Below, in pieces: positions 1 through 27,506 of a stretch of 27,506 nt of DNA. Source of the DNA: a virus. Lineage: Duplodnaviria; Caudoviricetes. Position 1 is the stretch's first letter; the number at the start of each line of letters is the position of its first letter. The stretch is from IMG/VR virus record IMGVR_UViG_3300033076_000600, positions 1 through 27,506 of that record; one strand, given 5' to 3'. Below the pieces are notes generated by a model, which worked only from the letters and a program-made list of their open reading frames with translations, was not told the origin of the DNA and searched no databases. A program made the position numbers and the translations under genes.

Positions 1-1
1 T

Positions 2-325
2 CTGGTGCCGACGGCACTGTGGTTTGAAGCCAACCGTATCCTGAACTCCGTCCAGCAGAACGATACGGCGAACAACGCCATCAACGTCATCAAGGCAACG
101 AATATGTTCCCTGAGGGCGTGAAGGTGAACCACTACTTCAACTCCACGACTGCCTGGTTCATCCGCACGAACGTACCGCGCGGCATGACGTTCTTCTGGC
201 GCGACGAGCCGATGTTCGACAAGGACAACGACTTCGACACCAAGAACGCCAAGGCTGCGATGTACATGCGCTTCTCCGCCGGTTCCACGGACTTCCGTGG
301 CATCTACGGTACGCCTGGCCTGTAA
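2..325 (+). CDS. Major capsid protein, C-terminal part (Mu gpT-like HK97-fold family); 5' end outside the window
   Basis: The frame is open from the window edge. The C-terminus ...NHYFNSTTAWFIRT...DNDFDTKNAKAAMYMRFSAGSTDFRGIYGTPGL matches the typical end of gpT-like capsid proteins. It lies first in a structural operon. Confidence 0.85.
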   Translation: MVPTALWFEANRILNSVQQNDTANNAINVIKATNMFPEGVKVNHYFNSTTAWFIRTNVPRGMTFFWRDEPMFDKDNDFDTKNAKAAMYMRFSAGSTDFRGIYGTPGL

Positions 326-374
326 ACGCACGAACGTGCGTTGAGACGCGGGTCACCCTGGCAGGTGGCCCGCG
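325..374 (+). promoter_or_regulatory. Two adjacent stem-loops right after the capsid stop (mRNA stabiliser, attenuator or processing signal)
   Basis: AACGCAC-gaac-GTGCGTT at 325-342. CGCGGGTCACC-ctggca-GGTGGCCCGCG at 347-374, with one G-U pair. No U-tract follows. Confidence 0.55.
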
Positions 375-408
375 ATCCTGCATCCAAACCCCATAAGGAT
401 CGTCTCCC

Positions 409-1161
409 ATGCCGCAAAGAAATCCCACCAGGTTCCCCTCTGGCGTCTCGAACGTCGCTCGCGAGAAGCAGTTCGGCCGCATCCAGGTCTTCGACCCGTC
501 CCGCCACCACGTCTACTGGAACGACTTCGACACCTTTACGGCTGCCGACTGGGTCGTGACCGAAACCCAGGCTGGTGCCACGCAGGCCGTCGCCACCGGT
601 CTTGGTGGCTGGTTCGTGCACACGAACTCGGCAGCCAACGCGGACGTGTCGTCCATCCAGCTCGCGCAGCCTGGCTTCGCGTTCACGGACGGCAAGGCCT
701 TCTGGTGCAAGACCCGCTTCAAGGTCGATGATGCCACCAACGCATCGGTCGCCATTGGCGCGATGATCCTCGACACCTCGCCGATTGCGTCGGCCCCCTC
801 CGAAGGCATCTACTTCGCGAAGGCCGCCGCCGGTACGACGATGATCATGAAGGTGGGCAAGGCCAGCTCGTACACGAACTCCACGACCGTGGGCACGTTC
901 GCGGCCGACACCTTCTACACCGCCGGGTTCCACTGCGAAGGCAAGCAGTTCCTCAGCCCGACGACGGGTGTCAACAGCTACCGCTTCGACATCTTCTTCG
1001 GCACGGACGACAACCCGAACCTGGTCACGCGCCTGGAAGTCCCGACGACGAACGTGCCGGTTGGCACGCTCATCACGCCGACGATTGCCCTGCAGAACGG
1101 CACGGCGGCGGCGCGCACGATGACGGTGGACTACTTCGGCCTTGGCCAGTCGCGCTTCTAA
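409..1161 (+). CDS. Putative capsid decoration or head-associated beta-sandwich protein (250 aa)
   Basis: AAGGA Shine-Dalgarno upstream and strong phage codon bias. Thr/Ala/Gly- and aromatic-rich beta-strand pattern (YWNDFDTF, FWCKTRFKV, MTVDYF). Directly follows the capsid gene. Confidence 0.6.
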   Translation: MPQRNPTRFPSGVSNVAREKQFGRIQVFDPSRHHVYWNDFDTFTAADWVVTETQAGATQAVATGLGGWFVHTNSAANADVSSIQLAQPGFAFTDGKAFWCKTRFKVDDATNASVAIGAMILDTSPIASAPSEGIYFAKAAAGTTMIMKVGKASSYTNSTTVGTFAADTFYTAGFHCEGKQFLSPTTGVNSYRFDIFFGTDDNPNLVTRLEVPTTNVPVGTLITPTIALQNGTAAARTMTVDYFGLGQSRF

Positions 1162-1177
1162 CAAGGAGTGACGCCTC

Positions 1178-1588
1178 ATGGCTGACACCGTAACCACTGC
1201 CATCATCGCGAACGGGGCGCGCAACCTCACGGTGAGGTACACGAACTTCAGCGACGGCACCGGGGAATCTGGTATCGTCAAGTTCGACGCCACGAGCACA
1301 TCGAACGGCTACCTGGGTGTTGCTCCAGGCGTGAACGTGAAGGTGCAATGGATCACCTGGTCTGTGACCGGATCGGCGGCAGTCCGCATCCGGTGGCAGG
1401 CCACGGCCGACCAGGACGCCTTCATCGCCAGCTACAACAACACCATCGACTTCACGCCCTTCGGTGGGATGAAGCCGCCGTCGATTGCCGGTGTCACGGG
1501 CAGCCTGAAGTTCACGACGCAGGGCTTCGGTGTCGGCTCCGGCTACGACATCATGATCTGCTACGTGAAGGGTGTGCCGCAGACATGA
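1178..1588 (+). CDS. Conserved phage virion protein (136 aa)
   Basis: AAGGAG SD. The N-terminus MADTVTT...YTNFSDGTGESGIVKFD resembles a family I recognise downstream of capsid genes in environmental podoviruses. Confidence 0.7.
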   Translation: MADTVTTAIIANGARNLTVRYTNFSDGTGESGIVKFDATSTSNGYLGVAPGVNVKVQWITWSVTGSAAVRIRWQATADQDAFIASYNNTIDFTPFGGMKPPSIAGVTGSLKFTTQGFGVGSGYDIMICYVKGVPQT

Positions 1589-1872
1589 CGTATCGTCCTG
1601 GCGGGTTCTGGCGCATCTGCGACCGCACCGGTTTCAAGGTGCGGGCCGAGGATACGCAGGAGGAGTGGAACGGCCTCATCGTCGCGAAGAGCGTCTATGA
1701 GGCACGCCACCCCCAGGACTTCGTCAAGGGCCGCGTCGACCAGCAAGCAGTCAGGGGAGCCAGACCTCGTCCAGGGGACCTGGCTCCCTCCATGCCATAC
1801 GTCCTGGAGTCCGAAACCGACGGTGACGGCCTCCTGCAGGACGAGAACGATTCAGCCCTCCTGGTAGGTTAA
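1585..1872 (+). CDS. Small conserved phage protein (95 aa), CDRxGF...EWNGL...HPQ family
   Basis: ATGA overlap with the upstream stop supports the start at 1585 rather than 1348. Motif ICDRTGFK..EEWNGLIV..YEARHPQDFV..ARPRP. Confidence 0.7.
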   Translation: MTYRPGGFWRICDRTGFKVRAEDTQEEWNGLIVAKSVYEARHPQDFVKGRVDQQAVRGARPRPGDLAPSMPYVLESETDGDGLLQDENDSALLVG

Positions 1873-1874
1873 AC

Positions 1875-2258
1875 ATGGCCAAGCTCTCCTCCTTCTCGGC
1901 TGCAGCCAACCTGGTGGGAGCGCTTCTGCCGATCCTCCAGGGCGGCACCAACAAGAACCTCTCAATCTCGTCCCTGTTTTTGACCGGCAGCTCGGTGATC
2001 AACTTCGCCAGCGTCGCGGACAATGCAGTGTCGGCGACCTCGAACGTGTCGGTGACCGGAGCTGTAGCGGGGGACTTCGTCATCGGCGTATCCGCCAGCG
2101 GAGACATCGACACGACCAATGGCATCAGCCTGCATGGCTCGGTGACGGCCGCCGACACCGTCGGCGTGTTCCTGATCAACGACAGCGGCTCGCCGTTCGA
2201 CGCAGCCAGCCAGACCATCCGGGTCCTGGTCATTCCGAAAGCGGTGCTCGGCCTATGA
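1875..2258 (+). CDS. Small virion (head fibre or decoration-like) protein (127 aa)
   Basis: The N-terminal KLSSF...PILQGGTNK motif and the C-terminal VSVTGAVAGDFV...SVTAADTVGVFLIN..FDAASQTIRVLV beta domain resemble segments of spike and decoration proteins. Confidence 0.6.
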   Translation: MAKLSSFSAAANLVGALLPILQGGTNKNLSISSLFLTGSSVINFASVADNAVSATSNVSVTGAVAGDFVIGVSASGDIDTTNGISLHGSVTAADTVGVFLINDSGSPFDAASQTIRVLVIPKAVLGL

Positions 2259-3226
2259 CAAGCTCCGGCGTAGCCACCCTCAACCCATCGATGCTGTCGA
2301 TCCTGACGACGGCCTTCTTCAAGGCTGGCATCATCCGCGACGACGAGGTCATCGGGGCCGACAAGCGGGCAATGGGACTCACGATCCTCAACGAGATGAT
2401 CAAGAGCTGGCAGGCCCAGAACATCCGCGTGTGGACCGAGGAGGAGGCAATCCTGTTCCTCAGCCCCAACCAGTACCACTACCGGCTCGGCCTGACCGGC
2501 GACCACGCCACGGACGCCTGGGCGTACCTGGAGACGGAGGCGACCGCTGCCTCCGCGGCTGCGGCCACGACGATCACGGTGTCCTCGACCACGAAGCTCG
2601 ACGGCACGACGCTGGCGATTGGCGACAACATCGGCGTCGAGGTCACCGGAGACGACGTCGAGTGGACGACGGTGGCGAACGTCGCTGGCCTGGTCGTCAC
2701 CCTGACGGATGCCCTGACCGTCGCGAACTATGTCGGGGCGAAGGTCTTCGGCTACACGTCCAAGATCATCCGGCCGCTGAAGGTCAGCCGCGCCTCGTCG
2801 GTCCAGTTCAACTCCGCAGGGGCAACGGTCACCGAGACCCCGATGCGCGTCTACTCCCGCCAGGAGTACATGGACCTGCCCACCAAGACGAACACCGGCA
2901 ACCCCAACATCATCTTCTATTCGCCGAAGCTGCCGTTGGGCGAGGTGTTCATCTGGCCTGCGGCCGAGGACCCCGACACTGCGATCCGCTTCACCTACTC
3001 CAGGCCGATCTTCGACTTCGTGGCGAACAGCGACACGGCGGACTTCCCACAGGAGTGGCAGGAGGCGTTGACCAGCGGCCTGGCCCTGCGCCTCGCCCAG
3101 GCCTACCAGGCCCCTGCGACCCGCATTCAGGTCCTGGAAGGCCTTGCGACGGCGACGGCCCAGATACTGATCTCCTGGGACCGCGAGCCCGAATCCATCA
3201 GCTTTGTTCCAGACCTGGAGGGGTAA
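2255..3226 (+). CDS. Head-to-tail adaptor (P22 gp4 / tail tubular A-like) with an internal beta-rich insertion (323 aa)
   Basis: ATGA coupling. N-terminal helices (ILTTAFFKAGII...LTILNEMIKSW), ...IWPAAED.. and DFPQEWQEALTSGLALRLAQAY are typical of this adaptor class. Precedes the gp10-like gene. Confidence 0.75.
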   Translation: MTSSGVATLNPSMLSILTTAFFKAGIIRDDEVIGADKRAMGLTILNEMIKSWQAQNIRVWTEEEAILFLSPNQYHYRLGLTGDHATDAWAYLETEATAASAAAATTITVSSTTKLDGTTLAIGDNIGVEVTGDDVEWTTVANVAGLVVTLTDALTVANYVGAKVFGYTSKIIRPLKVSRASSVQFNSAGATVTETPMRVYSRQEYMDLPTKTNTGNPNIIFYSPKLPLGEVFIWPAAEDPDTAIRFTYSRPIFDFVANSDTADFPQEWQEALTSGLALRLAQAYQAPATRIQVLEGLATATAQILISWDREPESISFVPDLEG

Positions 3227-4644
3227 TGGCCCAGATACCCTTCGCCCTGGAATCCTACATCAGCCGCGCGCGCCCGGTGTCGTCGCAGCGCCTGCTGAAC
3301 CTGTACTCGGAGCTCCAGCCGGAAGAGGTCAACGCCAAGTCGAAGGTCGTGCTGTTCGGCGCGCCTGGCCTGGTGGAGTTCGCGCAGGTGGGCACCGGCC
3401 CGATCCGGGCGATGCACATCCTGAACGAGTACGTCTACGTCGTCTCCGGCAGCCAGTTCTACCGGCTGGCCTCCGATGGCTCATCGTCCTTGCTCGGCTC
3501 CGGCCTTCTGGCTGGCACGGGACCGGTGTCCATCGACGACAACGGCGTCGAAGTTGGCGTCGTCGATGGCACAGCCGGGTTCATCTACAACTCCGACAAC
3601 TTGACGTTCCAGCAGATCAGCGATGTGAACTTCTACCCGGCCAACACGATCAGCCACAACGAGACGTACTTCCTGTTCGACCGCAAGAACACCAACCAGT
3701 TCTTCAGCTCGGATTCGATCCAGGGCCTTGTCTACAACCCGCTGTTCTATGGCACCGCCGAGTCCCTGTCGGACTACGTCCTGGCGACGATCAACCACCT
3801 GCAGCAGCTCGTGGTGGCCGGGCAGCGGTCCATCGAGCTCTGGTATCTGGCGGGCGGCGAGAACTTCCCCTGGGCCAAGTACACGGGTGCGGCGATCCAG
3901 GTTGGCATGGCCGGTCCGTTTGCCTGGACGAAGGTCCGCGAGGCGTTGCTGTTTATCGGGAACGACCGCAATTTCTACCGGCTTGAGGGCGTCAATGCTG
4001 TGCGCGTGTCCAAGCACGCGACGGAGCAGGAGTGGGCCAACTACGGCGACATCTCGGACGCGTTCTGCTTCTCGATCACCTGGGAAGGCCACGACTTCGT
4101 CTACATCACCTTCCCGTCGGTGCCGAAGACCTGGTGCTTCGACATGACCACCGGGCTCTGGCACGAGCGGGAGTCGACGGACGAGAACAACCTGCCGCTC
4201 GGCCGTTGGCGCGCGAACTGCTACGTCGCGGCGTTCAACCGGCACCTGATCGGCGACTACTCCAGCAACGTCATCGGCTACCTGTCGTCGACCGTCTACA
4301 CGGAGTACGGCAACACGATCAAAGGCCTGGCGCAGGGTTCGCCCATGCACAAGAACGGCAACCGGGTGTTCATGCCCAGGTTCGAGCTCGACGTGGAGGC
4401 TGGCATCGGCCTGGAAACAGGCCAGGGCAGCGACCCGCAGATCGTGCTCAGCGTGTCTGACGACGGTGGTCACACCTTCAACCAGGTCAAGTGGGCCTCG
4501 ATGGGCCGGATCGGCCAGTACAACGCCAGGCTCCGCTGGTGCGCTATGGGCTCCTTCTACCAGCGCACCATGAAGCTGGAGGTGTCCGACCCGGTCCGCC
4601 GCACAATCATCTCGTCCTTCGTGGACCTGGAGGCCGACGAATGA
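3226..4644 (+). CDS. Packaged-DNA stabilisation / tail hub protein (P22 gp10-like, 472 aa)
   Basis: TAATG overlap with GGAGG SD gives the true start at 3226. Beta-propeller-like sequence with hallmark motifs EGHDFVYITFP, TWCFDMTTGLWHER and SVSDDGGHTF...MGRIGQYNARLRW. Confidence 0.9.
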   Translation: MAQIPFALESYISRARPVSSQRLLNLYSELQPEEVNAKSKVVLFGAPGLVEFAQVGTGPIRAMHILNEYVYVVSGSQFYRLASDGSSSLLGSGLLAGTGPVSIDDNGVEVGVVDGTAGFIYNSDNLTFQQISDVNFYPANTISHNETYFLFDRKNTNQFFSSDSIQGLVYNPLFYGTAESLSDYVLATINHLQQLVVAGQRSIELWYLAGGENFPWAKYTGAAIQVGMAGPFAWTKVREALLFIGNDRNFYRLEGVNAVRVSKHATEQEWANYGDISDAFCFSITWEGHDFVYITFPSVPKTWCFDMTTGLWHERESTDENNLPLGRWRANCYVAAFNRHLIGDYSSNVIGYLSSTVYTEYGNTIKGLAQGSPMHKNGNRVFMPRFELDVEAGIGLETGQGSDPQIVLSVSDDGGHTFNQVKWASMGRIGQYNARLRWCAMGSFYQRTMKLEVSDPVRRTIISSFVDLEADE

Positions 4645-4796
4645 GCGACGACAAGCAGAACGATCTCCCGGTCATCACAGCCGTCGGCAACATCAGGATG
4701 CCCCTGGGCAGCCTCGTGCGTCCGGTGCCCCCGCCAGGAAAGGAGGTGGCCGATGACAATCCAACTGTCGACGGCGCTCAGAAACGCGAGGGTTGA
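4641..4796 (+). CDS. Hypothetical 51-aa protein
   Basis: ATGA overlap with the gp10-like stop and GGAGG SD upstream. Its 3' end overlaps the next gene by 44 nt. Confidence 0.45.
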   Translation: MSDDKQNDLPVITAVGNIRMPLGSLVRPVPPPGKEVADDNPTVDGAQKREG

Positions 4797-5160
4797 AGTC
4801 CTCGACACCCTGTTCCCGGCGGTCTTCCTGTTGGAGTTCAGGTCCGGTACGCAGCCCGCAACTTGCGCCTTAGCCTCGACTGGCACGCAGCTCTGGGCTG
4901 CCAACGTCGGCGGGGCCAACTGGCTGGCCGCGGCATCTGGCGGGTCTGCCTCCTACAATTACGCAACCCTGGGCGCGATCACCGGGACCTGCCTGGCCAC
5001 CGGCACCATCGGCTATTTCAGGATGTCGTACGCAGGGAGCTGCTTCATGCAGGGCTCCTGCGGGACCAGTGCGACCGACTTCGTGTTCAGCTCCGTCGAC
5101 GTGATCATCAACCAGGTGATCAACGTGACGTCGCTCTCGTTCACCGAGGGAGGTGCGTAA
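4753..5160 (+). CDS. Conserved small virion / minor tail protein (135 aa)
   Basis: Strong AGGAGGT SD. The MTIQLSTALRNAR...RSGTQPA...ATGTIGYFRM...QGSCGTS pattern is typical of a widespread phage structural family. Confidence 0.75.
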   Translation: MTIQLSTALRNARVEVLDTLFPAVFLLEFRSGTQPATCALASTGTQLWAANVGGANWLAAASGGSASYNYATLGAITGTCLATGTIGYFRMSYAGSCFMQGSCGTSATDFVFSSVDVIINQVINVTSLSFTEGGA

Positions 5161-5231
5161 TGGGCGGCCAGGCTTCAACCTTGAGACGAATATTTGCGGG
5201 GCATACAAGGGCCGCAGGAGGCCGATCATGA
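5160..5231 (+). CDS. Possible 23-aa micro-ORF (MGGQASTLRRIFAGHTRAAGGRS)
   Basis: Starts by TAATG overlap with the upstream stop, has GGAGG just upstream, and ends by ATGA overlap with the next start. Confidence 0.35.
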   Translation: MGGQASTLRRIFAGHTRAAGGRS

Positions 5232-5446
5232 CCGCTGAAGCGCATTTCATCACCTGCACCAAGGGCCACACGATTGCCGCGACGAAGTCGGGTGACGATG
5301 ACGTCGCGCCCGCGGTCATCAGGTACTACGGCGGCAAGTGCATGTACTGCGGCGGCGAGCTCTCGGCGGTCCCGGCAACCGTCAACGATTACGAAGCCTG
5401 GTCGACCCGCAGCGACCAGCGATACGCAGGAAGTGGAGCGCCATGA
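5228..5446 (+). CDS. Small putative Zn-ribbon protein (72 aa)
   Basis: AGGAGG SD before ATG 5228. CTKGH ... CMYCG ligand pairs. ATGA overlap with the next gene. Confidence 0.6.
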   Translation: MTAEAHFITCTKGHTIAATKSGDDDVAPAVIRYYGGKCMYCGGELSAVPATVNDYEAWSTRSDQRYAGSGAP

Positions 5447-5799
5447 GCCAGGAATCCTCGATCAATCCCCGCGTGGCGGGGCGGTTTTACGTTGGCACGG
5501 ACGGTGGCTTCAACGCCCACCAGTACGCCGACATGATCATGACAGCACTGTTCGAGAGCGCGAAGCACGCGCCCCAGCCGCTGAAGACCCAGATTCTGGA
5601 GTTCAAGCTCCAGGCCTTGGACATCGTCTATCGGCACGTCGCCGAAGCGATGGCCGATGCGACCCGTCGCGTCGGCAGACAGTACGAGCTCAACGAGAGG
5701 AAGAAGGCCCGGCTGCTGTTGCCATCCGGCATGGGCCAGAGGCTTGACCAGGGTGGCGTATGGGACGAGGCGACGACCTCTCCAGACGGAAACAGATAG
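5443..5799 (+). CDS. Conserved hypothetical phage protein (118 aa)
   Basis: ATGA overlap and GGAG SD. Helical segment GGFNAHQYADM...HAPQPLKTQILEFKLQALDIVYRHVAEAM resembles a family seen in phage tail regions. Confidence 0.65.
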   Translation: MSQESSINPRVAGRFYVGTDGGFNAHQYADMIMTALFESAKHAPQPLKTQILEFKLQALDIVYRHVAEAMADATRRVGRQYELNERKKARLLLPSGMGQRLDQGGVWDEATTSPDGNR

Positions 5800-5808
5800 G
5801 AGACTACA

Positions 5809-6294
5809 ATGGCACTTTTCGCTTCTGCCCGCACAGCGGTCACCCCGTCGACGACGACCGGATCGACGGACGCCTTCTTCATCACGGCTCTGACCAGCCG
5901 CAAGATGAAGATCAACGAGATCAGCCTGATCGGCAACGCCTCGACGTCGGCCTCTGCGGCCTATGTCGAGTACGGCGTTCGCGTCGCGACCGGCGCTGCC
6001 GGTGCGGCTGGCACGGCCGTCACGCCGGTCAAGCTGGAGGCTGACTCGGCCTCGTCGGTGTGCTTCACCAACTTTGGTGTGACCACGGACGCCACCGCGG
6101 CCACTGCCTTCATGGCCGTCGGCTGCAATATGTACGGCGGCATCTACCGCTGGACGGCCCGCCCGAACGGCGAGATCGTGCTCCGCAGCATCGCCGGTAC
6201 AGGCGCTGGTGCGGCTGGCTCGATCTGCATTCGCCAGGCCACCTCGCTCACGTCCGGTGCGTACACGATGCACACGGTGTGGGACGAGCTCTAA
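5809..6294 (+). CDS. Beta-rich structural protein (161 aa), paralogue of 7405-7875
   Basis: AGGAG SD and strong codon bias. Ala/Thr/Gly-rich. Shares TxVTPV, GG-x-Y-x-W and terminal aromatic-acidic motifs with 7405-7875. Confidence 0.7.
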   Translation: MALFASARTAVTPSTTTGSTDAFFITALTSRKMKINEISLIGNASTSASAAYVEYGVRVATGAAGAAGTAVTPVKLEADSASSVCFTNFGVTTDATAATAFMAVGCNMYGGIYRWTARPNGEIVLRSIAGTGAGAAGSICIRQATSLTSGAYTMHTVWDEL

Positions 6295-6300
6295 GCGTTC

Positions 6301-6323
6301 GCAGGGGGCAGCAGGCCCCCTGC
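6301..6323 (+). terminator. GC-rich hairpin, possible weak terminator or processing site
   Basis: GCAGGGGGC-agcag-GCCCCCTGC is a perfect 9-bp stem just after a stop codon. It is followed by CTCTCTC rather than a U-tract. Confidence 0.5.
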
Positions 6324-6349
6324 CTCTCTCATGCTTGAGGTCACCAGCG

Positions 6350-6643
6350 ATGGCGGCAGCGCTGCCCCGTTTCAGAGTTGACGAGCTCGGTGACCTTCTC
6401 GTCACGCGATACGACATGAGGCGTGGGGATACGGTCCCCATGCACACCCACACACCTGAGTCGGAGCACATCACCATCGTGGCGCTGGGGGCCATTTCCC
6501 TGAAGGGCCCGAACCTGGACAAGCGCCTGGAGGCTGGCGAGATGTTCGACTACGCCGCCGACCAGCAAACACATGAGATCGTCGCGGTATCGGACAGCGC
6601 GGTCGTCTTCAACATCCCGAAGAAAAAGGCCCCCACCGAATGA
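6350..6643 (+). CDS. Cupin-domain protein (97 aa)
   Basis: GAGGT SD before ATG 6350. Cupin motif 1 GDTVPMHTH..SEHITIVALG and motif 2 LEAGEMFDY...THEIVA. Confidence 0.8.
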   Translation: MAAALPRFRVDELGDLLVTRYDMRRGDTVPMHTHTPESEHITIVALGAISLKGPNLDKRLEAGEMFDYAADQQTHEIVAVSDSAVVFNIPKKKAPTE

Positions 6644-7395
6644 CGGCTCCAACATTCAGTGCAAAGGGAACGGCAGCCGGTGGCAACACGGACCCGTGTA
6701 CCGGGATCGCCAACCCTCAGCCGACATACCCGACGCTGAGCAGCGGCGACCTGATCATCCTTGCTGTCACGGCCAATGCCATTACAGGGTCGATTGACGT
6801 CATCAGCCCTCCCTCCGGGTTCAGCATCATCGACGAGACTGGCGGCGGCACGTCAAGGATGTATGGCACTTACTACAAGGTTGCCAGCGGGTCAGAGAGC
6901 GGCGCGGTGGAGACAACTCTCACCATCTCCGGAACCACGTCGTCCGGAAGAACGCTCGCCCAGTTCTACAGGATCATCAACAACGCCACGTCATCTGTGC
7001 TTGATGGCACAGTGGGAACGGCGACGGGCACGGCGGCGACCTCAATCGGCATGCCAACAGCCCCTGGCGGCGGCACCACGTCCGCGGCAAACCAGCTTGC
7101 AGTGGCCGTCGTCTATCTCTCCACCAACACGACAATCGGCAGCTCCGCTGGTGAAAGCGGTGGTGACTGGACGGAGGCAGCCGCCGAGGATGGCGCGGTC
7201 ACGGGAACGATCCAGATGCAAACCGCGGCGCTGGCTTCATCCGGCGCGCAGATCACTGGTGGCAACGCTACTTCTGGTGCATCGACCACCTACAGGACTG
7301 TCGGATTTGTCGTAAAGGAGCTGACGGCTGCTGCGAGTGGCCGATCTGTCGCCCTCAACATCAACCAGGCCGTCAATCGGTCGTACACGTACTAG
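6640..7395 (+). CDS. Ser/Thr/Gly-rich putative tail-tip or adhesion protein (251 aa)
   Basis: ATGA overlap. Beta-rich, with SGDLIILAV..PPSGFS..YYKVASGSESG motifs seen in minor tail proteins. Codon usage is less GC3-biased than neighbours. Confidence 0.65.
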   Translation: MTAPTFSAKGTAAGGNTDPCTGIANPQPTYPTLSSGDLIILAVTANAITGSIDVISPPSGFSIIDETGGGTSRMYGTYYKVASGSESGAVETTLTISGTTSSGRTLAQFYRIINNATSSVLDGTVGTATGTAATSIGMPTAPGGGTTSAANQLAVAVVYLSTNTTIGSSAGESGGDWTEAAAEDGAVTGTIQMQTAALASSGAQITGGNATSGASTTYRTVGFVVKELTAAASGRSVALNINQAVNRSYTY

Positions 7396-7404
7396 GAGAC
7401 GAAC

Positions 7405-7875
7405 ATGGCAGCAGTTGGCTACAGAATCACCACTGGCGGTGCCGTTGCCCTCTCGGCCGCGACCGCGAAGACGGTCCTTGGGATCAAGGCGCACGCGAAC
7501 TCCGGCATCAACCTGAAGGAGTTCAAGATCGCGTTCGACGGCGTCACGGCCTCTGCCGTCCCGGTCCTGATCGAGCTCTGCTACTCGACCTGGGCGACGA
7601 ACTCGCCAGGCACCAACTCGACGTCGGTCACGCCCGTGCAGCAGTATGGGCGCGTCCTGACCGTCGGTGCGACGGCGGGCAAGACCTGGACAGCGGAGCC
7701 CACGACGCTCACGGTCATCGAGGAGTTCCTGCTCAGCCCGAACGGCGGTGTCATCGCGTACCAGTGGCCGCTCGGCACGGAGCCGGATACAGCCCTGGGC
7801 GAAGGCTTGGCCCTTCGCCTGACGGCACCGGCCTCTGTCAACGTCCGCGGAACGATGCTGTTCGAGCGCAACTAG
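7405..7875 (+). CDS. Beta-rich structural protein (156 aa), paralogue of 5809-6294
   Basis: AGGAG SD and strong codon bias. Motifs STSVTPV, GGVIAYQWP and MLFERN. Confidence 0.7.
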   Translation: MAAVGYRITTGGAVALSAATAKTVLGIKAHANSGINLKEFKIAFDGVTASAVPVLIELCYSTWATNSPGTNSTSVTPVQQYGRVLTVGATAGKTWTAEPTTLTVIEEFLLSPNGGVIAYQWPLGTEPDTALGEGLALRLTAPASVNVRGTMLFERN

Positions 7876-7899
7876 CGCCTCTGAGGGAGGCCATGAAGC

Positions 7900-9330
7900 G
7901 TGGCTCGTCTAGGTAGGTCACTTGGTCAGGTAATCCTGCTTCGCGCGGCGGCAGCCGCGGCGACGACGGACGATGACATCCCGACCCAGATGACGACCAT
8001 GTCGGAGGGCTTCTACGGCTACGACGACGAGGTCGATGGCGGCTACGACACGGCTGGCTTCACGTCGACGCCGAACTACGACGTCACCAGCATCGACAGC
8101 GACATCACGCGAAACACCACTGCGTTCGAGACGACGCAGTGGGACGACCTCGACGACTACTGGGAGCCAGGCTGGGCTCAGGCACCACCCACAAGCCTTG
8201 GCGATGAAACCGGCGAAACCACGGGCCGGTTCAGCAATGAAGACTGGGTCGACGAAGACGAGCCCATCGTCCAGGACTGGGTCTACTTCCAGGCCGACGA
8301 AACCGCCCCGGTTCTCAACGACGACATCACCGCGCGATCCTTCGCGGACATCTACGATGACGACGAGCCCATCGCGGATGGGTGGCTCTGGGCACAATAC
8401 GACGAAACCGTTCCGGTAACCGACGACGCCGTCGGGCCGCAGGAGCTTGGCCAGGTATGGGATGACGACGAGCCCATCGTCGAGTTCTGGACCCAGGTCG
8501 TTCCGACCGACCAGTTCGACGAGACTGGCCAGACAACCGGCAGCACCAGCAACAACGATTGGGTAGACGAGGATGAACCCGTCACCGACGGGTGGTTCTC
8601 CAGCGCGCCTCCGGGTGCCGGTGACGAAACCGGCGAGACGACCGGCCGCACCTCGAACAACGACTGGGTGGACGAAGATGAGCCTGTCACCGATGGGTGG
8701 CTGCAGGTCACGCCGACCGACCAGTTCGATGAAACGGGGCAGACTACAGGCGCGACGTCGAACAATGATTGGGTGGATGAGGATGAGCCCGTCACTGATG
8801 GCTGGCTCGTCACCTCCCCGGACGACACCGTTATCCTGGAAGACACCATCACCGGCCGGTCCAACAACGACTGGGTCGACGAGGATGAGCCGGTTACGGA
8901 CGGCTGGTTCAGCGCCCCGCTTGAGGACGTCACCGAAATCACTGCGACCGCGGCCATCACCATGCCGCTGCTGACGATCACCAGCACGGCGCTCTATGGG
9001 GCTGCGACGCTGAACCCGCGGCGCATCCTGCCGCCGCGCAAGCACGCGTCCCTGGTGTCGGACAAGAAGAAGATGCCGACGGACAGCCTGGCCATGCTGC
9101 AATCGGTCAACGACGCGCTGACCGGCACCACGACCCAGCGCACCGTGTCTGGCGTCCAGGGCAGTGTGACGCAAATCAACATTGGTGGGCTCAACGTGTA
9201 CATCGGCAGCGGCATCCCGCAGTTCGCGGCCGACCCTGGCTCGATCTATTTCAACATCAGCGGCGGGGCCAACAAGACGATGTACGTGAAGGAGTCCCTG
9301 TCGACCTCTACCGTGTGGGTTGCAAAATAG
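7900..9330 (+). CDS. Acidic-repeat protein with a C-terminal tail-needle (gp26-position)-like region (476 aa)
   Basis: GGGAGG SD 9 nt before GTG. D/E/W-rich repeats. The C-terminal GSGIP..AADPGSIYFNISGG..TMYVKES...WVAK motif is typical of needle and fibre tips. Lies immediately before the gp14-like gene. Confidence 0.65.
   Translation: MARLGRSLGQVILLRAAAAAATTDDDIPTQMTTMSEGFYGYDDEVDGGYDTAGFTSTPNYDVTSIDSDITRNTTAFETTQWDDLDDYWEPGWAQAPPTSLGDETGETTGRFSNEDWVDEDEPIVQDWVYFQADETAPVLNDDITARSFADIYDDDEPIADGWLWAQYDETVPVTDDAVGPQELGQVWDDDEPIVEFWTQVVPTDQFDETGQTTGSTSNNDWVDEDEPVTDGWFSSAPPGAGDETGETTGRTSNNDWVDEDEPVTDGWLQVTPTDQFDETGQTTGATSNNDWVDEDEPVTDGWLVTSPDDTVILEDTITGRSNNDWVDEDEPVTDGWFSAPLEDVTEITATAAITMPLLTITSTALYGAATLNPRRILPPRKHASLVSDKKKMPTDSLAMLQSVNDALTGTTTQRTVSGVQGSVTQINIGGLNVYIGSGIPQFAADPGSIYFNISGGANKTMYVKESLSTSTVWVAK
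8551..8907 (+). repeat. Coding tandem repeat, about 105-nt (35-aa) period, core NNDWVDEDEPVTDGW x4
   Basis: Cores start at 8551, 8656, 8761 and 8863. Degenerate copies lie upstream at about 8200-8490. Confidence 0.95.
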
Positions 9331-10188
9331 ATGACCTTCGACCATAGTCCCGCCCAATCTGGCACAGGAACCGCCAGTAGCTCGCCAACGACAGCTACCG
9401 AGGTTCCCTTGACCTATCCCACCATCACGTCCCCCAAGCGCATTTTTGACGCCCAGCCGGTCAACGAGCTGTGCAACAGCCCGGACGTGCGCCCCTACCT
9501 GGGCGGCTATCTCAACGAGCCCGTCGACCTCACCAACATCGTGGCGAACACGAACAACGTCGTCCTGGAGATGGACGGCTTCGTGGCGATCTACGTGGCG
9601 ATCCAGCCAGGCCTGTTCGAGGTCCACACCCAGGCATCGAAGGAGGCGCGGGGAAGCGGGCTCGTGGTCCCGGCCGCGAAGGCGACCCTGGAGCATATGT
9701 TCCGGAAGACGAACTGCATCGAGGGGATGACCCGCGTGCCGAAGTCGAACAAGGCGGCGCGCGCGCTCGTCGAGGCGACCGGCTTCCGTCACCAGTTCGA
9801 GGTGGCCAACGGCTGGCAGGTCAACGGCGAGGTGATGCCGTGCGACATCTACTCGATCACCCTCACCGACTGGCTCAACATCGGCGAGCACCTGGAAACC
9901 TACGGCAAGGAGTTCCACTACCACGTCGTGGCGGCCTGCAAGGTCGCGGACGTCTCACGGGAGGATCACCCGGACGACGAGGTTCATGAGCGCATGGCCG
10001 GGGCTGCGTACATGATGATCCGCAACGGGCACATCGGCAAAGCCGTGCTCTGCTACAACCGGTGGGCTGCGATGGCTGGCTACATGCCGATCTCGCCCAT
10101 CTCGATCACCCCTACCATCATTCACATCGGAGACATGGCGCTGCTCGTGAAGAACGACGGCAGCCTGGAGGTCGTCAAATGCCAATAG
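9331..10188 (+). CDS. GNAT-fold virion assembly protein (P22 gp14 / DUF2824-like) with a C-terminal extension
   Basis: FEVHTQ..EARG...MF...TRVPKSNKAARALVEATGF is a GNAT signature. It occupies the gp14 position between the needle-like and gp7-like genes. An alternative in-frame TTG start at 9409 has a GAGG SD. Confidence 0.75.
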   Translation: MTFDHSPAQSGTGTASSSPTTATEVPLTYPTITSPKRIFDAQPVNELCNSPDVRPYLGGYLNEPVDLTNIVANTNNVVLEMDGFVAIYVAIQPGLFEVHTQASKEARGSGLVVPAAKATLEHMFRKTNCIEGMTRVPKSNKAARALVEATGFRHQFEVANGWQVNGEVMPCDIYSITLTDWLNIGEHLETYGKEFHYHVVAACKVADVSREDHPDDEVHERMAGAAYMMIRNGHIGKAVLCYNRWAAMAGYMPISPISITPTIIHIGDMALLVKNDGSLEVVKCQ

Positions 10189-10889
10189 GTGCAACCATCG
10201 GGGCCGTCGGCGCTCTTGGCGGCGCGCTGATTTCCAGTAGCGCGGCGAAGAAGGCGGCGAAGACGCAGGCGGCCGGAGCGGCCGCTGCACAGGCCACGCA
10301 GAAGGCGAACCTGGCCGACATCAAGGGCTACCTGCAGCCCTACATGGATGCTGGCTCCCAGGCGCTGCCGCAGCTCACGCAGGCGATCCTGGGCATCGGC
10401 AACGGCGACTCCGCGTCGATGATGCAGGCCCTGGAGAACTATCCGGGCTACCAGTTCGCCATCAAGCAGGGGATGCAGGGCATCAACTCCGAGATGGCCA
10501 AGCAGGGCTCACGCCTCAGCGGCAACCAGGCCGCGGGCATGATCGACTACCTGAAGAACTCGGCGAGCTCGCTGTTCGACAAGTACCTGGGCAACCTCAG
10601 CGGCCTGACCGGCATGGGCGAGCGCGGTGTGACGACGTACGCCAATGCGGCCACCGGCACGGCCAACAACGTGAGCCAGCTCCAGACCGATGCGGCTGCC
10701 GCGCGCGCAAGCGGCCAGGCGGCCAACGGTCAAGTCTGGGGCAACTTTGCGGCCAACACGTTGCCGTCGATGATTGGCAGGGCGGCAGCAAAAACGCCGG
10801 ATAGCTGGCTGAACAAGCCGATCCAGAGCCTATGGCAGAGCAGTGCGCCCTCCGTCGACACGTCACCAGGTTGGGGAGTGAGGAGTTAG
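10179..10889 (+). CDS. DNA transfer / ejection protein, P22 gp7-like (236 aa)
   Basis: GGAGG SD before ATG 10179. Hydrophobic Gly/Ala N-terminus followed by AAKKAAKTQ, LQPYMDAG..AL, PGYQF...QG and G.RLSG motifs. Confidence 0.85.
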   Translation: MPIGATIGAVGALGGALISSSAAKKAAKTQAAGAAAAQATQKANLADIKGYLQPYMDAGSQALPQLTQAILGIGNGDSASMMQALENYPGYQFAIKQGMQGINSEMAKQGSRLSGNQAAGMIDYLKNSASSLFDKYLGNLSGLTGMGERGVTTYANAATGTANNVSQLQTDAAAARASGQAANGQVWGNFAANTLPSMIGRAAAKTPDSWLNKPIQSLWQSSAPSVDTSPGWGVRS

Positions 10890-10891
10890 TC

Positions 10892-12334
10892 ATGCCAGAG
10901 GGACTCGGTATTCCATTCGGCGCGATCTATCCGTCAGCACCAGGCGGCGACGCCTACGGTGCAGGATACGCCAGTGGGCAAATGGAGCGGGCCAACGACC
11001 TCAAGCTCCAGCAGATGCAGGCGGCAGCCGACCAGGCGTCCCAGGCGCAGCAGGCCCAGGAGCTGATGCGCGCGATGGAGCTCGGCAAGAGCGACCCGAA
11101 GCAGTGGGACGCTGCCATGACCTCCCTGGCCCAGAACGGCAACCGGGATGCCGCCGCTCTCATTGGGAAGTGGAGCCCGATCAAGTCCGCGCAGTTGCTG
11201 CGGTCCTGGAGGGACGCGATGGATGTCGGCGTCAACCGCAACGGTTCGATCACCGATCCGGACCAGTCGCAGCCCGCTGGTTACACACCTGGTGCGGCCC
11301 CGACCGCCCGCAGCGGCAAGCCACCGGCAGCCCCTGACTACGTGTCGACGGCCATCGACCGCATGACGCCGGAGGAGCGCCGCCAGGCCGCGAAGAAGTA
11401 CAACCACATCGTCAACGCGATGGCGGGCGTGAACAACGAGGCCGACCTCCAGGCCGTGATGGAAGACCTGCAGGGCCGCGGCTACCTCACGCCGGAGAAC
11501 GCCGACCAGTACATGGCGGCCTTCACCGATCCGGTGAACGGCTGGAAGAACTTCCAGGACGAGTACGAGCACCAGAAGCTCATCCAGGCGCACCTGAACG
11601 AGCTCAACAACGCGTCCATGTTCGGGATCACCCCCGTCACCAACGAGCCCAAGTACACGGTCCACTACAACGATTCCAAGGGCGAGCAGTATCTTGAGAC
11701 GGATGTCCCTGGCCGCGCGCCGACGGTGGATCGAATCGGCGCAGGCGGAGCCCCGCGCAGCCCGTTCAGCAACATGACGTCGGAAGACGGCCAGGGCTTG
11801 CGCTACGAGTCCGACCAGCGCGACCAGTTCCTCAAGGCCGTGCAGCCGCAGCTCACCGCGAAGAACGCGATCAGCCAGATATTCTCCATCGACCCGAAGA
11901 CGTCGACCGGCACCGATCAGCTCATGGGTATCTACGCGTTCGTGAAGGGCCTCGACCCGACCAGCGTCGTGCGCGAGGGTGAAATCTCGCTGCTCAACAA
12001 TGCGCGCTCGACGTTCGAGCAGCTCTTCGGCCAGGTCAAGCGGATGAAGCAGGGCGACATCCTGCTGCCGTCGACGATCATGAAGATGCAGGAAACGGCG
12101 AAGACGATGTTGGGCATCATCAAGAGGTCCTACGACACGCGACGCAAGGCGTTCCGCGATGCCAACAAGGACTTCACGGGCATCGGCATCAGCCCGGATC
12201 GCATCACGCCAGACTTCTGGGGCGAGACACCGGTCAAGCCTGGTGATGGTCCGGACGGTGACCTCAGCCACCTGGCACCGCCTCCGGTGACACCCAAGGG
12301 AATCCCGTCACCCGTCGTGAAGGGAGTTTACTGA
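10892..12334 (+). CDS. DNA transfer / ejection protein, gp20-position (480 aa)
   Basis: GAGGAG SD before ATG 10892. Gln/Ala-rich helical N-terminus. D..GIYAFVKGLDPTSVVREGE is a motif common in podovirus ejection proteins. Follows the gp7-like gene. Confidence 0.75.
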   Translation: MPEGLGIPFGAIYPSAPGGDAYGAGYASGQMERANDLKLQQMQAAADQASQAQQAQELMRAMELGKSDPKQWDAAMTSLAQNGNRDAAALIGKWSPIKSAQLLRSWRDAMDVGVNRNGSITDPDQSQPAGYTPGAAPTARSGKPPAAPDYVSTAIDRMTPEERRQAAKKYNHIVNAMAGVNNEADLQAVMEDLQGRGYLTPENADQYMAAFTDPVNGWKNFQDEYEHQKLIQAHLNELNNASMFGITPVTNEPKYTVHYNDSKGEQYLETDVPGRAPTVDRIGAGGAPRSPFSNMTSEDGQGLRYESDQRDQFLKAVQPQLTAKNAISQIFSIDPKTSTGTDQLMGIYAFVKGLDPTSVVREGEISLLNNARSTFEQLFGQVKRMKQGDILLPSTIMKMQETAKTMLGIIKRSYDTRRKAFRDANKDFTGIGISPDRITPDFWGETPVKPGDGPDGDLSHLAPPPVTPKGIPSPVVKGVY

Positions 12335-14886
12335 TGGCTGGCAAGCGGTTCCTTGGCTACAAGACCAAGGAGGGGTTCACGGTCTACTACCCGGCGGACA
12401 TCCCGCAGGACCAGGCCGCGGCTGACATTCAGCGCAGGCGCGAGGCTGGCACGCTGCGGCCGGAGCCCGATCCAGTTGGCACCAGGGGCGCAGACGTGCC
12501 TGGCGGGCTCGGCGGGCTTACCGGTGACGGTGAGGGGCCCCACTACACGCAGGGTGGCTCCCTGGAGATCAACCTGCAGCCGACCCCGGCACGATCCCAG
12601 TTCGAGGAGGAGATGCCTCAGCCGTCCTCCTACGAGGAGACGGCCTCTGGACCGCCGCTGGGTGTCCTGACGGGCAATGCCCAGCCGAAGCTGGCTGGCA
12701 AGGACCTGGCCTCCGGGCGGTTCCTGGAGGGCGCGCAGGGGCTCACGTTCGACACCGCCGACGAAATCCTGGGAGCCGGGCAGGCGACCCTCGACTCGCT
12801 CACCGGCAGCGAGCCCGGCCGACCGATTGGCGCTGGCCCCGCTCCTGGACAGCAACCGCAGACCTGGACATCGAAGTACGACTACTACCGCGACCGCGCG
12901 CGCGACCTGGATGCCAGGATGCTGTCGGAGCGGCCCTACGAATCCTATGGCGCGCGCATCGGCGGCGCGATGGCGACTGGTATTGCCACGCTCCCGAAGC
13001 TCAGCCTGGCGGCCATCAAGCGCGTGGCTCCTGAGATGGCAGAGCGCCTGGCGGCCAAGAAGATCATGCCGAAGGTTGCTGGCGCTGGCGCGATGACGAC
13101 GGAAGCCGTCGCCTCCCTGGGCGACAAGATGGTCGACGGTGCCGTGCAGGGCATGATCGGCGGCGGCCTGGCGGGCTTTGGTGCCGGTGGCTCCGGCGAC
13201 CCGGAGTCGACGCTCCTGGACGAGACGGCGAACCGGCTGACCGGTGCGGGCGTGGGTGCCACCGTTGGCGCTGGCATCGGCGGCATCATGCCTCCAATCT
13301 CATCCACGCTCGGTGCTGGTGGCCGCTGGCTCGGCACGACGCTCGCGCCCGGCCTGTTCAACCCGACGAAGCAGGCGGCCAACGTGCTCGCCTCCAACCT
13401 GGGTGACGACTTCTCGGTGTCGCCTCAGATGGGCCCGAACGCACCTGGCCCGGCCTCCCAGATGGCTGGCCCCGGCGGCAATGCGATCAACGATCTGACG
13501 TTCATGGACGTGTCCCCCAACGCACGCGACCTGGCAGGCTCGGTCGCCCGTGCCGGTGGCCAGGGCGGCAAGCGCGTCAGGGACTTCCTGGAGTCACGGC
13601 AGCTTGGCGATCCGCTTCAAGGGGAGGCCGGTGGCGGGCAGTGGACGCAGTCGCTCCGGCATGTCCGGGAAGCTGTCAGCGCCGCCAACACCCACGATCT
13701 GATCAGCTCTATATCCAAAGCCCTCTCGCGTGTCGCGAAGCCGCTCTATGATAAGGCTCGGAGCTGGCCCAACCCCGACAGTCCGGAAGCTGCCGAGCTT
13801 CTCCGCAACCCACGCATAAAGGCTGCGATCAAGGAAGGCATTCAGGTCGCCAAGGACTTTGGTGAGCTGCCCGCGAACTTCCGGGTGCCGAACGCTGAGC
13901 TCCCGGACGCCACGCTTCCGATCCAGGTCTGGCACGTTGCAAAGATGGGCCTCGACGTGATGATCGAGCGCGCGGCAAAGAAGAGCGCCATGAAGGCTGC
14001 GTCGATCCGGGCCTTGCAGGATCGCCTGCTCACGATGCTCGACGAGGCCACGGGTGGAGCGCCTGGCCAGCCTGGCGACTACACGATTGCGCGCAACACC
14101 TATGGCGGCATCGCAAAGCTGCGCGAAGCGGTTCAGACAGGCGCGGACATTTTCAAGGGCACGCTTCAGGACGTTCGCTCGCATATTGCAAACCTCTCAG
14201 GCCCGGAACGTCAGTTGTACGTTGCAGGCGTGGCTCAAGCGCTTGAGCAGAAGATAACCTCCAAGGTGATCGGTGGCGACAGCGCGCGCATCTTTTTCAA
14301 CACGCCAGATGTTCAGATGCGCCTGGGGGCAGCCTTCACGCGCCAGCAGTATCGCGAGTTCATCGGCCGCATGATGGCCGAGAGCAAGAAGTTCAAGTCG
14401 TTCATGGAGCTGGGCAATTCGGCGACGGCGGACCGTCTCGCGAAGGACGCCATGCTCGACGACATGATCACCAATGGCGGCAATCCGGAGAGCATCGCCA
14501 AGGCGGCGACCGGCGGCTTCCACGCGATTGCCAACAAGATGTGGCAGATGCTGGCGTCGAATCGCCCCGCGGGTCTACACGATGCTGTTCGCAACGAGCT
14601 GTCGAAGATGCTGACAGAGACGGACCCGAAGAAGCAGCAGGTCTATGCGGACATGATCTTCCAGGCGGCCAACCGAGTCATCGGCCGCCAGCGTGCCGGT
14701 CGCGTTGTGCGTCAGGGTCTGCAGGCCGCCGGTCGCGGCGCGGCAACCGGCATGGCAGCAGATCGGTGGGACGACACCAGCGACATGCCGCCTCCAGGCT
14801 TCAAGCGTCACAGCGACGGTGCCTGGTACGGCAAGGACCCAAGACGGCCCGGAGCCTACCTGAAGTGGACGCCTGACAACCGATAG
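12334..14886 (+). CDS. DNA transfer / ejection protein, gp16-position (850 aa)
   Basis: TGATG overlap. QGLTFDTADEI motif, glycine-zipper hydrophobic segments (GMIGGGLAGFGAGG; GAGVGATVGAGIGG), and AKPLYDKA and GNSATADRL motifs. Confidence 0.75.
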   Translation: MAGKRFLGYKTKEGFTVYYPADIPQDQAAADIQRRREAGTLRPEPDPVGTRGADVPGGLGGLTGDGEGPHYTQGGSLEINLQPTPARSQFEEEMPQPSSYEETASGPPLGVLTGNAQPKLAGKDLASGRFLEGAQGLTFDTADEILGAGQATLDSLTGSEPGRPIGAGPAPGQQPQTWTSKYDYYRDRARDLDARMLSERPYESYGARIGGAMATGIATLPKLSLAAIKRVAPEMAERLAAKKIMPKVAGAGAMTTEAVASLGDKMVDGAVQGMIGGGLAGFGAGGSGDPESTLLDETANRLTGAGVGATVGAGIGGIMPPISSTLGAGGRWLGTTLAPGLFNPTKQAANVLASNLGDDFSVSPQMGPNAPGPASQMAGPGGNAINDLTFMDVSPNARDLAGSVARAGGQGGKRVRDFLESRQLGDPLQGEAGGGQWTQSLRHVREAVSAANTHDLISSISKALSRVAKPLYDKARSWPNPDSPEAAELLRNPRIKAAIKEGIQVAKDFGELPANFRVPNAELPDATLPIQVWHVAKMGLDVMIERAAKKSAMKAASIRALQDRLLTMLDEATGGAPGQPGDYTIARNTYGGIAKLREAVQTGADIFKGTLQDVRSHIANLSGPERQLYVAGVAQALEQKITSKVIGGDSARIFFNTPDVQMRLGAAFTRQQYREFIGRMMAESKKFKSFMELGNSATADRLAKDAMLDDMITNGGNPESIAKAATGGFHAIANKMWQMLASNRPAGLHDAVRNELSKMLTETDPKKQQVYADMIFQAANRVIGRQRAGRVVRQGLQAAGRGAATGMAADRWDDTSDMPPPGFKRHSDGAWYGKDPRRPGAYLKWTPDNR

Positions 14887-14895
14887 AGGTGGCAC

Positions 14896-15534
14896 ATGCC
14901 ATTTGAATTTATCGACCGTCTTCCGGCCGGTCTGCAGTTCGATGATCCCGACGAGTCCGTGGTGATGCCGCTTCGCAGGCCACCGGCCCCGGTCCCCGGC
15001 TACACGCCACCGATCCAGCGCAGGCTGCCTCCGACCCCGCCTGCCCCTCCTGGCCGCGTGTCGTATGGCCCGTCGCCGGTCCAGGACCAGCCAGGCCTCG
15101 ACGCCCCCCTCAACGAGGGCGCATGGAACAACATGCAGCGCCAGAAGCAGTTCGCGCAGGGCCTGGTCGACCGCAGCAAGCACATGGAGGCTGGGCAGTA
15201 CCTCGCACAGAAGCTGCGAATGCTGGGACCGAACGACCCGGAGCGCAGCGTCTACAACTACCTGCAGGCCCTGCACAACTATTCCGGGGACATGGATCGC
15301 CTCATCGCGCAGAACCGTCCGCGCCAGCGCCCGCTGCTGCCCATGGAGGAGCCCTACGAGGACCAGGTCCGGAAGGGCTACATCCCATCGGACCAGGAAG
15401 CGAACTGGACCGGTGAGGGCGGCATGAACCGACCCATCACCAGCACCAACGCTCCGGCTGTCGGCACGCGCGTCGGCGGCTGGGTCTTCATGGGCGGCAA
15501 TCCTCGCGACAAGCGCAACTGGCAACAGCGGTAA
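14896..15534 (+). CDS. Pro-rich probable additional ejection / internal virion protein (212 aa)
   Basis: GAGGT SD. The C-terminal PAVGTRVGGWVFMGGNPRDKRNW motif resembles ends of phage ejection proteins. Confidence 0.6.
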   Translation: MPFEFIDRLPAGLQFDDPDESVVMPLRRPPAPVPGYTPPIQRRLPPTPPAPPGRVSYGPSPVQDQPGLDAPLNEGAWNNMQRQKQFAQGLVDRSKHMEAGQYLAQKLRMLGPNDPERSVYNYLQALHNYSGDMDRLIAQNRPRQRPLLPMEEPYEDQVRKGYIPSDQEANWTGEGGMNRPITSTNAPAVGTRVGGWVFMGGNPRDKRNWQQR

Positions 15535-15539
15535 GCACA

Positions 15540-18500
15540 ATGGCGAATCCTTGGGAAATGAACTGGGGCTGGGACGACGACACGAGCCCGGCGCAGCAGC
15601 CAGTCGCGCAGCCGGTCAAGCCGCGCACGCATGGCCAGACGGCTCCCTGGGAGATGAACTGGGACTGGGGCCGCGCGTCTGCCGCGGCCGGTGCCCAAAA
15701 CCCGGACACCATCAAGCCGAACGTGACCATCGGCAACCTGAACCAGGCCGACTACCTGCGCCAGGACGAGTGGCAGTCGCCGGAGCTCCTGCACGAGGAT
15801 GCCGCGACCCAGGACTTCAAGCGGCCTGAAGGCGAGCTCTTCCACGCGCGATCCTTCGTGCCCGGTGCAATGCCGTACCAGGCTCCGACGGCCACCGAAG
15901 ACCCGACCTGGTGGGATGCGACCGCCGGTGCTGGGGCAAAGGGTTTCGGCGATCTTGGGCTGAGCGCCGCGACAGTTTTTGGTGATGACCCGCGCAACGT
16001 GCGCCAGCTCCCGCTGAACAAGCTCGACAACCCGATGTCGCTCGACAACGATTCCTGGTCGATGCTGACGAAGAAGGCGGCGGACCGCGCCATTCGCATG
16101 TTCCCGATGGCCCTGGGCATGATCGCAGGCACGGAGCTCGGCGCTGGCCCGACGCTGGCTGCCAGCTCGGTGCTGACCGGCGGCGCGGCTGGGTCCGCGC
16201 TGGGAGCCTTCGCGCAATCCCTGGGCCCACGATTCAAGACGGCCCTGCTCAAGTACCCTGACGATCCGGAGCGCGCCTGGCAGGAAGCTGGCAACGCGAC
16301 GCTGATCGACGGCGGCTTCGCGGCCCTGGGCGGACTGGCAATGGGCAACAACCCGTTCGCCACCGAGTTTCGGAATGCGATGTTCCAGATGTTCGTGCAG
16401 CAGCCTGCTGTCGGCGTGGGCAATATGTACTTCAGCGAGCTGTACACGGGGGACCACACGGATCAGCCCTGGTATGACCGATACCTGGAAAACGTGGCCC
16501 CAGGCATCGTCCAGACGGGCGCACACGAGGCTGGCAAGATGGCGGGGCGGATCGCCGCTCGCCCTGGTTCCGAGCTTCCTGGGGCTCCTGGTGGCCCTAC
16601 AGACTTCACGGGCGGCGACGACCACTTCATGAACGATGTCCCGGAGGCCATGCCTTCGGAGCGTGCCGCGGCTGGCACCAGGGGCAAGCCTGCCACCGCG
16701 TTCTCGCACCTGGACCGCTACGACCCAAACTACGAGCCGCGCAATCCGCGCCGGTCAGATGGCGACAACGTCACGCCGCTGCGCCACCAGGTGGATGACG
16801 AGCCCATCGACACCACCCTGCGCGACATCAACGAGCAGCTCCCGCTCAAGTCGCGCGAGGTCTTCAACAACCTGAAGCTCACGCGCGCACCGATGGCGGA
16901 CTGGCACAGCGTGCTGCTGAACAAGGGCGTGAAGCCGGAAGAGCTCAAGGACCTGGGGCTGACCAAGGAATCCGAGCGCGATCCGAAGAAGATGTGGACG
17001 CGCGATGAGATCGACGCGCTGATGAAGCGCAACACGCCGGTCTTCAAGGAGCACCTGTACTCGGCGAAGAAGCACGACGACAAGCGCTACACCCTGACAC
17101 AACCGAAGCGCTTCGACGACTCGTGGTCCTGGGTAGACAACAGGACAAATGAAGCAGTCGGATCGTTCGACACGCCCGAAGAAGCCATGCGCGCCATGCC
17201 GGAGGATGCGGTCGCGGTGTTTGATCACACCGGAGAGGAGCACGAAGGGCCGCTCTCGAACGTCGGCTATTCCAAGTGGGACCAGTACGGCGGCGGCGAG
17301 CTCGTCTCCCCTGGCGTGAAGAACTACGAGGAGCGCGTCGTCCAGCAAAACAAGGAGCGGCCGTACCTGAAGGGGCTCAACGAATACATCCGCGAGCGCT
17401 TCGGCGAAGACAAGTACAACGACATCTGGCAGCGAATGACGTGGGAGGAGCGCGACGCTGTCAACAAGGAGTACGAGCGCGACGTCGTCGGGCCGTGGCA
17501 GCAGGCTGTCCGTGAGCACCAGGCCAGCCGGTGGAATATCGGTGACACGCCTGGCGACCACTTCGGCATTCACAATTCCATCTACCACAACCGCTATGGC
17601 ACGATGGAGTTCGACGACGGCGTTATCGCGCACCACGATGACGAGACGCAGTCCGACACGATCCAGAAGGGCAGGACGAACGGCTTCCGCGACGAGTCAC
17701 CGGATGTGATCCGGAACCGCGCCGACGTCTACCGCACGCAGTACGCGCAGAAGCAGGCCGAGTGGCGTGGCACGCTGGACAACTGGGCAGGGCTTCGCGA
17801 CAAGCTCACCGGCCACAACGGGGCGGCTCCGCTCCGGGTGTACGCCTCCGACCTGAAGACGCTGATGGAGCTGCCGCCGGATACGGCTGAGCGGCTGGGC
17901 TACACGCCATTCGACGTGGAGCGCGCTCGCCGGGACTACGACAAGGTCATCCGCCTGCAGAACGAGGCGGCCCACATGGATGTCCTGGCCGGTAACATTG
18001 CCGACGAAGCGAGCCGCATCCCCATCGTCCCCCACGTTGATTCGTGGGGCAAGCTCTCCATGAAGCGCATGATCCAGGTCGCGCTGTCGAAGGGCTTGCG
18101 CCACATTTCCTGGACGACCGGCGAGCAACAGGCGCAGCGCTACGGCCTGGAGAAGAAGATCAAGTCGATCTCGTTCCGACCGGCCGACCGGTCCAATCCT
18201 GGTGGCGACAAGGTCACCTGGGCCGCGATGAAGCATGACGGCAATTATGCCATTCAGGACAAGACATCGGACTTCAAGGACCTTGCCGATCACATCGGCA
18301 GTGAGCTCGCCAGGAAGATATTCGACCGGGTCAAGGAGTGGGACACCGGGGCCCACCAGCACACCTGGCTTCAGCTCAACACCGACGACCTGAAGCTCGG
18401 CGGCGAGTTCCACAAGAAGCTCTACGACAAGAAGAAGGTCGAGTGGGCCAGGGAACTGGGGCGGCCGTTCGGGTTCAAGCCGGAGCTGAAAAGCACGTCA

Positions 18501-21500
18501 TACGAGGACACGTCGGTCCCTATTGGGTTTCGTCCGTTCAAACTCGGCGATGCCACCTGGAACCGCGTGGCTGACGCCCTCCGCAGTGATCTGAGGCAGA
18601 CCAACGTGTCTCGCCCCTGGGGCACCACCGAGGTCATGCTGCGGACCCTCCAAAAGATGGAGGAGATTGAGCAGCGCGGAGCAAACGGTGGTGACGGATC
18701 GTCATCCGATCTCATGGACTACTTGAACCACGAGTTCGTCACCAACGACCGGGAGAAGCTCTTCAATACCCTGCGAAAGAGCGCCCCGTCGGCAGTTGGG
18801 CGATCCTACAAAATGGCCATAGCTCATGAGCCTGGTAGTGATGCGCGCCGCCAGCTCCTGGCGGCTGTGATGCAGCTCAAGGACAAGCTGGCCGCAGGCC
18901 AGCCTACCGGCCTGCTTCGCTCATGGTTCAACCGCAACGACCTGAACAACCCCGGCCTGATCGACGAGCTGATCCACACAGCTCAGTCGCCGAACCGCAA
19001 CCTCGCAACGTACTTCGAAGGATTGCGGACGTCGCGCCTGGATTCCACTGACGACGCCAACATCCTCATGCGCGCCATCGAAAGGGAGCAGAAGGACATT
19101 TTCGGCTCCAGCACCAAGCCGCTGTTCGAGCTGAAAGACGTGTCGAACCGGGACCGCCAGATGTGGCGCATGGAAATCACCCCGAAGATGGGCAAGCAGT
19201 TCCGCTACCAGATCGCGGCGGACGAGGAGAAGGCGGCTCCTGGAACCTTGGCCGTGGTGCACAACATCAGCGCCCAGGCGCTGCGCCACGCGGCTGATGT
19301 TGGCGGGCTCCCGGCTCCATCCATCGGCATCGTCAAGGCGGCGCACGGGCTGCAGGGCTACGGTGAGATTTCGCTCCTGGGTCACGCCAGCCTGATCGAT
19401 CCGGAGCGTGGCACCAAGGTGTATCGCAACGACGCCTACTCGTCGCGCTACCCGGTTGTCCGCATGCGCGTCGACCCGGAGAAGATCGGGGAGATCGAAC
19501 GGGTCCTTGGACCCGAAGCCAAGCGCTTGCGCCTGCCGCCGAAGCTCACATCGGGCGAGAAGGCGTTCAAAGACGGGCTCTACTCGCTCAACAAGAACAA
19601 GCCGCTCATCGCCATGTTCGCGCGCGAGCACGGCATGTTGCGTCCCGGCGAAGAGCTGGGGTCCGAGCCGCGGTTCAATGGCCGCTTCGATTCGTTGCGC
19701 CAGGAGATGATCAAGCGGAAGGAGTTCGTTCCCTGGCTCAAGGAGAAGTTCCGGGACGCCATCGCTGGCGAGGAGTTTACCGACAAGACCACTGGCGAAA
19801 CCGTCGCCCACACGCTGGCAAACGTGCTGCGCTACATGACGGGCAAGGGGGATGTGCGGGCGTCGACCCCTGGGCACGGTCCTGGCCATGCGCTCTCGTC
19901 CATGACGGAGCCGTTCCTGACCAGGGGGGAGATCAAGTCGGAAGAGGGCCGCCTGGTCCACAACGATGAATACCTTGCCACGCATCGCCCCAGGCTGGAG
20001 GCCCAGTACGAAAGCCTGATGGACGTCCTGCAAAAGTACCGTCCAGGCGACGCGGCATCCGGCAAGCAGAAGAGCAAGATCAGCCCGGCCCGCGACTGGG
20101 CGCACAAGCAGATCATCGAGGCCGCGCGCAGCGGTGACCCTGCGGCCTATGTGGCGAGGCACATCTCCAACGACCAGCGGCTTGGCGAGGTCATGGCCGC
20201 CTTTGTCGACAGCGCGAAGAACACGAAGACGCGGTACTTCGAAGCGAAGATGGACCGCACGGTCAGGCTGCCGGAGTTCAAGGCGGCCGTGATCCCGTCA
20301 AACATCGCGGAGTCGGATCGCCAGCTCCTGGCGGACAACGGCATCCACGAGCAGGTGGTCTACAAGTATTCAGAAGACCCGATGGAGAACGAGTACAACC
20401 GGCAACGGGCCATCGAGAGCCTGCAGCACCTGTTGTTCCAGCGCGAGGCTGGCGGCGAGCTCTCCGGTCGCATGGACGACCTGCGGAAGGTGTCGCTGAC
20501 GAAAGAGCAGGCCGCCAAGCACGCGCCGGTCATGAAGTCGATCATGGAGGAAATCAAGCGCATCGCGCCGGGTGCCAAGGTGGCCTTCGTCGAGCAGCTC
20601 ATGTCGCGCAACGCCGATGGCAGTGTCACGCCGATCCGCGGCACCTCGTTCGGTGACATGGTCGTCGTGGCGCTCCGCAACAAGAACGCCGAGGGCACCG
20701 GCAGGCACGAGGGTGGCCACGTCATCGTTGACGGCTTCAAGGAGATGGGAATCTTCAAGCCGCACGAGTGGCAGGCGCTGAAGGACTTTGCCGAGGAGAA
20801 GCTCTACGGCAAGCATAAGGATTTCCTGCGGCATTACGAAGGCATGGGCGACGACGTCAAGCTCTCCGAGGCCATCGTGCAGGAGCTGGGCGAGGGGCGG
20901 CCGACAAAGTTCAAGGGCTACCCGCCGATCATCCGCAAGATGCTCTACCGCATGGACGGCATCCTGAAGGCGATCCGTGTTGGCGTGCATCGCGTCCTGG
21001 GCAAGAAGGTCCGCGGCGAGGACGTGCTCGACATGCTCGACGCCGGTCACATCGGCGCGCGCGTTCATCGCCTGAAGAAGCTGGGCGAGAACGCGACCAG
21101 GGACTACAGCCTGGCCACGGACAAGGGCGGCAAGGTCCACTACCAGATCAGCGATGAGACGAAGGTCGACAACATCTTCGAAAGCGCTCTCGACATCGCC
21201 CTGGAGAACACGAAACTCACCAGGGGCCACGGGGCCCAGTGGCGGGCGGAGCTCATCAAGCAAGGCGTGAAGCCGGAAGAGCTGCGCGACACCGGCCTCG
21301 ACGATCTGTTCACGTCGCACAAGGACCAGCCGCTCACCAAGGACCACATCATCAACCGGCGCGAAGACAACCGGACGGAGCTGCACGTCATCATCAGGGA
21401 CGATGGCGGGCACCCGCTGGCGCGCGCAGGAACGAACCCTGACGAGCAGGCGCAGCTCGCCCAAAGGACGGCGGCCCCTGACGACCCGCTGGCGGGTGTT

Positions 21501-24500
21501 GACATGTGGGACGACATGGATGAGCTGCGCGAGTACATCGAGGACAACGATCTCCGCGACGAGATCGATGCCAGACTGGAAGACTACGACGACCCTGACA
21601 ACCCGCGTGAGCGCTACGAAGCCAGGGAGTGGGACCAGCCCACGTACCGGGTCGTGGAGCGCAATGGCCGTGGCGAGAGCCTCGACTGGCATGGCACGCA
21701 CAACGACCACTATGACGCCGAGTGGGAGATCGAGAACTCCGGCTACTACAAGACCAAGGCCTTCTTCCACACTGCGCCGCGGCAAGTCGGCGGCCTGCTG
21801 ACGCGCCTGATGGGCAAGGAGCCGGTCTGGGTAGTCGACATCCACCAGCACGCGACCGACCGGAAGAACAGACCCGTCGACATCTGGGGGGACAGGATTG
21901 ATCCTGATCTCGACAACGAGAAGGATCACACGGGCTACGAGCTCTCAGACCCTGAGAACGAGGAGCACGACGGGCAATTCCACAATCACCAGCCTGTCGA
22001 CGAGGTGTCCGCCTCGACGCCGGAGGAGGCGATCAAAAAGGCCAACGAGTTCATCCGCGAGGAGTCGCGCGTCTTTGAGGTCGAAGAGGAAGAGCCAGAT
22101 GGCTACCGCATCTGGGACCACAAGCACGACGATTGGCACGTAGACGGCGAGCACTTCGACACCAAGCGCTCCGCCGAGCGCTCCGCCGAGCGCGAAAATG
22201 AACACTGGTATGAGGAGTGGTCTGAGGAGGCCGATGATCAAGTCCGACAGGACATCGAACAGGATCACGACTGGTGGGTAGAGCGAGCGGTCGAGCACTT
22301 GCAGAACGAGGGCTCGGAGCGGGACTCTGATGAGCTTGCAGACCTTGTTCGCGAGCACTGGTACGGCACTGGCCGCGACCGCAGCCGTCCCCGCAACCGC
22401 GACTATCGCAGCAACGACGTCAAGTACGGCACCTACAACCTGAAGGGCGGCACCTACAAGCGCGAGTACCTGCTGACGATCCCAACGCTTTCTCCGAAGC
22501 TGCAGCTTGCGGCTCCTGGCTCGACGGCGCTGACGGTGATTCCTCCTGGGCCGAACTTGCCAGACGCGCGACCGCGAGACTTGCGCGTCAGGCAATACCG
22601 GAATGTGAGCGTCCCGACGCATTTCACCGAGCAGGCCGGTCGCAACATCATGATGCACTTCCGCGCGCAGGACTTCATGGTCGAAGACGGCGGCAAGGCG
22701 ATTGTCCTGGAGGAAGATCAGTCCGATCCGCACCAGGCGGCACGCCAGGCGGCAAAGGCCATCACGCAAATCCTGGGGCTGAAGGATGCCACTGGTTACG
22801 GCGTGACGGAGCGCGAAGCGGTCAAGTCGAACTCGGCCAACTGGTATAACCAGGCGCAATCCCTTGGCGAAAACAGCAGGGCCATCGGCAGGCTGATGAG
22901 GGAGTACGTCATCAACAACAAGGCGCTGGAGAAGGCCTATGCGGACGACCTGCGCCCCGGCGACAGCGACTACTGGGCCAACTACGGCGAGCACGCCAAC
23001 TGGGATGAGGTTGGTCACGCGTCCGAGTACCTCAGCAACCCGGCAGACGCGCCCCGCTATTTGCTTGGTGCGATTGAGTATTTGAAGGAGAGGCTCAAGA
23101 CCATCCCGGCGCAAGGCCTGGTGCCCAACGCGAAGAATGCCCTGGTCGAAGCGATGGTCATCGCGCGCGCCAAGGCCAGGATTTCGAGGCGGGTGAATAA
23201 ATTGCACCTGGATGCCGCAAGGCTTCGCGACGCCAACGTCCAGGTCGACAGCCTGCCCCACAAGGATTCCTGGCCCATGCTGGGGCTCAAGTACATCCTG
23301 CATGAGGCGATCATGAACGGCTACGACTACGTCGGTATGCCGACGGGCGCGCAGCAGGTGGATCGTTACCCAGGGGCCCTGCGGACCGCGATCAAGAAGC
23401 TCGTCTGGAAGGAGCGCCGCGATGGCAAGTTCGATCTCGACATCGACATGCAGTCAGCGGACCGGCAGCACCGGCAGCGCCACGTCCTGGAGGGTCTGAC
23501 GGAGCACGACATCAAGAACAACCTTGGGGCGGCAGGTGCGGAGCAGATCGTCAAGCAGCGCTTCGGCCGCAACAACGATTTTGTCCCGACCAGCCAGCAC
23601 GTCGCCGAGGGCGAGATCGGCCCCAACAAGCTGCACATCAACAACCAGGGCATGATGAATTTCTACGACAAGACCGTGCAGAAGGATTCGAAAGCCTTCC
23701 TGGCGAAGATGGGTCTGTCGTGGGGGCGCATCAGGGTCTTGCAGAAGGACCAGACACCATTCGCGGTGATGGGAAAGTCCCGCCATAATGACGGCGAGCA
23801 CTGGGAGTGGGTTGAGGACTTCCACACGAAGGAAGAGGCCGAGGCCTATGCGGAGCACAAGCGCATCGAGGCTCGCGATGCAGCGGCACGCGGCGAGGAG
23901 CCGTACTGGAAGGAGGTCAAGGTCGACATCAACCCGGACTCCTTCCACGAAATCCACGGCATCAAGATCACGCCGGAGGCCCGCCAGAACTACCAGACGG
24001 AGATTACCGACAAGACCGGCAAGGTGGTGAAGCCCGCCAACAAGATGCTGCGCTACCAGATCGCCGACGGCGAAACCAACTACGCTGACCGCGTGGCCAG
24101 GGCGACGACCGACACGCCGGAGTTCAAGCGCTTCTTCGAAGGCAGCGTGGTCAAGACACCGAGTGGCCAGCCGCTGAAGCTGTTCCGCGGCCAGCGTCGC
24201 AATCCCAGGGAGGACGGCTTCACGCTGTCCAGCGGGCGGGCGACGCCGTCGTTCACGCCAGACCCAGACGTCGCGTCGGTCTACTCCAGGCAGTTGGACA
24301 CGAGGGAGTATGGCGCTGGCTCGAACGTGGTCCCGACCTACCTGTCGATCAAGAACCCGCTGGACCTGCGCGCGCTTGGCGAGCATCCGTCCCTGGGAGA
24401 GGTGGTCGAGCTTCTGCCCTATGACTGGCGCGAGCCCTCGGCCCTGGACCAGTTCAAGGTGGGCTACGCCGACCTGGCGGAGGCGCTGCGTGACATGGAC

Positions 24501-27023
24501 ACCACCGTGTTCCGCACGAACGCCGAGCACGACATCCGTGCCGGAGATCGCGACGGGCTGCGGGTTCGCAGCTTCGACGAGCTGGCGGACCTGATCGAGC
24601 AGCTTGGTGAGGATGGCGACTACGAGGGCATCGAGAATGCGCTGGCGGACGTGTCCGTCGACGCCTACAGCTTTGCGGACTCGCCAATGTTCGTCGACAT
24701 GCTGAAGCAGGCTGGATACGACGGGGTGATCCACAAGGACGTCTTCGAAAGTGGCGCTGACCACTACGAGCCTGGCCGGGACAAGCTGGAGGAGGGCAGC
24801 ACGGGCGTGCCGGTGCATGATACCTACCGGCCGTTCGACCAGGAGCAGATCAAGTCGACGCACAACACCGGCACCTGGGGGACGCGCGACAAGCGCATCC
24901 TCTACCAGGCGGCTGGCGACACCGAGAGCCCGCAGTTCAAGAAGTGGTTCGGCATCTCGCGGTCCGTCGACGCCAACGGCAAGCCGCTGCCGTTGTTCCG
25001 CGGGGAGCATGGCGAGGTGAACGGTGACGACATCCAGACCAGGCTGCCGTCCATCACGCTGGTCGAGGACCCTGACATCGCAAGCATGTACGCCGAGGAG
25101 CCCAACAAACGGGAGGATGTCGCACGCGCCCCGCGTGTCGGCCAGTATTACGCCAGGATCGAGCGCCCGATCTTCGAAGACAAGACCGATCCGTTTACGG
25201 AGCTGGGGCCGCTCGCCAGGAAACTTGGGCGAGAGCCGCTGTTGAAGGTGATCGAAAACAGGGACGCGCTGGAGAGCGCCATCATGTCCACGGACAATTG
25301 GCATGAGAAGTACAGCGACTACGGATCGGTGCGCGAGGTGCTCGACAAGAACCCGGCGGCCATCGACGACCTCTACATCCAGGCCAATATCCTGCTGGAC
25401 GACCCTGGGTTCGTGAAGCTGGCGAAGTCGAAGGGGTACGACGGAGCCATCCACCTGGCCTGGAGCGCGGCCAAGGATGCCGTCGAGCACCGCGTGTTCG
25501 ACAAGGGCCAGATCAAGGGCGTCAACAACGGCGGCGAGTGGAGCACGACCGACAAGCGGGTCATGTACCAGAAGGGCGACGGCTCCGACTTCATCGCGAA
25601 GGAGGTCTATGGCAAGGGCGAGCTGGCCCCGGCCGACCCGAAGGTGAACACGCCGGAGTTCAGGGCCTGGTGGAAGAAGAGCCACGCGGTGGACGCCATT
25701 GGTCACCCGCGCACGGTCTATCACGGCTCGCTGCGCGACGTGGAGGAGTTCAGGCCTGGCAACAACGGGAACTACCTGGGCAACAGGTTCTACTTTTCCA
25801 GCAATCGCCAGGACGCCTCGCAGAACTATGCGAACCGCATGGGCACCGACTTCGACGCCAGGGCCTGGATGCGCGCGGCCGGTGACGCGCGGGCCATGAC
25901 CAGGGACCAGCTTGAGCAGGCGGCCGAGGAGTGGAAGAACAAGAACTCCGATCACTATGGTGCGGTCTACCCGTTCTACCTCAGCATCCAGAACCCGGTT
26001 TACCTGGGCGGCCCGTCGGAGACGCGCATCCCGAAGTCAACGGTGCATGCGATGATGGGGTTCCTGCCGGATGTCCTGAAGGGCGTCGACAGTGATCTGG
26101 CGAAGAGCTCGACGCTGCGGCCGGTGCTGAACAAGTGGCTCGGTGACCTCATGAACGAAATCCGCCACGGCTCGACGATGGCCGCCAGCGACTTTGTTCG
26201 CAAGCTGCTGACAAACGGCCGGGTCAACCACGCTGTGTTGCAGGCGCTCCCGAAGTTCCACGCAGACAACCCGCTGCCGGAAGTGCTGCGCGGCCTGTTC
26301 GAGAAGATGGGCTTTGACGGTGCCATCGACCCGGCGGTGCGCGGGAAGTTCCCAGGTCTGTTCAACGGCTACCAGGGCGATCCGATCCCAGGCGACGTGA
26401 CCCACTACATCGCGTTCCACCCGAACCAGATCAAGTCGGTCAACAATACCGGCTCGTTCAGCGAGCGCATGAACCACATCCTGTACCAGGTTGGTGACAA
26501 GCTCGACACGAAGTACGAGGACGCGCCGCAGGGCGGCCGGTTCCTGGATGGGCTGCGCGACGGCTTTGCCAACGGCAAGGTCGACAAGGGCGAGCAGGCC
26601 TACATCTCGGACCAGCCGCAGGACCTTGAGCGGGTCTACAAGAAGGACTGGCTGGAGCTGCGCCGCGGCGCTCCGCACCTGAAGCAGTTCGCGATCATGC
26701 TTCACGGCAAGCCAATCGGCCGCATCAACGGCACGGTGAACGGCGAGAGCATGGAGGTGCAGTGGATTGGGTTGCTGGGTGGCGACGACGGGTTGAGCGA
26801 TAGCTCGATCCGGCATCTTGGTGCTATCCTGCGCGAAGCACTGCCACGGGGGGTCAACCGATTGACCGGCCTGCGGAAGCGCGCAGAGCAAAAATCCGAC
26901 ATGCCGCCGATCCGGCCGCAAGAGCCTGCGCCTAAGCCTGCTCCACGCATCATCACCACCAGGGGACGGGAAGACCCGTTGCTCGATTATTATCGGGACC
27001 TTGGCGTCGATCTAGGGGACTAA
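15540..27023 (+). CDS. Giant polyvalent protein (3827 aa): ejection-type N-terminus, 2x ExQSD domain, DarT-like domain, HExxH metallopeptidase, 3x ART-PolyVal-like ADP-ribosyltransferase, GNAT-like C-terminus
   Basis: 11.5-kb uninterrupted ORF with phage codon bias. HEGGH at 20706-20720. Three TPEF..WF..S...G.P...(R/H)G...GYDG...F...QIKS..N.G.(W/F) units at 24060-26489. Located between the ejection genes and the tailspike. Confidence 0.85.
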   Translation: MANPWEMNWGWDDDTSPAQQPVAQPVKPRTHGQTAPWEMNWDWGRASAAAGAQNPDTIKPNVTIGNLNQADYLRQDEWQSPELLHEDAATQDFKRPEGELFHARSFVPGAMPYQAPTATEDPTWWDATAGAGAKGFGDLGLSAATVFGDDPRNVRQLPLNKLDNPMSLDNDSWSMLTKKAADRAIRMFPMALGMIAGTELGAGPTLAASSVLTGGAAGSALGAFAQSLGPRFKTALLKYPDDPERAWQEAGNATLIDGGFAALGGLAMGNNPFATEFRNAMFQMFVQQPAVGVGNMYFSELYTGDHTDQPWYDRYLENVAPGIVQTGAHEAGKMAGRIAARPGSELPGAPGGPTDFTGGDDHFMNDVPEAMPSERAAAGTRGKPATAFSHLDRYDPNYEPRNPRRSDGDNVTPLRHQVDDEPIDTTLRDINEQLPLKSREVFNNLKLTRAPMADWHSVLLNKGVKPEELKDLGLTKESERDPKKMWTRDEIDALMKRNTPVFKEHLYSAKKHDDKRYTLTQPKRFDDSWSWVDNRTNEAVGSFDTPEEAMRAMPEDAVAVFDHTGEEHEGPLSNVGYSKWDQYGGGELVSPGVKNYEERVVQQNKERPYLKGLNEYIRERFGEDKYNDIWQRMTWEERDAVNKEYERDVVGPWQQAVREHQASRWNIGDTPGDHFGIHNSIYHNRYGTMEFDDGVIAHHDDETQSDTIQKGRTNGFRDESPDVIRNRADVYRTQYAQKQAEWRGTLDNWAGLRDKLTGHNGAAPLRVYASDLKTLMELPPDTAERLGYTPFDVERARRDYDKVIRLQNEAAHMDVLAGNIADEASRIPIVPHVDSWGKLSMKRMIQVALSKGLRHISWTTGEQQAQRYGLEKKIKSISFRPADRSNPGGDKVTWAAMKHDGNYAIQDKTSDFKDLADHIGSELARKIFDRVKEWDTGAHQHTWLQLNTDDLKLGGEFHKKLYDKKKVEWARELGRPFGFKPELKSTSYEDTSVPIGFRPFKLGDATWNRVADALRSDLRQTNVSRPWGTTEVMLRTLQKMEEIEQRGANGGDGSSSDLMDYLNHEFVTNDREKLFNTLRKSAPSAVGRSYKMAIAHEPGSDARRQLLAAVMQLKDKLAAGQPTGLLRSWFNRNDLNNPGLIDELIHTAQSPNRNLATYFEGLRTSRLDSTDDANILMRAIEREQKDIFGSSTKPLFELKDVSNRDRQMWRMEITPKMGKQFRYQIAADEEKAAPGTLAVVHNISAQALRHAADVGGLPAPSIGIVKAAHGLQGYGEISLLGHASLIDPERGTKVYRNDAYSSRYPVVRMRVDPEKIGEIERVLGPEAKRLRLPPKLTSGEKAFKDGLYSLNKNKPLIAMFAREHGMLRPGEELGSEPRFNGRFDSLRQEMIKRKEFVPWLKEKFRDAIAGEEFTDKTTGETVAHTLANVLRYMTGKGDVRASTPGHGPGHALSSMTEPFLTRGEIKSEEGRLVHNDEYLATHRPRLEAQYESLMDVLQKYRPGDAASGKQKSKISPARDWAHKQIIEAARSGDPAAYVARHISNDQRLGEVMAAFVDSAKNTKTRYFEAKMDRTVRLPEFKAAVIPSNIAESDRQLLADNGIHEQVVYKYSEDPMENEYNRQRAIESLQHLLFQREAGGELSGRMDDLRKVSLTKEQAAKHAPVMKSIMEEIKRIAPGAKVAFVEQLMSRNADGSVTPIRGTSFGDMVVVALRNKNAEGTGRHEGGHVIVDGFKEMGIFKPHEWQALKDFAEEKLYGKHKDFLRHYEGMGDDVKLSEAIVQELGEGRPTKFKGYPPIIRKMLYRMDGILKAIRVGVHRVLGKKVRGEDVLDMLDAGHIGARVHRLKKLGENATRDYSLATDKGGKVHYQISDETKVDNIFESALDIALENTKLTRGHGAQWRAELIKQGVKPEELRDTGLDDLFTSHKDQPLTKDHIINRREDNRTELHVIIRDDGGHPLARAGTNPDEQAQLAQRTAAPDDPLAGVDMWDDMDELREYIEDNDLRDEIDARLEDYDDPDNPRERYEAREWDQPTYRVVERNGRGESLDWHGTHNDHYDAEWEIENSGYYKTKAFFHTAPRQVGGLLTRLMGKEPVWVVDIHQHATDRKNRPVDIWGDRIDPDLDNEKDHTGYELSDPENEEHDGQFHNHQPVDEVSASTPEEAIKKANEFIREESRVFEVEEEEPDGYRIWDHKHDDWHVDGEHFDTKRSAERSAERENEHWYEEWSEEADDQVRQDIEQDHDWWVERAVEHLQNEGSERDSDELADLVREHWYGTGRDRSRPRNRDYRSNDVKYGTYNLKGGTYKREYLLTIPTLSPKLQLAAPGSTALTVIPPGPNLPDARPRDLRVRQYRNVSVPTHFTEQAGRNIMMHFRAQDFMVEDGGKAIVLEEDQSDPHQAARQAAKAITQILGLKDATGYGVTEREAVKSNSANWYNQAQSLGENSRAIGRLMREYVINNKALEKAYADDLRPGDSDYWANYGEHANWDEVGHASEYLSNPADAPRYLLGAIEYLKERLKTIPAQGLVPNAKNALVEAMVIARAKARISRRVNKLHLDAARLRDANVQVDSLPHKDSWPMLGLKYILHEAIMNGYDYVGMPTGAQQVDRYPGALRTAIKKLVWKERRDGKFDLDIDMQSADRQHRQRHVLEGLTEHDIKNNLGAAGAEQIVKQRFGRNNDFVPTSQHVAEGEIGPNKLHINNQGMMNFYDKTVQKDSKAFLAKMGLSWGRIRVLQKDQTPFAVMGKSRHNDGEHWEWVEDFHTKEEAEAYAEHKRIEARDAAARGEEPYWKEVKVDINPDSFHEIHGIKITPEARQNYQTEITDKTGKVVKPANKMLRYQIADGETNYADRVARATTDTPEFKRFFEGSVVKTPSGQPLKLFRGQRRNPREDGFTLSSGRATPSFTPDPDVASVYSRQLDTREYGAGSNVVPTYLSIKNPLDLRALGEHPSLGEVVELLPYDWREPSALDQFKVGYADLAEALRDMDTTVFRTNAEHDIRAGDRDGLRVRSFDELADLIEQLGEDGDYEGIENALADVSVDAYSFADSPMFVDMLKQAGYDGVIHKDVFESGADHYEPGRDKLEEGSTGVPVHDTYRPFDQEQIKSTHNTGTWGTRDKRILYQAAGDTESPQFKKWFGISRSVDANGKPLPLFRGEHGEVNGDDIQTRLPSITLVEDPDIASMYAEEPNKREDVARAPRVGQYYARIERPIFEDKTDPFTELGPLARKLGREPLLKVIENRDALESAIMSTDNWHEKYSDYGSVREVLDKNPAAIDDLYIQANILLDDPGFVKLAKSKGYDGAIHLAWSAAKDAVEHRVFDKGQIKGVNNGGEWSTTDKRVMYQKGDGSDFIAKEVYGKGELAPADPKVNTPEFRAWWKKSHAVDAIGHPRTVYHGSLRDVEEFRPGNNGNYLGNRFYFSSNRQDASQNYANRMGTDFDARAWMRAAGDARAMTRDQLEQAAEEWKNKNSDHYGAVYPFYLSIQNPVYLGGPSETRIPKSTVHAMMGFLPDVLKGVDSDLAKSSTLRPVLNKWLGDLMNEIRHGSTMAASDFVRKLLTNGRVNHAVLQALPKFHADNPLPEVLRGLFEKMGFDGAIDPAVRGKFPGLFNGYQGDPIPGDVTHYIAFHPNQIKSVNNTGSFSERMNHILYQVGDKLDTKYEDAPQGGRFLDGLRDGFANGKVDKGEQAYISDQPQDLERVYKKDWLELRRGAPHLKQFAIMLHGKPIGRINGTVNGESMEVQWIGLLGGDDGLSDSSIRHLGAILREALPRGVNRLTGLRKRAEQKSDMPPIRPQEPAPKPAPRIITTRGREDPLLDYYRDLGVDLGD
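15549..15669 (+). repeat. Duplicated N-terminal peptide PWEMNWxW
   Basis: CCTTGGGAAATGAACTGGGGCTGGG at 15549-15573 and CCCTGGGAGATGAACTGGGACTGGG at 15645-15669. Confidence 0.9.
22165..22193 (+). repeat. 12-bp in-frame tandem duplication (RSAE RSAE R)
   Basis: AGCGCTCCGCCG x2 plus AGCGC. Confidence 0.9.
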
Positions 27024-27026
27024 GCC

Positions 27027-27506
27027 ATGCCTGCATCAAACAGAGTACCGCAACCCTTCCTGCAGCCGGTCGACGGCTCCGGGAATCCGTTCCCAGGAGG
27101 GCTGCTCTACTTCTATCTGACCGGCACGACCACGCCTGCGACCACTTACTCGGATACGGCGCAGACCGTGGCGAATGCGAACCCGGTGGTCGCGGATGGC
27201 TCCGGCGTGTTCCCCGTGATCTACCTGGCGTCAGGCGTCACCTATGACGCGGTGCTGAAGAACTCCGCAGGCGTGACGCAGTGGACTGCGACGGCGTTGC
27301 TGTCTGGCACCGTGGGTTCGGCCAGCACCACGGCAGCAGGAATCGTCGAGCTGGCGACCCAAACGGAAGCGGTGATCGGCACATCGACATCGCTGGCCAT
27401 GACCCCGCAGGACACGGCCTCAGCGATCCAGCAGGGCTTCAGCTACGGTGCGACCAGCGGAACGGCGAACGCGATCATCGTCACGCCGACGGTGACACCA
27501 TTCTCT
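27027..27506 (+). CDS. Tailspike or tail fibre, N-terminal virion-binding domain; 3' end outside the window (not in the ORF track)
   Basis: Translation of the open frame gives MPASNRVPQPFLQPVDGSGNPFPGGLLYFYLTGTTTPATTYSD...NANPVVADGSG (P22-type head-binding-like motif), then ASTTAAGIVELATQTEA (fibre repeat-like). Confidence 0.85.
   Translation, partial: MPASNRVPQPFLQPVDGSGNPFPGGLLYFYLTGTTTPATTYSDTAQTVANANPVVADGSGVFPVIYLASGVTYDAVLKNSAGVTQWTATALLSGTVGSASTTAAGIVELATQTEAVIGTSTSLAMTPQDTASAIQQGFSYGATSGTANAIIVTPTVTPFS

Follow-up and report, generated by a model that had tools for sequence, protein, structure and literature searches.

A conserved aromatic-glutamine peptide at the module junctions of a giant phage polyvalent protein

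The giant ORF and its surroundings

The DNA analysed here (the window) is a stretch of 27,506 nucleotides, positions 1 to 27,506 of the IMG/VR virus record IMGVR_UViG_3300033076_000600 (Duplodnaviria; Caudoviricetes). A single ORF on its plus strand (15540..27023) encodes a phage 'polyvalent' protein of 3,827 aa that contains no cysteine. Along its length the modules follow in the order N-terminal region, B, PBECR5, HExxH, B, three ART modules and C-terminal module. Pfam named only two families in this protein: ART-PolyVal, which matched three stretches (95.2 bits against a cut-off of 31.2), and PBECR5 (73.5 bits against a cut-off of 25). The remaining module boundaries were drawn from internal paralogy, from an HMM of the HExxH module and from the gain and loss of modules across homologues. 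The unnamed B module (800-970 aa) is present twice. A search of the ESM Atlas with the first copy gave no usable match, a sequence comparison of the whole protein with the PDB gave none, and neither the giant protein nor its 850-aa neighbour has a close relative in a cultured-phage collection.

Other genes in the window include an SU10-adaptor-like gene, a gene assigned to phrog_598 ('DNA ejection') and a tail-fibre-like gene, the last of which directly follows the giant ORF. A complete relative of this phage encodes major head, head-closure, terminase and endolysin genes. The giant protein resembles the polyvalent proteins described in the main text of PMC5512222: it is a giant multi-effector chain, encoded among virion genes, with ART-PolyVal, PBECR5 and an HExxH module. 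One ORF thus combines at least two disparate domain activities, and it lies in a virus record next to virion-type genes. From this gene position we infer that the protein enters the host together with the DNA. The features of the ORF are as follows.

15540..27023, plus strand: giant ORF encoding the polyvalent protein, with ART-PolyVal and PBECR5 matches, between DNA-ejection-type genes and a tail-fibre-like gene
15540..16778, plus strand: N-terminal region (aa 1-413), without a family match, conserved in homologues, ending at junction 1
16779..16790, plus strand: junction motif 1, LRHQ (aa 414-417; LRHQVDD, His codon at 16785), between the N-terminal region and B1; aromatic-Q in 5/5 aligned homologues
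16791..19199, plus strand: module B1 (aa 418-1220), unnamed module of about 800 aa, paralogue of B2, without a Pfam or Atlas match
19200..19211, plus strand: junction motif 2, FRYQ (aa 1221-1224; FRYQIAA, third residue at 19206), between B1 and the PBECR5 module; aromatic-Q in 6/6
19197..19631, plus strand: PBECR5 predicted RNase domain (Pfam envelope aa 1220-1364); the PBECR5 module extends to aa 1630
20355..20381, plus strand: VVYKYSEDP (aa 1606-1614), a degenerate tandem site; the two closest homologues have IIYQHSDDP at the aligned position
20430..20441, plus strand: junction motif 3, LLFQ (aa 1631-1634; LLFQREA, third residue at 20436), between the PBECR5 and HExxH modules; 4/6, the weakest site
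20457..21116, plus strand: predicted zincin-like metallopeptidase module (aa 1640-1859), with HEGGH at 20706-20720 and a candidate third ligand, E1777, at 20868-20870
21135..21146, plus strand: junction motif 4, VHYQ (aa 1866-1869; VHYQISD, third residue at 21141), between the HExxH module and B2; 6/6
21147..24047, plus strand: module B2 (aa 1870-2836), second copy of the unnamed module, recognised by internal paralogy
23985-23996, plus strand: degenerate tail site QNYQ (aa 2816), inside B2
24048..24059, plus strand: junction motif 5, LRYQ (aa 2837-2840; LRYQIAD, third residue at 24054), between B2 and ART1; 6/6, and also in homologues P0006 and P0020
24114..24857, plus strand: ART-PolyVal core 1 (aa 2859-3106), Pfam
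24846..24908, plus strand: ART1 tail, QIKSTHNTGTWGTRDKRILYQ, ending in junction motif 6, ILYQ (24897-24908; ILYQAAG from aa 3120, third residue at 24903); 6/6
24927..25520, plus strand: ART-PolyVal core 2 (aa 3130-3327), Pfam
25509..25571, plus strand: ART2 tail, ending in junction motif 7, VMYQ (25560-25571; VMYQKGD from aa 3341, third residue at 25566); 6/6
25650..26438, plus strand: ART-PolyVal core 3 (aa 3371-3633), Pfam
26427..26489, plus strand: ART3 tail, ending in junction motif 8, ILYQ (26478-26489; ILYQVGD from aa 3647, third residue at 26484); 6/6
26490..27020, plus strand: C-terminal module (aa 3651-3827), without a family match, conserved in homologues, no motif at its end

The junction peptide within the protein and among its homologues

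All eight internal boundaries carry Phi-x-[Y/F/H]-Q, usually followed by V or I and then acidic residues. The eight peptides listed by the initial annotation are all in frame, with the third residue on the base that it gave. Its description of each flank as a recognisable domain applies to the ART-PolyVal and PBECR5 modules, which Pfam names; the other flanks have no Pfam name.

Chance expectation was taken from 20,000 shuffles of the giant protein. By itself the [YFH]Q dipeptide shows no enrichment (17 occurrences against 13.7 expected; 4167/20000 shuffles reach 17). Phi-x-YQ occurs seven times against 1.06 expected (1/20000 shuffles) and Phi-x-YQ-x-[AGS]-[DAG] six times against 0.06 (0/20000), the extended patterns having been picked post hoc from data already seen. 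The excess over random expectation belongs to the extended motif and not to the dipeptide by which the motif had originally been described. Elsewhere in the window, 19 further ORFs totalling 4,963 aa contain four loose motif matches, about the chance level.

Conservation provided an independent test of the motif. In six full-length homologues (25-61% identity), an aromatic residue followed by Q is kept in 45 of 47 aligned cells at the eight sites, compared with 14 of 45 cells at the nine other [YFH]Q dipeptides of the giant protein (cells counted by eye). The junction sites are retained there with differing flanking linkers. Junction 1, which carries His in the giant protein, has Tyr or Phe at the same place in homologues. 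At LLFQ (aa 1631) the two closest homologues read LRLQ and have IIYQ 30 aa upstream, where the giant protein has the degenerate VVYK. A degenerate tandem partner at aa 2816 (QNYQ) had been overlooked in the initial annotation.

Five unrelated module types end in the motif (the N-terminal region, B, the PBECR5 module, the HExxH module and ART), and the junctions of the clade show an alternating L/I-x-Y-x-V/I pattern. The core idea of a functional signal at module boundaries gains both from its conservation at 25-61% identity and from the way in which its last residue co-varies between unrelated modules, described below. Judged by these sequence comparisons, Phi-x-[Y/F]-Q holds as a conserved end-of-module junction signal that is present above chance. 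The junction motif is newly described here, as are its dialects and the way they co-vary.

ART tails and the dialect of the last residue

After ART domains the motif forms the last part of a tail shared across the family, QIKSAxGNxGxFDxxNPDI-x-[FY]-[SQ]. We defined the ART-PolyVal C-terminal tail as QIKS-x3-N-x-G-x-[FWY]-x5-7-Ile-x-x-x directly after the ART core, a pattern present in each of the window's three ART modules. With 518 tails from other proteins as its basis, an HMM picked up 652 tails in 242 proteins. The tail Ile is kept to a similar extent in internal (516/586) and terminal (25/28) ART tails, whereas the aromatic residue with S or Q is commoner in internal tails (181/586 against 3/28; Fisher p = 0.02). 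Standalone ART proteins also keep the tail and stop a few residues beyond it. Because C-terminal and standalone ART domains retain most of the tail, part of the motif is simply domain structure.

An AlphaFold2 model of aa 3112-3358, comprising ART2 and its tail (91-sequence alignment, mean pLDDT 79.9), is ordered up to V3341, which occupies the place of the conserved Ile/Val. Confidence then drops across Y-Q into the linker: the two blocks covering model residues 211-230 have pLDDT values of 85 and 83, block 231-240 has 54, and values lie below 50 from residue 238. At this one junction, V-M-Y-Q, the model thus predicts an exposed stretch between folded units, with pLDDT falling from 83-85 to 54 and below 50 seven residues on. 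A fold search with the same model returned weak matches only, the best being to chain 9k3a_B of the cyanophage A4 pre-ejectosome (E 0.016); for tankyrases and ART toxins E was > 0.2.

As a marker of all junctions in all polyvalent proteins, the loose motif was rejected. Once ART tails were set aside, some 230 other polyvalent proteins showed no enrichment of Phi-x-[FY][SQ] (644 occurrences, against 879 after shuffling). Where an ART start comes after a non-ART module, [FY][SQ] was only weakly enriched in the preceding 17 aa (56/311 against 31-44/311 in control windows).

Across other polyvalent proteins, the last motif residue behaves as a lineage 'dialect' (S, A, R, Q or H) common to the ART tails and the unrelated B-module tails of one protein. 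In a test that takes no account of relatedness, ART and B tails matched in 20 of 22 proteins (permutation mean 7.0; 0/20,000 permutations reach 20), and in 10 of the 11 proteins with a non-S majority among their ART tails. The B-module tree yields one independent pair on supported branches and six on the unsupported best tree; with a single supported pair, a phylogenetically corrected test has no power. Two other causes of the shared dialect were set aside: gene conversion, because the ART and B tails of the window share only TACCAG in DNA and have unrelated flanks, and a shared 'head' of the following module, because what comes after most B tails is not an ART domain. For the most part, the residues after B tails show no relation to ART heads. 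Co-variation of this kind points to one common reader rather than to inheritance with each module, and we infer that a single reader recognises all the junctions of one protein.

Candidate readers of the junction peptide

Of the three options put forward initially (cleavage, docking and micro-homology), cleavage is tentatively favoured, docking is less probable and micro-homology is disfavoured. One candidate reader lies within the chain itself. In an alignment of 12 sequences reaching down to 18% identity, H1723, E1724, H1727 and E1777 of the HExxH module (alignment H88, E89, H92 and E142) are invariant, so that HExxH and a downstream candidate third ligand, as in zincins, are conserved in the relatives. 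All eight full-length clade members have the module. Pfam assigned this part of the giant protein to no family, and hence to no curated peptidase family; among the 12 members there was one weak match to Tox-MPTase2 (E 0.035) and one to M13 (E 0.04), and a profile of the module found nothing below E 0.1 in the PDB. Its AlphaFold2 model is poor (mean pLDDT 59.7), with HExxH and E1777 in predicted helices, and a Foldseek search with this poor model gave no match at E <= 0.001. More widely, HExxH is present in 99 of 152 large polyvalent proteins, compared with 11.3 expected. Among large proteins with at least two internal ART tails, 40 of 103 lack any HExxH, so that a zincin in cis cannot be the universal reader.

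Our leading but tentative reading is that the junction signal may be the site at which the protein's own HExxH...E module cuts the chain into separate effectors. The polyvalent chain would be delivered into the host as one ejection protein, and the embedded metallopeptidase would read all the junctions of its own chain. Cutting would occur during or after delivery and would release the RNase, the ADP-ribosyltransferases and the other modules. Thermolysin-type zincins prefer a hydrophobic P1' residue, which a candidate scissile bond Q|V/I would provide. Processing of polyvalent proteins by zincin-like peptidases was predicted by Iyer et al. 2017 (PMC5512222); no junction or cleavage motif was found in the main text of that paper, its supplementary alignments may show the ART tail, and a literature search for the motif strings found nothing relevant. 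Against the reading stands the virion RNA polymerase of phage N4, which also has such a peptidase module and is packaged uncut (PMC5512222).

A broader and more doubtful form of the self-cleavage reading is a lineage-specific 'junction code', in which every module, whatever its fold, would end in the same peptide, the chain's own peptidase would be the co-evolving reader, and the giants would be true polyproteins of bacterial viruses. The last residue would then change in concert because one dedicated reader co-evolves with its sites. If so, a single delivered chain would free a mixture of effectors within the host. Polyvalent proteins rank with the largest proteins of phages and plasmids, and their processing into separate effectors has been predicted since 2017; with a conserved junction peptide, that prediction gains exact candidate sites. 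The motif also serves as a practical rule for splitting giants, including their many unnamed modules, for annotation and expression. Should the dialect co-variation survive a phylogenetic test, it would clearly exemplify co-evolution between a reader, be it a protease or not, and recognition sites in unrelated domains of the reader's own polypeptide.

Short demarcation peptides are familiar from polymorphic toxins, namely VENN or (Q/E)LYN of CdiA and DPxGL of Rhs. As in those systems, a short conserved peptide bounds exchangeable effector units, and module variation falls at the motif. Unlike them, the giant-protein motif has a different sequence and stands at every internal border (eight times), where the toxin motifs occur a single time ahead of a variable C-terminal toxin. 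The C-terminal module here is conserved, and the following gene is tail-fibre-like, with no evident immunity gene. The protein accordingly does not have the arrangement of a demarcated polymorphic toxin.

A non-proteolytic reader is unlikely. The motif would here be a recognition peptide: at each junction an amphipathic short strand, with hydrophobic residues at positions 0, 2 and 4, would dock the chain onto one partner. Examples of such a partner are the capsid core or the portal while the head is packaged, a chaperone, and the channel used for ejection; the multiple copies would raise avidity or fix module order. The alternating L/I-x-Y-x-V/I of the clade junctions suits such a strand, dialect co-variation likewise implies one common reader, the gene sits among ejection-type genes, and a complete lack of cysteine suits a chain translocated unfolded. 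However, the aromatic residue with S or Q is rarer in C-terminal ART tails, where docking would still be useful and cutting would not; the other virion proteins of the window show no enrichment, and no candidate partner was identified.

About as unlikely is a passive end-cap, a hydrophobic-aromatic stretch closing each module family that packs on its own domain before a flexible linker, with no reader and no cut, the likeness between module types being convergent or trivial. It agrees with the ART tail being confidently modelled up to the conserved Ile/Val, with the equal conservation of this Ile in terminal and internal tails, with the tails of standalone ART proteins and with the lack of family-wide enrichment outside ART tails. 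It leaves unexplained the Y-Q common to five unrelated module types in the clade and the concerted S/A/R/Q/H switch in ART and B tails, and Y-Q lies where model confidence falls, outside the packed part.

Improbable too, and more so, is cleavage by another protease, whether of the host or an unrecognised one of the phage. The 3C, 3C-like and NIa proteases cut viral polyproteins after Gln, and their sites, like those described here, are short repeated peptides between functional units with a hydrophobic residue two or three places before Gln. LLFQ and ILYQ of the giant protein resemble such Phi-x-F/Y-Q sites, cleavage here being only predicted. Unlike in 3C-type polyproteins, no chymotrypsin-like protease was found, and the giant protein's lack of cysteine means that there is no cysteine protease in cis; in its relatives, moreover, the Gln position is taken by S, A, R or H. 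The 40 multi-tail proteins without HExxH, and the failure of the HExxH module to fit any peptidase family, leave room for a separate enzyme, and in the complete relative three ORFs without annotation precede the major head gene.

A head protease, suggested at the outset as the possible cutter, has become less plausible. Family searches for S78, S49 and ClpP found none in two near-complete relatives (93% and 100% complete), no protease PHROG occurs among the 73 ORFs of the complete one, and its matches to protease-capsid fusion families cover the capsid half only. An S77 search (0/2 near-complete relatives) was uninformative because its control also gave no match anywhere. The sites of T4 gp21 and of the phiKZ/SPN3US prohead proteases end in Glu and are served by a dedicated prohead protease; in this the giant protein differs, since 0 of 2 near-complete relatives have an S78, S49 or ClpP enzyme. 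A likeness to the head proteins of large phages exists nonetheless: those packed and ejected proteins are cut at a short consensus site, as is predicted here; PMC10052503 and PMC5694885 concern this kind of maturation in large phages. A host protease, being conserved, is harder to reconcile with a lineage-specific dialect.

Lastly, the motif is very unlikely to be the translated trace of DNA micro-homology for in-frame gain, loss or swap of modules, an option now disfavoured because identical RYQI codons are expected from codon bias alone at P = 0.15 and only TACCAG (6 nt) is common to junctions (6/8). The shared 14-mer CGCTACCAGATCGC does occur exactly twice, at 19203 and 24051, as the initial annotation stated, and is accounted for by codon bias given the common peptide RYQI(A); other junction pairs share at most 10 nt, a level also reached by in-frame pairs drawn at random. 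Recombination tracts do not produce amino-acid residues conserved at 25-35% identity, nor a single-residue dialect between unrelated tails, and tandem paralogous ART modules could recombine anywhere along their length. Module copy number does vary among homologues in motif-delimited units (B two to three times, ART two to four times). The proposed coincidence of breakpoints with the motif was borne out in homologue P0003, which lacks ART2 and has its breakpoint inside I-L-Y-Q, on YQ; it failed in P0005, where one breakpoint of the deletion lies about 20 aa off the motif and two motifs are left in tandem.

Setting and architecture of the giant protein

The window comprises an entire 27.5-kb IMG/VR virus record, with an estimated completeness of 42%, and it encodes the giant protein in a single reading frame:

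15540-27023, + strand: single ORF for the giant protein, 3,827 aa

Pfam recognizes ART-PolyVal three times (95.2 bits; cut-off 31.2) and PBECR5 once (73.5 bits; cut-off 25) in this protein, which therefore qualifies as a 'polyvalent protein' as Iyer et al. 2017 use the term in their main text (PMC5512222). Genes on its 5' side encode an SU10-adaptor-like protein, a phrog_598 'DNA ejection' protein and three large unnamed proteins, and the gene on its 3' side is tail-fibre-like. A 100%-complete, 65-kb relative with terminal repeats shares this layout and also encodes major head, head-closure, terminase, DnaB and endolysin proteins. Gene position suggests that the giant is, most likely, packaged inside the virion and ejected. 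A GNAT-like acetyltransferase ORF also lies among the virion/ejection genes (window 9331-10188; Pfam 20.6 bits, under the cut-off of 25.4; phrog_1249, E 4e-5).

None of the 3,827 residues is a cysteine, compared with 26 cysteines among the 4,856 aa of the 18 other window ORFs counted. Five of six full-length homologues also lack cysteine and the sixth has one; among the matches listed, 62 of 163 other polyvalent proteins longer than 1,500 aa have none (median cysteine fraction 0.06%). A cysteine-free chain fits one that is translocated unfolded.

A conserved peptide at module junctions

The eight peptides that the initial annotation had placed between modules (LRHQ, FRYQ, LLFQ, VHYQ, LRYQ, ILYQ, VMYQ and ILYQ) were all located at the positions given, as was the 14-mer shared by two of them (19203 and 24051). 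Whether the motif exceeds random expectation depended on how it was written: across 20,000 shuffles, bare [YFH]Q was not enriched (17 observed versus 13.7 expected), while Phi-x-YQ (7 versus 1.06) and Phi-x-YQ-x-[AGS]-[DAG] (6 versus 0.06) were, both extended patterns having been chosen post hoc. Conservation in homologues therefore served as independent evidence. Searching for proteins of matching length yielded 16 other giant proteins, and a search of representatives added further members of the clade. In six full-length homologues (25-61% identity), aromatic-Gln was retained in 45 of the 47 cells that aligned with the eight junctions, as opposed to 14 of 45 cells for the giant's nine remaining [YFH]Q dipeptides (both counted by eye). 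Two conserved domain-internal motifs, AMFQ (aa 280) and DPHQ (aa 2396), account for ten of the 14. Flanking residues differ between the two sub-clades; the clade consensus approximates [KR]-x-Phi-[RKH]-Y-Q-[VI] with acidic residues after it, and picking sites with at least two D/E downstream has inflated this acidic stretch. The junction motif in the giant is real. AMFQ itself (window 16377-16388, aa 280-283, N-terminal region) is a ninth motif-like site, with x-x-F-Q in 6/6 homologues; its surroundings are hydrophobic with no acidic residues after it, and it is probably domain-internal.

Pfam itself outlines no more than the ART cores and PBECR5, and the description of the borders as separating recognisable domains holds only in part; the other borders were placed by four further lines of evidence. 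Module B, which has no family name, occurs as two paralogous copies of 800-970 aa, whose similarity begins about 25 aa past motifs 1 and 4 and stops at motifs 2 and 5. A further module was delimited with an HMM:

aa 1640-1859 of the giant, + strand: HExxH module

Split at the motif, the giant reads N / B / PBECR5 / HExxH / B / ART x3 / C. In its relatives the B module is present two or three times and the ART module two to four times, one relative (P0006) lacks the first B and PBECR5, and standalone ART proteins end a few residues past the ART tail. Paralogy, the HMM, homologue module content and the standalone proteins together indicate that the motif ends five unrelated module types. The boundary assignment is weaker at three places: opposite LLFQ (aa 1631) the two closest homologues have LRLQ, and they carry IIYQ 30 aa upstream where the giant has VVYK; in B2, a degenerate QNYQ precedes LRYQ by 21 aa; and the homologue P0005 has a motif pair spaced 21 aa. 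Tandem pairs 17-30 aa apart, one copy often degenerate, thus occur at three borders and may be scars of lost modules:

20355-20441, + strand: VVYK...LLFQ
23985-24059, + strand: QNYQ...LRYQ
P0005, aa 3486-3509: LKYQ...PSYQ

Module B (window 16791-19199 and 21147-24047) had no match in Pfam or Atlas. Its conserved QSDPHQ-type motif (aa 2394-2399) has a counterpart, QSDWHQ, in a 2,387-aa protein of Dolichospermum phage Dfl-JY45, and the module is probably an enzyme.

ART tails and their dialects

A profile of the three ART cores, tails left out, matched 6,825 proteins at E <= 0.001; we analyzed the best 150 of these plus 80 IMG/VR loci. The C-terminal tail of ART-PolyVal is conserved (consensus VAFDPEQIKSAIGNNGTFDPANPDIRFSR). 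Among the matches listed, 586 internal tails have Ile in 516, an aromatic residue two places on in 308, then S or Q in 350. Ile is also present in 25 of 28 tails lying within 40 aa of a C-terminus, where the aromatic plus S/Q is rarer (3/28 versus 181/586 internal; Fisher p = 0.02; matches listed). Ile is thus part of the domain and the last two residues are more junction-specific. In Erwinia phage PhiEaH1, a 195-aa ART has no such tail at all. An AlphaFold2 model of aa 3112-3358 (ART2; 91-sequence alignment, mean pLDDT 79.9) agrees with this division: predicted confidence in the tail after QIKG is 85 and 83 up to V3341, falls to 54 in the block from M-Y-Q, and stays below 50 from residue 238 of the modelled stretch.

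Outside ART tails, Phi-x-[FY][SQ] was not enriched in about 230 other proteins among the matches listed (644 versus 879 in shuffles). Where an ART domain follows another module type, [FY][SQ] was weakly enriched 25 to 8 residues ahead of the ART start, in 56/311 cases versus 31-44/311 in control windows. A universal mark of all polyvalent junctions was rejected on these grounds. The giant's motif is a clade-specific, unusually strict version of a junction peptide that, in its ART-tail form, extends across the family.

The residue at the S/Q place varies by lineage (S 264, Q 86, A 77 and R 57 among the 586 internal tails, matches listed). What is new here is that these dialects co-vary between ART tails and the unrelated B tail, ITPxMRxxxxxGxP[LM][FY]-x. 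Among the matches listed, 22 proteins outside the window's clade have both tails, and in 20 the residue after the B-tail aromatic is the majority ART-tail residue of the same protein (S/S, A/A, R/R, Q/Q and H/H). Permutation, which ignores relatedness, gave a mean of 7.0 and reached 20 in 0 of 20,000 trials; among proteins with an ART majority other than S, 10 of 11 match. Throughout the window's clade the pair is Q/Q. Members of the HExxH-module family precede R-F-S-L-type tails in S-dialect proteins and Q in the Q-dialect protein P0047. A shared 'head' of the next module does not account for the match, since for most B tails no ART domain comes next, and gene conversion is disfavored because the window tails have only TACCAG in common at the DNA level. 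A tree of B-module bodies has almost no resolution (support for 1 of 23 inner branches), requires at least 9 and 11 changes for the two labels and yields only one independent pair on supported branches. From sequence, the co-variation argues strongly, if not yet phylogenetically securely, that one reader would serve all junctions of a protein.

ART1 and ART2 (window 24114-25520) have LFRG where ART3 (25650-26438) and the family consensus have VYHG. In the H-Y-D triad of Iyer et al. (main text, PMC5512222), the leading catalytic residue, His, is thus Arg in both, and they may be inactive or differently configured. The top Foldseek row for the ART2 model (window 24873-25613) is a weak match to 9k3a_B, chain B of the cyanophage A4 pre-ejectosome (E 0.016, prob 0.87, TM 0.36); the available part of the paper on that structure mentions no ART domain.

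Candidate readers and alternative readings

The junctions may be processing sites for the embedded metallopeptidase, a reading we favor tentatively and at somewhat less than even odds. The HExxH module would read the junctions, the chain would be cut there, and cutting would release effectors. This reading draws on where the motif lies, its conservation, its exposure at one junction, the co-variation and an intact HExxH...E. The module is the sole peptidase-like element, is present in all full-length clade members and keeps H1723, E1724, H1727 and E1777 invariant in 12 sequences with identity down to 18%. HExxH is strongly over-represented in large polyvalent proteins (99/152 versus 11.3 expected; matches listed). 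Counting against the module as reader, it matched no Pfam family, PDB sequence or fold; 40 of 103 multi-tail polyvalent proteins among the matches listed lack HExxH; and the N4 virion RNA polymerase is packaged uncut, according to the main text of Iyer et al. (PMC5512222).

In that main text we found no description of a junction motif. A full-text literature search for the motif strings returned nothing relevant, and as far as searched the motif is not in print. It may bear comparison with 3C-type sites, T4 and phiKZ maturation sites, and CdiA/Rhs demarcation motifs.

A non-proteolytic docking peptide, the second function originally proposed, is rather unlikely, and a passive end-cap is unlikely. 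Cutting by a protease other than the HExxH module is quite improbable. Cysteine proteases acting in cis are excluded by the lack of cysteine. A head protease, also suggested initially, is an unlikely reader: S78, S49 and ClpP families were not found in relatives 93% and 100% complete, and in the complete relative 0 of 73 ORFs match a protease PHROG, save where a fused family matches by its capsid half. Upstream of the capsid gene, three ORFs carry no annotation. Recombination micro-homology is very improbable: a breakpoint does fall within I-L-Y-Q in P0003, a homologue lacking ART2, but the identical RYQI(A) codons behind the shared 14-mer are expected at P = 0.15 from the giant's own codon usage, no other pair of junctions has more than 10 nt in common, similar to random in-frame pairs, one end of the P0005 deletion lies about 20 aa off a motif, and tandem paralogous modules change copy number without any special motif.

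At the N-terminus of the giant, a PWEMNW[GD]W peptide is repeated (window 15549-15572 and 15645-15668; aa 4-11 and 36-43). At residue 7, homologues P0004, P0005 and P0038 have FNWQ|WDDLD and P0099 has MNWQ|WNDL, a motif-like site 10 residues after the protein start.
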